Below, piece by piece: positions 1-64,000 of a stretch of DNA of 64,000 nucleotides. Position 1 is the first letter of the stretch. Each line of letters begins with the position of its first letter. The notes under the pieces are model-generated. The model did not search any database. It worked only from the letters and a program-made list of their open reading frames with translations, and was not told the origin of the DNA. A program made the translations under genes and the position numbers. The DNA is from Planctomycetota bacterium (GTDB lineage: Bacteria; Planctomycetota; PLA2; JAEUHO01): positions 128,001 to 192,000 of the forward strand of contig CBDCTJ010000003.1 in the NCBI GenBank assembly GCA_965222115.1, written 5' to 3'.

Positions 1-83
1 AACACGAGGCCAGCCAACAGGTGGCCACTACGTGTAGGCTTCTGATTCTCAGACATGGCGTGGTTCTCACAGCGATTGGACAT
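1..83 (-). CDS. Possible CDS running off the window edge (MSNRCENHAMSENQKPTRSGHLLAGLV...)
   Basis: In-frame ATGs at 83 and 56, open to position 1, just downstream of the co-oriented kinase gene. Confidence 0.3.
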   Translation of the reverse strand, partial: MSNRCENHAMSENQKPTRSGHLLAGLV

Positions 84-107
84 TTCAAGGGATCGGGCGT
101 ACGCGTT

Positions 108-896
108 TCAAATTTCTTGGTGCTCGACGTCAAAGGACATACGTGTACCACCACTTGCTGGCGTCGAGACGACCAATTGCCCCCCGAGCAGCGCAACCGC
201 CCGGTCCACTATGGCGAGTCCAACGCCGGTTCCCGGAAACTCCACATCGGGATGCAGAGAGCGAAACAGGGAGATCGCATCGGACGCCCGTTCCGGGTCG
301 AGCCCAATACCGTTGTCCTCAACGAAGAACGTTTGTCGAGTCCGATCCGGGCCGTTCGTGGAACCGATCGAAATTCGTGGGGATGGCGACGCAGCGACGG
401 CCTTGAGCGCATTGGACGTCAACTGTTCCGCAATCATCGCAAACAGACGCCGCGAGGTACAGACCGGGACCATGGGTGACAACGCTACATCGACGCGCTG
501 TTCGGGATCCAATGATGCGTGGGTCCGCAGCGCCTCATGAAAGACAGCCGTGGGGTCAACAGGCTCGGCGTCAAGGGGAAGGGTACGCATGCGCGAGAGG
601 GAGAGAATCGCCTCGATCATTTCACGAAGTCGCTCGGCGGCGCGGCGTATCCGATGAAGAAAGTCCTGCCCTTCTTCGTCTAGTCGTTCCGCATGATCGC
701 GCAAGAGAATCTTCGAAAACCCGTCAAGACTTCGCAAGGGAGCACGGAGATCGTGAGAAATCGCGTACTCAAGATCCGCAAGCTGGCGCCGGACAGATGC
801 CAGCGGATCTTCACGCGCCACGTGGTCGCCCCGTGCCTGCGTAAGCGTCTCGTTGGGTCTCCCTGGCGACGGGTTTCCGGCGGGGCGATCACTCAT
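108..896 (-). CDS. Histidine kinase (HisKA + HATPase, Cph1/phytochrome-like kinase core) with no sensor domain
   Basis: H-box SHDLRAPLR, N-box LTSNALK, G1 EDNGIG, G2 GTGVGLAIV. Confidence 0.9.
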   Translation of the reverse strand: MSDRPAGNPSPGRPNETLTQARGDHVAREDPLASVRRQLADLEYAISHDLRAPLRSLDGFSKILLRDHAERLDEEGQDFLHRIRRAAERLREMIEAILSLSRMRTLPLDAEPVDPTAVFHEALRTHASLDPEQRVDVALSPMVPVCTSRRLFAMIAEQLTSNALKAVAASPSPRISIGSTNGPDRTRQTFFVEDNGIGLDPERASDAISLFRSLHPDVEFPGTGVGLAIVDRAVALLGGQLVVSTPASGGTRMSFDVEHQEI

Positions 897-917
897 ACGT
901 TGGAACTTGCGCAGGTG

Positions 918-1385
918 CTAATGTGGCGGAAGTTCGACGATCGAAAACCAGTACCGTCCCAAGGTACGCATGGCTTCCACGAAACCGTCAAAGGTCACGG
1001 GCTTCGTCACAAATGAACTCACGCCCAGATCGTAGGTGCGCACAATATCCTCTTCGGCGCGCGATGTAGTCAACGCAACGACCGGAATGCGTCGCAAATC
1101 GGGATCGCTCTTGATTTCTTTCAACGCCTGTCGCCCATCTTTCTTGGGCATGTTTAGATCGAGGAGAATCAAACCCGGTCGAGGCGATGTGGTTGGGTCC
1201 TCGTAGCGACCTCGGCGATGGAGGTACTCCATCAGTTCTTCACCGTCACCGACATGATGCAACTCGTTGACGAGTCGGTTTTCCTTTAGCGCATCTTCGA
1301 TGAGTAACACGTCATCTGGATCGTCTTCGGCGAGGAGAATCACGATCGGCGACTGATCGTCCGGGGCTTTACGCAGATAGCTCAT
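918..1385 (-). CDS. Single-domain response regulator, Rcp1-like
   Basis: ILLAEDD, LILLDLNMPKKDG, LTTS, FVTKP motifs. Start taken at ATG 1385 (MSYLRK), in frame with ORF 918..1643. Confidence 0.9.
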   Translation of the reverse strand: MSYLRKAPDDQSPIVILLAEDDPDDVLLIEDALKENRLVNELHHVGDGEELMEYLHRRGRYEDPTTSPRPGLILLDLNMPKKDGRQALKEIKSDPDLRRIPVVALTTSRAEEDIVRTYDLGVSSFVTKPVTFDGFVEAMRTLGRYWFSIVELPPH

Positions 1386-1566
1386 GCCAAGACGATACCG
1401 ATGGGACCACGCGCGGCGCCCAAATTGCTGAACGAAGACGAGTACGCCCTCCGCTGCGGCGCCAGAAACTAGGGATCCGCGGCGTTCGGGGGTGGGTTTA
1501 GGGGTATCCTGACGTTCAGATTCGGACTCTCGGGGCATCCTCTCTGAGAACGTAGGAAAAGCGAGC

Positions 1567-3318
1567 ATGGAACCAGGCCGGGCCTTCCGAAAGCCGCTGC
1601 GGGTGTTGCTCCTGGAGGACGACGAGGACGATGCCATCCTCACCGTGCGCGAATTGCGTCGCTATGGACTCAATCTTGAGTGGGTTCGCATTGTGCAGAC
1701 CGAAGGCGAGTATCGCGAGTATCTCGACGACACGCTCGACTTGATACTTGCCGACCACGTGTTACCTGGCTTTGACTCCGAGCGTGCGCTCGACCTGCGC
1801 AATCGCATGGCCCCCGCCGTTCCCTTCATCGTTGTGTCCGGCAACATTCCCGAAACGCTGGCCATCCAATTGATGCGCCGCGGCGCAGTGGACTTCCTTA
1901 TGAAAGACCGACTGAGTCGGTTGGGGCCCGCCGTCGAGTCGGCGATTCGTCTCTCCACACTGCAACGAGAATCCGGCGTATTGCAGGATCCACTCACGCA
2001 ATTGCCCCGAACCGCGCCGCTGCTTCAGCTCATCGGTCAAGCCATCGAATCAGCCCGCCCCGTGCATGCCCCGCCGCTCGGACCTGCTCGTTTAGACAGC
2101 GTGCGCTTCGCCGTACTCATGATCGACGTCGACCGCATTCAGAATATCAATGCGAGTATGGGCTTCGAATCCGGGGACCGCGTACTGATCGAGATCGCTC
2201 GGCGACTCGAAGCCGTGCTGGAAGACAGTCACACGTTGGCGCGCGTGGGCGGTGACAAATTTGGCGCGCTGATTGAGGGTTTGGGCAATCGCACGGATGC
2301 ACTGGCCCTCGCCGAACGCATTCATCACCGCCTGGCAACACCGATGAACATCGATGGCGAGGACATGTTCGTCTCCGTCTGCATCGGTATTGCGCTCAGC
2401 AACCCGAGCTACATCAACGCTGAAGAGATCTTGCGCGATGCCGAAACCGCCATGTATCGCGCCAAACGTCGTGGACGCGCACGACACGAAATTTTCGAGA
2501 GTCAAATGCGCGTACGCGCCAAAAACATATTGCGGACCGAAGCCGAACTGCGTCGCGCTCTTGAGCGCCGCGACTTTCACCTCGAATACCAGCCCATTGT
2601 GAGCTTTGGCACTGGACGGATTGCGGGCTTTGAGGCATTGATTCGTTGGAACCATGCCGAGCGGGGCAAGGTCACGCCGTCGGTCATCATTCCGATTGCA
2701 GAAGAATCGGGTCTCATCGTGCCTATTGGCCGCTGGGTATTGGAGGAGGCCACGCGTCAACTGTCGTCGTGGCAGGCGCGTTGGCCGCAGGCCAAGGACG
2801 TGTACATGGCCGTGAACGTGTCGGCGCGACAGTTCAGCAGCGCGGATTTCGTAAGGGACGTGGACGAAGTGCTGAGGCAGTCGGGCGTGGAAGCCAAGTC
2901 GCTAGCACTTGAACTCACGGAAACTGTGTTGATGCAGAGTGACTCCGAAGGCGTGAGTCAGCAGTTCCGCCAGTTGCAGAATATGGGTGTGCGTGTGCTG
3001 CTTGACGACTTTGGTACGGGCTATTCGTCGCTCAGCTACCTGAGCCGCTATCCCGTGGATGGCATCAAGATCGATCGTTCGTTCGTGGGCACGATTGAAG
3101 GACAGCGCTACAACCGCGCCATCATCTTGATGATTCTTGGCCTCGCCAAATCTCTCAATCTGCCCGTGATTGCTGAAGGCATCGAAACCGAGACTCAGAA
3201 ACGGGAACTCGCGCAACTTGGCTGCAGCCTCGGACAGGGCTATCACTTATCGCGCCCGCTGCGTCCCGACCAGATTCATGAAGTATGGGAAACCGATGAG
3301 CAATCGGCTGCGCCGTAG
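1567..3318 (+). CDS. REC-GGDEF-EAL c-di-GMP signalling protein (GGDEF motif reads GGDKF)
   Basis: N-terminal receiver (LLLEDD, LILAD, FLMK); GGDEF-like domain; EAL domain with FEAL, DDFGTGYSS, KID, AEGIE. Confidence 0.92.
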   Translation: MEPGRAFRKPLRVLLLEDDEDDAILTVRELRRYGLNLEWVRIVQTEGEYREYLDDTLDLILADHVLPGFDSERALDLRNRMAPAVPFIVVSGNIPETLAIQLMRRGAVDFLMKDRLSRLGPAVESAIRLSTLQRESGVLQDPLTQLPRTAPLLQLIGQAIESARPVHAPPLGPARLDSVRFAVLMIDVDRIQNINASMGFESGDRVLIEIARRLEAVLEDSHTLARVGGDKFGALIEGLGNRTDALALAERIHHRLATPMNIDGEDMFVSVCIGIALSNPSYINAEEILRDAETAMYRAKRRGRARHEIFESQMRVRAKNILRTEAELRRALERRDFHLEYQPIVSFGTGRIAGFEALIRWNHAERGKVTPSVIIPIAEESGLIVPIGRWVLEEATRQLSSWQARWPQAKDVYMAVNVSARQFSSADFVRDVDEVLRQSGVEAKSLALELTETVLMQSDSEGVSQQFRQLQNMGVRVLLDDFGTGYSSLSYLSRYPVDGIKIDRSFVGTIEGQRYNRAIILMILGLAKSLNLPVIAEGIETETQKRELAQLGCSLGQGYHLSRPLRPDQIHEVWETDEQSAAP

Positions 3319-3427
3319 CCGCCGACTCGCGTGTACATGCATCAACGAAATCATGCGTCAAAACGAAGAGAGGCGCGCCCGGCATGGAACGGACGCGCCC
3401 ATTGCTTTTCGTTCGAATGGCTACTCG

Positions 3428-4192
3428 CTACTTCGGTTTCTTACCTGCCTTGAGGAGCGGCCCGAGCATCTGTGCACAGCCGGGCTGTTTGCCGGGCGCG
3501 CGCCCCCCACCGCTGGGCGGAAATCCACCCTGCGGAAATCCGCCGCCCTGCGGAGCACCGCCACCAGGAGGAAAGCCGCCCTGTGGAAAGCCGCCGCCTT
3601 GACCCTGCGGGGGATATCCGCCTTGCGGGAACCCGCCACCTTGAGGCTGTTGCGGGGCGCGACCTCGAAGGATATCGCCAAGGATGTCGCCGATGCCGCC
3701 ACCCCTCGGGATCTGCCGTTCTTCATGCTCGAGGATTTGCGGAAGCCGTTGTTGGTCGTAACCACCGGTGGGTTGTGAACGACGCTGGCCAAGCACGCCG
3801 AGCACAAGCGGCGCGAGAATCGTCATCAATCGATTGATCGTTGCGGAATCAAGCCGAATGAAACCACCGAGGGCCGATGAGATCGCGTCGAGATTGTCAC
3901 CAAACACGTGGCGAAGAATGCCTGCACCGGGGCCAGCCTCGGGATAGTCGATCACGTCTTCAATGCGATTCAGCACGGCGCCGTCATGATCTTTTTCAAT
4001 TGCGCGGTAGAGCGCGGCAGCGCCCTGAGGATCGCGAACATTGTTGGACAGTGCCTTGAACAATAGCGGCACGGCGGCGTCGACGGCGGCCGACGCTTGT
4101 TGGGGCTGGGAACGAATGCTGCGACTAATACGATCGAGGTGATTGCGTTGCAGTGCGGCTGTAAGTTCGCTCGCCATAGAATTGGACGACAT
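3428..4192 (-). CDS. DUF937-like protein with Gly/Pro/Gln low-complexity tail
   Basis: AVPLLFKALSNN, DHDG, GAGILRHVFG, LAPLVLGVLG resemble DUF937; C-terminal GGGFPQGG(F/Y)PP repeats. Confidence 0.7.
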   Translation of the reverse strand: MSSNSMASELTAALQRNHLDRISRSIRSQPQQASAAVDAAVPLLFKALSNNVRDPQGAAALYRAIEKDHDGAVLNRIEDVIDYPEAGPGAGILRHVFGDNLDAISSALGGFIRLDSATINRLMTILAPLVLGVLGQRRSQPTGGYDQQRLPQILEHEERQIPRGGGIGDILGDILRGRAPQQPQGGGFPQGGYPPQGQGGGFPQGGFPPGGGAPQGGGFPQGGFPPSGGGRAPGKQPGCAQMLGPLLKAGKKPK

Positions 4193-4325
4193 ATCGATTC
4201 TCCTGGTCAGGCTTCACGGACACGCTGCCTTGTAGACACTTGCGTCAACCCAAACCGGGGTCGCGACGTGCATGCCCATGAAGTGTGGGCGACCATACCA
4301 GAAACAGGGCGAAGCAGGGCTTTGA

Positions 4326-4355
4326 GGGGGAACGCGGGGGAACGCGGGGGAACGC
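4326..4355 (+). repeat. Perfect tandem repeat (GGGGGAACGC)x3
   Basis: Read directly; abuts the aqpZ stop codon. Confidence 0.9.
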
Positions 4356-5062
4356 TACGCGTCTACGGGCTTTTCGCGCACCTCTTCAAGAGCCACCTTG
4401 TAGACAATGCCAGCCAAGACGGCCCCGGCGATGGGCGCAACCCAGAACAGCCAGAGTTGCTTGAGTGCCGCCGCGCCCTCGAAGATCGCCGGGCCCGTGC
4501 TGCGCGCTGGATTCACTGAGGTGTTTGTTACAGGAATACTAATCAAGTGGATCAAGGTGAGGCCCAACCCGATGGCGAGCCCCGCCATCCCAGGTGAGGC
4601 GAACCGATCTGTAGCGCCAAGGATGATGAGCAGGAAGAAGAACGTCATCGCGAACTCGGTGACGAGTGCGGCAATCATTGAGTAGTTTCCGTTCTTCGGT
4701 GAACGCCCCTCAAAGCCATTGGACGCAAAGGCGCCGTCCTTAATCTCAAAGCCCGCACGACCGGTGGCGATGACGTAAATCAGCCCGACGCCCGCCAAAG
4801 CGCCAAGAACCTGGGCAATGATGTAGGGCACGGCCTCCTTCGCTGGGTGGCGACCCGCGGCGATGAGCCCCAGGGTGACCGCCGGATTGAGGTGGCAACC
4901 GGAAATGTGGCCCACGGCGTAGGCCATGGTCAAAACGGTGAGCCCAAAGGCGATACTGATGCCGAGGATGCCTACGTGATTTCCGGCGAGCACGGCCGTG
5001 CCGCACCCACCCAGAACCAACCAAAACGTGCCATAAAACTCGGCTGTAAGCTTGCGCCCCAT
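4355..5062 (-). CDS. aqpZ: Aquaporin Z
   Basis: Two NPA motifs ([18 protein letters not shown]), [24 protein letters not shown]. Start ATG 5062 with GGAGG upstream. Confidence 0.96.
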
Positions 5063-5441
5063 AATGCCTCCCGGTGCGAACTGTATTGGTGCAAAGTGAT
5101 TTGGTGCGCCTCGATCCTGAATGCCGCGCGCGCCGCCTGCGGCTCCTCTCGTACCACAAACGAAGTCCAAACATCAAGGCAGAGCCCAACGTGAGGCGTT
5201 CCGGACGATCCCGCAGATCCAAAAGCTCAGCCAATTGTCTCTTGCGGGCCTCGGCGGGGCGTTATCACGCGGGCCTACGACCTGGCAGCGGCATTTGGGC
5301 TATTGCAGGTAGTTCCTCGTAGATCGAACGAAAGAGAAGACCCGGTGTAGTGGCGGACTGCACGTTCGCGGCCCGTCACGCGTGAAGCGGAAGCTACGTG
5401 AAAACGAGGCGCTGCTCCGCACACCGTTTGAAAGGACTGCT

Positions 5442-5831
5442 ATGAAGACAACTTTGACTATCGCGCTTGCTGCCATGCTTGCCTTCCTCCCCGCTTGCGG
5501 TGGCGACTCGGCTGTCATGAGCCTTGACGACGCCAAGGCCATGCTCACCAAGGGCATGAAGCAGGGCAACGACATCAAGAGCGCGTTCGACGGCATCACG
5601 GACGAAGCCACGGCCAAGTCGGCGCTTCCCAATCTCACCAAGTGGATTCCCGCACTGACGAAGTCGCAGTCGGCGCTCTCAGCGCTTCCGAGTTCACTGA
5701 CCGATAAGATGCCCGACTTCAAAAAGTTTGGTGGCCTCTTCGACGGCATCAAGGCCAAGGCCATGGAACTCTTGAAGAACGCCGCCATCAAAGGTGTGCT
5801 CGGCAAGGTATTGGGCGCATTCGGTAAGTAG
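5442..5831 (+). CDS. Small helical Lys/Ala-rich lipoprotein, unknown function
   Basis: AAGGA RBS, signal MKTTLTIALAAMLAFLPAC with lipobox, coding-like codon usage. Confidence 0.8.
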   Translation: MKTTLTIALAAMLAFLPACGGDSAVMSLDDAKAMLTKGMKQGNDIKSAFDGITDEATAKSALPNLTKWIPALTKSQSALSALPSSLTDKMPDFKKFGGLFDGIKAKAMELLKNAAIKGVLGKVLGAFGK

Positions 5832-5932
5832 TCGCGCATCCGATCGGCGCGTCACGCGTCAATCGATTCAATACGCGTGGGCCTGTTTCCGTTTGGAAGC
5901 GGGCCCATTCTCTTTTTTGATCCGCCGGAAGA

Positions 5933-6682
5933 CTAGGCGTCGCCGCGGAGCAGAGCGCGGCGATAATCGCGATTGAGATCGCCGATGAACGAGACGCTGA
6001 TCTCCTTGGGGCACGCGCCTTCGCAATCGAATGTGTTCGTGCAAGCGCCAAAGGCCTCCGCATCCATGGCTTCCACCATGCCTAGCGCGCGACGATTGCG
6101 CTCAGTTTGCCCCTGAGGAAGATTCGCCAAATGGCCCACCTTGGCGGCCACGAAAAGCATGGCCGAGGCGTTCTTGCACGCGGCCACGCAGGCGCCGCAA
6201 CCGATACACGCGGCGGCATCGAATGCGTATTCCGCTTCGTCTTTCGGTATCGGAATCAGATTGGCGTCGGGTGCACCGCCGGTGTTCACGCTCACGTAGC
6301 CACCGGCCTGCTGAATGCGATCAAACGCCGTGCGATCGACGACCAAATCGCGAATGACGGGGAACGCCTTGGCGCGCCACGGCTCAATCACAACGGTGTC
6401 GCCATCCTTGAATCGCCGCATGTGCAATTGGCACGTGGTGGTGCCCTTGTCGGGGCCATGGGGACGCCCATCGATCATGAGCGAACACGTTCCGCAAATG
6501 CCCTCGCGGCAATCGTGATCGAATGCGATGGGGTCATTCCCCTCAGCGAGCAATTGCTCATTGAGAACATCGAGCATCTCAAGAAACGACATGTGCTCGC
6601 TGACGCCATCGAGCGAATAGGTTTCCAAACGACCGGCATCATCGGTACTCTTTTGCCGCCAAACACGAAGGGTAAGCTTCAC
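5933..6682 (-). CDS. sdhB: Succinate dehydrogenase/fumarate reductase Fe-S subunit
   Basis: [32 protein letters not shown] Fe-S motifs. Confidence 0.96.
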
Positions 6683-6703
6683 AGATAGGCTCCTTAACCC
6701 GCG

Positions 6704-8617
6704 CTACTTGTAGCTCCGCGTGGTGAGTTCTACGCGCTCGAAATCGAGTTCTTCTTTGTGACGGCGGGGCGTCTTGCCCTCGCCTTGGTATTCCCACACG
6801 GCCACGTGGGTGTAGTCCTCGTCGTTGCGCGCGGCCTCACCTTCCGCCGTACAGTATTCCTCGCGGAAATGACCTCCGCACGACTCCTCGCGCTCCAACG
6901 CGTCGCGGACCATGACCTCGGCAAACTCCAAGAAGTCGGCCACACGACCTGCTTTTTCAAGTCCCACGTTTAGGCAAGCACTTCCACCCGCCACGCGCAG
7001 ATCTTCCCAAAACTCCTGACGGAGCGCTGGAATCTCTTCCAGTGCCTTCTTGAGGCCGTCGGCATTACGCGACATGCCGCAGCGATCCCACATGATCTGG
7101 CCAAGCGCACGGTGGAACGAATCCGCGGATCGTTTGCCGGAAATCGAAAGCAATTTACTAATGCGCGCCGTGGCTTCCGCCTCGGCCGATGCAAATTCGG
7201 GCGCATCGCTCGACACCTTGGCCGGGCCTGCTTGCGCCAAGTAGTTGCCAATGGTGTAGGGCAGGACGAAATAGCCGTCGGCCAAGCCTTGCATGAGCGC
7301 ACTGGCGCCCAGTCGATTGGCGCCGTGATCAGAAAAGTTGGCTTCGCCAATCACGTGCAACCCCGGCACATTGCTCATGAGGTTGTAGTCAACCCACAAG
7401 CCCCCCATCGTGTAGTGCACGGCGGGATAAATGCGCATGGGCACCTTGTAGGGATTCTCGTCGGTAATCTTTTCGTACATGTGAAAGAGATTGCCGTAGC
7501 GCGCGCGAATCGCGTCTTCGCCCAAACGACCGATGGCGTGAGCAAAGTCGAGATAGACGCCCAGACCTGTGGGTCCCACACCGCGGCCTTCGTCGCAGGC
7601 GAGCTTTGCGGCACGCGATGCCACGTCGCGCGGTACCAAGTTGCCGAAACTCGGGTAGCGACGCTCCAAGTAGTAGTCGCGATCCGATTCAGGAATGCTG
7701 CTGGGAGGACGCTTGTCGCCAATCTCCTTGGGCACCCACACGCGACCGTCGTTGCGCAGCGATTCGGACATCAACGTGAGTTTGCTCTGGTAGTCGCCGC
7801 TCACGGGAATGCATGTGGGGTGAATCTGCGTGAAGCATGGATTGGCGAAACCGGCCCCGCGGCGATACGCACGGAAACTGGCGGTCACGTTGCTGCCCTT
7901 GGCATTGGTCGAAAGGTAGTAGGCATTGCCGTAACCGCCTGTGGCCAAAACCACGGCATCGGCCGCATGCGACGAAATCGTGCCGCGCACCAGGTCGCGC
8001 GTCACAATGCCCACCGCACGGCCACCGCTCAGCACCAAGTCGAGCATTTCCGTGCGCGGAAACATGCGCACTTTGCCCTTGGCAATCTGACGACTCAGGG
8101 CGCCATAGCAACCGAGCAACAATTGCTGTCCCGTTTGGCCACGGGCATAAAACGTTCGTGAAACCTGCGCGCCGCCGAAGCTGCGGTTATCGAGCAATCC
8201 GCCGTACTCACGAGCGAACGGTACACCCTGCGCGACGCATTGATCGATGATGCTGTTGCTGACTTGCGCCAAGCGATATACGTTGGCTTCGCGCGAGCGG
8301 TAGTCGCCACCCTTGATGGTGTCGTAAAAGAGCCGCCAAATGCTGTCGCCGTCGTTGGGGTAGTTCTTGGCGGCGTTGATGCCACCTTGGGCGGCAATGC
8401 TGTGTGCCCGGCGCGCGCTGTCTTGAAAGCAAAACGCGTCTACGTCGTAGCCGAGTTCCGCGAGCGAGGCCGCGGCGGAACCACCGGCGAGCCCCGTACC
8501 CACGACGATGACGCGAAATCCGCGTTTGTTGGCCGGATTGACGAGTTTCATGGTGGACAAATGGTGCTGCCACTTGTCTTCGAGCCGCCCGGAGGGCGTA
8601 TTGGCGTTGAGCTTCAT
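6704..8617 (-). CDS. sdhA: Succinate dehydrogenase/fumarate reductase flavoprotein
   Basis: [17 protein letters not shown] (covalent FAD His), QIHPT, HYTMGG, HGANRLG. Confidence 0.97.
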
Positions 8618-8618
8618 A

Positions 8619-9332
8619 TTAGTTCACGCCTCCTGGCAGCTTGATGAGTCCGAAGAACACGGCGAGCGGCATGGAGCAGTTGCCCACCACAATCAGTCCC
8701 GCGACGAGCCAACCCAAGAGCGCTGTAAGTGGCCGATAACTGGGTCGATTGATGCCCAATGTCTGGAACAGACTGCTCACGCCGTGCTTTAGGTGAAATC
8801 CAAGCAAGATCATGGCCACCACGTAGGCGATGGTCACCGGCGCCTGCTGGAAGCCAAGCACCACCATGGAAAAGACGTCGTGTCGGCCCAGTTCGTCCAC
8901 AGCTTTGTAGTGTTCTGGGTGCGTCACGCCCAAGGTGAGATGCAGTAGGTGGAATACGAGAAAGGCAAGGATGATGAGCCCACTCATGACCATGGTGCGG
9001 GACGCAAGGGCGCTCAAAATTGGGCGATGTTCGTTGTAAGCAACCGGTCGCGCGGCCGCATTTCGAAGTGAAAGTCGCATCGCGCTGGCGATGTGCACGA
9101 TGAATATGCCAAGCAAGCCAATGCGCGCCACCCATAGCAGCGGACCCATGTCTTTGAGGCCTTGGGCGTAGCTATTGACGGCATCTTGCCCCTTGAAGAT
9201 CAAGAGGTTTCCAGCCATGTGGGCCAGTACGAAAAGCAACAACGCTGCGCCCGTGAGCGCCATGATGTACTTCGTTCCGATGGAACTGCGAAGGCCCCGA
9301 ACGATTCGGGGACTCCCGTCGCTTGCGTGCAT
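8619..9332 (-). CDS. sdhC: Succinate dehydrogenase cytochrome b558 membrane subunit (single anchor)
   Basis: [33 protein letters not shown] heme ligands. Start likely ATG 9332 (GGGAGG RBS); ORF extends to 9386. Confidence 0.92.
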
Positions 9333-9549
9333 TGCACCCTCCCGCGATTGGGCCTTTTGGCGGACCATGAAGGCCCACCGCACCATGGTATCGGCGGAGG
9401 ACTTCGCACCTTCTTGTTCGTCCAGTGAGATTCACACAAATCGTGATGCGCGTCGGGCCGCGGTTGCGCTCACGGGTCACGCCTTCAAACTGAGCGCGTT
9501 CGCGGCATCACGACCGCGTCGCAATTCCGCATGGAGCCCGACCAACGTC

Positions 9550-10158
9550 ATGGTGGATTGGCCCGACGAGCGCACGGTAGGCGTCTTGCTTTACCCCCAT
9601 TTCGATCTGCTCGCAGTAACGGCGCCGATGCACGCCTTCGGCATGCTCAAGGGCGTATTCGATTGCGTGTTACTCGCCCAATCCACAGAGCCCGTCGCCA
9701 GTACGCAAGACGTCGCATTGACGGCCAGTCGGTCACTCGAAGACGCTGGCGAACTCGACATGCTCGTGATCCCCGGTGGCGCAGGTGCGCGCGAGTTCGT
9801 TCGCAACGAATCCGCCTTGGCGTGGCTCACCGAGGCTGCCGCATCGATGGAATTGATTCTCACAATCTCCACGGGCAGCGTGCTGCTCGCCGCCACCGGC
9901 ATTCTTGACGGCCGCCGCGCTACCACATCCTCGCGGGCACTCGGCTGGGCCCGCGAAACCGCCCCGCGGGTCACCTGGGAACCCAAAGCACGATTCGTTG
10001 ACGACGACTCAGTCATCTCCGCCGCGGGTGTGGGCGCGGGCCTCGACGCCACGTTGCATGTCATTAGTCGTCTCACGGCCGACGACGTGGGAGACAACAT
10101 CGCGCGAAGCATGGAGCACGTGTGGATCAAGGATGCGAGGGAAGATCCGTTTGCTTGA
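9550..10158 (+). CDS. DJ-1/PfpI family protein (nucleophile position is Ser)
   Basis: VGVLLYP, LVIPGGAG, ISTGSVLLAATGILDGRRATT, SAAGVGAGLD. Confidence 0.85.
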   Translation: MVDWPDERTVGVLLYPHFDLLAVTAPMHAFGMLKGVFDCVLLAQSTEPVASTQDVALTASRSLEDAGELDMLVIPGGAGAREFVRNESALAWLTEAAASMELILTISTGSVLLAATGILDGRRATTSSRALGWARETAPRVTWEPKARFVDDDSVISAAGVGAGLDATLHVISRLTADDVGDNIARSMEHVWIKDAREDPFA

Positions 10159-10265
10159 TCTGGGTGCACTTCTTCGATGAAGAGAGCTCGCTCCAAGGGC
10201 ACCAAGTTCACCAAGCGCATCCGGGGTAGGAGACGTTGCGTTTCATTGGAATCGTGAAAGCAAGG

Positions 10266-10332
10266 AGGCCCCAACGGGGGCCTAAGTTGATAGCGAAGGG
10301 TGCACGACGAGCGCAGCGAGGAGAAACCCTGG
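10266..10332. repeat. Degenerate REP-like palindromic element
   Basis: AGGCCCC-AAC-GGGGGCCT hairpin followed by AGGGT...GAGCGCAGCG...ACCCTGG. Confidence 0.5.
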
Positions 10333-10438
10333 ATGCAACCGGGTTCTTGATTTCGCCGATCGGCGCGAAGGAAAGGAGGCGATGAAACGACTGATGCGCG
10401 AAAACCAAACACAGGAACACGCCTAGATGCGTGTCGGA

Positions 10439-10468
10439 GATTGGGCGGGTCGAAGACCCGACCCAATC
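10439..10468. repeat. Strong hairpin, REP-like (GATTGGGCGGGTC-GAA-GACCCGACCCAATC)
   Basis: Inverted repeat read directly. Confidence 0.55.
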
Positions 10469-10856
10469 GAAGATCCTGAGTAAGCACAAGCGAATCTCTG
10501 ATTCGCGCGGTGCGCATCGAAGGGCCGAATCAAGAGGAGCGTGAATTGGGCAATAGCGAGTTTGCGCCCCGTACAACTCGGTGCTGGGAGCAAGAGGGCC
10601 GACTCCAGAGTGGACGTTTGCGTGAACGCGCTATTCGGTGCCCGGAGCGAATAGGCGTCTGCGTACACCGTTACCCGTCACCCTTTACCCGGACTTCTGT
10701 GTGAGCATCCGATTACCCATTCGCGTGGAACGTAGACGGGAACGTCATATGGCGCCATGAGCTTCCTCATCTCCTGCGCAAATATACCGAATACGCAGCA
10801 CGCAAACGCCATCGCCGGCCGCGTTCCACAACAATGTCAAGGGCCATGGAGGGTAG

Positions 10857-10924
10857 CCCAGGGCTAGCGCAAGCGCAGCCCTGGGTCCTCGTCCTCACCC
10901 CAAATCCCCGCCCTGTATGGGCGG
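10857..10924. repeat. REP-like double hairpin element
   Basis: Perfect CCCAGGGCT/AGCCCTGGG inverted repeat (10857-10885) plus CCGCCC-TGTAT-GGGCGG (10908-10924). Confidence 0.6.
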
Positions 10925-10969
10925 CGGAATCGATCGAACATGCAACGGTCCAACGTCCTAAACGTCGTG

Positions 10970-13900
10970 CTACGGCGCCCCAGCAAACAGGAACGGCGCC
11001 CAGTAGTACGGATCGGGATGGGTCTTCATGAGCTCTTTGCGTGCCGCGTGAAGCGCCTCACAGGGAGACAGGGTATCGCCTTCAAACATACGTCGGTATA
11101 GCGAAGTCATGAGCTTGGCCGTGGATTTGTCGTCCACCGGCCACAAGCTCGCAATGCACGACCGAGCACCGGCGAAACAAAAGCCCCAAGGCAGCGCCAG
11201 CATGCCCTCGTTTTGATCGAGCTTGCCAGCGTGACTCTCGCACGCAGAAAGCACTACCAACTCAGTGCCTTCCAAGCGCGAACGCCAACGTTCAAGCAGA
11301 TCACCCAAACTCAAAAACCCGTCGTTGTCGGAGACAGGTACGCGCGGTGTAGTAAGTGCCAAGCGGGAGGCGCGCGCCCCTTGGTCCGGCTCAATGATGC
11401 CGTGAGTAGCGAGGTGCAGGATGCGCGGGGAATCCGACGCCTTGAATAGCGCCGCTTCGGTTGCCTGCTCGCGCAATAGTGTGCGGACTGACACCCTCTT
11501 TCCCGACGCCTCAAGCAACTTCTCTAGTGCGCGGACCTCGTCACCCGTTCCGGGAATGCGAGCCAGACTGCCGCCGCGAAGCACGCCCGGGGTCACCCGC
11601 GCAAGAACCTTGGGGCCCGCAATCGGAGGCGGCTCCTTGGCGAGAAAGACACCGATGCGTCCGGGCTCCAGGGTAGCGGTTCGAGTGGTGCCTTCGCGTT
11701 CGTAAGTGAGAGGAATCTCTTTGGTTTCTGGCTTAATGCCGCGAATCGCTTTGACCAAGTCTTCGTGAGTGGCCGTCCGCATGCGGCCATAGGCAGTAAT
11801 CACGTCTCCGGGTCGAAGCTTCAACTTGGCAGCCTGCGAGCCCGGTGAGATGTCGTTGACAACGATTCCTTCTTTGGGCCAACGCACTGCCCCATCGAAC
11901 ACCGGGTCTCCCACGGCCACAACCGACAAGTTCCCGGTAGCCTTCGGACGTGCCTTCAACGCGGAAAGTACCGCAGCCGATGCCGCATAGGCGATCGGTG
12001 GACCCTCCTGCGCCCAATAGCCCGGCTTATCGCCATCGTTTGAAACAACCAGTGCCTCAAACGGCAGCTGATGAAGTATGCCATGGGGAAGCACGTACAC
12101 GCGCGATGCGCTCTTTACATCATTCCAGACCGCTTCGGGGAGCAGCATCTTGAACAACGTCGTGCCAGGATGCTTCGCTGCGTCTGACCGTGTTGCACCC
12201 TTTGCCGCAAGGACTTTGCGATACGCGTGAACCGCGCTAGCGATCGCCATGGAAGTGATCGGCGCCTCTTCCGTGCCAAGGCGATGAGCGACAATGCCGT
12301 CTCTTGAAACCACGAACACAAACGAGTGTTCTCCCAGGCTATAGGCCAGCATGCGTTCCTTATCTTGGAGCAATGCACGCATCTGTTCAGCCTTCAGTGG
12401 CCGTCCCTCCGGCAAGGCCTGGCGGATCAAAGACAACCGTGTTCGCAGCGCCTTTTCGTAGGTGGCACGCGTATCGATTTCGACCTTCCTAAGCGCTTGT
12501 ATTTCCTTTCGACGTCCGGCTTGCTGCGCCCGTGCTACATCGGACGACGCGACAGTCACTGCCGAGAATGCGTCATCCACCTCTCGAGCGGCTTTCTCGA
12601 TGCGCGCCACCAATGAAGTGTCGCCTCGTTTAGAAGCTTGACGCTTCGCGACCTGGACAGGATCGTCCTGACCTCGCTGCAAGAGGTCCAGCATCTCCCG
12701 ACCCCGACTGCGCTCCAGCGTCTCAACCGCTTGCTCTGCATGCCCCAGCATCAAATGCGCTCGAATCATGAGCGGAAACGGATCCCACCGTCGCAGTGAG
12801 GCCAGATATCGCACGCGCCCCTCGCTTCCCAGTTCGGCTGCTTCGGATCGTCGCACTTCCAACTGCGCGGCTGCGGGGCCAAGGGCCTGTTGTGCCTGAG
12901 CAATGTTTCCCTCCTATAGGTATAGGTCGCTCAAAAACACGTGGGCGATGTAACAATTGGGCCAGTGGATTCGTTTGCCGATTCGTACCGCCTCCATGGC
13001 AGTTCTCTTGGCTTCGCTCCTTCGCCCCAAATCGGCAAACGAGACCGCTAGGTTGTGAAAGCTCACAGCCACATCCGTGTGCTCTCCTGAAAACAAGCGC
13101 TTTCTCATTTCTAGCGCCTCTTTGTAGTAGGAATGCGCTTCGTTTGCCTTGCCAAGGCCCTGAAGTACAGCGCCCAAGTTGTTTAGGCTCAAAGCCACAT
13201 CGGGATGGTCTCCTGATAACAGGCGCCTTCGCATCTTTAGCGCTCTCTCGCAGTAGGAAAATGCCTCGTTGGCTCTACCAAGACTATCGAGTACACAACC
13301 CAAGTTACTCAGGCTCACAGCCACGTCCGGGTGGTCCCCTGAAATTACGCGCATTTGCATCGCTAATCCCTGCTCGTAGTAGGGAAGCGCCTCGTTGGCT
13401 CTACCAAGACTGTCGAGTACATAACCCAGATTGTTCAGGTTCATGGCCACCTCGGGATGGTCCCCGGAATACACGCGCTTCCGCATCGCTAGCGCCTTCT
13501 CGTAGTAGGGAAGCGCCTCGTTGGCTTTGCCGAGATCTTGAAGTACACCGGCCATGTTGTTCAAGCTCGTGGCCATTTCGAGATGGTTACCTGAAGACAA
13601 GCGCCTTCGCATCTTTAGCGCTTTCTCGTAGTAGGAAAACGCCTCGTTGACTTTGCCAAGGCTGTTCAACACAGCGGCCAAGTTGTTTAGGCTCATGGCA
13701 ACATCGGGATGGTCCTTTGAGAACAAGCGCTTTCGCATTGCTAACGCTTCCTCGCAGAAGGGAAGCGCCTCATTGGCCTTGCCAAGGCTATTCAGTACAA
13801 GACCCAAGTTGTTCAAGCTCGTAGCCACACTCGGATGGTCCCCTGAATACAAGCGCTTACGCATCGCTAGTGCTTGCTCGTAGTAGGAAAGCGCCTCGTT

Positions 13901-14968
13901 TGTCTTGCCAAGGTCTTGAAGTACAGTGCCCAAGTTATTTAGGCATGTGGCCACACTCGAATGGTCCTCTGAATATAAGCGCTTAAACATCGCTAACGCT
14001 CTCTCGTAGTAGGAAAGCGCCTCGTTGGCTTTGCCGAGATCTTGAAGTACACCGGCCATGTTGTTCAAGCTCGTGGCCACGCCGGAGTGATTTCCCGAAA
14101 ACAGACGCATTCGCATCTTTAGTGCTTTCTCGTAGCAGGAAAGTGCCTCATCGGGCTTGCTAAGCCTTAGAAGCGCGCCAGCCAAGTTGTTCAAACTCAA
14201 AGCCACCTTCGGGTGATCCCCTGAATACAAGCGCCTTCTCATTTCTAGCGCCTCTTTGTAGTAGGAACGCGCCTCGTTTGCCTTGCCAAGGCTTAGAAGT
14301 ACATAGCCCAAGTTGTTTAGGCTCAAAGCCACATCCGGATGGTCTCCTGAAAACAAGCGCTTATACATCTCGTGCGCTCTTTTGTAATAGGAAAGCGCAT
14401 CGTCGGCCCTTCCAAGGCCGTCCAAAACAGATGCCAAGTTGTTTAGGCTCGTAGCCACAGCGGGGTGGTCCCTTGAGAACAAGCGCATTCTCATCTCTAG
14501 TGCTTGCTCGTGGTAGGGAAGCGCCTCGCCAGCTTTGCCAAGACTCTCGTAGGCGACGGCCAAGTTGTTTAGGCTCATTGCCACAGCCGGATGCTCTCCT
14601 GGAAATAAGCGCCCATGCATCTCGAGCGCTTCTTTGTAGTAAGGAAGCGCCTCACTGGCTTTGTCACTATCTTTAAGTGCACCGGCCAATTTATCTAGGC
14701 AGATTGCAAGCTCTTTATGGTCCTTCTTACGTGCGCGAAGCAACTGAATCGCCGCCTTGTAGTCCCTGATCGCCTCTTCGTGTCGGCGGGCCTCTCTATG
14801 CGCATCCCCTTGCTCGCGAAGTTTCCGAGCCTTTACAACCTCCGAGTCCTCGGCACCATCGGCCTCCGCTTTCGGCTCCTCGGTTTTCGGTGCGTCCTCG
14901 GCCGCGATCGACCCACTTCCCAACACCAATAGTGCAACCAACAACGCGCGTGAAAAAGCCAACTTCAT
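10970..14968 (-). pseudogene. Signal-peptide TPR-CHAT (caspase-like) protein with a PDZ insert, interrupted by one in-frame TAG at 12914-12916
   Basis: ORFs 12914..15058 (about 14 x 42-aa SLNNL TPRs) and 10970..12862 (CHAT: LPFEAL, HLATHG, LSACES, ASLWPVDD, PYYWAPF) are in frame: ...DLYL*EGNIAQAQQ... Signal MKLAFSRALLVALLVLG at 14968. Confidence 0.8.
13000..14710 (-). repeat. 126-bp tandem repeat array encoding 42-aa TPR units
   Basis: Recurring AxSLNNL...ALxxxxRLxSGDHP; a 65-bp block is identical at 13511-13575 and 14015-14079 (offset 504 = 4 x 126). Confidence 0.9.
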
Positions 14969-15198
14969 GGAGCCACCTCCCGCCGCAGTGTCTGCGCGGC
15001 AGCCATTGGCGTCAAGAAAACTGGGAAACGGCGCGAGGACGAGTAACTCACACTTCATGCTTAGCTCGAGACTCGCTCTCCCTCCCCAAACTTGAATCGT
15101 TGATTGGCTGCTCGATACGCTCTGTAGTGAGAGATGGAACTATTCGCTGCGAGGCTGAGTTCCGCGAATCTGAGGCGGCAGCCAACGGCATGTGTTCT

Positions 15199-15233
15199 CT
15201 CTGCGACTCTGCCACGCTGCGTCTCTGCGTGAG
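15199..15233. repeat. Short CTCTGCG-type iterated element (CTCTGCGACTCTGCCACGCTGCGTCTCTGCGTGAG), REP-like remnant
   Basis: Iterated (CT)CTGC(G) units in the intergenic region upstream of TPR-CHAT. Confidence 0.4.
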
Positions 15234-15284
15234 ATAACCCACTCCCGGCGAACAGGCTCGCGATTCGAGTGCAAAGATCACGTC

Positions 15285-18008
15285 CTACCGATTCCTCGGC
15301 CGCACGGTGAACTTCAAGTTGCGCTGCGACAGGTCAATGCCGGAACGGCGCTCCATCAGTGTGGTGCCGTCTTTCTGGGACTTGTACACCGAAATCTCCA
15401 ATCGCTCCTTCGCATCGGCGGGTACGTAAAGTCGAAATTCACCCAGTGCGTTGGTCGTTTCCTTCAAGTTGAATCCGGCAAACTGTCCGTATACCTGTAC
15501 GTTGGCGCCCTCTACCGCTCGCCCTTGCGAATCAACAACGACACCCGACATGATTTTGGGCGGCGTAAGAGCAACGGTCAGCGTGTCGTCCGATGGACGT
15601 ACGTTCTTGACGGCCACGCGACCGAGGCGGCTACGATCGCTCTTAGGGGGATGTACGATGACAAGCAGCGGCATGGCGGTTAAGTCTGAAATCGTGGCCA
15701 TGCCCCGCTTATCCGTCTTTGGATGTTCGGCATCCAATGTTGGCGTGGGACGCACGTCAATGGTTGCGCGTTCTACAGGCGCGCCCGCTGTGTCCTCAAC
15801 GCGAATAGTAAGTGTGAGGTCCTTGGGGACGCGCTTCGCGCGCAGCGTAATGAGCGGTCCGTCACCCTTGACATCGAGTGCCTGTGCAAACCAAGGTACT
15901 TGTAGGTTCTTGTGTCCCTTCTTTGATCGTCGAAAGACGTTTCCTTGAAATTGAACGTCGACCGCAACTCCGAGTGGCACCAACAACCGGAATGCACCCT
16001 TCCCATCGGTCGTGGCGGAGTCCACCTGGTGGCCGGCGCGTTTGGCACTCACGAAAGCGCGCTCGAGCGGCGTGTCGTCGGCGAGTAACACGCCGTGAAC
16101 CACCGCTGCGCGCTTCAAGACAATCGTGTGTGTCTTCTCTCTCACGGCAAGGCGCACGGCGTCGGGGGTCAAATAGACCTCCTTTGAGTCGACCATCCCA
16201 CCCTCGTAGGCAACGAGCGCCCGCGTAACGCGCAGTGGCAACACAAACGAAATGCACCCATCGGCGTCTGTGTCGTTGTAGGTTTCTTCGCCCCCTTCGG
16301 GCTCGATTCGGAAGAACGCCTCTTTGATTGGCTCACCGTCTTCGTTCACAACAAGGAGACTCAGCTTGTGAGTGGGTTGAAACTGAAGCCGGATCGACGG
16401 ATGCGTGTTACCAGCGCGCAAAGTTAGGGATTGAGTCACGACGTCACCGCGCGTTCCGGCCTGAACGACATAACTACCGGGCGCTAGATCGGGAAAGGCG
16501 AACCGACCGTCTGCACCCGTACGCGTCTCTTCTTGGCGCCCGTAATCCAAGTCGACGGATTCACCGCCATCACGTCGCAATCGTCCCGCGTCGTCATTTG
16601 CGCCCTGGATAGAAACGTAGAGTCCGGTTCGCGGCGCGCCATCGGCATCCACGACAGCTCCGGTAAGCGCAACGCCGCTTGGGACTACAATTTCACCAAG
16701 ATCCACTTCGTTCGCTGACGCTACAGGAGCATCGAAATCCGTGAGATACCTGCCGTAGCCCGGTGACTGAATGACAACGCTGTGGACAATGGATGGCGTA
16801 AGACCGTCAAACGAAAACAATCCGTCGCCCGATGCGACGCCATGGGCGGTGGAGATGCTCTGACGCGAATCCACGAACTTGGAACCGACAACACTCACTC
16901 GGGCGCCCGATAGCGGATTTCCCGATTCATTGACTGCTCGGCCACGTACGGAGAATCCTCGCACAAGTGCAAAGTCGACCGTCTTCTTGTTGGCCACATC
17001 GTACGATGCACGCGCGTAGCCGGGGGCTAGCACATGAATGTCGTGATATCCATTACCCGTCCAGCCGCCGAGCGCATACCGTCCCTCTTCATCGGCACGA
17101 GTCTCCTTGTGAAACACCCAGCCCATGCCAACGCGCGCACCGGCGATGGCTCGTCCGGTCACCGCGTCGGTCACAGTGCCCGTTACGAGGCGCCCCTTAG
17201 GAATCGTCAGTGTCATCGTGCGAGAGCCTGATTCGGGAAGCCGGTGAGTCTCGTAGTCGTCCATCCAACCACCCAGATGATTATCGTTGGCACTGATACG
17301 AAATGACCAACCGGGCGGAAGATTTGCAAACGTATGCTTGCCATCTGCATCCGTCGTCGCCTTGATGTCATGACCGTAGTCGCCGCTGCTGTCAAACAGA
17401 CTGAGCTCGAGTGAGACAGACGGAAGCACATCGCCGTTTTCGCCTTGCGTTGTCACGTGCAACGCGACACCACGATGCAGAACGAGTTTCACATACGAGG
17501 CTTGCGTCAGGTTCTTTCGAGTGAGCGATGCATAGCCTTCCAGTCGGACGTTCACATGAATGGATTCGCCCTGCCGCACGGGGAGCGCAAACGTTCCATC
17601 CGTAGCGCTGTAGGTGCTCGCACCATACGCAGGTTCGTCATATCGGTCTGCCGCCAAGATCGAACCACGCCGCCACGGAAAGCGAACGATACGCAGCTCT
17701 GCGCCCGCCAGAGGCAAACCCTCGCTATCTAAGACAACACCGTGAACGTCACCCCTTCGCTTGGCGGCCTTCAAGTCAACCGGAGGATGAGAGGCATCCC
17801 CGTTGAACGCATCGATCGATGGATTGCGAACGTCTTTGCTGCCAAGATCGACTGAATCTCGCTTCGAACCGAGCATCGGAGCCTTGGATGATGACGGCTC
17901 GTCGGTGCCGGAACCTTGAATTTCGTCACGCTCCGGCTCGCGCAGCGTCCAAACGCATGCCGCGAGGAGAATCAGCGCGCCAATCAAGATCATTCCGCGC
18001 ATGGTCAA
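15285..18008 (-). CDS. Membrane-anchored protein with multiple carboxypeptidase-regulatory-like (transthyretin-fold) beta domains
   Basis: N-terminal TM; repeated G.V.D..G.P..GA.V and TDADG.F motifs. Confidence 0.85.
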   Translation of the reverse strand: MTMRGMILIGALILLAACVWTLREPERDEIQGSGTDEPSSSKAPMLGSKRDSVDLGSKDVRNPSIDAFNGDASHPPVDLKAAKRRGDVHGVVLDSEGLPLAGAELRIVRFPWRRGSILAADRYDEPAYGASTYSATDGTFALPVRQGESIHVNVRLEGYASLTRKNLTQASYVKLVLHRGVALHVTTQGENGDVLPSVSLELSLFDSSGDYGHDIKATTDADGKHTFANLPPGWSFRISANDNHLGGWMDDYETHRLPESGSRTMTLTIPKGRLVTGTVTDAVTGRAIAGARVGMGWVFHKETRADEEGRYALGGWTGNGYHDIHVLAPGYARASYDVANKKTVDFALVRGFSVRGRAVNESGNPLSGARVSVVGSKFVDSRQSISTAHGVASGDGLFSFDGLTPSIVHSVVIQSPGYGRYLTDFDAPVASANEVDLGEIVVPSGVALTGAVVDADGAPRTGLYVSIQGANDDAGRLRRDGGESVDLDYGRQEETRTGADGRFAFPDLAPGSYVVQAGTRGDVVTQSLTLRAGNTHPSIRLQFQPTHKLSLLVVNEDGEPIKEAFFRIEPEGGEETYNDTDADGCISFVLPLRVTRALVAYEGGMVDSKEVYLTPDAVRLAVREKTHTIVLKRAAVVHGVLLADDTPLERAFVSAKRAGHQVDSATTDGKGAFRLLVPLGVAVDVQFQGNVFRRSKKGHKNLQVPWFAQALDVKGDGPLITLRAKRVPKDLTLTIRVEDTAGAPVERATIDVRPTPTLDAEHPKTDKRGMATISDLTAMPLLVIVHPPKSDRSRLGRVAVKNVRPSDDTLTVALTPPKIMSGVVVDSQGRAVEGANVQVYGQFAGFNLKETTNALGEFRLYVPADAKERLEISVYKSQKDGTTLMERRSGIDLSQRNLKFTVRPRNR

Positions 18009-18054
18009 CAGCTCCTCGTCAATCTACATCTAAGACGAGTGTGTCACCGGTCCG

Positions 18055-19023
18055 TTACTCGCGCGCCAACACTTCTATGATCATCCACCCGCGTTTGAAA
18101 TCGAGCAGCTCAGGATGCACGTGACCCACGGGCGTTCGTTCGTCGAGGATCCACTTCAACAAATCGCTTCCGATGTCTCGTGTGCCCCAGTGAATCCACT
18201 CCGTGCGTTCGCGGGTCTTGGGATGGCGAACCTCTAGAACGCCGCCTCGTGCGCGCGTGGCGGCGTCGAAGCAGTACTGCCGCGCCATTTCGTCAAATTC
18301 TGCTTCTTCTTTGAGGATTTTGTTGAGTACGCCCTGTGCCGTACTTCGAGCCACATCACGCGTGATATGACGCTTCTTCTCCTGCGCAGGCCAGCTTCCT
18401 CGATAGGCGAACGTAATCACGCGCACTTTGGCCCGCCGCCGTGCTTCGCGCCTTTGAAGGGCGAGCAATTCAAATCCGCGCTTGCGGTCGATGCGTTTCG
18501 CGAAGCCGAATCCACCGTTCCACTCGATCACGGGCGTCATACCCCAAACCGGCGTGGCTATGTAGACACGATCGCGACGCGTGATTGACTTGGGATCGAG
18601 CGGCGCAAATGTAAATCCCAATGCGCGCGCCCCCACGCCGTTGCTTGCCTCGCGCGCAACACTGCCGATATCCTCGCCGCGATAGACGCGCTTGCAGAGA
18701 TTGCGAACTCGTGCCAGTGCTTCATTGCGTGAACGGGGATAGCGGTTGGGAAGATGTTTGACGTCGTCCTCGAGATAGCTCACCCACACTTCTTGTGCGA
18801 AAAATGGATCACGAACGGGGCCGTTGACGTTGGGTGGCTCGATGTCACTTACAGCACACGTCTTGTTCAAGGCAGCGTCATCGGGCGTGGCACCTGTCGG
18901 TTGTCTCGACGCAGAAGACGAGCCGTTGGACGTCGAATCGCTTGAACGTGAAATCGCCCACGCGGTCGCACCGGCAGCCACCAGCAAAACGACCGCAAGA
19001 CTGATCCACTGTTGACGCGTCAT
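18055..19023 (-). CDS. Membrane-anchored divergent parvulin/PpiC-like peptidyl-prolyl isomerase
   Basis: N-terminal TM; RSRNEALARV...GEDIGSVAREAS and EFDEMARQY...ATRARGG.L...RGWMII match parvulin patterns twice. Confidence 0.55.
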   Translation of the reverse strand: MTRQQWISLAVVLLVAAGATAWAISRSSDSTSNGSSSASRQPTGATPDDAALNKTCAVSDIEPPNVNGPVRDPFFAQEVWVSYLEDDVKHLPNRYPRSRNEALARVRNLCKRVYRGEDIGSVAREASNGVGARALGFTFAPLDPKSITRRDRVYIATPVWGMTPVIEWNGGFGFAKRIDRKRGFELLALQRREARRRAKVRVITFAYRGSWPAQEKKRHITRDVARSTAQGVLNKILKEEAEFDEMARQYCFDAATRARGGVLEVRHPKTRERTEWIHWGTRDIGSDLLKWILDERTPVGHVHPELLDFKRGWMIIEVLARE

Positions 19024-19035
19024 GGATGAATCAGT

Positions 19036-20976
19036 CTAGTCCGCCTTGGAGGATGTGTGCGTGGCCATGAATGCGGCGAGTGTGCGTGCAAACTCGGTAG
19101 GTTTGGGAAGCGGGGCTCCTTCGGCTAGGAGCGCTTGGCCATATACTAGTTCGGCATAGTCTTCAAACGACACGGCGTCGCGTTCGGTGGGGCTAGCTTC
19201 AGCAAGCGCAACGAGGCGTTCTACCACCGCGTGGTCCTTGTTCAGTTCCAAGGCGCGCGGTGGCTCGGGCATATCCTCGTTCATCTGACGCATCATGCGC
19301 AGCATGGCGGGACTCATGGCACCTTCGGGCGCAACCAACACAGCAGGGCTATCCGTGAGCCGCTTTGAAAAACGCACGTTGGAGACGCGTTCGCCAAAAT
19401 GTTCTTTGATGGCCTCGAGTGCATCTTTGTGTTCGCTCTCGGTCTCCGCCTCTTCCTTCTTCGCGTCGTCGTCTTTGTCTTCAAAGTCGAGATCGCCTTG
19501 GCTCGCAGGCTGAAGTTCCTTGTCGGCGAACTTGGTAAGGCGAGACACCATCCACTCGTCGATGGGATCTGAGAGTAACAATACGTCATAGCCCTTGGCG
19601 CGAAACGCTTCCAAGTGTGGGCTCGCGGCAAGCGTCTCCTTTTGCCCGCCCGTTACGTAGTAGATCTTGTCCTGATCTTCGGGCATGGCGTCTACGTATT
19701 GCCGCAAGGTGAGACGACCGGGCGCATCGGCAGTGTCAAACACGCACAGGTTCGAGATACGCTCATCATCGTCGGCGCCGTAGTAGATCCCCTCTTTCAA
19801 CATGGCGCCCATGCTCTGGAAAAATGTCTCGTAGGCTTCGCGATCCTCGTCCAAGAACTTCGCCAGCTCTTTGAGCACCTGCGACACGAGGTGTTTACGA
19901 ATGCGCTGCGTCACAGGATTGGCTTGAAGTGTCTGACGAGACACATTGAGCGGCAAGTCACTTGACTCTACCACGCCGCGCACAAAGCGCAGCCACCCCG
20001 GCAACAGGTCCTCACATTCGTCCATGATGAGCACCCGGCGCACGTACAACGACACGCGCGACTTGCTTTGGTTGGGATCCAGAAACATGGGATTCAACGA
20101 TTCGGGGACGAACAACAGGGCCTGAAATTCGACCGGCACCTCGGCGCGAATGTGAATCACACGCGCCGGCGCCTGCCAGTCGCGCGACATATGCTTGTAG
20201 AGCGAGGCGTATTCCTCGTCCTTCACCTCCGATGGCGAACGCGCCCACAGAGGCTTCTGCGAGTTGAGGGTCTTGTCGACCATCACTTGCTTCCGATCGT
20301 CGCCCTCGCCTTCCCACTCCTCCATCTTCATGCGAATAGGATGTTCCACGAAGTCGGAGTGACGTCGAACGGTTGCTTGAATCACATAGGGGTCGGCAAA
20401 ATCTTGCCACGTTTCGTCGTCGTCGCCCTTGGCTGCAAGGTGCAGTGTCACGCGCGTTCCACGTTCCTTGCGATCGATGTCTTCGAGCGTGTACTCCCCT
20501 TTGCCGGTCGAGGTCCAACGAACACCTTGCTTCTCGCCCGCACGTAGACTCTCGACGACGACCTTGTCGGCCACCATGAAACTCGAATAGAAGCCCACAC
20601 CAAACTGACCAATCAGGGCTGCCGCGTCGCTTTGCTTGTCCTTCTTGAGTTGGTCGATAAACGCCTTGGTACCTGACTTCGCGATCGTGCCGAGGTGCGA
20701 CGCCACTTCATCACGACTCATGCCAATGCCGTTGTCGATCACCGAAAGCGTCTGCGCTTCAGGATCGGCTTCGATGCGAATTGACAGCTCTTCGCCTTCG
20801 GCAAGAAGCGACGTGTCCTTCAATGCCGCCATGCGGAGTTTGTCCAGTGCATCGCTCGCATTGGACAGAAGCTCACGGAGGAAAATTTCTCGCTCGGTGT
20901 AGAGCGAGTGAATCATGAGCCCGAGAAGTTCTTGGGTCTCAGCCTCAAATGCGCGTGTCTCAACGGCCGTCGTCAT
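19036..20976 (-). CDS. htpG: Hsp90 chaperone HtpG
   Basis: FLRELLSNASDALDK, DNGIGM, LGTIAKSGT, IGQFGVGFYS, DLPLNVSR. Confidence 0.97.
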   Translation of the reverse strand: MTTAVETRAFEAETQELLGLMIHSLYTEREIFLRELLSNASDALDKLRMAALKDTSLLAEGEELSIRIEADPEAQTLSVIDNGIGMSRDEVASHLGTIAKSGTKAFIDQLKKDKQSDAAALIGQFGVGFYSSFMVADKVVVESLRAGEKQGVRWTSTGKGEYTLEDIDRKERGTRVTLHLAAKGDDDETWQDFADPYVIQATVRRHSDFVEHPIRMKMEEWEGEGDDRKQVMVDKTLNSQKPLWARSPSEVKDEEYASLYKHMSRDWQAPARVIHIRAEVPVEFQALLFVPESLNPMFLDPNQSKSRVSLYVRRVLIMDECEDLLPGWLRFVRGVVESSDLPLNVSRQTLQANPVTQRIRKHLVSQVLKELAKFLDEDREAYETFFQSMGAMLKEGIYYGADDDERISNLCVFDTADAPGRLTLRQYVDAMPEDQDKIYYVTGGQKETLAASPHLEAFRAKGYDVLLLSDPIDEWMVSRLTKFADKELQPASQGDLDFEDKDDDAKKEEAETESEHKDALEAIKEHFGERVSNVRFSKRLTDSPAVLVAPEGAMSPAMLRMMRQMNEDMPEPPRALELNKDHAVVERLVALAEASPTERDAVSFEDYAELVYGQALLAEGAPLPKPTEFARTLAAFMATHTSSKAD

Positions 20977-21084
20977 GGTCAAACTCCCGCATCGCCCGGA
21001 CAGCTAGCCCGGCGCGATCTCAATTTCGCCATCGATAGCCGCGACAGTTTATCGAGCCTTGGGCCTGTCGGAAGTCGGCGATGG

Positions 21085-21609
21085 TTAGTTCTCGTCTTCG
21101 GACTCTTCGTCGTCTTCGGCAGCTGCCTCCTCGGACTGTCTTTCTCGGAGGTCGGCCATCGACGGTGCCTCGTGACCTTCCAAGAGGGCATCCAAATCGG
21201 AGACGATTTCCTCACGCCCGTAGTGGTGCCCGCCGCGAATCGCCACGACATCGCCCGCGTCATTCATGACCACCATGCCGTGCAACGTGGGTCCAAACGG
21301 ATACTTCGCCGCGCGCTTCTTGCCCGTTTCGTTCCACCAGGCGTACCAGTTGTAGTCGAAACGGGCTATGTACTTCGGCTCATCGCAGATGGTGCGCAAC
21401 GTATCCGCTACGCGTTTGCACTTGCCTCAGGCCTCGCTGATTTGGAAGTACTCCACCCGAAACATGCTCGGCTCATCTTGGGGCTGCGATTCCGTTGCTG
21501 ACGAGGACTTCGCGGCCGTGTCCGACGGAGCCGGCGACGTGTCGCCGCAGCCTGCAATCAGTAGGAGCAACGTCGCCGAAAACGAAACGAGAAATCGATG
21601 GATGCGCAT
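21085..21609 (-). CDS. Putative selenocysteine-containing thioredoxin-like lipoprotein (UxxC), 174 aa
   Basis: ORFs 21427..21609 and 21085..21399 join in frame through TGA 21427-21429: YFQISEA-U-GKC-KRVADTL. Lipobox LIAGC; SECIS-like hairpin immediately 3'. Confidence 0.75.
21392..21421 (-). promoter_or_regulatory. Candidate bacterial SECIS element
   Basis: GTGCAAACGCGTA-GCGGA-TACGTTGCGCAC stem-loop; the G-initial apical loop starts 18 nt after the UGA. Confidence 0.6.
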
Positions 21610-21664
21610 CCACGGAGTCTACCCGTTGTAGGCCGGGCCTCCCTAGAGGTGGTAGCGTGTCGCC

Positions 21665-23095
21665 ATGACGTCCCCCACATCCACCTTCGACCTCAACGCC
21701 GCACTCACATTCTCGGATTCCCTTTGGGAGTCGGACATCGTCCCGACCATCGCCGAGTACATCAAAATCCCAAACAAGTCACCGCTATTTGATCCGGACT
21801 GGTCGGCAAACGGTCATATGGATCGCGCCACCGACATGATCGCGGACTGGTGTCGAGGGCGCCCCATCGACGGGCTGACGGTTGAGATCGTGCGTCTTGA
21901 GGGTCGCACACCGCTGATCTACATGGAAATTCCGGGATCGAGCGACGACACGGTGCTGCTCTACGGCCACCTCGACAAGCAACCCGAGATGACCGGTTGG
22001 CGCGAGGGCCTAAGCCCGTGGAAGCCGGTTCGCGAAGGTGACAAGCTCTACGGGCGCGGCGGCGCCGACGATGGCTACGCGGCATTCGCCTCGCTCACCG
22101 CGATTGAAGCCGTGCGCAAATTCGGCGGCACGCACGCACGCTGCGTTGTGTTGATCGAAGCATGTGAAGAGAGTGGCAGCCCGGATCTACCCCATTACAT
22201 CGAGCACTTGAAGGATCGCATCGGCACGCCGAGTCTCGTCGTGTGCCTTGATTCGGGGTGCGGCAACTACGATCAACTGTGGTGCACGACGTCGTTGCGC
22301 GGCATTGTGGTGGGCACACTGCGAGTCGACATTCTTACCGAGGGCGTTCACTCCGGAAACGCAGGTGGTATCGCGCCGTCAAGCTTCCGCATTGCACGCA
22401 TGCTGCTCTCCCGATTGGAGAACGTGGATACCGGCGAGATCACGGCGGATGCGTTCATCGATCCGATTCCTGCAGCGCGAGTCGAGCAAGCCAAGCAGGC
22501 CGCGCGCGTGCTGGGTGATCAAGTAGTGAGGAGTTTTCCATTCGTCGATGGCGCGGGGCGAAATGACCGCAAGCTACACGAACTCATCCTGGATCGCACG
22601 TGGCGTTCCTCATTGTCAGTCACGGGCAGTGACGGACTCCCAGCCCTCGAACATGCGGGCAATGTGTTGCGACCATTTACGTCGCTGCAACTTTCATTGC
22701 GTGTGCCCCCTACGCGCGATGCAGGGGCCGCCGCAGAGGCGCTAAAAACGCTTCTGGAAGCCGATCCACCGTATGGCGCCAACGTGTCATTCACAATTCG
22801 TACGCCGGGCAGTGGTTGGGAGGCACCTGCGGTGGCGCCGTGGCTCGAAGCGTCTCTTGAACGTGTTTCGCAGGGGACATTTGGCAAGAGCGCCATGTAC
22901 ATGGGCGAAGGCGGATCGATTCCTTTCATGGGCATGCTCGGCGAAGCGTTTCCTGAGGCACAGTTCCTCATTACGGGTGTACTTGGCCCCCACTCCAACG
23001 CCCACGGTCCCAACGAGTTCCTTCACATTCCAACCGGCAAGAAACTGACTGCCGCGATTGCAGGCGTCCTCGACGATCACGCCTGTCGCAAGTGA
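21665..23095 (+). CDS. M20 family metallopeptidase (ArgE/DapE/dipeptidase-like)
   Basis: YGHLDKQP, YGRGGADDG, EACEESGS, NAHGPNE. Confidence 0.93.
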   Translation: MTSPTSTFDLNAALTFSDSLWESDIVPTIAEYIKIPNKSPLFDPDWSANGHMDRATDMIADWCRGRPIDGLTVEIVRLEGRTPLIYMEIPGSSDDTVLLYGHLDKQPEMTGWREGLSPWKPVREGDKLYGRGGADDGYAAFASLTAIEAVRKFGGTHARCVVLIEACEESGSPDLPHYIEHLKDRIGTPSLVVCLDSGCGNYDQLWCTTSLRGIVVGTLRVDILTEGVHSGNAGGIAPSSFRIARMLLSRLENVDTGEITADAFIDPIPAARVEQAKQAARVLGDQVVRSFPFVDGAGRNDRKLHELILDRTWRSSLSVTGSDGLPALEHAGNVLRPFTSLQLSLRVPPTRDAGAAAEALKTLLEADPPYGANVSFTIRTPGSGWEAPAVAPWLEASLERVSQGTFGKSAMYMGEGGSIPFMGMLGEAFPEAQFLITGVLGPHSNAHGPNEFLHIPTGKKLTAAIAGVLDDHACRK

Positions 23096-23721
23096 CTATG
23101 CGACTTGTGTTGATCAGTGACACGCATACGCGCCACCGCGAGCTGGAGCTCCCGGATGGTGATGTGCTGATCCACGCCGGTGACTTTACCAACGCCGGCA
23201 CGGTGCCTGAAGTCAGCGACTTTGCACGCTGGATGCGGACTCGCCCTCACGCTCACAAAGTAGTGATCGCAGGCAACCACGATTTGCTGTTCGAGCGCAA
23301 TCCAATTGAAGCGCGGCGCCTCATGGCAGATCTTACCTATCTCGAAGATACATCGACCACCATCGACGGCATTCACTTCTACGGCTCACCGTGGCAACCG
23401 TGGTTCTACGATTGGGCCTTCAATGTCGAGCGCGGTCCAGCGATCCGTGAGAAATGGGACAAGATTCCAAGCGACGTAGATGTACTTATCACCCACGGCC
23501 CCCCATCCGGACACGGCGACGTCAATCGACACGGCGATGCCGTTGGGTGCGAAGACTTGCTCGCCGTCGTTCGGGAACGCCAACCAACGCTTCATGTGTA
23601 TGGTCACATCCACGAGGGCCGTGGCATCACGCACTGGAAATCAACGACGTTTATCAATGCGAGCTCGGTTATCGGCTACGACGGGCCATTGGCGGAGCCG
23701 GTTGTGTTTGCCGTTGATTGA
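23092..23721 (+). CDS. Calcineurin-like metallophosphoesterase (MPPED/239FB-like)
   Basis: SDTH, HAGDFT, AGNHD, THGPP, GHIHE; GTGA overlap with the upstream stop. Confidence 0.92.
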   Translation: MTMRLVLISDTHTRHRELELPDGDVLIHAGDFTNAGTVPEVSDFARWMRTRPHAHKVVIAGNHDLLFERNPIEARRLMADLTYLEDTSTTIDGIHFYGSPWQPWFYDWAFNVERGPAIREKWDKIPSDVDVLITHGPPSGHGDVNRHGDAVGCEDLLAVVRERQPTLHVYGHIHEGRGITHWKSTTFINASSVIGYDGPLAEPVVFAVD

Positions 23722-23829
23722 CGGGTCGAATCCAGCAATTTCACTCGACAATTGTTGTGGAATTCGAACCAGCCGAACGAAGCGTTTGACGCGGAATAAA
23801 CGAAGGTCGCCGGCGTCAAAAAAGCGCGT

Positions 23830-24588
23830 CTAGGTAGAAACCGGCTCGTTTGATTGAGATACGTCGATCCGCACCGAAGCTTCCGATCCCACGAATACGC
23901 CTTCGATCAATACGGCACCGTTCCAGACCACTCTCGATCCATCGAGAATTTCGAGCTGGGGTCGAGGACCGTAGGCGCGTGCGAGCGCCTCAAGCAGGGT
24001 CTCAGCGTCCGACCCAGCCAGCGGACCGACGAGGTCCGCCAAAAGTCGAGCTCGCCGACCCTGCATGCCATCCGTCGTGGCGACCAGTGGATCCACGCGA
24101 TGATTCGTTTGCGATGTGAGTGTAGCTTCGAAGAGGTGTCCATCTTCGGTTCGCACGCGCGAGGCGGATCGCCGCCGCGGGCCGACCAGTTTTCGGTATG
24201 CCGATTCCTCCGTAACACCCAATGCAGGCAGTCCGAGCCCGGACATTGTGGCCTCTTCATCCGTCAACGGCGTTTCAAAGCGACACGCGATATCGATTTC
24301 GGACAGGTCTTCAAGGGGCAACGCACGGACGATGGTCATTCGTTTCGATACGAGATTGCCTAGGACGTCATGGCGCAACGCGCCCGTAATGTTACGCCCA
24401 AGCACGTCGTGCGCGCGCGCCAAGTAACCGATACGTCTCGACGTAGAGAGATCCACATGCACGCGAATGCGACAGCCGGATCGGCTCACGTCAAGCATGG
24501 TACCAACCAGGGTCTGCTTCTTGGCCCTGAGCTGCACGGGGAGTCGGCACGCAATGCGCAGCGCGTGGCGACTCTCCGACTGACTCAC
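23830..24588 (-). CDS. PilZ-domain protein
   Basis: RHALR (RxxxR) and DVSRSG (DxSxxG) c-di-GMP-binding motifs. Confidence 0.75.
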   Translation of the reverse strand: MSQSESRHALRIACRLPVQLRAKKQTLVGTMLDVSRSGCRIRVHVDLSTSRRIGYLARAHDVLGRNITGALRHDVLGNLVSKRMTIVRALPLEDLSEIDIACRFETPLTDEEATMSGLGLPALGVTEESAYRKLVGPRRRSASRVRTEDGHLFEATLTSQTNHRVDPLVATTDGMQGRRARLLADLVGPLAGSDAETLLEALARAYGPRPQLEILDGSRVVWNGAVLIEGVFVGSEASVRIDVSQSNEPVST

Positions 24589-24796
24589 GCGCTACCTCCT
24601 TGACGTGCCTCAAGTATGACCCCAGCACAACTCAAGATTCAAGTGCGTTGACCGGATATCAACATGGCTCACACGCTCGCAAATACAGATCGTCAATCCC
24701 GCTTGCGATCCAGGAACGGTAATTCGGGCGATTCTGGACGAATCGGCCATTTACTAACCAATACCAAACGAAGCGCAAGAGGACGTATGCACATGA

Positions 24797-26935
24797 TCAA
24801 CTTTCTGCGCGCAGTTCGATCCCGTGCTCACGAAGTTTGGCAAGCAACTTCTTGTCGTCCGGCACACTGCGAAGCAAGGCGTGATCTGGCAAAAGACGTC
24901 GTACCAAGAGTGCCTGCACTTCTTCGATGGCCACGAGGCGATCCATCGCCTCTTCGCTACGCGTTCGCAAGACAACACCGCGCTCGTATGTTGCAAACGT
25001 AACGGAACCCGCCCAGCTACGAACCGAGTATTCGACGTTTTGTGGCACCGGATTGCGTGATCGCGCTGCCAAATAAGCCAGAAACTCATCAATCGAGCGA
25101 CCTGCACCCACTGCCGACTCAATGGCTTCCCGCGTTACGCGAAAGTGAACCACGTCGCCGGTCTTCTCGCGCTTGGTGTATTGATCCAGGGTGTGGACGA
25201 CGTCGCTGACATCCCCTTCCGGCATAACGAGAATCTCGAAGTCGGGATTCACGAGCAGCGGCAGTACACCCGTAGACTGTTCGGCAACCTCGGCACCCAA
25301 CACACGGGCGCCCACGGACGAGAGCCTCCACGCCGCCACGCGCTCGTCGTCCACTACGGCGTCCAAGATGCCAAAGCCATGCAGACGCCTCAGCCAGTGG
25401 CGATTGAGTTCACCCAACAGCGCGGCAGGCGTTTCGCGTTGCGAGAAATAGGCGGAAAAGAACCGGTCTTTGTATCGCGCTGGAATTCCCAGTGCGTCCA
25501 TCTGTTCAAGGTAGCGGTGCCGCACACAGGCCGGCAGCGCACGCCCGGGCCACCAGCGCTCCGGATACTCGCGCAAGACGTCGGCGAGCACCTTACGCAT
25601 TTCATGCTGGTGAAGGCTGCGCCCTTTGCTGCCGGGCTGCTCGAGTGCGAGGGTGTAGACGGAGCGAAGTTTGTCTTCCAAGGGTTGCCGCAAGAACGAG
25701 TCTGCCGTTGGGAGGAGTTCCAGAAATCCCTCGTCGTCATTTTGCACAAGCCCGAGTCGAACGGCTGCATCACACACCGACGTCCAGATCGCCTCCGCGT
25801 CGTTCAGTAGCGAGTGGCGCGATACGAACTGAGCTTCAATCTTGCGCCGACTGGTTTTGTACACTTCGCCCGTTCGGCTCACTTTTAGCGGTGCACGGCG
25901 CACAGTTTCTAGGTACATGCAGAGATCGGCAACAAAGTCACCACGTACGGCGAGTAGTTCGCCAGGTGGAACGTCCGACGGTGCGTCTTCCTCAACCAAG
26001 CCTTCAAGAATCTCGCGAAAGATGACCAAGACTTCGTCGTCACATGCGAGTCCATACCCCTTAAGCGAAGTGCGCGCAACGGTGCCGACCGCCTGCGCCT
26101 CAAGCGCCTTGGCCCACGCCGCACGATCCCAGCGGATCTCCTTGAGTCGGTGGCGTCGGCTCCATTCGCCCCGTCGCACGAAGCCACGGTGACGGTCCAG
26201 CGCATAGCCGACCACAGCACGCATGTCGGCGGGTAGCGCATCAATCCGCGCCGACGCGCCGTCGCTTAGAATTACCTCGACATCGTTGTCGCTGGGTTGC
26301 GCTGCCAAATCGGGGAATTGCTCTTGAAGCCCTGCACGCTCGCTGGCCGCCATGGTCAACAGATGTTCTTCAAGCGACATGAGACTGGCGACGGTGCGCG
26401 TCTCTTCACGAAAGAGTGACAGGAGTGCGGTGCCAAGCTCCTCGGGCACCGAGTAGAGCACGCGCCCGTTGCTCGCCGTTCCACGCTCAATGCGTTCAGC
26501 GAGGAATCCGCGACGAACGAGCGCTTTGATGCCGGTCTCGGCCTCGTGAAACTCAATGGTTGCTTTCGCCTCACCCGGCAGGCGTTGAAAGAGCCCGGGA
26601 AGATCGCTTGTGTAGTGAGCACGACGGAGAAACAGCAGCAACACGTCCAGGGCACGGCGCGTGAGCTGTCGCACACGTCGGTAGACGATACCCTCTTCCG
26701 CCATCTGCCGAAATAGCAGTGCAACGAGTTCCTTCTTTGTGCCGAGTACGCCCGGATCGTCGATCCACACCGGCACAAGCTCTCGCAGCGACGCAACGCG
26801 AAGTCCCTCAAGGTACTTCTTCAACGTTAATGCCGACGTGCGAGACTTTTTGGTACGCCGAATAGATGCCGCGGAGCTCGACATCGGTGCAGCTCGAGCG
26901 CGCGAGCCTTCGGGTGTGCCTCGTTCAGCGCTCAC
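24797..26935 (-). CDS. XPB-associated protein with C-terminal Helicase_C_3 (XPB/Ssl2 N-terminal-like) domain
   Basis: LLVNPDFEILV...FRVTREAIESA...VPQNVEYSVRSW; overlaps the XPB stop by 4 nt. Confidence 0.8.
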   Translation of the reverse strand: MSAERGTPEGSRARAAPMSSSAASIRRTKKSRTSALTLKKYLEGLRVASLRELVPVWIDDPGVLGTKKELVALLFRQMAEEGIVYRRVRQLTRRALDVLLLFLRRAHYTSDLPGLFQRLPGEAKATIEFHEAETGIKALVRRGFLAERIERGTASNGRVLYSVPEELGTALLSLFREETRTVASLMSLEEHLLTMAASERAGLQEQFPDLAAQPSDNDVEVILSDGASARIDALPADMRAVVGYALDRHRGFVRRGEWSRRHRLKEIRWDRAAWAKALEAQAVGTVARTSLKGYGLACDDEVLVIFREILEGLVEEDAPSDVPPGELLAVRGDFVADLCMYLETVRRAPLKVSRTGEVYKTSRRKIEAQFVSRHSLLNDAEAIWTSVCDAAVRLGLVQNDDEGFLELLPTADSFLRQPLEDKLRSVYTLALEQPGSKGRSLHQHEMRKVLADVLREYPERWWPGRALPACVRHRYLEQMDALGIPARYKDRFFSAYFSQRETPAALLGELNRHWLRRLHGFGILDAVVDDERVAAWRLSSVGARVLGAEVAEQSTGVLPLLVNPDFEILVMPEGDVSDVVHTLDQYTKREKTGDVVHFRVTREAIESAVGAGRSIDEFLAYLAARSRNPVPQNVEYSVRSWAGSVTFATYERGVVLRTRSEEAMDRLVAIEEVQALLVRRLLPDHALLRSVPDDKKLLAKLREHGIELRAES

Positions 26936-28728
26936 GACCGGGGCGCTCCGTCAGTTTCAGACACAGGCTGAGGCGAGTCTTCTGATGCAGAGTGTGTGAG
27001 GCACGGAAACAGTGATGTCGCCGACTCGATCTCGTAGGCGTAGCCCTGCTCGGTCAGAAAGAGCTGGCGATGTTGAGCGAACTCTTGCTCGATGGATTCG
27101 TCGGACACGAGCGTGAAAAAGTAGGCGTCGCTTCCATCGGCCTTGGGTCGCAGCACGCGTCCAAGGCGTTGCGCCTCTTCCTGACGAGAACCAAAGGTCC
27201 CAGACAATTGAATGATGACGCGTGCTTCCGGGAGATCCACCGCGAAGTTGCCCACTTTGCTAACGATTAGCACAGGGTCGCGACCACTTCGAAACGCCTC
27301 GTAGAGTTCAATGCGCTCCTCCTTCTTCGTCTTTCCCGTGATCAGGGGTCGCTGCACCTCCCGCGCGACGCGTTCCAACTGCTGAATGTACTGGCCAATC
27401 ACAAGCACCGAATCGCCCGCAAAGCGGTTCAGTAGTTGCCGCAACACGTCCATCTTCGCCGGATTCTCGGAGGCCAATCGAAACTGCGCTCGACGTCCGG
27501 CCAATGCATAGCGTTTGCGGAGTTCCGAATCCATGCGCACGCGCACTTCGGTGCAAATCGCTTTCGCTATCCATCCCTTGCGCTCAAGGATCTTCCAGGG
27601 CACGTCATAGCGCTTGGGGCCAATCAGCGTGAAGACATCGTCCTCTTTACCGTCTTCTCGAACCAGAGTTGCCGTGAGGCCCAACCTGCGCGTGGATTGA
27701 ATGTCGGCCGTGAATCGAAAGACCGGTGCCGGCAAGAGATGGACTTCGTCATAGATCACCAAGCCCCAATCGTTCTTTTGAAACAGGCCAAAGTGAACGA
27801 AGTCATCGGTCTTTCGCCGGCGGTACGTAAGGATTTGGTAGGTGCTAATGGTCACCGGGCGCACCTCTTTGGTCTTGCCGGTGTACTCGCCAATGTCTTC
27901 GGGTGAAAGCTGCGTCTTTTCCAACAACTCCCGCCGCCATTGATCGACCGCAGTGTGATTGGTCGTCAAAATGAGCGTCTTGCGGCCCACTTGATGCATG
28001 ACGCCAATGCCTACGATCGTCTTTCCGGCGCCGCACGGCAACACGATCACACCGCTGCCGCCCAGGGAGCTTCCGTTCTGATGGAACACACTGACGGCTT
28101 CGTGTTGATAGGCACGAAGCGAGAACGGTGCACCGCCCGGTAGCGACTCGGCCAGAGCAACCGTCAATGGACCGCCGTCCACGTAGCCCGCAATGTCTGC
28201 AACCGGCCATCCAAGTTTGATGAGCGCTCGCTTGATTTCGCCGCGGTCCTTACGCTCCACGCTGAGGTGATGCCAGGGTTTGCCGGTCTCATCGTCGGGT
28301 ACCGTCTCGCGACCAAACACTTTGTCTTTCGTGAGCCCGCTCGCCTCAACCTGATCGATCAGCACCTCGTCCTTAGAGCGAAGCGTGAGGGGTCCAAACT
28401 CCTCGCCCACGAGTTGCAGCCGACCGTAGCGCCCGTGCAAATCTTCGATGTCGCGAATCACATTGCGCGGCACATCAAAGCGCGAGTAGCCGGCAAGTGC
28501 CTCAAGCATCGCGGGCGATTTCATGCCAGCGGCTGCCGCGTTCCAGATGGAGAGCGGCGTAATGCGGTAGGTGTGAATGTGTTCCGGCGACTTGACGAGT
28601 TCGCAAAACGGCGCAATGGCATCTCGGCATGCGCCATAAAACTCGCCCCCAACCTCGAGCAGGAGCGAGCGGTCGCTTTGCACAATTAGCGGTCGGGCGG
28701 AACGGGGTACGTCCAACGGAGTGTCCAC
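26932..28728 (-). CDS. Bacterial XPB/Ssl2/Rad25-type SF2 DNA helicase
   Basis: PLIVQSDRSLLLEV, LPCGAGKT, DEVH, GLTAT, RED motif, QRLGRVLRPK. Confidence 0.93.
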   Translation of the reverse strand: MDTPLDVPRSARPLIVQSDRSLLLEVGGEFYGACRDAIAPFCELVKSPEHIHTYRITPLSIWNAAAAGMKSPAMLEALAGYSRFDVPRNVIRDIEDLHGRYGRLQLVGEEFGPLTLRSKDEVLIDQVEASGLTKDKVFGRETVPDDETGKPWHHLSVERKDRGEIKRALIKLGWPVADIAGYVDGGPLTVALAESLPGGAPFSLRAYQHEAVSVFHQNGSSLGGSGVIVLPCGAGKTIVGIGVMHQVGRKTLILTTNHTAVDQWRRELLEKTQLSPEDIGEYTGKTKEVRPVTISTYQILTYRRRKTDDFVHFGLFQKNDWGLVIYDEVHLLPAPVFRFTADIQSTRRLGLTATLVREDGKEDDVFTLIGPKRYDVPWKILERKGWIAKAICTEVRVRMDSELRKRYALAGRRAQFRLASENPAKMDVLRQLLNRFAGDSVLVIGQYIQQLERVAREVQRPLITGKTKKEERIELYEAFRSGRDPVLIVSKVGNFAVDLPEARVIIQLSGTFGSRQEEAQRLGRVLRPKADGSDAYFFTLVSDESIEQEFAQHRQLFLTEQGYAYEIESATSLFPCLTHSASEDSPQPVSETDGAPRS

Positions 28729-28843
28729 CTACGGAGGGAGTGCCAGCTGGCGCGCGAGGCGACCACCAAGCGCGGTGCGCCCGCAGTGGGCGCAATCGGG
28801 CGAGGCTAGAGGATGACCCCCGGCGGTCAAGCAGGGCGCGGGG

Positions 28844-29641
28844 CTATCGGTCGCTTGACGGTCCGGCCTGAAACGGTGTAAGCGCCTGGCGCAAAGGGGT
28901 ATGGAGCAATCGACCGGCAGCCACGATATTCCCGCCGAAGAGCCAATTTTCGCCCCCGGCATAGTCCGAAACTACGCCACCGGCCGCGCGAATCAGCGCG
29001 GCGCCGCCCGCCACGTCCCACGGGCTCAGGTGGAGCTCAAAGAAGCCATCCAATCGACCCGCAGCGACATAGGCGAGATCTACAGCCGCAGCCCCCATGC
29101 GACGAATGCCGCGCGCGCGCTCAATCATGTTGACCACGCTCTTGATGTTACCGTCGGCCATCTCGTTACGACGATATGCAAATCCCGTTGCGACGATCGC
29201 ATCTTCCAGTTGAGGCGTGACGCTTACTGATAACGGACGTCCATCGAGATAGGCACCGCTGCCGGGACTCCCCCAAAACGTTTCATCCATGGCGGGCAGA
29301 TGCACCACCCCCAACTCCGGTGCCCCATCCCGAACGAGCCCAATGCTCACCGCGAAGATGGGGATTCCCTGCGTGAAGTTCACCGTCCCATCGAGCGGGT
29401 CTACGATCCAGCACGGCCCACCACGATCATCCGGCCCCCCGCCTTGTTCTTCGCCAAGGATGGGAATGTCTGGTGTGGCGGCGCTGAGTTCACGCCGAAT
29501 GAGTGCTTCCGCTTGAAGATCGGCCGCCGTCACAACGTCGCGCTGTCCACGACGCTCCACTTCGCTGCGTCGCAACCGCCCGTAACGCTGCATCAGAATT
29601 TCGCCGGCACGTGTGGCCACCGATCGGGCTAAATCCAGCAT
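28844..29641 (-). CDS. suhB: Inositol monophosphatase family protein (SuhB-like)
   Basis: GEE, DPLDGTVNF, WDVAGG motifs. Confidence 0.88.
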   Translation of the reverse strand: MLDLARSVATRAGEILMQRYGRLRRSEVERRGQRDVVTAADLQAEALIRRELSAATPDIPILGEEQGGGPDDRGGPCWIVDPLDGTVNFTQGIPIFAVSIGLVRDGAPELGVVHLPAMDETFWGSPGSGAYLDGRPLSVSVTPQLEDAIVATGFAYRRNEMADGNIKSVVNMIERARGIRRMGAAAVDLAYVAAGRLDGFFELHLSPWDVAGGAALIRAAGGVVSDYAGGENWLFGGNIVAAGRLLHTPLRQALTPFQAGPSSDR

Positions 29642-29670
29642 GGGGTCTCCGACACGTGCAGACGAATGCG

Positions 29671-31266
29671 TTAGCGCGTCGCGCCCGAGATGATACGCAC
29701 AACGTCGTCAATCACCCCGTGGGATGAGCCGCGCCCATTGAGGAGAATAGCAAAGGCATAGCTTGGCGCACCGTTTCCATCGGCGAAGTATCCAGCCAAG
29801 GCACGCGAACGCACATCATTGAGCGTCCCCGTCTTTGCAAACACTCGTCCGCTGACGGACTTGCCTTTGAGACGTCGTCGAAGGGTTCCGGACTTCCCCG
29901 CTACGGCCAGCGATTCGAAGAGCAGCGGGCCGCGCACCGGATCGCGTGAAAATGAAGCCAACATCTGGGCCAGCGCGCCTGCGGTGGCCTTGTTCTTTAC
30001 ACTCAGTCCCGATCCGTCGAGCATGAGCACGTCGTCATCTTCCACGGTCAAAATGCCGCGGCGAACCAACATTGCGCCCACAGCGCGCGTCCCCGATTCC
30101 CACGATCCCACACCGTCATAGGCGTGACCACAGAGCTTAAAAATCATGCTGGCGTAGAAATTGTTGCTGGACTGATTCATGATGCGTAACGCGTCGCGCA
30201 ATGACGAACGATGTCGAGCGACGGTTTGAAGGGCGCGCAAGTCGTCGGACGCCCCCACGCGACGCATCGATTCACCAATTGTGATCCCGCTCTTGCGCAA
30301 CACACGTCGAAATGCGCCGCCGAAGTACAAGCCGGGATCCGGCACGGGCACCTTAATGAACACCAACTTCTTTACGGGAACGGAACCCTGAACGCGAAAG
30401 GTCTTGCCGCCGCCTGTCCAAACGCCACCGACCACCGTCTTCGATTTCGATGACGTGGTTACGGCGTTGGCCGTGGACCAAGGACCGGACGTCGCAGGAA
30501 ACGAAACCGTGGCCTTCGCGCCCACATGTGGACCGCCGCGCACCGCGACTTCCAAACAGTTGTCATTGAGCGAGAGGCCGCCAACCGCAGCGCCGTAATA
30601 GCGCCGCTTGTCGGCTTTCGTCCACGTCGCGTGTGTAAATACCCGGTCGAAGCCACCCTCATCAAGCAGGAGCGCGCCCGTGACGCGTCGAATACCCGCG
30701 CCGCGAACCTGTTTGGCCAGCGACTGAAGGACGTAGAGATGTTTGCCCTTGTACAAGCGCCCTGAAATGTTGGGATCCCCGCCGCCACGAACAACAAGGT
30801 CGCCGTGCAACGTTCCCGTGGCCTTGTCGAAGCGCCCGCGCACATCTACGCGTGTGGTGAACTGGTACGTGGGCCCCAAATGGTCCAGTGCGGCTGCGGC
30901 GGTAAACAATTTTGATGCAGACGCGGGAACGAGCGACTTCATATGGCCATCGGCACACACCACAGCGGAACGCTCGCCGAGGGCCATCAATGCGACGCCC
31001 GAACTGTTTGCGCGAACGCCTGCTTTCTTCAAGCGCGCACGGATCCGTCTCGCCAGGGCCGGATTGAGCGCCGACGTTCTGGCATGGGCTGTACGCAGAG
31101 TGCCCTGACCCGTGACCTTGAAGCCGAGAGGGAGGGAGCCGAGCAGGAGTGCAAGCGTGCCAAGCAAAAGCGCGCAGAGCCCCAAACGGCGGCGGGGCGG
31201 TCGGGAGTGGTCAAAGGGGCGTCGCACCAGGCGACAATGTACCCGCTCAACAAAAATGCCCATCAA
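29671..31266 (-). CDS. dacB: D-Ala-D-Ala carboxypeptidase/endopeptidase PBP4 (S13)
   Basis: PASASK (SxxK), SNN (SxN), DGSGLS, KTGTL. Exact start uncertain. Confidence 0.9.
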   Translation of the reverse strand: MMGIFVERVHCRLVRRPFDHSRPPRRRLGLCALLLGTLALLLGSLPLGFKVTGQGTLRTAHARTSALNPALARRIRARLKKAGVRANSSGVALMALGERSAVVCADGHMKSLVPASASKLFTAAAALDHLGPTYQFTTRVDVRGRFDKATGTLHGDLVVRGGGDPNISGRLYKGKHLYVLQSLAKQVRGAGIRRVTGALLLDEGGFDRVFTHATWTKADKRRYYGAAVGGLSLNDNCLEVAVRGGPHVGAKATVSFPATSGPWSTANAVTTSSKSKTVVGGVWTGGGKTFRVQGSVPVKKLVFIKVPVPDPGLYFGGAFRRVLRKSGITIGESMRRVGASDDLRALQTVARHRSSLRDALRIMNQSSNNFYASMIFKLCGHAYDGVGSWESGTRAVGAMLVRRGILTVEDDDVLMLDGSGLSVKNKATAGALAQMLASFSRDPVRGPLLFESLAVAGKSGTLRRRLKGKSVSGRVFAKTGTLNDVRSRALAGYFADGNGAPSYAFAILLNGRGSSHGVIDDVVRIISGATR

Positions 31267-32054
31267 CGATATGTTGCGGCGCTAGACGTAAAGGAAATGT
31301 CACGACCGTCAAAGATGACCACCGAGCCGTGGGGATTCCAGTCCTTCAGCACATAGACGACCTTGGCGTGGCCCTCGCTCTCCAAGCGGTGCGTAACGCC
31401 AGTGTGAACATGTCCAGCGACGAGCACGTGGGCCCCCGCGTGATCCATCCACGACCTGGCGGCGTCGTAGTTGATCCCCATACTCACTTTGGGCTTTCTT
31501 GAGACGGCGCGTCGTGATATGCGTCGCATGACCCCCGCCATGGCGCGCAAGAGTGCCCCGGGGATCAAGCGCATGGTAAAGCGCGCGCCGCGCGAGCGAA
31601 TGAATCGCCGCCAGCGTTGATACGACACGTCGGCCGTGCACAGTAGGTCACCGTGCGTCAGCAGCACCCGTTGCGATCCCCACATCGTTGACACCACATC
31701 GGGCCAGTGCTCCAAGGGGACGCCATCGAGTTTGCGCAGCAAAAAGTCGCGATTTCCAGGCTGAAAGACTATGCGCGTGCCCTCGTCGGCCAACGTCTTC
31801 AACCGCTTGATCACGCCAGTGATCTCCGATGAAGGATGACGAGGCATGCCCACCCAGTAGTCAAAGAGATCACCGAGCAAGATCAGAGTCCCTCCCATGC
31901 CTCGACGGGATTCCAACCAACCGAAAAACGCGTCGGTGATATCGGGGCGCTGCGCCGACAGATGTACATCCCCCACTACAACGATCGGCGTGGGAAGCGG
32001 GTCGATCGCCACAATGGAGTCGGGCATTGCCACCTTAGGATCTCTCCGACTCAC
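31263..32054 (-). CDS. lpxH: UDP-2,3-diacylglucosamine hydrolase
   Basis: GDVH, GDLFDYWVG, GNRDF, HGDLLCTAD, GHVH. Confidence 0.85.
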   Translation of the reverse strand: MSRRDPKVAMPDSIVAIDPLPTPIVVVGDVHLSAQRPDITDAFFGWLESRRGMGGTLILLGDLFDYWVGMPRHPSSEITGVIKRLKTLADEGTRIVFQPGNRDFLLRKLDGVPLEHWPDVVSTMWGSQRVLLTHGDLLCTADVSYQRWRRFIRSRGARFTMRLIPGALLRAMAGVMRRISRRAVSRKPKVSMGINYDAARSWMDHAGAHVLVAGHVHTGVTHRLESEGHAKVVYVLKDWNPHGSVVIFDGRDISFTSSAATYR

Positions 32055-34445
32055 TGCGTCTACGCAATCGCAACGAGTTGGAGACTACCAAGAAGCTCGA
32101 TAGTGCCATCGCCCCCGCCGCGATGCGGGGATCCAACTTGCCCGCCGCGGCCAAGGGAATAGCGAGGGTGTTGAATCCGAATGCCCACCAGAGATTTTGT
32201 CGAATCGTTCGAAGCGTGGCACGTGCAAGTCGGAGTGTTTCGGGCACGCGACGCACGTCGCACGAGACAACACACACGTGTGCAGCCTCCGCGGCCACAT
32301 CGGCCGCGTGTCCAAAAGCAATGCCAACATCGGCCGCGACCAAAGCCGGCGCATCGTTTACTCCATCCCCCACCATGGCAACGACGCCGTGAGTGTCTTT
32401 CCAATGCTTCACAACCTTCGGTTTGTCGTGCGGCAAGCACTCGGCATGTGCTTCCCCAATTGAAAGCGAACGCGCTACGGCGAGAACGACATCCCGTTGG
32501 TCCCCGGACACCACCCCCGTCGCGACGCCCAGCGCATCGAGTGACTTGATGGCCTCGCCCGCTTCGGTGCGCACCGTATCGCGAATGGAAATGCAACCAA
32601 TCAATCGATTCTCGCGCGCAACAAGCACGGAGGTTGCGCCCGCGACCACGGCCGCCTGGGTCCACCGGTCGCTAAGTCCTCGATCTTCGACTCCCTGCTC
32701 GTCGAGGTAGGCACGGCTGCCAGCGAACACGGTGGCACCCTCAACGATCGCGCGGGCGCCACGGCCGGGTGTGGCGTCAAAGTTCGTTGTTATACGACGC
32801 GGTAGGGATGCACGTGCTGCGGCCGACTGAATCGCCCGGGCAAGCGGATGCTCAGACTTGGCTTCGACGCTCGCAGCCAACATTAAAATGCGCCGCTGCT
32901 CGTCGTCCCAGTCGCCGGGTGCTCGCTTCCACGATGACGATGAAACTTCGCGCGTGTGAACGTCTACGACCGCGGGCGAACCCGAAGTGAGTGTGCCCGT
33001 CTTGTCAAAGAGCACTCCGCGTACGCGCGCCGCAGTTTCAAGGGAGGCGCCATCGCGAAACAAGATGCCGCGCGACGCAGCCTGCCCCGTGCCGACCACG
33101 ACTGCCGTTGGTGTCGCCAAACCAAGCGCACAGGGACACGAAATCAATAGCACGGCCATGGCCGCGTAAAGCCCGTCTTGCCATCCAGTTTGCGCACTAC
33201 CGAAGAAGCCCCATGCAAGCCATGTAAGCGCAGCAATTGCGATCACCGCGGGGACAAAAACGGCAGCAACGCGGTCTGCCATGCGCGCGATGGGCGTTTC
33301 CGTGGCCTGGGCACGACGAACCCACGCTGCCATGGTTTCAAGCGTGCTTTCGGATACGGGCGCCTCCATCCTCACGTCCAATGAACCCGTACCGTTGGTC
33401 GTCCCGCCGATGACCCATTTACCTTCGTCCTTTGCAACCGGCGCGGATTCACCGGTGAGTAGCGACTCATCCACCGATGACGATCCATCGACGACAACGC
33501 CATCGGCGGGATGCGGGCACCGGGCAGTACACGAACGACGTCGCCCGGGAGCAGTTTGGATCGTCCGATACGTTGCGTTTGCTGCTCTGGATCAACAAGT
33601 AATGCAGACTCAGGTGCAAGGCGTAACAACGCGCCCACAGCGTCGCCCGAAGCGCGCGCGGCCCGCGATTCCAGGAGTCGTCCCAAACACACGAGGGCGA
33701 CAATGACCGCCGGTGCGTCCAGGAACTTGGGCGAACCGTGACGTTGCCAAAGCAAGGTCGCATAGGCCAGTGCCGCAAGGGCTCCAATGGCAACAAGCAC
33801 ATCCATGGTCGCTCGGCGAGCACGTAGCGCCTGAAATGCGCGCAGCAAAATGGGTGCGCCGGCTACGAAAACCGCCACGCATGCGAGCAGAAAGGCGAGG
33901 CGCGGATCGGAAAGAAGTGAGATTGCCGACCACGAATCAAAGAGGCCAACGCTTCGCGCAATAAGAAACAGGGCGATGGGTAACGCAATACACATCGAAC
34001 GAAACCAGCGCTTCGAATCGGCATACAGCAGTCGTTCGCGGGGATCTTCACCCGTGTCAAAGGATGAGGGATCCACGACAAACTCGCGGAGTTGGTTGAG
34101 CACGCTCGGGTCATCAACATGGTGTACCCGCACCACCTCGCCGTCTCGCGTGACGTGATCTACGCCTTCAATGGCCTCGATCGATGAAACCGAGGATGCG
34201 GGCGAAATCGAAAAGGACGTTTCGCGCCGTCCGATGCGATAGCCACCTTTCTGCAGGGCGGCATCTAAGGACGCAAGGGAGACGTCACCGACAATTTCGG
34301 CTCGATGGGATGCCACGCTTACATGGGCTCGATCCACGGCATCTTGACGCTCAATCAATGCCGCCACTGTGGATGCGCAACCCGCGCAGTGCATGCCTTC
34401 GATAGGGAGGCTGCGTCGAATGGGTGGGGATGCATGCACCGGCAT
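32035..34445 (-). pseudogene. copA: P1B heavy-metal (Cu+-type) ATPase split by a 1-bp frameshift near 33508-33510
   Basis: HMA GMHCAGC; TGES, CPC, DKTGT, HP, GDGVND, MALSS. Restoring one base in ATC-CC-GCC gives RIPADGVVVDGSSSVDES. Confidence 0.85.
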
Positions 34446-34558
34446 CCCAAGAGCTTATCCGACCTGCAAGGAATCCAGCTTCTGCGCCTCTGGTTGGCTG
34501 CGCTTGGCGCGACTTCGGGTACCTTGACGCCAGCCTTGACCAACAAAGAAGGAAGCCC

Positions 34559-35449
34559 GTGAGCCAGCGCACCCTGTACGAGATCTTGGGCGTCCGAAAC
34601 GACGCCGCGGAGTCAGAGATTCGCGCGGCCTATCGCAAACTGGCCATTCGTTTTCACCCGGACAAGAATCCGGGGGACAAACACGCCGAAGAACGGTTCA
34701 AGGAACTGTCCGAGGCCTACGAGGTGCTCTCCGATCCGCAAAAACGAGCGGCGTATGATCAGCGCCTCAGTGGTGGCGGTGGACCGGTTGACTTCAGCGA
34801 TCTGTTTTCGGGCATGGGTGGATTGTCGATTGAAGACATCTTGCGACGGCACGGTGATTTGTTCGGCGGGTTTGACGGCATCTACGGCGGAGAAACGCGG
34901 GCACGGCGACGCGGGTTTGATACGAAGGCCGACATCGAAGTTGACTTTGTCAAAGCCGCCAAAGGCGGGTCGATTGAACTCAACTTAAAGACACCGTCTC
35001 TTCAATCGCCCACGGGTCAAACAAAGAAAGTTGAAGTCCGCATTCCCCCGGGCACGCGAAACGGCGATACGTTGCGACTCAAAGGCATGGGGCAAACCGC
35101 ACCGCGCGGCGGCAATGCGGGTGATCTGCGACTAACGATCCGAGTGGCGCCAAGTCCTTATTTCAAACGTCAAGGCGATAAGGTCTTGGTCGATCTTGAA
35201 GTCCCGCTTCATGTGGCCGCACTGGGCGGGCATGTACGCGTGCGCACACTCGACGGTGAGGGTCGGTTGCGCGTTCCCGCGGGGACACAGTCGGGCGCCA
35301 AGTTACGCATTAAGGGCAAGGGTATTCGTGGTGACGACATGCTGGCGCGTGTCTTGATTCAGCTACCAGATCCGATGACGCCGGAGCACACAGCACTATT
35401 CGAGCAGCTAAAACTCCTCGCTGAAGGTGAGGAAACGCCGTCTACTTAG
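34559..35449 (+). CDS. DnaJ-class chaperone without zinc finger (CbpA-like)
   Basis: J domain with HPD, G/F region, DnaJ_C. GTG start at 34559 after AAGAAGGAAG. Confidence 0.92.
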   Translation: MSQRTLYEILGVRNDAAESEIRAAYRKLAIRFHPDKNPGDKHAEERFKELSEAYEVLSDPQKRAAYDQRLSGGGGPVDFSDLFSGMGGLSIEDILRRHGDLFGGFDGIYGGETRARRRGFDTKADIEVDFVKAAKGGSIELNLKTPSLQSPTGQTKKVEVRIPPGTRNGDTLRLKGMGQTAPRGGNAGDLRLTIRVAPSPYFKRQGDKVLVDLEVPLHVAALGGHVRVRTLDGEGRLRVPAGTQSGAKLRIKGKGIRGDDMLARVLIQLPDPMTPEHTALFEQLKLLAEGEETPST

Positions 35450-37592
35450 GCGACACCTCAAAGTGCAAGGGTGCTCCATCCAAATGAGCTGTTGAACATC
35501 CAAAGTGAGTCATAACGGTGGCGGCTATGTCCCGTACGTGTGCCTTTCGGCTCGCCTTGAACGATTGCAGTGGACGATTGGTAAGCAACACACCCGGAAC
35601 CAGCGAGGGGTCACAACTGCAGTGGTCTCCTGACCATGCACGCTCGTTGGGTTCAATTACGGGATGGCCCCCAGCGCTACGCATACCTCCGAGCAAGGCG
35701 GTTTGCCACGACACGCGGTAGCCTCGCGCAAAGCCCACTTGGAGATCGGGTGCATTCGCCAACAGGGGGCCGTAGTAGTGATCGTGCAAGCGGTACACCT
35801 TGTGAACGGGGGATCGTGAAATCGAGGATTGTTCGCCGATGAGTGGGTTCTTTAGCGCACGCAACTTAGTTTGAATCTCATCCATGAGTGCATCCACGTC
35901 GTTGCCCTCGACGATTCCCCGTGATTCCCGACCGGCGCGGTTGATGTAGATCTGACCAAGCCCCATGGCGTAGGCACGTGTCTTGCTCCAGTCGACTGCA
36001 TCTTCGGGACGCGCGTCGCGGAAGAACGCGCCCAGCGACTTCGCGCCGGGTGCGTCGCGGAGCACCATGTAGCCCTCATTCACAAGCCATTGATTAAGGT
36101 TTACCGCATAGCGCCACGTGGCAAATCCGTGATCCGAACACACGATGAGTGTGTCACCCGGATCAATTGCTCGTTCCACTGCTGCAATGTATTCGTCTGC
36201 ATGACGCAGCACCCTTAGGTAGGGATCGCCATCCAACGTGAGTTTCGCGGTCTGTCGCGCCGGATGGTCTTCGTCCAAATAGCGATAGAAACAGTGGGCA
36301 GCGCGATCGGTGGCGGTCACGGTCATGAACACGAGCCGTGCCTCGGGCTTGCGTCGCAGTTCGCCCAGAAGTTGGGCGCGAGAAATGTCCATATCCTCCA
36401 GCAAGTCTTCGAGGAATCCCGCATCGTCCTGCCAACCGTCATTGAGTTGAAAGGTCTGCTCTTGCCAGCCCACGGTTTCGAAGGGACCGTAGTTTGACTG
36501 GAGCTCCGTCGCGTACGTATCGGGCGTGCTAATGGGCATGGGCGTGTGCCCGGGGCGCATATTGACTGCCTCGGTAACCACAACGAGGGGTTCGATGCTT
36601 CGTACATTGAAGCGAACGACGCCATGCACGGTATGCGCTGGAATCGTAGACAGTTTGAATACGACGCGGAAGTGTCCGCTGCGAGTGGGTCGTCCGTCGC
36701 GCATCTGAATGCGCTCTGTTTCGCCGTTGACATCGATATCTAGAACTCGCGCACCGGGCGTTACGCGAAACGTCAAGGGCAGGCGTGCGTGGCGCAACTC
36801 GCCCGACTCACCGCGCGCTTTCGCTGGGTCTGGAGGCCCTTCCAAATAGGTTTCGAAGGTGACCCCACCGTCGTTTGACGAGAGAGGGATGCGGCGCCCC
36901 CCCATCTCCGTTTCACCGGCGAAAAACCCAGCTTGATTGGAATAGACGGCGTAGAAACCCGCTGATCCGGCAATGTCGGGCGTACCCAGTCCACTCGTCA
37001 TCCACGCACCAGGCCGCGCGGGCGTAGGAAAGTTGAGCGACTGGCGCAGCGAGAGTACGGGGTATCCCGCTTGCCAAACCACATCACTAAACGTGGGCGC
37101 CTTCAGTCGCGACGCTACGCGGGGCGGACGGATCGGGACCCTTCCTAGTGCTAGCCGCGCTCGCTGAACGGACACCATGCCGTTCTGCGGTCGATAGTTT
37201 AGATCGCGCGTAACAAAGTCGAAGATGCCGTGTCGTCCAGGATTCACACCCGTTTGAAGCGACGCCAATGCGACCGGCGACTCCGGCGGCAACTCACTCT
37301 CAAGCGGCTCGAACGCGCCCTTCTTTGCAAGGGCGGAAAAGGTCGGCAGATCGCCCCGCTCCATGGCCTCTTTGGTGAGTCGATAGTCGAGACCATCAAG
37401 CACAATCACAACCATGCGCCCGATCGACTTGGCATCATCCGCAGGCGCGGGCTGCCGCACCGCCATCGTGGTTCGAAATGCCCCCGCAAACATCCACGTC
37501 GTGGCCGCGATGCCAATCAAACTCAAGATTTTGAGACGCCATCCGCTCACCGCGTAGATTCCTCGCATCAACTGCGTAAGAATCTCACACAC
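35442..37592 (-). CDS. Alkaline-phosphatase-superfamily nucleotide pyrophosphatase/phosphodiesterase-like protein
   Basis: VLDGLD, PESPVA...TGVNPGRHGIFDF, TDRAAH, SDHGF, WSGDH; N-terminal TM. Start uncertain. Confidence 0.85.
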   Translation of the reverse strand: MCEILTQLMRGIYAVSGWRLKILSLIGIAATTWMFAGAFRTTMAVRQPAPADDAKSIGRMVVIVLDGLDYRLTKEAMERGDLPTFSALAKKGAFEPLESELPPESPVALASLQTGVNPGRHGIFDFVTRDLNYRPQNGMVSVQRARLALGRVPIRPPRVASRLKAPTFSDVVWQAGYPVLSLRQSLNFPTPARPGAWMTSGLGTPDIAGSAGFYAVYSNQAGFFAGETEMGGRRIPLSSNDGGVTFETYLEGPPDPAKARGESGELRHARLPLTFRVTPGARVLDIDVNGETERIQMRDGRPTRSGHFRVVFKLSTIPAHTVHGVVRFNVRSIEPLVVVTEAVNMRPGHTPMPISTPDTYATELQSNYGPFETVGWQEQTFQLNDGWQDDAGFLEDLLEDMDISRAQLLGELRRKPEARLVFMTVTATDRAAHCFYRYLDEDHPARQTAKLTLDGDPYLRVLRHADEYIAAVERAIDPGDTLIVCSDHGFATWRYAVNLNQWLVNEGYMVLRDAPGAKSLGAFFRDARPEDAVDWSKTRAYAMGLGQIYINRAGRESRGIVEGNDVDALMDEIQTKLRALKNPLIGEQSSISRSPVHKVYRLHDHYYGPLLANAPDLQVGFARGYRVSWQTALLGGMRSAGGHPVIEPNERAWSGDHCSCDPSLVPGVLLTNRPLQSFKASRKAHVRDIAATVMTHFGCSTAHLDGAPLHFEVSPK

Positions 37593-37686
37593 CTATCATG
37601 CGCGTGTCCACCAACCCCCTTCCGATTCCCAAACATGCCCGAAAACCAGCCACTCCACGCGGCGCTCTGTTAGGCTCCCCTCCCCC

Positions 37687-37787
37687 GGGCGCATAGCTCA
37701 GTTCTTCGCCACCGGTGCTGCTTTAGCTGCATGAGGAGCCGAGCCTGCGCAGGCTCCGAAAGGTGGGGCAGGAATCAAGTCGCGCCT
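37687..37787 (+). repeat. tRNA-Val 5' fragment fused to the ~69-bp hairpin element (copy 1, 37704-37772), with degenerate T-arm/acceptor remnant
   Basis: GGGCGCATAGCTCAG is identical to the tRNA 5' end; then the element; then AATCAAGTCGCGCCT. Confidence 0.8.
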
Positions 37788-37828
37788 GGACACTGCCAGT
37801 GTCTGACTGTAAACACCATCCAAAGATC

Positions 37829-37905
37829 GGGCGCATAGCTCAGCCGGCTAGAGCGCATGCTTCACACGCATGAGGTCACAGGTTCAAGTCCTGTTGCGCC
37901 CACCA
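37829..37905 (+). tRNA. tRNA-Val(CAC)
   Basis: Acceptor GGGCGCA/TGCGCCC, anticodon arm CATGC-TTCACAC-GCATG, GGTTCAAGTCC T-arm, encoded CCA. Confidence 0.95.
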
Positions 37906-37921
37906 CTCTCAACGCCCCGAC

Positions 37922-38029
37922 GCTTCACACGCACGAGCTTCGCCACCGGTGCTGCTTTAGCAGCATGAGGAGCCGAGCTAGCGCAGGCTCCGAAAGGTGG
38001 GGCAGGTTCAAGTCCTGTTGCGCCCACCA
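37922..38029 (+). repeat. tRNA-Val 3' fragment carrying the hairpin element (copy 2, 37938-38006) at the variable-loop position
   Basis: GCTTCACACGCA anticodon remnant, then the element, then 27 nt identical to the tRNA 3' end (38003-38029 = 37879-37905). Confidence 0.85.
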
Positions 38030-38177
38030 ATTTCTTCGGAGCAAACCTCCCGAAACGCGGAACGGCTTCCTCGTTCTTCTCGAACTTGAACCTGTGTCCC
38101 GCCACACTCTGCGAGAATCATGCCTCCCTTCGAATGCTCGCTTGTCAATCAACATCCCGAAACCAGGAGTCGCCCTC

Positions 38178-38540
38178 ATGATCAAGTTCGTCATGTGCCT
38201 GCACCGCAACCCGAGTCTCACGCGCGCAGAGTTTCTGGACTACTGGCAAAACAAGCATGCCCCCTTGTTTAACTCGTTCGCGGACACGCACAACGCAAAA
38301 CGGTATGTACAGGATCACACACTCGAATCGCCGATGAACGAGTTCCTCCGTGAGTCGAGGGGCATGGTTGAGGCGTATGACGGCATTGCCCACGTTTGGT
38401 TTGAATCGGAGCAAGCATTTGTGGATGCAATGAGCTCGGAAGCAGGGCAGAAGCTCGGCGCGATTCTCCACGAAGACGAATCAACGTTCATCGATCACGC
38501 TCGGTCAACGGCCTTCCTTGCTAAGGAAGTTGAAGTCTGA
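38178..38540 (+). CDS. EthD-domain (dimeric alpha/beta barrel) protein
   Basis: AGGAG RBS; MIKFV...RNPSLTRAEFLDYW..H, YVQ.H, YDGIA..WF, DE..FID. Confidence 0.85.
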   Translation: MIKFVMCLHRNPSLTRAEFLDYWQNKHAPLFNSFADTHNAKRYVQDHTLESPMNEFLRESRGMVEAYDGIAHVWFESEQAFVDAMSSEAGQKLGAILHEDESTFIDHARSTAFLAKEVEV

Positions 38541-38661
38541 ACTGAATCTCTCGCAGTCGGCATTCACGTTCGATCACGGTACATCGACGGTGTTAGCCAC
38601 GATTTGCGAAGTTAGGGAACCGGCCGAGCGTGAACCATGGGGCAACGTCTCACGCCCCACC

Positions 38662-40623
38662 TCAAGGCCCCACCCCAACTCGCCCCTTGATCGCGGCCCC
38701 AATGTTCTCCAACAACACACTCACTTGAACCGGCTTATGCAGCACACCAGCCAACCCTGCTCCCTGAAAACGATCGAGAATGTCCTGCTCGGCAAAGCCA
38801 CTGATCAGAATCACAGGCACGTCTTCTCGGATCTTTCGAAGCTGCGCGAACACCTCCTCGCCGTCCAAGTCAGGCATGCTCAGATCCAGCAAGATTGCGT
38901 CGATACAATCGGCATGTTTGGCGAATGACGCGATGGCTTCCCTGCCGTCGCTGGCCGCGACGACGTCGTACCCGCCACTCTTGAGCATGCGCGAATGGAT
39001 GTCACGAACAGCGCGTTCATCGTCCACGACGAGAACACAATTTTCGCGAGTAAGGACTTGTGACGCTGCGGGCGTGGGCGATTCATCGGTCGGCGGGAGT
39101 TTGCGCGGGAGGATCACCGTAAAGGTGGTTCCTTCGCCGACGGTGCTATCTACAGAAATCGCACCCCCATGACTTCGCAGAATGCCTTGCACCGAAGCCA
39201 AACCGAGGCCACGCCCGGTTGGCTTTGTTGTGAAGAAGGGCTCAAAGATCTTTGCCTGCGTCTCAGCATTCATGCCCATGCCCGTGTCTTGAACCTGGAT
39301 TTCCACGTACTCGCGTTCGCCCAAGTCGTCGAGTGGGTGCGATCGCCGCAGCTGCTCCTCGCGTAGGAAACAGGCGCGCGTACGCACGCTCACTCGTCCA
39401 GATGCCGTGCCGATGGCATCCGACGCATTGGTGATGAGGTTCATAACAACTTGGCGCAGCTGACCACAATCCGCTACGACACCCAGCGGCTCGTCCGACA
39501 AGTCGAACTCAAGCGTGACTTTCTTAGGCACCGATACCAGGAGCAGTTCAGAAATCTCTTTCACCAGTTGCGTGCAGTCTATGTGTTCCGTCGTGCGCGC
39601 GCCGCGCCCGGCGTAGTTCAGCATTTGATTGCAGAGTCCCGTGGCAATCGAGCTTGCACTCACGATCTCCTTTAGACTCTCGCTGACACGACTGTCCGTA
39701 CCAAGTTCCGCAATCGCCAACTCTGCATTCCCTAGAATCACCGCCAGGAGGTTATTGAAGTCGTGGGCGATGCCGCCAGCAAGCACGCCAACAGCACGAA
39801 CGGTTGTTGCTCGGCGCAACTGCTCTTCAAGTCGGTCCCGCTCGATCGCAAGCCCCACCATGCGGGCCGCAATCTCAAGCATATTCATCTCATTGAGCTG
39901 AGGTGCCCGCGGGGCATCGTTGTAGAGCGCCATCGCGCCAAGCACGTCGCCGTTGTTGGACGCCGTAATTGGCACGGACCAACACGACCGAACGCCCGCT
40001 ATCGCCGCGGCCTCGCGCAAGTCTTTCCAAAGCGGATCTCGATTGATGTCCTCGACGACGACGGGGACATTCCAATAGGCTGCGGTGCCGCACGAGCCCA
40101 CGGTGGGGCCAATATGAAGTCCATGAACAGCCTTGTTGTACTCATCGGGCAAGCTCGGACCGGCACCAACCAAAACGCGCGTCGCATCTTCATCCACGAG
40201 CAGGATCGAACACCGCAACCCTTCGGCATTGGCTTCAAGGGTGCGTGCCATTTCCTTGAGCGTGTCGGTGAGCGTTGAATGCACCAAAGGAACACCCAAT
40301 TCGGGAACCCGGAGCTGAGATTCCTGCTCCAAGACCGGCAACCCAAGCGCGACCTGCTTGCCTTCGTGAGCACACACCCGCCACTCCAGATTCCGCCAGG
40401 CATCGTGGCCTGTCCGGTGACGGGAGCGCAGGCTTCCCTCACCTCGTGCTAACCACGAATCGAACTGTTGCTGGTCTTCAGGATGAATCCACTCGCGGAG
40501 AGGCGCGTCCGCGAGCTGCTGATGGGTCAGGCCCAGTTCTTCTTCGAACTCGGCGTTGATGCGGAGGAAAGCTCCATGACCCGGCGAGCGCAGAATCATG
40601 GGCCTTGAGGATAATGAGGACAT
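38662..40623 (-). CDS. Hybrid sensor histidine kinase (PAS-GAF-HisKA-HATPase-REC)
   Basis: WIHPED PAS; GAF GSCGTAAY; AHDFNNLL; NLITNA; FEPFFTTK; GLGL; receiver LLDLSMP. Start uncertain (ORF to 40755). Confidence 0.92.
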   Translation of the reverse strand: MSSLSSRPMILRSPGHGAFLRINAEFEEELGLTHQQLADAPLREWIHPEDQQQFDSWLARGEGSLRSRHRTGHDAWRNLEWRVCAHEGKQVALGLPVLEQESQLRVPELGVPLVHSTLTDTLKEMARTLEANAEGLRCSILLVDEDATRVLVGAGPSLPDEYNKAVHGLHIGPTVGSCGTAAYWNVPVVVEDINRDPLWKDLREAAAIAGVRSCWSVPITASNNGDVLGAMALYNDAPRAPQLNEMNMLEIAARMVGLAIERDRLEEQLRRATTVRAVGVLAGGIAHDFNNLLAVILGNAELAIAELGTDSRVSESLKEIVSASSIATGLCNQMLNYAGRGARTTEHIDCTQLVKEISELLLVSVPKKVTLEFDLSDEPLGVVADCGQLRQVVMNLITNASDAIGTASGRVSVRTRACFLREEQLRRSHPLDDLGEREYVEIQVQDTGMGMNAETQAKIFEPFFTTKPTGRGLGLASVQGILRSHGGAISVDSTVGEGTTFTVILPRKLPPTDESPTPAASQVLTRENCVLVVDDERAVRDIHSRMLKSGGYDVVAASDGREAIASFAKHADCIDAILLDLSMPDLDGEEVFAQLRKIREDVPVILISGFAEQDILDRFQGAGLAGVLHKPVQVSVLLENIGAAIKGRVGVGP

Positions 40624-40858
40624 GAAACAACCTACCAAATTGAGCGATGGGAATGCCTGGGGCGGCGTACGAACCGACGGATCAAATCTGAGTATGACCC
40701 ACGTTCGGTCTTGCGGCCAATCGCGAATTAGATAGGCGTTCCCCCGCAGATTCACGCCGCGAGGGAACTGTGTGTGTTAGCAGGTTTCTCAGAGTCTTCG
40801 GCCCAAGTGCAGCGCGAAACGGACACCATTTCACCTGACTCGCGACGCATGCGACTGC

Positions 40859-41815
40859 TCAGTTATTGACGCTCCCGCGCGTTTCCACGAAGGGTTGATC
40901 GCCGAGTAGCCCAATACCCATGACGGCGAGTGAACGCGTGTTGGCGTCATACTCCCTGGGGCTCCTGACTACGCGAAACAAGGTTTCGCGCACGCGCGCA
41001 AGTTCGGTCACCGAAAGCTGGCGATGCTTGCTGCTACGACGCAAGTTCCCAAGGCCAAGCACAGCGCACTGCTTGATGAGCTGCGACTCCTTGCGCCCTA
41101 GGCCACTCAGGATTTGCTCTACATGAGTCGGTGACGAAGCGAGTTTGCCGGCGGCGATAAACGCGGCGGGGCGAACATTGGATCGACCGTCTTGATTTCG
41201 CCTCATCGCCCACATAAGTGTGTCCATGAGATCTGTACGGACGAGCGCATCCATCGCGTGACCTGCATCAGAGCGATTCACTGTGTCATTTCCACCGATT
41301 TGAAACAGTGGATTCTGTGATGTGACGCGGGTATAGAGCGAACGCTTCAGGTTCTCGATGCGCGCATTGTTGTGTTTGTACCAGTTCAGCCATGAACTTG
41401 GATCGCGCGTAGCGTTTTTCGCACCTTTCGGCCCGCCAGCGGGTCCGGCCGGGCCGCCCGCGCCGGCGTCTCCCGCGCCACCCTTATTCGGTGGCGGAGG
41501 CGTAGGCGGTGGATTTCCGGAACCCGTGCCCCCGGATGTGCCGCCACCTCTCTTTTGAGGAGTCCCACTTGACGTCGTGGGCCCGGGCGGCACGGGGGTT
41601 AGGGCGCCCACCGAACCATTGCCGGCATTTGAACCGCTCACGGCGGCTGGACTACCTCGTAGTCAGATTACGGCGCCAGGAGGGAAATTGGGTGTTGCGG
41701 ACGTCCCCGAGAAGTGCACGGGAAGCGTCATCCCGGCCTCTGCTGGACTGGCGCTGGTGGGTGCGCATGCGAGTGCAAGGAGGGCGGCGGATGCTGCTAT
41801 GGCGACGTGTTTCAT
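40859..41815 (-). pseudogene. Secreted Pro/Gly-rich plus HEAT-like repeat protein, with in-frame TGA at 41663-41665 and probably truncated
   Basis: Signal MKHVAIAASAALLALA at 41815 is in frame with ORF 40859..41641 via PPGAVI*LRGSP; helical AxxALG-type motifs end abruptly. Confidence 0.55.
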
Positions 41816-42057
41816 GGAATCTCCCGAGCGTGAATGTCGATGGGGACGTGGATAAGGGAGCATGAGCAGTGCCAATGAACATCGACGACTCTTGGGGCAC
41901 GGCCCCATCGAGTTGCACGCATAAAATGGAGGTTTCACGAACGTGTGGCGCGAGCGTAACAGATCGAACCGTAACCGGCATGCATCCGCGATGGCACCTG
42001 GTGGTAGCAACCGCGCTAAGTGAGGAGCCTTACGCAGCGCCAGGACTGTACTCGATC

Positions 42058-42897
42058 TCAGTTGTGAAGATGGGCGCCACATTGATGGCAGTAGTTGGCC
42101 TTGTGATCGTGGTCCTCGGCGCCGCATGAGGGACACGCTTGCGTGCTCACCGGTTTCAACGGCTCGGACCGCGCAAGCTCTACACTTACAATGCCCGTGG
42201 GAACGGCGATGATGCCGTAACCACAGATCATGACCAAGGACGCGATAAACTTGCCAAGCACGGTAATGGGCGCAATGTCGCCGTAGCCCACAGTGGTCAT
42301 GGTCACAATCGCCCAATAAACACTCTCTGGAATGCTCGTAAAGCCCGCCTCGGGGGGCTCGATGATGTACATGATCGTGCCGAGGATGAACACGAGCGCC
42401 ACCACACACACCAAGAACACGAGAATCTTGCGACGACTTGCCGCTAAGGCGCGCATGAGTAGGTCGGCTTCTACCAAAAAGTGGCCGAGTTTGAATACAC
42501 GAAACACGCGGAGCAGTCGCAGCACCCGAATGACCGCGAAGCTCGCCGAGCCGGGCCACAGGAATGTGAGCCACGTAGGCACGATCGCTAGAAGATCGAC
42601 GATGCCGTAAAAGCTGCGGGCATAGCGCAGAGGACGATCCACGCAGTAGAGTCGAAGGACATACTCCGCGGTGAATGCAATGGTGAGACCCCACTCAATC
42701 CTTGAGAGCAGATCGCCGTACCGCTCGCGAATCGCAGTCACGCTTTCAAGGCTGACAACAACAACGCTGGCCACAATGGCGATCAAAAGCGCGACATCAA
42801 ATGCCTTGCCCGCGGGCGTATCGGCCTCAAAGATGATCGTGTGCAGCTTGCGGCGCAGGCCGATATCTTGTGTGGGAGTCGTATCCACACGGGTCAC
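42058..42897 (-). CDS. Voltage-gated-type potassium channel (6TM ion transporter)
   Basis: S4 RVLRLLRVFRVFK, selectivity filter TTVGYGD, C-terminal CxxC/CxxC. Confidence 0.93.
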   Translation of the reverse strand: MTRVDTTPTQDIGLRRKLHTIIFEADTPAGKAFDVALLIAIVASVVVVSLESVTAIRERYGDLLSRIEWGLTIAFTAEYVLRLYCVDRPLRYARSFYGIVDLLAIVPTWLTFLWPGSASFAVIRVLRLLRVFRVFKLGHFLVEADLLMRALAASRRKILVFLVCVVALVFILGTIMYIIEPPEAGFTSIPESVYWAIVTMTTVGYGDIAPITVLGKFIASLVMICGYGIIAVPTGIVSVELARSEPLKPVSTQACPSCGAEDHDHKANYCHQCGAHLHN

Positions 42898-42948
42898 AAT
42901 AGACCGCTCACATTGAGGTGCCAGAGAAACATTGCATTGGACGTCGAG

Positions 42949-43398
42949 TTAGCCTTCGGCGGACGGTTCGGCACCTTCATCGGTCGGTGTCGCAGGTCGC
43001 TGCGTCTTGCTCACGCGAATGGCCTTTGTAGCAATCAAGCTTTCGTCCGAGAGCAGGTGAAATTCATATGTTCCGGGACGCGGCAGCGTCACGTTTCGGA
43101 GCTGCGCCGAGAGCTCGGTGGTTTGTAGAGGGCCGGGGATGCTGATTTCCGGCGGACGCCCCTTACCCAACACCTTGCCTTCTTCGATGTCCACGAGGCG
43201 GATCTCGAACTTGTACTTCCCGCGCGCATTCGTGATGTTGGCATAGATCCACAGCACGGGATGCACCGCCGGAAAGCGATCCGAACGCAGTTCATGGAAC
43301 ACGCCCACAAGTGACTTCTTGCCGGTCTGCGCATCGTGAATTACGCAGTCGCAAACGAGAAATGCCTTCACAACAGGGTCGGGCTTGGCCGTACTCAT
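42949..43398 (-). CDS. Conserved hypothetical beta-sandwich protein (DUF6941-like)
   Basis: AFLVCD...D..TGKKSLVGVF...FPA, PGTYEF pattern. Confidence 0.65.
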   Translation of the reverse strand: MSTAKPDPVVKAFLVCDCVIHDAQTGKKSLVGVFHELRSDRFPAVHPVLWIYANITNARGKYKFEIRLVDIEEGKVLGKGRPPEISIPGPLQTTELSAQLRNVTLPRPGTYEFHLLSDESLIATKAIRVSKTQRPATPTDEGAEPSAEG

Positions 43399-43420
43399 CG
43401 GGCTTGAAACTCCATGCGAC

Positions 43421-44332
43421 CTACTTTCGAGCACCAAAGGTGCGCGAAGCATCCTGCAAGAACGAACGTTCTTCACTGGTCAACGCATCCATGCCATTCG
43501 CTGAAATCTTTGCCAAGAGCGCATCGACGCGTTCGCGCACACGCCCCCGATCGGACTCGGCCCCATCCGATTGGGTATCGCTTGCATTGGGTTCTGGCAC
43601 GCGCACACTCGTCTTTCGCCGTAACCGTTTGGCCGGCGCCCCGCCCGGAAGACGAGCTCCAAGTCGTGTCCACAACCACGCCAGACCGACCGCAGCCACA
43701 CACACAACGCCACCCATAGGCACAAACAGAGCGCCACGCGACAGTCCGCGTGTCGCGCGACCGAATGCCACTTCTGTCGTCGCAATGCCCAGAATCAACA
43801 CGCCCGCCACCACGAAGAGCGGAACGTTGAAGAGACCGAAGGGTCGCACGTTGTCTCGCGGCCGATGGATCGCCGCAATGGCAAGAAGCATACAGAGCAA
43901 TGCATCCATGCCGACCGCCGCTCGTACCGGTCCACCCATGGCGAGTCCGATCACGGCATACATAAGCGCCAACACCACCATCGAGCCAAGGCAACACCAG
44001 AGATAGCGCCCGCGACCGAGCAGCGCTTCAACACGACGCCCCACCCAAAAGAACACGAGCATGTTGAAGAGTAGGTGGCCTACTTGAGGCAGGTGTAACC
44101 ACGGCGCGGTAAACAAACGCCATAGCTCACCCCCGCGCAGCGTGGCTTGAGGCTCCAACGTCAGGTGGGTAAAGATCCAGCGACCCGCGGGACTGCCCGA
44201 CCGCGCCATGCCTGCACTCACTACCCACACCACCACATAGACCGCCATCAAGACCAACGTGACGCGACCCGCTGCCGCCATTTCGGCCACAGTCGAGCGC
44301 TCTCGGATGTAGTCGCGGTCGTGAATGCCCAT
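43421..44332 (-). CDS. Rhomboid-like membrane protein, apparently catalytically dead, with DUF6576-like C-terminus
   Basis: MGIHDRDY N-terminus, WR and HLLFNM motifs, VDALLAKISANGMDALTSEER; the GxSG and H motifs are replaced. Confidence 0.8.
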   Translation of the reverse strand: MGIHDRDYIRERSTVAEMAAAGRVTLVLMAVYVVVWVVSAGMARSGSPAGRWIFTHLTLEPQATLRGGELWRLFTAPWLHLPQVGHLLFNMLVFFWVGRRVEALLGRGRYLWCCLGSMVVLALMYAVIGLAMGGPVRAAVGMDALLCMLLAIAAIHRPRDNVRPFGLFNVPLFVVAGVLILGIATTEVAFGRATRGLSRGALFVPMGGVVCVAAVGLAWLWTRLGARLPGGAPAKRLRRKTSVRVPEPNASDTQSDGAESDRGRVRERVDALLAKISANGMDALTSEERSFLQDASRTFGARK

Positions 44333-44487
44333 GCGGTGTCCTGGCGAAGCGTTGCGCCCGAGTTTCACGGCGATTTGCGCGTCCGAAAAGCGGGAACCGG
44401 CCTTCCATTCACCTTACTCCCTCCATGAGCGACTTCGTGCTGGTGCCACAGGTGGTCGCGACCGCCACGTGCCCCGATACTCCGCGC

Positions 44488-45405
44488 ATGACCACCTCGT
44501 CGAAGCCACACATCTTGGATGGCCGCGCGCTCGCCGCGGAGATTCGCAAGGAATTCGCGCCCCGCGTGGAGGCGCTTGTCGCATCGAGACGCCGACCACG
44601 ATTGGTGGTTGTCGAAGTGGGTGAAGATGAGGCGGCGCGCGCGTACTTGCGCGGTCAGCGACGGGGCGCCGAGCGCTGGAACATTGGATTTCGGCGGCTC
44701 ACCCTGCCTGCCGAATCTACCGAGCGCAGCGTTGCGCGTGCGATTCGCTCGCTCAACAACGACGACACGGTCACCGGCATTTTGCTTTCCATGCCCCTCC
44801 CCCCTGGCCTCGGCGCGCGCACGCTGCAACGGACGATTGACCCCGAGAAGGACGTCGAGGGCGTTCATCCCGAAAACCTGGGTGGGTGCCTCTACGGACG
44901 CTATGGGCTATTGCCGTGCACTGCGCTTGCGTCGATGGCCTTGATCGAAGCAAGCGGTGTCCCCCTGCAAGGCAAGGAAGCCGTCGTGGTCGGCCATAGC
45001 GAGATTGTTGGCAAACCACTGAGCCTGTTGCTTCTGGCACAAGACGCCACCGTCACCACGTGTCACAAGTTCACCGCAAACCTCGCTGCTCACACGCGAC
45101 GCGCCGATGTACTCGCCGTCGCCGTCGGCAAACCGGACCTTATTCGTGTAGACATGGTGAAAGAAGGCGCCGTCGTCATCGACATTGGCATTAACGCCGT
45201 CACTCACCCCGACGATTCCGCAAAGATGCGCATTGTAGGAGACGTGGCGTTTGATGAAGTGGCCGCGAAGGCGGCCCACATTACGCCTGTTCCCCGTGGC
45301 GTGGGGCCCGTTACGGTTGCGATGTTGATGCGTAACACAGTGCTAGCGGCGGAGGGCATGCCGCCGTTGGATGATCCGAATCAGTTGCCTTTGTTTCAGG
45401 TCTAG
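44488..45405 (+). CDS. folD: Methylenetetrahydrofolate dehydrogenase/cyclohydrolase
   Basis: ILDG, KDVEG.HP.N.G, PCT, GHSEIVGKP, VIDIGIN, TPVP.GVGP.T. Confidence 0.94.
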   Translation: MTTSSKPHILDGRALAAEIRKEFAPRVEALVASRRRPRLVVVEVGEDEAARAYLRGQRRGAERWNIGFRRLTLPAESTERSVARAIRSLNNDDTVTGILLSMPLPPGLGARTLQRTIDPEKDVEGVHPENLGGCLYGRYGLLPCTALASMALIEASGVPLQGKEAVVVGHSEIVGKPLSLLLLAQDATVTTCHKFTANLAAHTRRADVLAVAVGKPDLIRVDMVKEGAVVIDIGINAVTHPDDSAKMRIVGDVAFDEVAAKAAHITPVPRGVGPVTVAMLMRNTVLAAEGMPPLDDPNQLPLFQV

Positions 45406-45583
45406 CAGCGTCTCGATTCGGGCGAGATCACCCTTCTCTGAACCTGAATCTTCATCTGTTTCCTCACTCTCTATCCTTCACCAACTCGCAATCATTGAGC
45501 AGCACGCGCACGTTCATGTGATCGCTACCAAAGTCAGGGCCGGGCGAACGATCCACCGCCAGCTTCGAAGTTGGTACAAAACG

Positions 45584-45616
45584 AAAAAATCCGGCGCCCC
45601 GGGAGGAAGCGCCGGA
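45584..45616 (-). terminator. Intrinsic terminator downstream of the porin gene
   Basis: TCCGGCGC/GCGCCGGA stem followed on the minus strand by a T6 run. Confidence 0.65.
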
Positions 45617-45737
45617 ATCCCATGAATCAGGCGGGAGAGAAACATAAACATGCGCGCAAGTGCACATTCATGAATCGATGAGGGTTCGAGGGTCGAACCC
45701 GAAATCATTTATCTATGCGTTCTACGAGTCGACGTGT

Positions 45738-47090
45738 CTACCAGTCAACTTGGAAACGCATACCGAAAGCGGAGAAGTCTTCGTCGCCACCGACGCCCAC
45801 GAGGCCACCATCCTGAACGTTGCCGATGATGTAGTTGGCCATAATGCGTGCGTTCGGTGTGAGGTGCCAGTTGACGCCCAACGTGATGAGTGTCTGTTCG
45901 CCGCCAGCAACATTCCCGTCGTTGAGATCGAGAACGTCGTAACGCGCCGCAACTTCCCAGCCACCCTTGCAGCAACAATCCTCATCCAAGAAGTCGCAGC
46001 AAGGCTTTACGCGACTAAACAGTCCCTTCTTGTATTTGCGACACTCGCCCGTGAGCCAGTAGCTCGCTTGTACGTAGTAACCGCTAAAGGTTGGGTCATC
46101 TGCAAGCCCTGAGTCCACGCTGGCACTGAAGTACTCTGCCTGAACCGACCATGGGCCGTACACAAGCGCGGTTTCCAGACCCCAGACCAAGTAGTCTTCG
46201 GCATCCTCGCCGGCGACATCGCCCGGAATCGTTCCGGTATTCACCAATCGCGTGTCATCGATATGAAGACCCGGACGTGCGCGGAAGCGTACGCGAGATG
46301 TGTCATGGCGACTCGTCACCGAAGCGCCGATGTGCCACAGTTTGCAATCACATGAGCAGTCCATCCAGGGCGTGTAGCCGACGCGAGCCGTGATTCCATA
46401 GCCATCGTCTTCCCAGATGTTGGCGCCTTCGTCACCCGCAACACCAGGCGTTGCACCACCGAAGAAGCCCACGCCATAGTTCAGCTGACCACCGAGAAGT
46501 GAATCGTAGAGCATGACGCCTGCGTTGCGAGACGGTGCGAATGCGTTGGTAGACGCCGCGCGTTCCATGAAGGTGATGTACTTAGAACTTGTCTGCGCTT
46601 CCAACCCAAACGGCTCAAAAAAGTGACCGACGCGGAAGTTGGGCACGCCACATCCCCAACACTCGCGCAGGTGATTGAAGTCGATGTAGAGGTCCTTGAA
46701 CGAAACATCGCCATCGGCAAAGTCGAGCTGCGACTTAAAGCCAATGTGTTTGCTGATCTGACCAGCAAAGTAGATTCGTGCCCGACGGAACTCGACGCCG
46801 TCTTCGAGATCAATGTTCAGTGGCGGATCCTCGAGGTCATCGTCCCCGTAAAATCCAAAGTCCACCATTAGGCGTCCGCCCATCTTGAGCTTGACATCGC
46901 CTGCGTCCATGCGGATCCCGTTCTTCCAGTACACCCGGAAGTCGCCTTTTCCGCCGCCGCCATGCTCTTTCATGTACGACTTGATTTCTTCCTGAACGAT
47001 CGAGCGGACGTCGTCGTCGGCTCTTGCTTCCTGCGGCCACGCCACCAAACCGATGGTGGCGACCACGAAGCACAATGCAATTGCGCGCAT
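45738..47090 (-). CDS. OprO/OprP-type phosphate-selective porin with Cys-rich insertions
   Basis: Signal peptide; EFRRAR, GHFFEPFGLE..TSS....FMER, RFRARP, GYYVQASYWLTGE, WEVAARY, LGVNW, terminal FQVDW. Confidence 0.9.
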   Translation of the reverse strand: MRAIALCFVVATIGLVAWPQEARADDDVRSIVQEEIKSYMKEHGGGGKGDFRVYWKNGIRMDAGDVKLKMGGRLMVDFGFYGDDDLEDPPLNIDLEDGVEFRRARIYFAGQISKHIGFKSQLDFADGDVSFKDLYIDFNHLRECWGCGVPNFRVGHFFEPFGLEAQTSSKYITFMERAASTNAFAPSRNAGVMLYDSLLGGQLNYGVGFFGGATPGVAGDEGANIWEDDGYGITARVGYTPWMDCSCDCKLWHIGASVTSRHDTSRVRFRARPGLHIDDTRLVNTGTIPGDVAGEDAEDYLVWGLETALVYGPWSVQAEYFSASVDSGLADDPTFSGYYVQASYWLTGECRKYKKGLFSRVKPCCDFLDEDCCCKGGWEVAARYDVLDLNDGNVAGGEQTLITLGVNWHLTPNARIMANYIIGNVQDGGLVGVGGDEDFSAFGMRFQVDW

Positions 47091-47344
47091 AGGGACTCCC
47101 TCCTTAAGAAACGTCCTTGCGCATTCAGTCTAGGTTTTGAAAACAACTCGCCAAAAACCAAATAGACACTGAAATATGAACATTTGAAGTAGGTCGGGCG
47201 CTATGGGCCGTTGGGACCGGCGCCTACGTCCCGCTGCATTCCCGACGCCGATACGAGGTCAATGTTCAATCGGCACGGGCCATGCCGTGCGGCGTATACG
47301 GGCCATGCCGGATGGTGCACACGGGCTGCGTCCATGGTTTTGCG

Positions 47345-47388
47345 ATCTTCTCGCAGTCTTTTCACAATCTTCTCGAAATCTTCTCACA
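47345..47388. promoter_or_regulatory. Four 11-bp direct repeats, Pho-box/OmpR-family-like operator
   Basis: ATCTTCTCGCA GTCTTTTCACA ATCTTCTCGAA ATCTTCTCACA, about 255-300 bp upstream of the porin start. Confidence 0.6.
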
Positions 47389-47651
47389 ATACGTCTGCCG
47401 ACACACTACGTCCGCAAACACACTGGGAGCGAGATCCAATCGCGTCATTCGATCGTTACGCATGTAGCCCCGCGTGTTGCCCGATGAATACGCATTGGAA
47501 ACGGGGAGCATGGATACAGATTATGATTCAGCTTCGGAGAAGGATCCTGCTTCTACGCTGAACCTGAGCCGCTTGCCCTACCCAACGTCTAGGTGCTATC
47601 GCAGTTCGTCGCGGTGATACGAACGTGACAATACGGAGGGGTTGTGTCGAC

Positions 47652-49754
47652 TTAACGCTGCTCGCTCTGCGCAAGCGCTTGACGCACCGTATGGCAAACA
47701 CCGTCAACATGGAATCCGTAGTCGCGGAACAGCTCTGTGGCAGGTGCGCTCGCCCCAAATCGGTCCACACCCACAATCGCGCCGTGACGGCCCACCCAGC
47801 GATGCCAGCCAAAACTTGCGCCCGCCTCCACGGCAATGCACACATCGCAACCGCCGAATACCGCTTCGGTGTCGGATTGCGACTCGAATTGCTCCCAACA
47901 GGGCATAGACACGACACGAGCGGCAATCCCCTCCTTCTTGAGTGCTGCTGCCGCGTCGACTGCAAGGCCAACTTCGGATCCCGTGGCAATGAGTACCGCA
48001 TCGGGCCGTACGGCACCCTCGACGACGATGTAGGCGCCGTTCTCAACGCCTGCCGCGGGCGGGGTCGCGGGCGATTCAATTGGTGCTGTGCGCTGACGCG
48101 TGAGAATGAGCGCCGTAGGACCCTCGCGCTTGAGTGCCAATCGCCATGCCGCGGCGGTCTCGACCGAGTCCGCAGGCCGGACGACGTGAAGACCGGGCAT
48201 GGCACGCAAGCTGGCCACATGCTCGATGGGTTGATGGGTGGGCCCGTCCTCCCCCACGCCCAACGAGTCGTGCGTGAACACGTAAATCACTGGAAGCTTC
48301 ATGAGCGCCGCCAAACGAATGGAAGGGCGCATATAGTCGCTAAATACAAGGAACGTGCCGCCGTACGGACGGAATCCTCCATGCAGCGCCATGCCGTTGA
48401 GAACGCCGCCCATGGCGTGTTCGCGAATCCCAAAATGAATCGTGCGTCCACTGAAATCTGCGCGCGACACGTCGCCGGATCCCTTGATGGTGGTCTTGTT
48501 GGAGCCCGCGAGATCGGCGGATCCACCCACCAACGCCGGGATAACGCTACCGAGTTTGTTGAGTACACGACCCGATGAGGCGCGCGTGGCTTCTGCACCT
48601 TGCGGACCCTTCATTTCACCGGCAATGGTGTCTTCCCAGCCAGTTGGCAACTCGCCGCGAACATCGCGCAAGAATGCCTTTGCTTTGTCTGGGTTGGCCT
48701 CTGAATAGGCGGTGTACTGCTTGTCCCATGCGTCCCGCAACGCCTCGCCGCGCCGACCCATCTCATGCATATGCGCTCGAACCCGCTCGGGGACGAAGAA
48801 CGTGGCATCCTCGGGCCAGCCGAGCGCCTTCTTCGTGAGGGCAATTTCTTCTTCGCCAAGTGGGGCACCGTGGGCCGATGACGTGTCTTGCTTGTTGGGA
48901 CTCCCGTGGCCAATGTGGGTGCGGCAGATAACGAGCGTGGGTCGATCCGATGAAATCGCAGCGTCAATCGCGGCACGATACGCCGGGAGCCCTTGGTCTT
49001 CTTCATCGACCGAGGCGCTCGTTACATGCCAACCGTAGCTCTTGAATCGCGCGCCTACGTCCTCAGAGAATGACAGATCGATACCGCCATCGATGGTGAT
49101 GCGGTTGTCGTCCCAGAACACACAGAGCTTTTTTAGACGCAGATGCCCCGCAAGACTCGCTGCTTCACATGCGACGCCTTCCATCAGATCACCGTCGCTG
49201 GCAATGACCCACGTGCGGTGGTTGACAACGGCGTGCTGCTCGGTGTTGTAGCGTGACGCAAACATCTCTTCAGCGAGCGCCATGCCAACGCCATTCGCGA
49301 CTCCCTGTCCCAAGGGTCCGGTTGTGGTTTCGACACCGGGCACTTCGCGGTACTCAGGATGACCTGCGGCCGGACTATGCCGTTGCCGGAACGCTTTGAT
49401 GTCATCCAAACCAAGTTCGTAACCGGTGAGATGGAGCATGGCATACTGCAACATGCTTGCGTGCCCGCAAGACAAGATGAATCGATCGCGGTCGATCCAA
49501 TCCGGATTCGCGCTCGTGTACCGCATCCCGTATGTCCAAAGCGCATAGGCAAGCGGTGCAAGTCCCATGGGCGTTCCAGGATGCCCCGAACGCGCCGCCT
49601 GCACAGCGTCCATACTCAGACAACGAATGGTGTCGATGGTTAGGCTAGCGACATCGCGATCCTTGACGGCCCGTTCGAAACTCGACGCATCAGATGACAC
49701 CGCTGCTTCCTCCGATATCGCTGTGCTCCGCGACTGCTTTCGTCCCTGTTCCAT
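47652..49754 (-). CDS. tkt: Transketolase
   Basis: SGHPG, DRDRFILSCGH, TTGPLGQG, SDGDLMEG, GIREHAM, GEDGPTHQP. Start may be slightly downstream. Confidence 0.97.
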   Translation of the reverse strand: MEQGRKQSRSTAISEEAAVSSDASSFERAVKDRDVASLTIDTIRCLSMDAVQAARSGHPGTPMGLAPLAYALWTYGMRYTSANPDWIDRDRFILSCGHASMLQYAMLHLTGYELGLDDIKAFRQRHSPAAGHPEYREVPGVETTTGPLGQGVANGVGMALAEEMFASRYNTEQHAVVNHRTWVIASDGDLMEGVACEAASLAGHLRLKKLCVFWDDNRITIDGGIDLSFSEDVGARFKSYGWHVTSASVDEEDQGLPAYRAAIDAAISSDRPTLVICRTHIGHGSPNKQDTSSAHGAPLGEEEIALTKKALGWPEDATFFVPERVRAHMHEMGRRGEALRDAWDKQYTAYSEANPDKAKAFLRDVRGELPTGWEDTIAGEMKGPQGAEATRASSGRVLNKLGSVIPALVGGSADLAGSNKTTIKGSGDVSRADFSGRTIHFGIREHAMGGVLNGMALHGGFRPYGGTFLVFSDYMRPSIRLAALMKLPVIYVFTHDSLGVGEDGPTHQPIEHVASLRAMPGLHVVRPADSVETAAAWRLALKREGPTALILTRQRTAPIESPATPPAAGVENGAYIVVEGAVRPDAVLIATGSEVGLAVDAAAALKKEGIAARVVSMPCWEQFESQSDTEAVFGGCDVCIAVEAGASFGWHRWVGRHGAIVGVDRFGASAPATELFRDYGFHVDGVCHTVRQALAQSEQR

Positions 49755-49925
49755 ACCGTCGCTCCATTCGAATCAAGCGCGAATCGCGCCAAAGTCGAGC
49801 AATCACCCGCGCGCGTATCGTTCCCTGCCTTGCGAGGGATTCTAGTCCTCCCCGGCCCCATGGAATCACTCGCGCCACCGCCTCCCTCCAGTCCACCCCA
49901 CGGGCAACGCTGACCCCTCAACTCC

Positions 49926-49966
49926 AAAAATAAAGCTGACCCCACGCCCTAAGACGCGGGGTCAGT
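49926..49966 (-). terminator. Intrinsic terminator after the repeat lipoprotein gene, one of three consecutive hairpins in 49926-50050
   Basis: GCTGACCCC...GGGGTCAGT stem followed by TTTATTTTT on the minus strand. Confidence 0.65.
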
Positions 49967-50093
49967 AATTCGTGCCGAGGCGTTGTACGGGCCACCTCGG
50001 CCCGAGAGAAGCCTCAGTTCGCCCCGCGGCGTCTTACAACGCCGCGAAGCGGACTATCAAAGCGATTATCGCTGGTTCGTTAGCTACCGACTG

Positions 50094-51704
50094 CTAGTTG
50101 CAGGGAGAGCATAGCCCGGGGACCTCGCAGCCGGGGCTACGACGCCATTCCCAGCGGGAGGGCGCAACCATACGACGGGTCGTACGAGTCGCGTACTCGG
50201 CGGGAATCGGGATGCAACGCGTACGCGCAGGCGTAACGACGTATTGCTCAGCAACTTCGCGGTACTCAGCAGGAATGACTTCCTGGCGGCAGCTTGCGGG
50301 CTTCACCATCACACGCTCCATGACCGTCTTGTATTCGGCCGGGATCGGGATCTGGCGGGTGCTCGCGGGGCGAACGAGAACCTGCTTGGTACGTGTACCG
50401 TACTCAGCGGGAATGGTTTCCGTGCGGCAGCTTGCGGGCTTCACCATCACACGCTCCATGACCGTCTTGTATTCGGCCGGGATCGGGATCTGGCGGGTGC
50501 TCGCGGGACGAACGCAAACCTGCTTGGTGCGCGTGCCGTACTGGGCGGGAATCACTTCCGTACGGCTGCTAGCCGGGCGAATGCAATAGCGCTCCTGAAC
50601 GGTGCGATACTCGGCGGGGATGGTCTCGGTGCGGCAGCTTGCCGGACGAACCAATACGCGCTCCTGAACAGTATTGTACTGAGCGGGAATGGTCTCGGTG
50701 CGGCAGCTAGCGGGACGCACACAAACCTGACGGGTAACCGTCCGGTACTGCGGCGGGCACTGCTGAAGCTGCCAGCAATCACCACGGGTTTCGCCGGGAT
50801 TAACACCGCCACCCGTCTGGCAATCAATACGACGCCACTGGGTGGAACCGGGGCTGACCATGACCTGCTGCGACTGCGTGGTGTATTCGGCAGGAATCGG
50901 AATCTGACGAGTGCTCGCCGGACGTACGCAAACCTGCTTCGCACGCATTGTGTACTCGGCAGGAATCGGAATCTGGCGAGTGCTCGCCGGACGCACGAGA
51001 ACCTGCTTGGTACGTGTACCAAACTCAGCGGGAATCGGAATCACGCGAGTGCTCGCCGGACGAATGCAGTAGCGCTCTTCGACCGTGTTGTACTGCGCGG
51101 GAATCGTTTCGGTACGGCTGCTAGCCGGACGCACACAAACCTGCTTCGGACGCATTGCGTATTCAGCGGGGATCGGAATCTGACGAGTGCTCGCCGGACG
51201 AATGCAGTAGCGCTCTTCGACCGTCCTGTACTCGGCGGGAATCGTTTCGGTGCGGCAGCTTGCCGGACGAGCCAAAACCTGCTTCGGACGCATTGCGTAT
51301 TCAGCGGGAATCGGAATCTGGCGAGTGCTCGCCGGGCGGACCATGACGCGACGCGTACGCGTGCCCATCACAGCAGGAATCGTCTCTTGACGCTGCGAAG
51401 CTGGACGCACGCAAACCTGGACGGGAACGTCCTGATATTGCGCAGGTACCATTACGCGGCACCATGCCTCGCCGGGACGTGCTTGCGGCGGAAGGTCACC
51501 AGGACCTCCAGTTACGCCAGCAACCTGACCGACAGGCATTGTACCAACAGGCATCGCCGGACCGCACGCAGGCGGTTCGGGATCGGGAGACGGGCTCGCG
51601 TTAAGCGAGCACGTGTTGCAGGTAGGAAATAGGTCAACGCCGCAACAACCAGCGAGGACCGTGCAGAGACCCACAACGAACAAGGTGAAAATCCCTCGTC
51701 GCAT
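50094..51704 (-). CDS. Cys-rich lipoprotein with 18 x 23-aa PAxY...PAS repeats (69-bp DNA period)
   Basis: GAGGAGG RBS, lipobox VLAGC, 9 repeats + C-x14-C loop + 9 repeats. Confidence 0.88.
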   Translation of the reverse strand: MRRGIFTLFVVGLCTVLAGCCGVDLFPTCNTCSLNASPSPDPEPPACGPAMPVGTMPVGQVAGVTGGPGDLPPQARPGEAWCRVMVPAQYQDVPVQVCVRPASQRQETIPAVMGTRTRRVMVRPASTRQIPIPAEYAMRPKQVLARPASCRTETIPAEYRTVEERYCIRPASTRQIPIPAEYAMRPKQVCVRPASSRTETIPAQYNTVEERYCIRPASTRVIPIPAEFGTRTKQVLVRPASTRQIPIPAEYTMRAKQVCVRPASTRQIPIPAEYTTQSQQVMVSPGSTQWRRIDCQTGGGVNPGETRGDCWQLQQCPPQYRTVTRQVCVRPASCRTETIPAQYNTVQERVLVRPASCRTETIPAEYRTVQERYCIRPASSRTEVIPAQYGTRTKQVCVRPASTRQIPIPAEYKTVMERVMVKPASCRTETIPAEYGTRTKQVLVRPASTRQIPIPAEYKTVMERVMVKPASCRQEVIPAEYREVAEQYVVTPARTRCIPIPAEYATRTTRRMVAPSRWEWRRSPGCEVPGLCSPCN

Positions 51705-52295
51705 GTTCCCTCCTCATAGGAAGTATGAAAAAACCAAACGCCCGGAAGATCTGAACCCAACCCACAGGTTGCGAACCAAACCCACGCTCCGACACGCGCC
51801 GAAGCATCCCAACCGAGACGTTTTTCGAAAACTTGCCTCTGACGCTTCGACGCGAGCCGTCGCGAATCAGAAACTTCATCCGTCGCAAAACGGATTGGAC
51901 TGCCAGCCACCGAGACGCTCGATTCACGAGCCCCGGTAACCCTGCCGCCCTCCTTCGTCGCCACAGTGTAGGGTACGTCTTGACAGACGCACACCTTTAC
52001 TCATGGAAACCAGTAGAAGATTCAAGCCCACGTAAGGCCGAAATCAATGGTCGGAAAGCCAAACAAGCAGGCTTCTCGGACGAATTCAGGATCGCCGCGT
52101 CTCCAAAATAAAGCCGCGGCGAAGCCCGTCAGATCGGTCGCTCAGGAGTGAGACTTGAGGGTCTCCAACGGGGCTGTCACCGCTGTGTCATCGACTGCAA
52201 TGTCTTTGCGCTGTTCGTGCGTTCTTGTAGTACTCGGATACGGTCTTCGGCGCCCCAATGCGAGGCATCAATTCGGCCCGGGCGAAGGAGTCCAC

Positions 52296-52562
52296 GTGGA
52301 ACAGATAGCCATTCGCCTCACACAGAACGACACGTGGACGTACCTCGCGGGGGATTCGGATGCGAAGAAGGATCTCGAGGTCGTCGTGCGCGCCTTTGAC
52401 CACGATGCGCTAGCACGAACAGGCGCGTCTCAGACCGCACCTGATGGCGAGGAAGTGCTCGTGCCCGTGGGGCAAGGTCGCCGCCTGATCGGTAAACACT
52501 TCTTCGCCAGGCCCGCTGGAAAACACCGCCGCTGTTTGATTTCTTATCGCGGCATTGAGTAG
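52296..52562 (+). CDS. Small hypothetical protein (88 aa)
   Basis: AAGGAG RBS before GTG 52296, in frame with ORF 52155..52562; precedes the efflux operon. Confidence 0.6.
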   Translation: MEQIAIRLTQNDTWTYLAGDSDAKKDLEVVVRAFDHDALARTGASQTAPDGEEVLVPVGQGRRLIGKHFFARPAGKHRRCLISYRGIE

Positions 52563-52623
52563 TCCGTCCCCGCGTACCGATTCGACACACTAGGGAGACC
52601 TGCCTCCCTACGGAGTCGGTGCT

Positions 52624-54369
52624 GTGCGAAGTCTCCCCTTGCCCGAGTGTTTGCGCGGGTTACTTGTTGCGTTGCTCGCCACCGGTTCATGGGGTTGCCA
52701 GGCGTGGACACCCGCGGCCGCCGATCGCGATGTGTATGGATTGCTTCACCATGCGCGCCAACAGGTACCGGACGTTGCGGGATCGCTGGCGCTGGATCAA
52801 GCGGAACGCGAGGCACGGCCGTATCGCAAAACCTGTGCGCAGCACGTAACGTTGGCGGAAGCGCTGGTTCTTGCCACCAAATCGTCGCGAACGTATCGCA
52901 ATGAACGCGAGTCGGTCTATCTCGCAGCGCTCAATCTGACGCTCGAGCAGAACGCGTTTCGTAAGCAACGATCCGGAAGCGCTTCTCTTGGCCTCGACAT
53001 CGACGAATCAGGTGAAACGCTTGAGGGGGAAGCGCAGTTCGGAGCGAGCAAACGTTGGTCAAATGGCGCGAGCGCAAGCTTCACGAGTCTTACCGACTTC
53101 GTTAAGCAGTTGGCAGAGAACCCCTTAAGCGCCGCACAGATGGTTCTCAATGCCAACTTTACGCTCCCCTTGCTTCGGGGTTCAAGCAAACTGGTGGTGC
53201 GCGAGCCACTCACGCAGGCCGAGCACGAGTTGCTCTACGCGCTTCGTGACTACGCGCGATTTCAGCAAACCTTCACGGTAGATGTTGCGACGCAGTATTA
53301 CCGCATCTTGCAACTCAAAGACATTGCTCGCAATGAGCGCGCATCAGAAGAACGACTTCGACGCTTGGTGGAAGTGCAGACCGACAAAGCAAAAGCGGGT
53401 CGCATTGCACCGTTCCAAGTGGACCAAGCCCGGCAGGACGTTCTACGCGCGCAGGATCGCGTGCAGCGCGCCGACGCCGATTTTCAAAACGCATTGGACG
53501 CGTTCAAGCTCGAGTTGTCCCTGCCGATTTGCGCCAAGCTCGAACTTGACCACAACGAACTTGCCCAGTTGCGTTCACGCGGGTTGCAAGACGCCCCCAT
53601 GCCGCAGCGACGCGCCATTCCCTTGGCATGTCACCATCGATTGGACTTACGGAACGAGCGCAACCGTACGCGCGACGCAAAGCGACAAATCCTCGTCGCA
53701 CGTGACGCGATTCGCGGGCAGTTGGACATTTCGCTTGGACCGCGCCTGGCCACGCCGGATCGCCAACCTTTCAATCTGTTGAATCTCAGTCCGTCGGCAC
53801 TGTTGGGTTTGGAGCTCGACTTGCCCTTGGAACGCACGCAGGAGCGCAACGCATGGCGCCGCGCGTGCCTCGCGGCGGTTCGCGCACGTAGAAGCGAAGA
53901 GCGCCTCAGTGACCAAGTCGTCCTGCAAGTACGTGAGGCCTATCGCCGCATTGAGCGCGCGCGTCGAAGTTTCGATATCCAGAAGGAAGGTGTTGAGGTT
54001 GCCGAACGACGCGTGGAAAGCACAGAGATGCACTTGGAACGTGGCACGGCATCGATTCGCGACCGGCTCGAAGCCGAGGCGTCGTTGGTCCAGGCGCGCA
54101 ATGCGCTAACAAGTGCCCTCGTCGATCACGCATCGATTCGGCTATCGCTCTTGCGCGACATTGGTATCTTGCGTGTGGACGCTGCAGGCCGTTGGGAACA
54201 CGTTCCCCCACCGATCGATGCCCCTGCGGCGGATTCGAAGCAACCCGCGCCAATCGTTCGAAGTGCCGATGTGCCCAATCTCGATGGTGCGCCCTCGCAA
54301 GCACGAGCCCCCCGCTCCGTGCATAGCGAAGGTGATCCCGAAGCGTCATTGGGCACGGCTCGCCGGTAG
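52624..54369 (+). CDS. TolC-family outer membrane efflux lipoprotein
   Basis: Lipobox-like SWGC, TLAEALVLA, LPLLRG, helical OEP repeats; first large gene of the efflux operon. Confidence 0.85.
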   Translation: MRSLPLPECLRGLLVALLATGSWGCQAWTPAAADRDVYGLLHHARQQVPDVAGSLALDQAEREARPYRKTCAQHVTLAEALVLATKSSRTYRNERESVYLAALNLTLEQNAFRKQRSGSASLGLDIDESGETLEGEAQFGASKRWSNGASASFTSLTDFVKQLAENPLSAAQMVLNANFTLPLLRGSSKLVVREPLTQAEHELLYALRDYARFQQTFTVDVATQYYRILQLKDIARNERASEERLRRLVEVQTDKAKAGRIAPFQVDQARQDVLRAQDRVQRADADFQNALDAFKLELSLPICAKLELDHNELAQLRSRGLQDAPMPQRRAIPLACHHRLDLRNERNRTRDAKRQILVARDAIRGQLDISLGPRLATPDRQPFNLLNLSPSALLGLELDLPLERTQERNAWRRACLAAVRARRSEERLSDQVVLQVREAYRRIERARRSFDIQKEGVEVAERRVESTEMHLERGTASIRDRLEAEASLVQARNALTSALVDHASIRLSLLRDIGILRVDAAGRWEHVPPPIDAPAADSKQPAPIVRSADVPNLDGAPSQARAPRSVHSEGDPEASLGTARR

Positions 54370-54372
54370 AGT

Positions 54373-56274
54373 GTGGGGATGCCGCCCTCGTTTCCTTATC
54401 GCTTCGCCCACGCACCCCATCGTTCCGGTCCCCCACGCCGTTCGCACACGACGTGGTTGACGTCTGAATATGGTGGCGCTCGACTGGGCCTCTTGGCACT
54501 CGCACTTTTGGCCGGATGTGGATTTGGCGCATGGTGGCTCATGCGTGACGGCACGGCTGCCGAACGGTCCACGTTGTCGTTCACGCCACCGATCGCGCCG
54601 CGCGCGGTAACACTCAACGTGATTGAAAGTGGCAGCCTCGAAGCGTTGAAGTTTCACCGCGTAACCAGCGAAGTGGAGTCGCGCGTTGAAGTGACCTATA
54701 TCGCGCCCGAGGGCAAGATCATTACCGACGAAGACGTACGCAACAAGGTTGTGCTTGTGCGACTCGATGGTTCGACCATTGAAGAAAAGTTACTCGCTCA
54801 AGAGAGCAACGTCATCACTGCCCAAGCAAACTACGACAATGCGATCGCGAGTCGCGATATACAAGTTCAACAGAACGCCAGCGACATTCGCAAGGCGCGC
54901 CTGGATGTTCGTTTCGCACGATTGGACGTCGAGCGCTACGTGGGTACAGCGGCCTGGGAAGACCTTTCCGCGATCCAGGAAATGTCGAAGACCACCGACG
55001 GCGACACATCCACCAAAGGCAATGTGTCTACGGCAAGCGAAAACCTCTTGTCCGCAATCGAGGGGTTGTTGAGTCGCAAGGAACTTGATGGCGAAGCACT
55101 GCAGAAGACGCGCGAACTCGACAGCGCGATTTCACTTGCCCAAGAAGAACACTCCCGCGCCGATGACAAACTCAAGTACTCGGAACGCTTGGAAAAGAAG
55201 GGCTTCATTAGCCGTGATGAACTCCAGGCCGACCGGCTTGCCTTACAGCGTCGGGCGATTGAGTTGGAGTCGGCCAAGACCGCGCGCAATCAGTTCGTAC
55301 GCTACGACTTTCCGAAAGAAGTCGAGCAGTTGCTATCGGATGTATCCGCGGCCGAGGACGCCTTGGCACGCGCCATCGCGAAAGCCAAGTCCGCACGTCG
55401 TCGCGTGGAAGCCGACGTGCAAAACGATCTCACACAGGTCAAGCAACAGACGCGGCGGCGGGATCGCTTCAAGCAGCAACTTGAGCATTGCGAGATTCGG
55501 GCGACCAAGCCGGGGCTTGTGGTGTATGCCAGCAGCGGCAGGGGGCGATGGGGACGCGACGAAGACGAGATTCGAGAAGGCGCCACCGTGCGTCATCGGC
55601 AGACGTTGATTCGCATTCCTGACCCCAAGCGAATGGGCGTTGAAACCACGGTGCACGAAACCGTCGTGGATCGCGTCAAAGTCGGACAACGGGCTTTCGT
55701 CGTGGTCGATGCCGATCCCAATACGCGCCTGAACGCAAGAGTCATCAAAGTGGCGCGTATGCCCAAGCCACCGAACCGGTGGATCAACCCCGATTTGAAA
55801 GTGTATGAAACCACGCTGGAACTCGAGGGCACGCACCCCGAGCTAAAACCTGGCATGAGCGTACAAGTTGAGATTGTGACGCGCACGTTGGACGAGGTGC
55901 TTGCGATTCCAATTCAGTGCCTTGCAGGGCCTGTTGAAACGCCACATGTATATGTTCGACGTACGGACGCCGACGGGCACGAAGCGACGAAGAAGCAACC
56001 CGTTACGCCAGGGCCAACGACCGAGCATCTCGTTGTGATTGAGAGCGGATTGCAGTCGGGGCAACAGGTGTTGCTCAATCCGCCAGAAGAGAAGGCCGAA
56101 GAAAAGAACGTGAATTCGGATAGGCGCGACGCACGACCGCGAGGCGATGGTAAGCGTGCGAACGAAAAGGGGCCCGGCGCCAATACGTCGGGCTCCAGTA
56201 GGCATATGCCGCGAAAGAAGTCCACGCCCGGCGAAACGTCTGGCAAAGGCAAGCCCGCCCGGACGCGGGAGTAG
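54373..56274 (+). CDS. Membrane fusion protein (HlyD/MacA-like) with very long coiled coil
   Basis: TM anchor, ESGSLEA lipoyl half, IRATKPGLVVY, LKPGMS, GL.SG..V. Start uncertain. Confidence 0.88.
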   Translation: MGMPPSFPYRFAHAPHRSGPPRRSHTTWLTSEYGGARLGLLALALLAGCGFGAWWLMRDGTAAERSTLSFTPPIAPRAVTLNVIESGSLEALKFHRVTSEVESRVEVTYIAPEGKIITDEDVRNKVVLVRLDGSTIEEKLLAQESNVITAQANYDNAIASRDIQVQQNASDIRKARLDVRFARLDVERYVGTAAWEDLSAIQEMSKTTDGDTSTKGNVSTASENLLSAIEGLLSRKELDGEALQKTRELDSAISLAQEEHSRADDKLKYSERLEKKGFISRDELQADRLALQRRAIELESAKTARNQFVRYDFPKEVEQLLSDVSAAEDALARAIAKAKSARRRVEADVQNDLTQVKQQTRRRDRFKQQLEHCEIRATKPGLVVYASSGRGRWGRDEDEIREGATVRHRQTLIRIPDPKRMGVETTVHETVVDRVKVGQRAFVVVDADPNTRLNARVIKVARMPKPPNRWINPDLKVYETTLELEGTHPELKPGMSVQVEIVTRTLDEVLAIPIQCLAGPVETPHVYVRRTDADGHEATKKQPVTPGPTTEHLVVIESGLQSGQQVLLNPPEEKAEEKNVNSDRRDARPRGDGKRANEKGPGANTSGSSRHMPRKKSTPGETSGKGKPARTRE

Positions 56275-56283
56275 TTCCCACAC

Positions 56284-57003
56284 ATGGCGGAAACGTCGCT
56301 ACCGATTGCGCCCGCCACGACCGACGTGGTTGCACTTGTGGATGCCCGTCGCACCTATGCAATGGGTGACAGCGAAGTACACGCACTCGATGGCGTCAAT
56401 CTGACCGTGCCACCAGGCGAGTACCTCGCCATTATGGGACAGTCCGGATCCGGCAAGAGCACCATGCTCAACATTCTTGGTTGTTTGGATCGACTGACAA
56501 GCGGGCACTATCGTTTGGATGGCAACGACGTGAGCGCGCTCGACGACAGCAGTCTGTCGCGTATGCGCAATCGACGGCTCGGTTTCGTATTTCAGTCCTA
56601 CAACTTAATCCCTCACCTAACGGTTCTCGAAAACATCGAAGTCCCTATGGAATACGCGGCCGTATCACGCAGTGCCGCCCGTGCACGCGCGATCGAACTC
56701 GCCACCCGCATGGGACTCGATCAACGCATGCGTCACCGCCCCACCGAACTCTCGGGCGGCCAGCAACAGCGTGTGGCCATTGCCCGTGCCCTGGCGAACG
56801 CACCGTCGGTGATCCTTGCCGATGAACCCACCGGCAACCTGGACTCCGCCACAGGCCGCGAAATTTTGAATCTACTCGATGACTTGAGTACGGCGGGCAA
56901 CACGCTGATCGTTGTGACGCACGATCCAAGTGTGGCGGCCCACGCACACCGCACCATTCACATGCTCGACGGGCGCATCGACCGCGAAGAGAGGCGTTCA
57001 TGA
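56284..57003 (+). CDS. ABC transporter ATPase (MacB/LolD type)
   Basis: [29 protein letters not shown]. Confidence 0.95.
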
Positions 57004-58271
57004 GACTCGGGCGACTGTTTCGCTTGGCGTGCAAGAGCCTGTGGCTGCACCGCTTGCGCTCACTACTCACGGTGTTGGGCATTGTCTTCGGCGTGGGCAG
57101 CGTCGTCGCCATGTTGGCCATCGGCGAGGGCGCCAGCCAAGAGGCACAAGAACAGATTCGCCGCATGGGCAGTCGCAACATATTGCTTGCATCGGTACCG
57201 CCTCCCGATGAAGGCGACGCGTCGCAGGAGAACTCGCGAGTAAGTGCGTATGGACTGCTGCAGAGTGATCTGGAGGGCATGCGCGAGACCATTCAGGGCA
57301 TTCGGCGCTTTGTGCCACGGCGCGACATCCCCTCCGAGGCGCGCTACGGGCGTCGAAAGTTCAATACGGTCATCATGGGCACCACCCATGACTACGTAGA
57401 ACTCGCCAACCTCCAATTGGCGACCGGACGCTTTCTCAATGCCCGTGATGCTGCCTATCGCGCCTCCGTGTGCGTGTTGGGAGCCAGCGTGCGCGACGCA
57501 TTGTTCAAGAACATCGATCCCGTGGGACTTCAGCTTCGTATCGGTCGCAACAGTTTTCGAATTGTGGGTACGCTTGAAACGCGCGGCGAAGGGACCGGCG
57601 CCACGGCGGGCTACGGCGGCGAGTCGGATGCGGCCGTGTTCATTCCATTGGAGACCATGAAGCGGCGCTACGGCCAAGTCATTCGACACAACTCAAGCGG
57701 AAGTTGGACGCGCGAACGCATCGAATTGCATCGCATCACCGTTGAATCCGAAAGTGACCACGAGGATGACATTGCCCGCACCGCGGCAGCGCTTCGACAT
57801 TTCCTCAAAGGTCGTCATCCGAAGAACGATGTGCGCGTCACCGTTCCGCAAGAACTGCTGCGACAAGCGCGTGAAACGAAACGGCGCTTCACGATTATCT
57901 TGGGTTCCATCGCTGCCATCTCGTTGCTCGTGGGTGGGATCGGCATTATGAACATCATGCTCGCCACCGTGGTTGAACGAACACGCGAAGTGGGTGTGCG
58001 GCGAGCGCTCGGTGCGCGACGAAGTCACATTATTGCGCAATTCCTCTCTGAAACGGTGTTGCTCTCCATTGGCGGCGGCCTGCTTGGATTGGCGCTGGGG
58101 GTTGCACTACCCAAACTCGTCACCAAGTTCTTTCACATGGCCACCGTTGTGGATCCCCGCTTCCTCATTCTTGCTTTCGGCATTTCGGCGCTCGTGGGCT
58201 TGGTCTTCGGTATGTATCCGGCAATTCGCGCGGCGGACTTGGATCCCGTGGAAGCGTTGCGACACGAGTAG
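57000..58271 (+). CDS. ABC permease (MacB/FtsX type)
   Basis: RSLLTVLGI, SLLVGGIGIMNIML..V.ERTRE.G.R.ALGA, DPVEALRHE. Confidence 0.95.
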   Translation: MRLGRLFRLACKSLWLHRLRSLLTVLGIVFGVGSVVAMLAIGEGASQEAQEQIRRMGSRNILLASVPPPDEGDASQENSRVSAYGLLQSDLEGMRETIQGIRRFVPRRDIPSEARYGRRKFNTVIMGTTHDYVELANLQLATGRFLNARDAAYRASVCVLGASVRDALFKNIDPVGLQLRIGRNSFRIVGTLETRGEGTGATAGYGGESDAAVFIPLETMKRRYGQVIRHNSSGSWTRERIELHRITVESESDHEDDIARTAAALRHFLKGRHPKNDVRVTVPQELLRQARETKRRFTIILGSIAAISLLVGGIGIMNIMLATVVERTREVGVRRALGARRSHIIAQFLSETVLLSIGGGLLGLALGVALPKLVTKFFHMATVVDPRFLILAFGISALVGLVFGMYPAIRAADLDPVEALRHE

Positions 58272-58273
58272 CG

Positions 58274-59740
58274 TTACTTGGTCAAACTCATACGCAACAC
58301 ACGCACCAACTCATTGGCCACTACCTCGTGACCTGCAGGGGACCAATGTTGATCATAGGTAAAGTACGTCTGCATGCCCTCTTGCGTAGCACCACGCAGC
58401 GGCTCCGTAAGTGATACAAACGAAATTTCGTTCCGCTCGCAGAACGTGCGAGTGGTGTCTTCCAGTGTGTCAAGATTGTCGTTCACGACGTCCTTTACCA
58501 ACGAAACATCTGGCGCGTTGCGCGTTTGATAAGAGAGAAAACGGTGAAGTGATGCCGCGTCAACGCTGTCGGCCACCAGGGGATACACCACGTGTGGCTT
58601 GCTGGGCGCGTAGAGCAGATGCAATGAACACGCATGGGCATCACACAGTGCTTTGAGACGCGCAAACGCACCGGCCGTATCAGTCCAACCGCGGCTCGCA
58701 CGGAACGCATCCGGTGTCTTCATGAGGCGCAGGAGGCGCTTCGGTTTGTAGCTGTAATAGGCGGTTCGTTGCTGGGAAGAGACTCGGTGCGGCATCCAGT
58801 CGAGTCCGTGCCAACCGCCGACCATCGAGTTCGCCCCAACGCCGCCTAACGATGAGATCGCTGCGCGCTTGAGTCCAAGATAGATCGCCGACGTTTCGAC
58901 AATTCGTTCGAGCCGCGCTGACAACGAAGGTGTTGCTCGGTCGCCCGTGCGACGCGATCCCTTGAAGTCGTTGCCTTCATACACCATCAGCAAAACGTGC
59001 TTCGGTCGTAGCGTCTCGATGTGCGCCTCAAGCGCGGCGATTGCACCATCCGGATTGGCGCCTGAAATCGCGAGGTTGTATAGCGACACGCCCAATGTAC
59101 TCGCTAGGCGCCGCGGCCAGGTTGCCTCATCCGATACGCGCGATCCCTCCGCAAAGGAATCCCCAAGCACGACTACGTCGTAGCCTTCCGTGGGCGCCTC
59201 CGCGTGTTGGAGATTTCGAAATCCTCGTTCGTCCGTCGTGAGCGTGGCCTCGACCGTGCCATAGCCATCTGGAGCGTTGGGGTAGCTGCGCCGCGCTTCG
59301 GGTCGGTCCGTGTAGGTAACTTCGTATCGTCTGTTGGGTGGTCGCGAACGATACGTCGATAGCACGTGATCCCGTGGCCAATGGTCCATTTGTGCAACGG
59401 ACGACGTAACGTAGCGCGGTTTGCGCAGCATTCGTCCAACCACCTCAACCGCCACCACTCCGATGACCAATGCGAAGATCAGCGCAATCAACCGAAATGC
59501 AATCTGCCGACGCGACTTGGTCTTCCTCAACCACCAACACCATGCAGCGATTAGAAAGAATGGCGTGGTTAGGCATGCGAGCACGAGAAAGTGATTGACG
59601 TGATAGGCGTTGAGAATCACAGGCTCTTGGCGCGCAATCAACGCGGCCACATCGCTCGTGAAAAACCAAGGCGCTACGGCTCCGACGAGCGATAGCAACA
59701 CCATCCACGTGCATCGCGAACGATGATCCATGCGTGCCAT
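58274..59740 (-). CDS. Membrane-anchored SGNH/AlgX-like acetyltransferase or esterase
   Basis: N-terminal TMs, GDSF, EGND, DQHWS.AGH. Confidence 0.8.
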   Translation of the reverse strand: MARMDHRSRCTWMVLLSLVGAVAPWFFTSDVAALIARQEPVILNAYHVNHFLVLACLTTPFFLIAAWCWWLRKTKSRRQIAFRLIALIFALVIGVVAVEVVGRMLRKPRYVTSSVAQMDHWPRDHVLSTYRSRPPNRRYEVTYTDRPEARRSYPNAPDGYGTVEATLTTDERGFRNLQHAEAPTEGYDVVVLGDSFAEGSRVSDEATWPRRLASTLGVSLYNLAISGANPDGAIAALEAHIETLRPKHVLLMVYEGNDFKGSRRTGDRATPSLSARLERIVETSAIYLGLKRAAISSLGGVGANSMVGGWHGLDWMPHRVSSQQRTAYYSYKPKRLLRLMKTPDAFRASRGWTDTAGAFARLKALCDAHACSLHLLYAPSKPHVVYPLVADSVDAASLHRFLSYQTRNAPDVSLVKDVVNDNLDTLEDTTRTFCERNEISFVSLTEPLRGATQEGMQTYFTYDQHWSPAGHEVVANELVRVLRMSLTK

Positions 59741-59744
59741 TCTG

Positions 59745-59969
59745 TTAAAAGAGCGGATAGAGGAAGGGACCGACGCCTGCGCCCGCCATGACCACCAGCA
59801 CACCCAACACGCCAATGACGAGGAGTAGCGGGAGCAGCCACCACTTCTTGTTGTGTTTCAGGAACGCCCAAAACTCGGACAGCACGCCCTGTCGTTCGCC
59901 CTCCGCGAGTGCGGCGAAGTCGTCATGGGGTGCAGACTCGTCTTCAGTTGGCGTCGATTGCTCGGTCAT
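59745..59969 (-). CDS. DUF5989 (SxtK-like) small membrane protein
   Basis: EFWAFLKHNKKWWLLP...PFLYPLF. Confidence 0.88.
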   Translation of the reverse strand: MTEQSTPTEDESAPHDDFAALAEGERQGVLSEFWAFLKHNKKWWLLPLLLVIGVLGVLVVMAGAGVGPFLYPLF

Positions 59970-60032
59970 CGTGTCCTCGATTGCGTTCTAGTTTCCCCGC
60001 CGCCACGGGCACGCGAAGAGAATTTGGCCGAT

Positions 60033-60452
60033 TCAAAACTGACGAAAGTAGCGCCGCAGGTCGCCTACGGATTCGCGTGGTACCCAGTAGGTTTCTGCCT
60101 GGGGATCCAAGCGCCGCGTCAAGGCATCGCGCCCCATAAGTCGAAAGACAAGTCCCAGCGGTGTCATCAAACCAAAATAGATGAATCCCAAGACGAGATA
60201 GGAGATCACGAGTCCTATAGGAAACGTCAACACCGTCAGCGCGAGGTAGAGCGGCAGATTCCACTTCGGTGCGATCCATGCACACAGCGCGCAGAACAGT
60301 GCAAGCCCGCCAGCCGTCCATGGCAGCCACCCCGGCGACCAGCCCTTCAAGGCGGCCCATGCAGCGAGGCCCCCAAAGAAAGCGGCCCCCACCGCGCTAA
60401 AGCGCCGAAGCATGGTGGTGCCGGGATTCCAATCTATGTCGATCATCGCCAT
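60033..60452 (-). CDS. SxtJ-family membrane protein
   Basis: LRRF, PIGLVIS...YFGLMTPLGLVFR..GRD.L, TYW, RQF C-terminus. Confidence 0.88.
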   Translation of the reverse strand: MAMIDIDWNPGTTMLRRFSAVGAAFFGGLAAWAALKGWSPGWLPWTAGGLALFCALCAWIAPKWNLPLYLALTVLTFPIGLVISYLVLGFIYFGLMTPLGLVFRLMGRDALTRRLDPQAETYWVPRESVGDLRRYFRQF

Positions 60453-60457
60453 TGGGG

Positions 60458-62281
60458 CTAGTCCAGTGCAAAAGTTGAGGGGAGCGCGTGACTCGTTACG
60501 AGTTCCTGCGGTTGCCGATCCTTCCGCAAGACCGCACGACCCAAGACCAGTACGTCCATGTGCGTCGCCAGGAAGCAACGCAGCGCGTCGGCCGGAGTAC
60601 ATACAATGGGTTCGCCGCGCACATTGAAGCTCGTGTTGATCAACATGGGGCAGCCCGTGAGGTGTTCAAACGCCTTCAAGATGGCCCAATAGCGGGGATT
60701 ACGGGCCTGATCCACCGTCTGCACGCGCGCCGACCCGTCCACATGCGTGATGGCGGGCACGTCGGAGCGAACCTGCTTGAGCTTGTCAAAGCCTCGTGCG
60801 TGTTCTTCGACGCGGTGTCGCTTATCCGCATGAACCGGAGCGACAAGTAGCATGTAGGGACTCTCGTGGCGCGCGTCCAACTCGAACCACGAGGCTGCGG
60901 CGTCCCGCAGCACACTCGGCGCAAAGGGTCGAAACGACTCTCGAAACTTGATCTTTCGATTGATCAACGACTGCATCTTTGGCGAACGCGGGTCCCCCAA
61001 AATGCTCCGATTGCCGAGCGCCCGGGGGCCAAACTCCATGCGGCCATGCATGTGCCCAACCACATGACCGTCGGCAATAGCCTGCGCGACGTGTTCGGCA
61101 AGGGCATCCTCGGTGTCGATCACATCGAAGACGGCTCCTGCTTCGCGCAACGTGTGCTCGATCTCGTGCTGATCGTAGGACGGGCCCAAGAGCGATGCGT
61201 GTTGCTGATCGGGGAGCATCACCGTTCTTGGCTTGTTCAGCAGTTGATACCAAACGAAGAGCGCCGCACCAAGCGCCCCGCCCGCATCGCCGGACGCCGG
61301 TTGAATCCAAACGCGATCAAACGGTCCTTCTCGAATGATACGCCCGTTGCCTACACAGTTCAGGGCCACACCGCCCGCGAGTACAAGGTTGGGCGACCCT
61401 GTCATGTCATGCGCGTGCCTTGCCGAACGCAACATGATGTCTTCGGTCACGCATTGCACACTCGCGGCCAAGTCCATCTCACGCTGCGTCATACGCGATT
61501 CGGGGGCACGCGCCGGACCGCCAAACAACTTCGCAAACCGCTTGTTGGTCATAAACGGCGTGTTCAAGTAGCCAAAATACTTCATGTCGAGACGAAAGGA
61601 ACCGTCTGGACGCAAGTCGATCAAATGGTCGCGAATCACCTGTTCGTAGCGCGGCTCCCCGTAGGGCGCCAAACCCATGAGTTTGTATTCGCCGCTGTTC
61701 ACCTTGAAGCCACAAAACCACGTAAACGCAGAGTACAACAATCCGACCGAGTGTGGAAAGCGAAGCTCCTTCAATAGCCGGATTCGATTTCCCGTGCCGT
61801 GGCCAATGCTCCCGGTGGCCCACTCCCCCACTCCATCCAATGTGAGAATCGCCGCGTCGTCAAATGGCGACGGGAAATAGGCACTGGCGGCGTGCGATTC
61901 ATGATGTTCCGTGAATACATAGCGCCCTTGAAACGCCTTGTTTAAACCGCGATCGAGCGCGGCGGGTGTCCGCAGCTTTCGCTTCAACCACACGGGCAAG
62001 CCGCGTTGAAACATGCGAAACCCGCGAGGCGCCGTCGCGACCCAGGTCTCCAACAAGCGCTCAAACTTCGTAAGCGGTTTGTCGTAAAACGCGACATGGT
62101 CAAGGGCATCGGCAGCGATGCCGGCTTCGTCCAAAACGTACTGAACCGCGTGCGCAGGAAACGCGTCGTCGTGCTTCTTGCGGGTAAAGCGCTCCTCTTG
62201 TGCAGCGGCCACCACCACACCATCGCGAACCAAGCACGCCGCGCTATCGTGGTAGAAGGCTGAGATGCCTAAGATGTTCAC
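60458..62281 (-). CDS. O-carbamoyltransferase (NodU/CmcH/SxtI family)
   Basis: GISAFYHDSAA, EERFTR.KH, HHESHAASA, EYKLMGLAPYG, GGVALN, EFGPRALGNRS, RESFRPFAP, NTSFN. GTG start at 62281. Confidence 0.95.
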   Translation of the reverse strand: MNILGISAFYHDSAACLVRDGVVVAAAQEERFTRKKHDDAFPAHAVQYVLDEAGIAADALDHVAFYDKPLTKFERLLETWVATAPRGFRMFQRGLPVWLKRKLRTPAALDRGLNKAFQGRYVFTEHHESHAASAYFPSPFDDAAILTLDGVGEWATGSIGHGTGNRIRLLKELRFPHSVGLLYSAFTWFCGFKVNSGEYKLMGLAPYGEPRYEQVIRDHLIDLRPDGSFRLDMKYFGYLNTPFMTNKRFAKLFGGPARAPESRMTQREMDLAASVQCVTEDIMLRSARHAHDMTGSPNLVLAGGVALNCVGNGRIIREGPFDRVWIQPASGDAGGALGAALFVWYQLLNKPRTVMLPDQQHASLLGPSYDQHEIEHTLREAGAVFDVIDTEDALAEHVAQAIADGHVVGHMHGRMEFGPRALGNRSILGDPRSPKMQSLINRKIKFRESFRPFAPSVLRDAAASWFELDARHESPYMLLVAPVHADKRHRVEEHARGFDKLKQVRSDVPAITHVDGSARVQTVDQARNPRYWAILKAFEHLTGCPMLINTSFNVRGEPIVCTPADALRCFLATHMDVLVLGRAVLRKDRQPQELVTSHALPSTFALD

Positions 62282-62416
62282 AGGCTGTCCATTGGCGGAG
62301 TGGTCCTTGGTGTCGCAGCGAAGGTGCCGGTAGATGTAGACGCACCTTTTACCCGCAAAGTGCGCAATGCCTCGCGCGGAGTTGTCGCAGATTCGGCAAC
62401 TCGATACAGTCGCACG

Positions 62417-62827
62417 ATGGACATCTTCATTCTCATTCTGTTGGGCCTCGCCGCAGGTTCGCTGGGTAGCTTGCTTGGACTGGGCGGTGGCTTCTTGGTG
62501 GTCCCCGCGCTCATTCTCCTTCGCGGTGTCGATCCGCGTATCGCAAGCGGGACTTCCGTCGCGGTCATCGTCCCGGCTATGGCCATCGCTCTCTGGCGAC
62601 GAGGCGCGCAGGGGCACGTAGATCTGCCAGTGGCTGCGTGGATGGCCCTTGGCGCCGTCGCAGGCGCGTTCATTGGCTCGTGGCTCGCGGGCATTGTTGA
62701 CGCCAAGCTGATTCGACGCCTATTTGCCGCGGTATTGATCGTGTTGGCGGCGCTGCTGGTGTTTGGCGAAGAACGCGGGTCCGCTCCCGAGCCTTCCAAT
62801 AGCGGTCTGCCGTCAAATGGAAGATGA
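62417..62827 (+). CDS. TauE/SafE (TSUP) family half-size membrane protein
   Basis: GSLLGLGGGFLVVPAL, ASGTS, GAFIGS; only one 4-TM repeat. Confidence 0.8.
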   Translation: MDIFILILLGLAAGSLGSLLGLGGGFLVVPALILLRGVDPRIASGTSVAVIVPAMAIALWRRGAQGHVDLPVAAWMALGAVAGAFIGSWLAGIVDAKLIRRLFAAVLIVLAALLVFGEERGSAPEPSNSGLPSNGR

Positions 62828-63050
62828 CAGGTCGTCGTCGCCAATGCGTGTCAGAGAATCCGCACCATTCATGACTCTGTCACGCACGGAGACGAGGAAT
62901 GTGCAGGGGCTTTGCATGAAACTCACCTCGATCGCCGTGGCAGTGGTCAGGCCCCTTTCGCGAAGTTGGTACACTCGGGCGGTAGCGCGTGACGGCAGCG
63001 CGCGAGTCGCCGCCAACGTGGGCAAGACACGGGACGTCGCCGGGCGAAAT

Positions 63051-64000
63051 ATGAATCGAGAGTCGCTCAAACTTTGGACACACCCTTGCGTGCTGGTTCT
63101 GTTGTGTGTCGCCACCGCCATGACCGCGCTCACCGGGTGTCGGACACGACTCTTGGCGCTTGAAGAAAACGAAGTTACGAGCCACGCGATCGATCGTCTG
63201 GAAGGGTTCGATCCCCATGACGTTCGCCCCGTGACACTTCCCGAGGCATTGCCGGATCCAACGACGTCCGATACCGCGGGCGAATCATCTTCACTCCCCG
63301 CGCCAATGGAACCTCCCCCATCGCTCGAATCGCCTGCACTTGTGGTGGTGCCCACACGTGAGCAACTTGAGGAGCAGGTCGACAAGCTAAAATTGGTGGC
63401 CGAACGCCGCGTGGGTGCGCCCGAACGTCTGCATCTCATGCGCGACTTCTTGCAGAGCGACTACGCCCAGGCGCAGGATGCGGCGCACGACGCGTCATTT
63501 CGCGACGCCCTGGCCTCGAGTCTTACGCGCGTGGACCTCGACGGCGCGGTGTTTGCGCGCAACGCGAAGATTCGGCGCGCACACATGGCGCTGCGCGACG
63601 CAGTCGAGTCCATCTACAAGCTTGGTGACGACGCCCTGCTTGTAGATCCCCTTGCTCCCACAGTGATGGAGGAGGATGAGGGCGAAGTTATCGACGTGGC
63701 CACCAGTGCCTACCAGGCACGTCCCGGCGCGCTTTGGTTCCAAGAAAAGCACTTGGCACGTAAGTTCGATCAGGCGTTAGCAACGTATGCAAGTGTAGTA
63801 CGCACTGAGTTGGTCCGGGCAGGCGCCCTGTTCTCTGACTACGAGTACGCACTGTTTGCATTGCGTGCGACGGAACGCGCCACCAAGGAACTCGTTGAAG
63901 CCACCGCCGGGCGCGATCCGGAGCAAGAGCCCGGTCTTGCCGACGCGCTGGCACGTCTTGTGAGTGACCGCAAGCGGTGGACACTGCGCATGGACTCGAT
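63051..64000 (+). CDS. Partial lipoprotein, helical, possibly TolC-like; runs off the window
   Basis: Own translation: open from ATG 63051 to the end; MNRESLKLWTHPCVLVLLCVATAMTALTGC lipobox. Confidence 0.7.
   Translation, partial: MNRESLKLWTHPCVLVLLCVATAMTALTGCRTRLLALEENEVTSHAIDRLEGFDPHDVRPVTLPEALPDPTTSDTAGESSSLPAPMEPPPSLESPALVVVPTREQLEEQVDKLKLVAERRVGAPERLHLMRDFLQSDYAQAQDAAHDASFRDALASSLTRVDLDGAVFARNAKIRRAHMALRDAVESIYKLGDDALLVDPLAPTVMEEDEGEVIDVATSAYQARPGALWFQEKHLARKFDQALATYASVVRTELVRAGALFSDYEYALFALRATERATKELVEATAGRDPEQEPGLADALARLVSDRKRWTLRMDS

Follow-up and report, generated by a model that had tools for sequence, protein, structure and literature searches.

Two short open reading frames on the minus strand of this contig, separated in frame by one TGA, raise the question of whether they constitute a single selenoprotein gene and, if they do, what its product does. 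Within the window, i.e., the whole 64,000-nt stretch of DNA that was analyzed, translation with the TGA read as selenocysteine (U) yielded a single 174-aa frame (P0001) that starts with an ATG at 21609, ends with a TAA at 21087-21085 and carries U61-G-K-C64, which bears out the in-frame joining of the two ORFs proposed in an earlier note on this DNA. Translation table 11 splits the gene into a 60-aa ORF (21427-21609) and a 104-aa ORF (21085-21399); of the two halves, only the C-terminal one (104 aa) is present in the public protein collection, and it was also the sole match (1 of 107 candidates) in a single-sequence protein search. Contigs from two public runs (X1 and X2, which represent two samples from a single study and may be the data behind the assembly) cover the TGA with zero differing letters, which argues against a read error, one of the ways in which the earlier note had supposed its claim could fail. 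The lipobox described there is present (I18-A-G-C21), as is the acidic tail (residues 147-174), although the tail is not common to the homologues.

Coordinates of the gene, its features and its neighbors within the window.
Feature	Position	Strand	Basis
Whole gene, 174 aa with TGA as selenocysteine	21085..21609	-	translation; homologues
Predicted lipoprotein signal peptide, residues 1-21, lipobox I-A-G-C21	21547..21609	-	sequence; lipobox in family; lgt, lspA; cleavage and lipidation inferred
Ser/Pro/Ala/Thr-rich linker, residues 22-46	21472..21546	-	sequence; length differs between homologues
Thioredoxin-fold domain (predicted), residues 47-146	21172..21471	-	AlphaFold2, Foldseek, VIA-align
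In-frame TGA, codon 61, predicted selenocysteine, first position of UxxC	21427..21429	-	TGA 47/49, TGC 2/49
Cys64, second position of UxxC	21418..21420	-	49/49 genes
Candidate SECIS hairpin, 8-bp stem, GAUA loop at 21405-21402, 21 nt past UGA	21394..21413	-	folding; fits consensus model
His110-Gly111, at or next to thioredoxin cis-proline site	21277..21282	-	His 47/49, Gly 49/49
His128, after Gly ending last strand	21226..21228	-	49/49 genes; database relatives
Acidic C-terminal tail, residues 147-174, not conserved	21088..21171	-	sequence; absent from homologues aligned
Hsp90/HtpG, downstream	19036-20982	- (same strand)	neighbor ORF
M20 peptidase, divergent	21665-23095	+	neighbor ORF
Metallophosphoesterase	23092-23721	+	neighbor ORF
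Parvulin-type PPIase	18055-19023	-	neighbor ORF

Comparison of residue 61 across homologues, the check proposed in the earlier note, spoke for selenocysteine. P0001 matched 21 of 61 relatives, and in all 20 of the loci obtained TGA occupies the corresponding site within U-x-x-C, a conservation well above what chance would give. Profile searches placed the family in 22 of 40 genomes of the order (21 with TGA and one ArsF-like hit, L064 in G009, which was left out before counting) and in 41 of 401 genomes across the phylum. In 49 homologous genes read from DNA at 48 loci, codon 61 was TGA in 47 and TGC in 2, and U/C-x-x-C, including Cys64, was kept in all 49; TGA recurred in 15 of 15 further loci, two of which belong to genomes already counted, and is conserved across 62 distinct Sec genes. 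The two flanking ligands of the motif were always kept and the residues between them varied widely, U-P-F-C being a common form (35 of 62 Sec genes). None of the 66 matches in one database search contained the motif, because the proteins start just past it. An exhaustive protein search returned 187 hits, of which 150 were listed and 148 of these aligned; among these listed matches 119 were truncated just past the motif, in line with the splitting by standard gene callers that had been foreseen for the window gene, while 26 were full-length proteins with CxxC and 3 had WxxC. Rejection of P0188, an unrelated DsbA-like false hit, left 25 of the 26, so that about 25 Cys forms stand beside the two TGC genes.

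The WxxC proteins bear on the alternative that translation truly stops at the TGA, or that this codon is an error or encodes Trp or Gly, the locus then being a split or decayed gene. The earlier note would have counted Trp, Arg or Gly at this site against itself, and Trp does occur in these three database proteins; however, three metagenome loci fetched as relatives of one of them (76-84% identical) carry TGA at the site, and Trp in that one protein is therefore likely to be the gene caller's reading. It is the only one of the three for which the DNA of relatives was examined, the others being P0156 and P0194. Furthermore, many homologues also terminate at TGA, which is therefore not a general sense codon. 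The GC content of the three metagenome loci (45-47%) hints at a range beyond the phylum. In a quick tree built on 98 columns, with 33 of 72 forks open, the Sec forms are intermingled with the Cys forms (6 changes), a single origin being still conceivable, and the window gene sits on a long branch (1.7), a point on the side of decay.

The source genome (G000; 4.55 Mb, 90% complete) contains the Sec machinery whose absence would have spoken against the claim: selA (480.7 bits), selB (346.6), selD (150.6) and tRNA-Sec (selC, 71.6) were all found above their cut-offs. The selD copy (L019, G000:C1:654443-655201) contains its own in-frame TGA and carries several frameshifts close to a contig end, which lends something to the view that nothing is recoded here, as does G274 (84% complete), a TGA-bearing genome with no selA match. 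Because the 3' part of selA sits both at the end of contig C1 and at the start of C7 (L009, G000:C7:4-1329), these two contigs likely join. Co-occurrence with selA is weak evidence both within the order (21 of 21 family holders versus 38 of 40 background genomes) and outside it (26 of 27 holders versus 112 of 151), and both Cys-form genomes also carry selA; the matches in 112 of 151 sampled genomes do indicate that Sec use is widespread in the phylum. A hexamer scan of G000 passed 140 of 70,235 TGA junctions, among them the TGA of this gene and many other redox-type candidates. About 20 more TGA read-through candidates were noted in G000, most with a G-loop hairpin 17-24 nt past the TGA (e.g., C3:119967+, C7:2028148+, C7:2165412+, C7:2272806+, C7:221469-, C1:255468-, C1:31103+, C7:1777930+ and C3:297355+); from their motifs we take these to include TlpA-like, peroxiredoxin-like, AhpD-like, deiodinase-like and unknown exported proteins. 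Contig C6 of the same genome (48 kb) has 39.7% GC versus ~59% for most of the genome and may be foreign DNA or mis-binned.

A stem-loop with a GCGGA loop beginning 18 nt after the UGA had been described for the window gene, but this register is negligible (closing-pair probability 0.006), whereas in the structure that dominates an 8-bp stem carries a GAUA loop 21 nt past the UGA (closing-pair probability 0.99). At -11.7 kcal/mol the latter hairpin falls within the bacterial SECIS model given in the available text of PMC13188914 (G in the first two loop positions, 16-37 nt from the UGA, at or below -7.5 kcal/mol), although it is not significant alone: it was no better than chance against dinucleotide shuffles (z = -0.40) and reached p of about 0.09 against 150 synonymous-codon shuffles, which again gives the no-recoding alternative some footing. 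Its spacing resembles that of the G000 selD (GA-initial loop, 21 nt), and 16 of 24 other hand-picked G000 candidates have their loop at 20-24 nt. In the family, by contrast with the window gene, which is the exception in having lost the register, a common hairpin (loop mostly C/G-G-U) keeps the pairs 27-37, 28-36 and 29-35 in 61, 60 and 59 of 62 distinct Sec genes, with changes on both sides. Covariation in this hairpin was 0.372 versus 0.156 in shuffles (0 of 500) and no higher than 0.068 when slid, values to be read with the caveat that kin are not independent and that a small number of events account for the changes. The GU of the loop is supplied by Val at U+10, a residue found in 58 of 62 Sec genes versus 5 of 25 Cys proteins, which is the pattern to be anticipated if it is the RNA and not the protein that requires this Val; the covarying SECIS thus shapes the protein sequence of the family (Ala-Val at U+9/U+10), with the register shifted in the window gene. 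SelB would read the hairpin after the UGA. Because the TGA is conserved, Cys counterparts exist and the Sec machinery genes are present, recoding of codon 61 as selenocysteine is near certain; set against 62 distinct genes with TGA, homologues with Cys and identical letters in two runs, a stop, error or sense codon at this site is very improbable.

The product is predicted to be lipid-anchored outside the cytoplasm, as the earlier note had suggested. A match to the lipobox pattern was obtained for 44 of the 49 genes, a lipobox can be seen by eye in three of the remaining five, and G000 encodes lgt and lspA together with two DsbD matches. Clustering of 2631 ORFs from 48 loci gave only lineage-level synteny and no conserved neighborhood, the divergent M20 peptidase recurring beside homologues in G001 and G003 only. 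Pfam likewise revealed no functional or metal-transport theme among 101 neighboring ORFs (97 of 107 first neighbors plus 4 from the window, the 93 second neighbors lying outside the scan), of which 4, adjoining a few homologues, were AhpC/TSA, CMD or thioredoxin-like. No sigma-70-like promoter was found at the gene, one terminator-like site on the other strand was at chance level, and no RNA holder was listed. Elsewhere in the window (10970-15058, minus strand) a TPR-rich ORF ends 52 bases before a CHAT-like ORF, which we take to encode a CHAT-domain protease; the two may be one frameshift-split gene.

The thioredoxin fold assumed in the earlier note was corroborated by structure prediction. 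An AlphaFold2 model of residues 47-146 (pLDDT 95.4, pTM 0.86) shows a four-stranded sheet and three helices with the motif starting helix 1, as in the thioredoxin fold. Foldseek gave a TM score of 0.80 to T. thermophilus thioredoxin 1v98, VIA-align gave Z 13.1 to 7q3j (rmsd 1.7, 88 aligned) with thioredoxin matches at Z 11-13, and the top structural matches were thioredoxins without exception. In profile comparison by hhalign, canonical thioredoxins of the same order were matched at a probability of 97% (E about 1e-10), and an Atlas search with a Cys homologue, based on features only, returned unnamed clusters (0.92-0.93) followed by thioredoxin clusters (0.90-0.91).

The active site nevertheless differs from that of thioredoxin, with which, and with its Sec UxxC form, the family otherwise shares fold, domain length and motif position (TIGR01068, PF00085; Table 1 of PMC13188914, as available): it has no WCGPC and no cis-proline, it has two conserved His and a lipoprotein signal, and the thioredoxins form a separate long branch in the tree. 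Among the 49 genes His110 was kept in 47 and Gly111 and His128 in all, and Pro occurred at position 110 or 111 in none. Among the matches listed, His110 was found in 118 of 119 fragments and 26 of 29 full-length proteins, and His128 in 118 of 119 and 23 of 29; both persist at about 20-25% identity and in Cys forms, and some members are without one of the two. In the model His110 lies directly before the third strand, its register being uncertain by one residue: strand scoring puts His110 on the cis-proline (4.74 versus 2.13; the redoxin half of this test, with one false sequence in it, was left out), whereas hhalign puts Gly111 there and His110 one residue before. His128 follows a Gly that we take to match the Gly ending the last strand of thioredoxin, in a loop that presumably lines the substrate groove. 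Thus, His110 and His128 likely line the predicted active site beside the Sec/Cys pair, with an orientation taken from thioredoxin topology. Two variants within the family were also noted: locus L092 (G206:C10:162200-173800) holds two paralogues 3 kb apart, one with Ser for the first His, and a Cys-only subgroup (L082 in G249, P0111, P0118, P0134, P0136, P0144, P0148 and P0086) has an insertion of ~10-20 residues past the first helix and, in most members, a G-H-H motif. The window gene itself has no paralogue in G000, and no plasmid match was found for it.

These residues make the label of thiol-disulfide oxidoreductase, given in the earlier note, difficult to sustain. An ordinary exported enzyme of thioredoxin or TlpA type, acting on protein disulfides and with the His only shaping the substrate groove, would agree with the profile, structural and Atlas matches. 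It is, however, doubtful because cis-proline is lacking and His110 and His128 are conserved: according to the available text of PMC2757866, cis-proline is more conserved than CxxC in thioredoxin-fold enzymes, yet its site is without Pro in 49 of 49 genes. G000 already has, in addition, a canonical thioredoxin and several TlpA-like Sec candidates, and we regard this role as improbable.

Two histidines and two chalcogens are a classic four-ligand metal set, and a Pro75His thioredoxin, studied by Su et al. in 2007, reportedly bound more copper. Cis-proline may prevent metal binding (PMC2757866, available text), mutation of cis-proline in human TRX1 introduces an Fe-S cluster (PMC8161271, available text), and Sco owes its copper binding to an extra His (PMC6696091, available text). 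It is from these three observations that we tentatively favor a 174-residue lipid-anchored selenoprotein in which Sec61, Cys64, His110 and His128 would form a soft-metal site rather than serve protein disulfide exchange. The four residues would converge on one metal, for which copper would be the first guess, as the CxxxC and His of Sco do; the protein would bind the metal and possibly reduce it or hand it on, and DsbD would keep the Sec/Cys pair reduced. In favor of such a site are the constant retention of both motif ligands and the survival of His110 and His128 through deep divergence and in Cys forms. Against it, G000 (90% complete) has no Sco or COX2 match, the distribution of the family across the order does not follow that of Sco (both in 9 genomes, family only in 12, Sco only in 10, neither in 9), and the strong preference for Sec together with the common U-P-F-C would fit a redox catalyst equally well.

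Such a catalyst could be a metal-free, His-assisted selenoenzyme, in which Sec61 would attack a periplasmic peroxide, sulfenic acid or small oxidized substrate, Cys64 would resolve the product to a selenenylsulfide that DsbD re-reduces, and the His would act as acid/base or hydrogen-bond donors like the Arg of peroxiredoxins. In peroxiredoxins Arg takes the place of cis-proline and tunes the catalytic Cys (PMC2757866, available text), and UxxC occupies the canonical nucleophile position of the thioredoxin fold; the two DsbD matches, the many other redox-type TGA candidates in G000 and the AhpC/TSA, CMD or thioredoxin-like ORFs beside a few homologues point the same way. On the other hand, the same source gives T/S-x-x-C as the usual peroxiredoxin motif, whereas this family always keeps both ligands, and the pairing of two His with two chalcogens looks like a metal set. 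We consider this a possible explanation, held at about a one-in-three level of belief. As for the soft-metal site, its extension to the founding member of a family of extracytoplasmic thioredoxin-fold metallochaperones or metal reductases, with Sec as a ligand and arising independently of Sco via a His at the site of the metal-excluding cis-proline, is somewhat unlikely.

Several known families were compared in turn. Sco/SenC (PF02630) likewise has a membrane-anchored extracytoplasmic thioredoxin fold with a pair of chalcogen ligands and a His close to where the third strand begins (PMC6696091, available text), and is possibly a functional analogue. Its motif is CxxxC rather than UxxC, it carries a large insertion, and its single His lies two residues earlier as judged by the D-x-x-G turn; membership was rejected since CxxxC and the loop insertion are absent, the profile probability was 1-9% and the two do not co-occur. 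ArsF (NF040494) shares a thioredoxin-like domain, Y-[FY] before CxxC and the lack of Pro in the cis-proline loop, but it has neither His, a different C-terminal half and a separate long branch in the tree. It too was rejected (best member E 0.016, below the 60-bit cut-off; profile probability 9-74% by mode), and G000 had no ArsF match at E 1e-8. TsoX (NF045809), SaoT (NF040730) and HUIPC (NF047660) are also small thioredoxin-like UxxC selenoproteins, and for SaoT a shift towards interaction with metals has been suggested (bioRxiv 10.1101/2022.07.06.499078, available text). Of 20 members, 4, 4 and 1 matched these models, respectively, and only weakly (best E 7e-4, 2e-3 and 0.17); the signature motifs of the three families are absent, and these families sit in conserved operons, whereas the present gene stands alone. 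A TsoX search of the genomes gave no match anywhere, controls included, and is therefore uninformative.

The earlier note had not recognized the family, and no curated Pfam or NCBIfam model covers it. Even at E up to 10, Pfam returned nothing for P0001, and NCBIfam gave a single row attributable to chance; in NCBIfam, 20 Sec members gave a best E of 8e-5 with none near a cut-off, and 26 full-length homologues gave three weak rows far below cut-off. Since the best family-model E among members was 1e-4, and a Cys homologue reached 3.5e-6 to Glutaredoxin, automatic annotation may label individual members as thioredoxin-like. New selenoproteins of the UxxC thioredoxin-like type turn up often. The His signature is absent from Table 1 of PMC13188914 (2026, 119 families; available portion), whose entries for thioredoxin and glutaredoxin are broad enough that individual members could fall under them. 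No description of the family was found in the literature searched, outside of which lay BSepDB, Haft and Tolstoy 2025, bioRxiv supplements and groundwater candidates, where the family could be included. This UxxC thioredoxin-fold selenoprotein family with a remodeled, His-lined active site is thus apparently undescribed.

The family adds to the known selenoproteins one that gene callers almost always cut. Its remodeled active site is a natural test of whether cis-proline keeps metals off thioredoxin thiolates, and it bears on what favors Sec at metal sites. At ~100 residues the domain is small, and its natural Cys forms can be expressed without recoding; if Sec61 is indeed a ligand in a metal site, these natural Cys versions would allow a direct comparison of selenium and sulfur at such a site.

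What the first reader, a model, noticed from the sequence alone, without database searches (positions are those of the whole stretch)
50094..51704. Self-complementary repeat code: a lipoprotein that may zip into a giant antiparallel beta-hairpin rod
Seen: 9 N-arm repeats (N1-N9) and 9 C-arm repeats (C1-C9) of 23 aa flank a central WRRIDC-x14-CW loop. Each repeat has two binary-variant segments. The short segment after PAS is IPI-type (TRQIPI) or E-type (xRTETI). N1-N8 read E,I,E,I,E,I,I,I and C8-C1 read I,E,I,E,I,E,E,E, so they are opposite in 8/8 antiparallel pairs. The long segment after PAxY is xxRxKQ-like (basic) or xxVxER-like (mostly acidic). N1-N8 read V,R,R,V,R,V,R,R and C9-C2 read R,V,V,R,V,R,V,V, again opposite in 8/8. 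The order is irregular, so simple tandem duplication does not explain it. Inference: the arms pair as a two-stranded beta-ribbon whose register is set by a complementary code and whose arms co-expand. About 207 residues per arm would give a rod up to ~70 nm if extended at ~3.3 A per residue. It would be lipid-anchored and cross-linkable through many Cys: a candidate envelope tether, molecular ruler or wall fibre. It has a strong RBS and its own terminator. I recall PAxY repeats in some OmpA/peptidoglycan-binding proteins, but no such domain is present here.
Basis: partly seen in the sequence, partly recalled or inferred. Interest (0 to 1): 0.85.

Follow-up and report, generated by a model that had tools for sequence, protein, structure and literature searches.

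The report
Charge-coded giant beta-hairpin lipoprotein
This planctomycete gene encodes a lipid-anchored protein whose two nine-repeat halves most likely zip together into one very long two-stranded beta-hairpin, and it belongs to a very large, unnamed family of bacterial envelope proteins that follow the same rule.

Summary
The ORF at 50094-51704 (-) encodes a 536-aa lipoprotein. It has 9+9 repeats of 23 aa around a Cys-closed 14-residue loop. In the mirror register both binary segments are opposite in 8/8 pairs, and every other register is worse.

The query alone is only moderately significant (shuffle P 0.006, or 0.03 after collapsing recent duplications). The strong evidence comes from relatives.
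- The protein has thousands of homologues, mostly fused to PG_binding_1 or OmpA domains. No Pfam or NCBIfam model covers the repeats.
- Of 123 proteins parsed as two arms, 102 have equal arms, from 3+3 to 9+9. Only one complete protein is a real exception.
- With the query excluded, charges anticorrelate along an anti-diagonal only when N_i is paired with C_(n+1-i). The values are r = -0.70 at 9/9', -0.57 at 3/14' and -0.62 at 14/3'.
- AlphaFold2 gives 12- and 7-residue strands broken only at each Pro-Ala.

So antiparallel arm pairing and co-expansion are supported. I did not see coordinates. The straight 70 nm length, any oligomeric state and the function remain inferences. A hairpin puts both termini at the same end, so the rod is a projection and not a spacer.

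The parts
50094..51704 (-). Whole ORF, 536 aa plus stop. It encodes a Cys-rich (27 Cys), Arg-rich (63 R), Pro-rich (65 P) lipoprotein.
51708..51715 (-). Shine-Dalgarno sequence GAGGAGGG, 3 nt upstream of the ATG.
   Evidence: read
51645..51704 (-). Signal peptide with lipobox L-A-G-C (aa 1-20; Cys20 is the predicted lipidated residue).
   Evidence: Sequence. AF2 gives a helix at aa 5-17. The lipobox rule is recalled; no predictor was run.
51480..51644 (-). Cys/Pro-rich linker of low confidence (aa 21-75).
   Evidence: pLDDT is below 50 for aa 20-39 and 46-62. Relatives have similar Cys-Pro linkers.
51447..51479 (-). N cap (aa 76-86, motif G-E-A-W-C), a 7-residue strand that would face the C cap.
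50853..51446 (-). N arm, repeats N1-N9 (aa 87-284). Each repeat has a 12-residue L strand and a 7-residue S strand separated by Pro-Ala.
50757..50852 (-). Centre (aa 285-316): Trp cap strand, Cys295, a 14-residue loop, Cys310-Trp, then the start strand of the C arm.
50163..50756 (-). C arm, repeats C1-C9 (aa 317-514).
50097..50162 (-). C cap (aa 515-536, motif R-W-E-W-R-R ... C) and a short Cys-rich tail. No further domain follows.
51033..51308 (-). Recent tandem duplication in the N arm: N3N4 and N5N6 (aa 133-224).
   Evidence: 62/69 and 61/69 nt identical
50274..50549 (-). Recent tandem duplication in the C arm: C4C5 and C6C7 (aa 386-477). These are the mirror partners of N6N5 and N4N3.
   Evidence: 61/69 and 65/69 nt identical
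49926..49965 (-). Intrinsic terminator-like hairpin (13 pairs, 9 of them GC) with a T-run, about 130 nt after the stop codon.

Best explanation
The gene encodes a lipid-anchored envelope protein of a planctomycete.

Structure. After a flexible Cys/Pro-rich linker, the mature part is one continuous, very long antiparallel beta-hairpin. The chain runs out through nine 23-aa repeats (N arm) and turns in a 14-residue loop that is probably closed by a Cys295-Cys310 disulfide. It then runs back through nine repeats of the same family (C arm). L strand N_i lies against L strand C_(10-i), and S strand N_i lies against S strand C_(9-i).

Origin of the code. Both arms are built from the same repeat, so some positions face their own counterpart (9 with 9', 8 with 8'; also 3 with 14', and 18-21 with 19-22' in the S strand). 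These rungs can only form ion pairs if the two arms carry opposite residues. That requirement produces the binary 'code': V7/E9 against R7/K9, and acidic against Ile-Pro S segments.

Co-expansion. The arms must stay equal in length. A tandem duplication in one arm is therefore only kept together with a duplication of its partner segment in the other arm.

Edge protection. The regularly spaced Pro-Ala pairs probably act as edge-blocking kinks that keep the ribbon from aggregating.

Function (inferred). The protein is a rigid projection or strut of the cell envelope, up to about 70 nm long if straight. Its base carries the lipid anchor and its tip carries the loop. The 16 arm cysteines have no partner within the hairpin and may cross-link it to neighbours.

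Shown: the repeats, the equal arms, register-specific complementarity and covariation, and the predicted all-beta strands. Inferred: the two-stranded geometry, the disulfides, the length, the monomeric state and the function.
For: Query.
- The mirror register gives L 8/8 and S 8/8 opposite pairs, and all 13 other registers are worse.
- The duplicated double units N3N4/N5N6 pair exactly with C7C6/C5C4.

Arm equality in the family.
- 102 of the 123 proteins parsed as two arms have equal arms: 28 are 3+3, 51 are 4+4, 15 are 5+5, 6 are 6+6, one is 7+7 and one is 9+9.
- Of the 21 unequal parses, 2 are wrong-frame ORFs, 7 are truncated or fragments, 11 are visible parser misses and 1 is a real exception.
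- Long PG-binding forms show 10 versus 3+7 repeats.

Orientation.
- Among 61 distinct position-9 charge patterns, 28 discriminate orientation. Antiparallel pairing is more complementary in 26 and parallel in 2.
- Examples: 6+6 abaaaa/bbbbab, 7+7 abaaaaa/bbbbbab, 5+5 abbbb/aaaab, 4+4 abaa/bbab.

Covariation, query excluded (406 non-redundant L pairs).
- Charge correlations are -0.70 (9,9'), -0.57 (3,14'), -0.62 (14,3'), -0.46 (5,13') and -0.41 (8,8') in the mirror register only.
- The same-position pairs expected for parallel pairing, (3,3), (14,14), (5,5) and (13,13), are about 0.
- Shifted and parallel registers mostly stay within |r| < 0.3. The exceptions are parallel shift -2, with -0.58 at (9,9') and -0.42 at (7,9'); parallel shift +1, with -0.35 at (14,3'); and parallel shift +2, with -0.48 at (14,3'). 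I attribute the shift -2 values, without having tested it, to overlap with the mirror register in 3+3 proteins.
- For S strands, the net charge of positions 18-22 gives r = -0.53 in the hairpin register against -0.07 to -0.13 in five others.
- Pro22/Pro22 pairs number 4 of 305 overall. Among planctomycete loci they are 0 of 67, against 10 of 92-93 in other registers.

Caps. The N-cap Cys and the C-cap W..C motif are both present in 95 of 102 proteins, both absent in 4, and single in 3.

AlphaFold2.
- The 4+4 homologue P0126 (47-row alignment) has pLDDT 71 and the query has pLDDT 64.
- Every L segment is a 12-residue strand and every S segment a 7-residue strand, broken only at Pro-Ala.
- In P0126 the confidence profile is mirror-symmetric about the loop.

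Foldseek against PDB gave no significant hit. The top weak hits are chains that, as I recall them, contain very long beta-hairpin stems: phi29 tail, lysenin, aerolysin, epsilon-toxin and protective-antigen pores.
Against: - I never saw model coordinates or contacts. Mirror-symmetric strand limits also follow from the repeat period alone.
- AF2 confidence is moderate, with pTM 0.43 and 0.28. In the query, aa 162-217 and 387-441 have pLDDT below 50, and I attribute this to alignment gaps there.
- One complete relative has 4+6 arms (L010, a MAG).
- Some patterns are not fully complementary: abb/abb in P0154 and in the own-genome paralogue L002, abab/bbbb in P0261, bba/bab in P0196, and two patterns where parallel scores better by one.
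- The query-only statistics are modest (P 0.006 to 0.03). Its L code is nearly palindromic, so parallel pairing gives 7/8.
- Sequences are phylogenetically related, so correlations are inflated. The register controls mitigate this but do not remove it.
- To my knowledge (recalled) no isolated two-stranded ribbon of more than 200 residues per strand has been solved, so the rod may need partners or may coil.
- No experiment bears on localisation or function.
Confidence: 0.72

Rival explanations
1. The arms pair as described, but between molecules. The N arm of one chain zips with the C arm of another, giving domain-swapped dimers, open-ended fibres or sheets. The protein would then be a wall fibre or lattice and not a monomeric rod.
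For: Covariation and arm equality cannot distinguish intra- from intermolecular pairing. Both edges of a two-stranded ribbon are free. The 16 arm cysteines have no partner in the hairpin register. To my knowledge (recalled), very long isolated two-stranded ribbons have no solved precedent.
Against: The loop is short and conserved. In the planctomycete group it is bracketed by two Cys. This favours an intramolecular turn. AF2 monomer models place all segments in strands without a second chain. The regular Pro-Ala kinks look like negative design against edge association (inference).
Confidence: 0.12
2. Each chain forms the hairpin, but several hairpins assemble side by side into a multi-stranded tube or barrel, or the ribbon coils into a compact superhelix. 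The real object would then be much shorter or thicker than a 70 nm ribbon.
For: The best (non-significant) Foldseek hits are, as I recall them, hairpin stems that exist only in oligomeric barrels. A 35 nm straight rod for the common 4+4 PG-binding forms exceeds the usual periplasm width (recalled), which suggests coiling or an in-plane orientation.
Against: There is no alternating hydrophobic/hydrophilic pattern typical of barrels; both faces are mixed (read). There is no covariation signal with the next-neighbour repeat: at antiparallel shifts of one or two repeats, r lies between +0.18 and -0.26. Low pTM fits an elongated model.
Confidence: 0.1
3. There is no long-range pairing. Each 23-aa repeat folds locally as a beta-meander or solenoid. 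The mirror complementarity of the query would be a by-product of tandem duplications of two-repeat units, since an alternating string is automatically anti-complementary.
For: Both arms do contain tandem double-unit duplications. An even alternating string is its own anti-complement. The query-only P is just 0.03 after collapsing duplicates.
Against: This does not explain the family-wide findings. These are equal arms from 3+3 to 9+9, 26 of 28 discriminating patterns favouring antiparallel, anti-diagonal residue-level charge correlation only in the mirror register with the query excluded, and the mirror placement of expansions in at least five lineages.
Confidence: 0.05

Closest known systems
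Unnamed homologues annotated only as 'peptidoglycan-binding protein' or 'OmpA-like' (PG_binding_1, PF01471, or OmpA, PF00691, at the C terminus)
   Same: The 23-aa repeat, the two equal arms, the G-E-C N cap, the central Trp cap and loop, and the C cap W..C are all shared. E-values reach 1e-91.
   Different: The query has no PG-binding domain. It has the longest parsed two-arm form (9+9), a thoroughly mixed code in place of an acidic N arm and basic C arm, and many more cysteines. The Cys-rich, domain-less form was found in 24 of 24 genomes of its own family and in 0 of 16 other genomes of the phylum sampled at E <= 1e-10.
SasG/Aap G5-E repeat rods of staphylococci (recalled, not tested here)
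   Same: An elongated beta-sheet rod without a conventional hydrophobic core, built from tandem repeats, with length set by repeat number, attached to the envelope.
   Different: Those are three-stranded single-layer sheets running N to C, so the termini are at opposite ends. They have no paired arms and no complementary code, and they are sortase-anchored in Gram-positives.
Antiparallel coiled-coil arms such as SMC/Rad50 and colicin Ia (recalled)
   Same: The chain runs out and back, so both halves must keep equal length and complementary registers. The termini lie at one end and a loop or hinge at the other.
   Different: Those are alpha-helical with heptad packing. Here the structure is a predicted beta-ribbon with cross-strand ion pairs.
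Braun's lipoprotein Lpp and Pal/OmpA tethers (recalled)
   Same: An N-terminal lipobox and an envelope location. In relatives there is a PG-binding module. A rod-like shape could set spacing.
   Different: Lpp is a trimeric helical coiled coil with anchor and PG link at opposite ends. In a hairpin both lie at the same end, so the rod is a side projection.
Cysteine-rich YTV cell-wall proteins of Planctomycetales (PF07639). Passages of PMC8567305 read.
   Same: A Cys-rich planctomycete envelope protein. An Atlas feature search gave a YTV cluster at a weak score of 0.76.
   Different: There is no Pfam YTV match at E <= 10, and none was found in the window's genome. That search also rang in none of the control genomes, so it is weak evidence of absence.
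Beta-hairpin stems of aerolysin-type and binary-toxin pores (weak Foldseek hits)
   Same: Very long two-stranded antiparallel hairpins (recalled for those structures).
   Different: E-values are above 1e-3 and TM scores about 0.1. Those stems are amphipathic and exist only inside oligomeric barrels. There is no sequence relation.

Membership tests
Unnamed two-arm 23-aa repeat family (mostly PG_binding_1/OmpA-fused) | Significant sequence similarity to family members | tested here: met
   4068 of 8000 scored candidates have E <= 1e-3, the best at 4e-91. Against 1.84 billion cluster representatives, 1682 hits have E <= 1e-3 and 132 have E <= 1e-30.
Unnamed two-arm 23-aa repeat family (mostly PG_binding_1/OmpA-fused) | Tandem 23-aa repeats: P-A-x-Y, a 10-residue strand, P-A-S, a 6-residue strand | tested here: met
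   16 full and 2 partial units at an exact 23-aa period.
Unnamed two-arm 23-aa repeat family (mostly PG_binding_1/OmpA-fused) | Two arms of equal repeat number around a Trp cap, a loop and a Cys | tested here: met
   The query is 9+9. Of 123 two-arm parses, 102 are equal.
Unnamed two-arm 23-aa repeat family (mostly PG_binding_1/OmpA-fused) | N-cap Cys and C-cap W..C motif | tested here: met
   Both are present in the query and in 95 of 102 equal-arm proteins.
Unnamed two-arm 23-aa repeat family (mostly PG_binding_1/OmpA-fused) | C-terminal peptidoglycan-binding domain | tested here: not met
   The query has no PF01471 or PF00691 hit at E <= 10. 116 of the 120 best listed hits carry PF01471, one carries only PF00691 and 3 carry none. 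The feature is common but not universal.
YTV cysteine-rich cell-wall proteins (PF07639) | Match to the Pfam YTV model | tested here: not met
   No hit at E <= 10. No match in the own genome, but the controls rang nowhere either. Only a weak Atlas lead of 0.76.
Chlamydial cysteine-rich OMP6 (PF03504) | Match above the Pfam gathering score | tested here: not met
   E = 0.77, with 10.5 bits against a cut-off of 34.1.
Bacterial lipoproteins (Lol/Lgt substrates) | Signal peptide followed by a lipobox [LVI][ASTVI][GAS]C | tested here: met
   L-A-G-C with Cys20 follows a hydrophobic helix at aa 5-17. The rule is recalled and no dedicated predictor was run. Lipidation itself is not testable here.
Beta-solenoid / beta-helix repeat proteins | Successive repeats stack on each other (contacts i to i+period) | tested here: inconclusive
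   No coordinates were seen. Charge covariation supports N_i with C_(n+1-i) and gives no signal for neighbouring registers. No solenoid appears among the Foldseek hits.

The most novel reading that the evidence does not exclude
This family may represent a previously undescribed protein architecture. It would be an autonomous two-stranded beta-hairpin rod of 80 to more than 200 residues per strand, the beta-sheet counterpart of antiparallel coiled-coil arms. Register and stability would come from self-facing positions that must carry opposite charges. Length would evolve by mirrored, compensatory duplications in the two arms. The architecture would be widespread, with thousands of envelope proteins in several phyla, as a periplasmic strut. 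The planctomycete 9+9 form, up to about 70 nm long, would be its extreme, possibly suited to the wide periplasm of these bacteria.
Probability: 0.45. Interest if true: 0.85.

Novelty: new variant of a known kind. Interest (0 to 1): 0.74.

Why it matters
If the model holds, it has four consequences.
- A very common but unannotated region of 'peptidoglycan-binding' and OmpA-like lipoproteins would become a defined structural module. No Pfam or NCBIfam model covers it.
- The module would have a simple, testable design rule: mirror charge complementarity, equal arms and Pro-Ala edge breaks.
- It would give a natural example of length evolution by compensatory duplication in two halves of one chain, and a beta-sheet rod whose length can be tuned by repeat number. 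That is of interest for envelope architecture (spacing and struts in the periplasm) and for protein design.
- For planctomycetes it would add a candidate structural element of their unusual, protein-rich envelope.

The hairpin topology also changes how the PG-binding relatives should be pictured. The lipid anchor and the PG-binding domain sit together at the base, and the rod projects away from them.

Tried and rejected
- Complex prediction, N arm (aa 56-164) against C arm (aa 174-282) of the 4+4 homologue P0126 with alignment A2, gave no verdict (score 0.11, mark 0.32, controls not folded). I use it neither for nor against the model.
- Pfam and NCBIfam scans of the query gave only sub-threshold chance hits.
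- A PDB sequence search with the 4+4 profile matched only the PG_binding_1 part.
- Foldseek against PDB gave 0 hits at E <= 1e-3.
- The Atlas search gave only weak leads (0.87 unnamed cluster, 0.76 YTV cluster), and the Atlas holds no model of the protein.
- An exact look-up showed that the query sequence is not in the 15-billion-protein collection.
- Literature: five full-text searches, with passages read in three papers, found no description of this repeat or of paired-arm hairpin rods. This is not proof that none exists. Supplements were not consulted.
- I first considered a disulfide staple between the N-cap and C-cap cysteines. The two Cys co-occur. In the strand register taken from the DSSP strings, however, they lie about five residues apart in P0126. 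The staple is therefore left as an untested possibility.
- Reads: no RNA holder is listed. The contigs of runs X1-X4 break inside the repeats, so they could not confirm the copy number.
- I considered the opposite-strand ORF 50244-51632 (+) as the real gene and rejected it. The minus-strand product has thousands of homologues, a lipobox, an RBS and a terminator.
Full report
THE GENE. The window holds a 1611-nt ORF on the minus strand (50094-51704) that encodes 536 aa.
- A GAGGAGGG Shine-Dalgarno sequence lies 3 nt before the ATG.
- About 130 nt after the stop there is a 13-bp GC-rich hairpin with a T-run.
- About 900 bp without a convincing ORF lie upstream, so the gene looks monocistronic.
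- The neighbours are a transketolase and a phosphate-type porin on the same strand. Divergently there is a TolC-like / HlyD / ABC / MacB-like efflux set. Nothing links these to the gene functionally.
- Named relatives come from Planctomycetales/Planctomycetota MAGs.

THE PROTEIN. It starts with a signal peptide and a lipobox L-A-G-C (Cys20), followed by a Cys/Pro-rich linker of about 55 residues. Then come, in order:
- an N cap (G-E-A-W-C);
- nine 23-aa repeats;
- a Trp-Arg cap and Cys295;
- a 14-residue loop, then Cys310-Trp;
- nine more repeats;
- a Trp-Arg cap with Cys526 and a short tail.

The protein has 27 Cys, 65 Pro, 63 Arg, 10 Lys, 35 Glu and 6 Asp, so it is strongly basic. No Pfam or NCBIfam family reaches threshold.

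CHECKING THE OBSERVATION. I classified repeats with fixed rules: position 7 basic versus aliphatic for the long segment, and Pro22 versus acidic position 21 for the short segment.
- In the register expected for a hairpin symmetric about the loop, L is opposite in 8/8 pairs and S in 8/8 pairs.
- The 13 other registers and orientations tested are all worse.
- Two caveats apply. The L string is nearly palindromic, so parallel pairing gives 7/8 for L, and only the S string (2/8 in parallel) settles the orientation. Also, an alternating string is automatically its own anti-complement.
- Shuffling units C1-C8 gives P = 0.0059.
- The DNA shows that each arm contains a recent tandem duplication of a two-repeat unit: N3N4 to N5N6 at 62/69 and 61/69 nt, and C4C5 to C6C7 at 61/69 and 65/69 nt. 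Collapsing these leaves 12/12 with P = 0.033.
- The query alone is therefore suggestive and not decisive.
- What duplication alone does not explain is that the two duplicated blocks are exact mirror partners (N3-N6 with C7-C4).

RELATIVES.
- The word-indexed search found 4068 proteins at E <= 1e-3 among 8000 scored. Of the 120 best listed, 116 carry PG_binding_1, one carries only OmpA and three carry nothing.
- The exhaustive search of 1.84 billion cluster representatives gave 1682 hits at E <= 1e-3, with none above 52% identity.
- In whole genomes, all 24 other genomes of the window's taxonomic family have matches, often several per genome. None of the 16 more distant genomes of the phylum sampled reaches E <= 1e-10.
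- Pfam sees only the PG_binding_1 domain in relatives, or DUF11 in one own-genome paralogue. It sees nothing over the repeats.
- A PDB sequence search hits only the PG-binding part.

FAMILY RULES. I built an HMM from the query's 16 full repeats and parsed 264 database proteins plus ORFs from 36 fetched loci.

1. Arm equality.
   - Of 123 proteins parsed as exactly two arms, 102 have equal numbers: 3+3 in 28, 4+4 in 51, 5+5 in 15, 6+6 in 6, and 7+7 and 9+9 once each.
   - I inspected the 21 unequal cases. Two are wrong-frame ORFs, seven are truncated or fragments, and eleven have a degenerate repeat that the parser missed.
   - Only one, a 4+6 protein from a MAG (L010), is a real exception. Its same-genus relative is 6+6 and has three near-identical N-arm repeats that could have collapsed in assembly.
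   - Long PG-binding forms show 10 against 3+7, with an inserted segment in the C arm.

2. Charge polarity. Position 9 is typically acidic in the N arm and basic in the C arm.

3. Orientation.
   - Where arms are mixed, the pattern follows antiparallel complementarity. Of 61 distinct patterns, 28 discriminate orientation. Antiparallel is better in 26 and parallel in 2.
   - Independent examples are abaaaa/bbbbab, abaaaaa/bbbbbab, abbbb/aaaab, abaa/bbab and baaa/bbba.
   - Imperfect cases exist: abb/abb, abab/bbbb and bba/bab.

4. Residue-level covariation, with the query excluded.
   - Over 406 non-redundant L pairs N_i/C_(n+1-i), charge correlations are -0.70 at (9,9'), -0.57 at (3,14') and -0.62 at (14,3'). 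They are -0.46 at (5,13'), -0.29 at (13,5'), -0.41 at (8,8') and -0.36 at (7,9').
   - The same-position pairs (3,3), (14,14), (5,5) and (13,13) are about zero.
   - Antiparallel shifts of one or two repeats and all parallel registers are mostly weak. Four values exceed |r| = 0.3: -0.58 at (9,9') and -0.42 at (7,9') for parallel shift -2, -0.35 at (14,3') for parallel shift +1, and -0.48 at (14,3') for parallel shift +2. I attribute the shift -2 values, without testing it, to overlap with the mirror register in 3+3 proteins.
   - For S segments the signal appears only for S_i with S'_(n-i). The correlations are -0.46 at (18,20'), -0.37 at (21,19') and -0.35 at (16,22'). The net charge of positions 18-22 gives r = -0.53, against -0.07 to -0.13 in five other registers.
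   - Double-Pro22 pairs are depleted: 4 of 305 overall, and 0 of 67 in planctomycete loci against 10 of 92-93 in other registers.
   - An anti-diagonal of compensating charges, offset by exactly one half-repeat between L and S, is the geometry of a single long hairpin.

5. Mirror expansions. In the 5+5, 6+6 and 7+7 relatives the near-identical, recently expanded repeats in the N arm face the near-identical ones in the C arm. The query shows the same.

6. Caps. The N-cap Cys and the C-cap W..C motif co-occur in 95 of 102 proteins, are both absent in 4 and single in 3.

STRUCTURE PREDICTION.
- AlphaFold2 on the 4+4 homologue P0126 gave pLDDT 71.1 and pTM 0.43. P0126 has the same caps and lipobox as the query and was run with a 47-row alignment.
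- AlphaFold2 on the query, with a 141-row alignment, gave pLDDT 64.2 and pTM 0.28.
- In both models every long segment is a 12-residue strand and every short segment a 7-residue strand, interrupted only by the two-residue Pro-Ala.
- Strand limits mirror each other about the loop (i+j = 338 and 603). In P0126 the confidence profile does too.
- In the query, aa 162-217 and 387-441 are below pLDDT 50. I attribute this to shorter homologues leaving alignment gaps there.
- I had no access to coordinates, so the pairing itself was not seen. Mirror-symmetric limits would also follow from the repeat period.
- Foldseek against the PDB found nothing significant. Its best weak hits are, as I recall those structures, chains with very long beta-hairpin stems. 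That fits an extended hairpin and not a compact solenoid.
- The register implied by the DSSP strings (position 3 opposite position 14') coincides with the strongest terminal covariation pairs. The central pairs (9,9'; 5,13') are offset by one, which would fit a bulge near the conserved Tyr4. This is an inference.

MECHANISM PROPOSED.
- Both arms are made of the same repeat, so an antiparallel pairing forces some positions to face themselves. Ion pairs at those rungs require the two partners to differ.
- This requirement splits the repeat into two complementary types. Most relatives solve it with an acidic N arm and a basic C arm.
- The planctomycete group, and the query most of all, intermix the types. 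Any slipped register then juxtaposes like with like: 2-3 of 7-8 L pairs are opposite when the antiparallel register is shifted by one repeat. That could help a 9+9 hairpin find its register, but this is not shown.
- Equal arm length is maintained by keeping only matched duplications.
- The Pro-Ala pairs may block edge-to-edge aggregation. I recall this principle of negative design in beta-sheets; it is not tested here.
- None of the 16 arm cysteines faces a cysteine in this register. They are free or intermolecular.

FUNCTION. Function is inferred only.
- The lipobox, the relatives' PG_binding_1, OmpA and DUF11 domains, and the Cys-rich composition point to a structural envelope protein.
- A hairpin brings the N-terminal anchor and the C terminus together. 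The rod is therefore a projection from that base and not a spacer between anchor and wall-binding domain.
- With 214 residues per arm (strands from aa 80 to 293), a straight ribbon would be about 70 nm. Coiling, kinks or lateral assembly could shorten it.

COMPARISON WITH KNOWN SYSTEMS AND NOVELTY.
- The protein is a clear member of a large family that databases label only by its PG-binding domain.
- It is not a Pfam YTV protein, nor a chlamydial OMP6.
- By analogy it resembles SasG-type beta rods, antiparallel coiled-coil arms and Lpp. It differs from each in topology or secondary structure; these comparisons are recalled.
- Five literature searches found no description of the repeat or of paired-arm beta rods.
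- I rate it a new variant of a known kind (tandem-repeat envelope rods). There is a substantial chance that it is a new architecture.

LIMITS.
- All evidence is computational.
- Relatedness among the sequences inflates the correlations, although the register controls are internal.
- The repeat number in the window was not confirmed by spanning reads.
- The complex prediction gave no verdict.

Noticed in passing
window 50244-51632 (+): A 462-aa ORF lies on the strand opposite the repeat gene. It is probably a by-product of the GC-rich periodic sequence. The minus-strand product is the one with homologues, an RBS and a terminator.
   Followed up: partly
window 51705-52623: About 900 bp between the lipoprotein gene and the divergent TolC-like gene hold no convincing ORF. 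No sigma-70-like promoter was found in 49700-52700. I did not examine the region for RNAs or regulatory elements.
   Followed up: no
window 52624-58271 (+): A divergent operon-like set: an outer-membrane efflux protein (OEP), a HlyD-family adaptor, an ABC ATPase and a MacB-like permease.
   Followed up: partly
window 45738-49754 (-): A phosphate-selective porin O/P homologue and a transketolase lie downstream on the same strand.
   Followed up: partly
L002 (G000:C7:1082041-1085337) and L005 (G000:C7:2614267-2618013): The same genome has at least two shorter 3+3 paralogues. One has a long Pro/Ala-rich acidic C-terminal tail and the other a C-terminal DUF11 domain. A sub-group with a similar C-terminal extension occurs in relatives (L023, L032, L033, L034, L037). 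Pfam was run on L005 only.
   Followed up: partly
L003 (G000:C7:33719-36928): A 1008-aa open frame in the same genome matches 79 residues of the query at 69% identity. I did not examine it.
   Followed up: no
L010 (G021:C35:10504-14115): This is the only complete relative with unequal arms (4+6). Its same-genus relative L008 is 6+6, with three near-identical N-arm repeats. It is either a collapsed assembly or a natural mismatch.
   Followed up: partly
window 50415-50483 (C6) and 51036-51104 (N7): Repeat N7 and repeat C6 share 61 of 69 nt. That is as close as the within-arm duplicates, which suggests copying or gene conversion between the two arms.
   Followed up: no
P0003, P0006 and similar proteins of about 800 aa: Long PG-binding homologues carry a large N-terminal domain and a non-repeat segment inserted in the C arm after its third repeat (about 94 residues longer than the normal repeat spacing in P0006). 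The totals remain 10 against 3+7 repeats.
   Followed up: partly
loci L007, L009, L011, L015, L020-L024 (linkers upstream of the N cap): Planctomycete relatives have N-terminal linkers made of repeated Cys-x-Pro-Cys and Asn-Pro-Cys motifs between the lipobox and the rod. Their role is unknown.
   Followed up: no
L040-L042 (Zhongshania, Gammaproteobacteria): Homologues at 34-35% identity that match across nearly the whole length of the query occur in a gammaproteobacterial genus. I did not examine their architecture.
   Followed up: no
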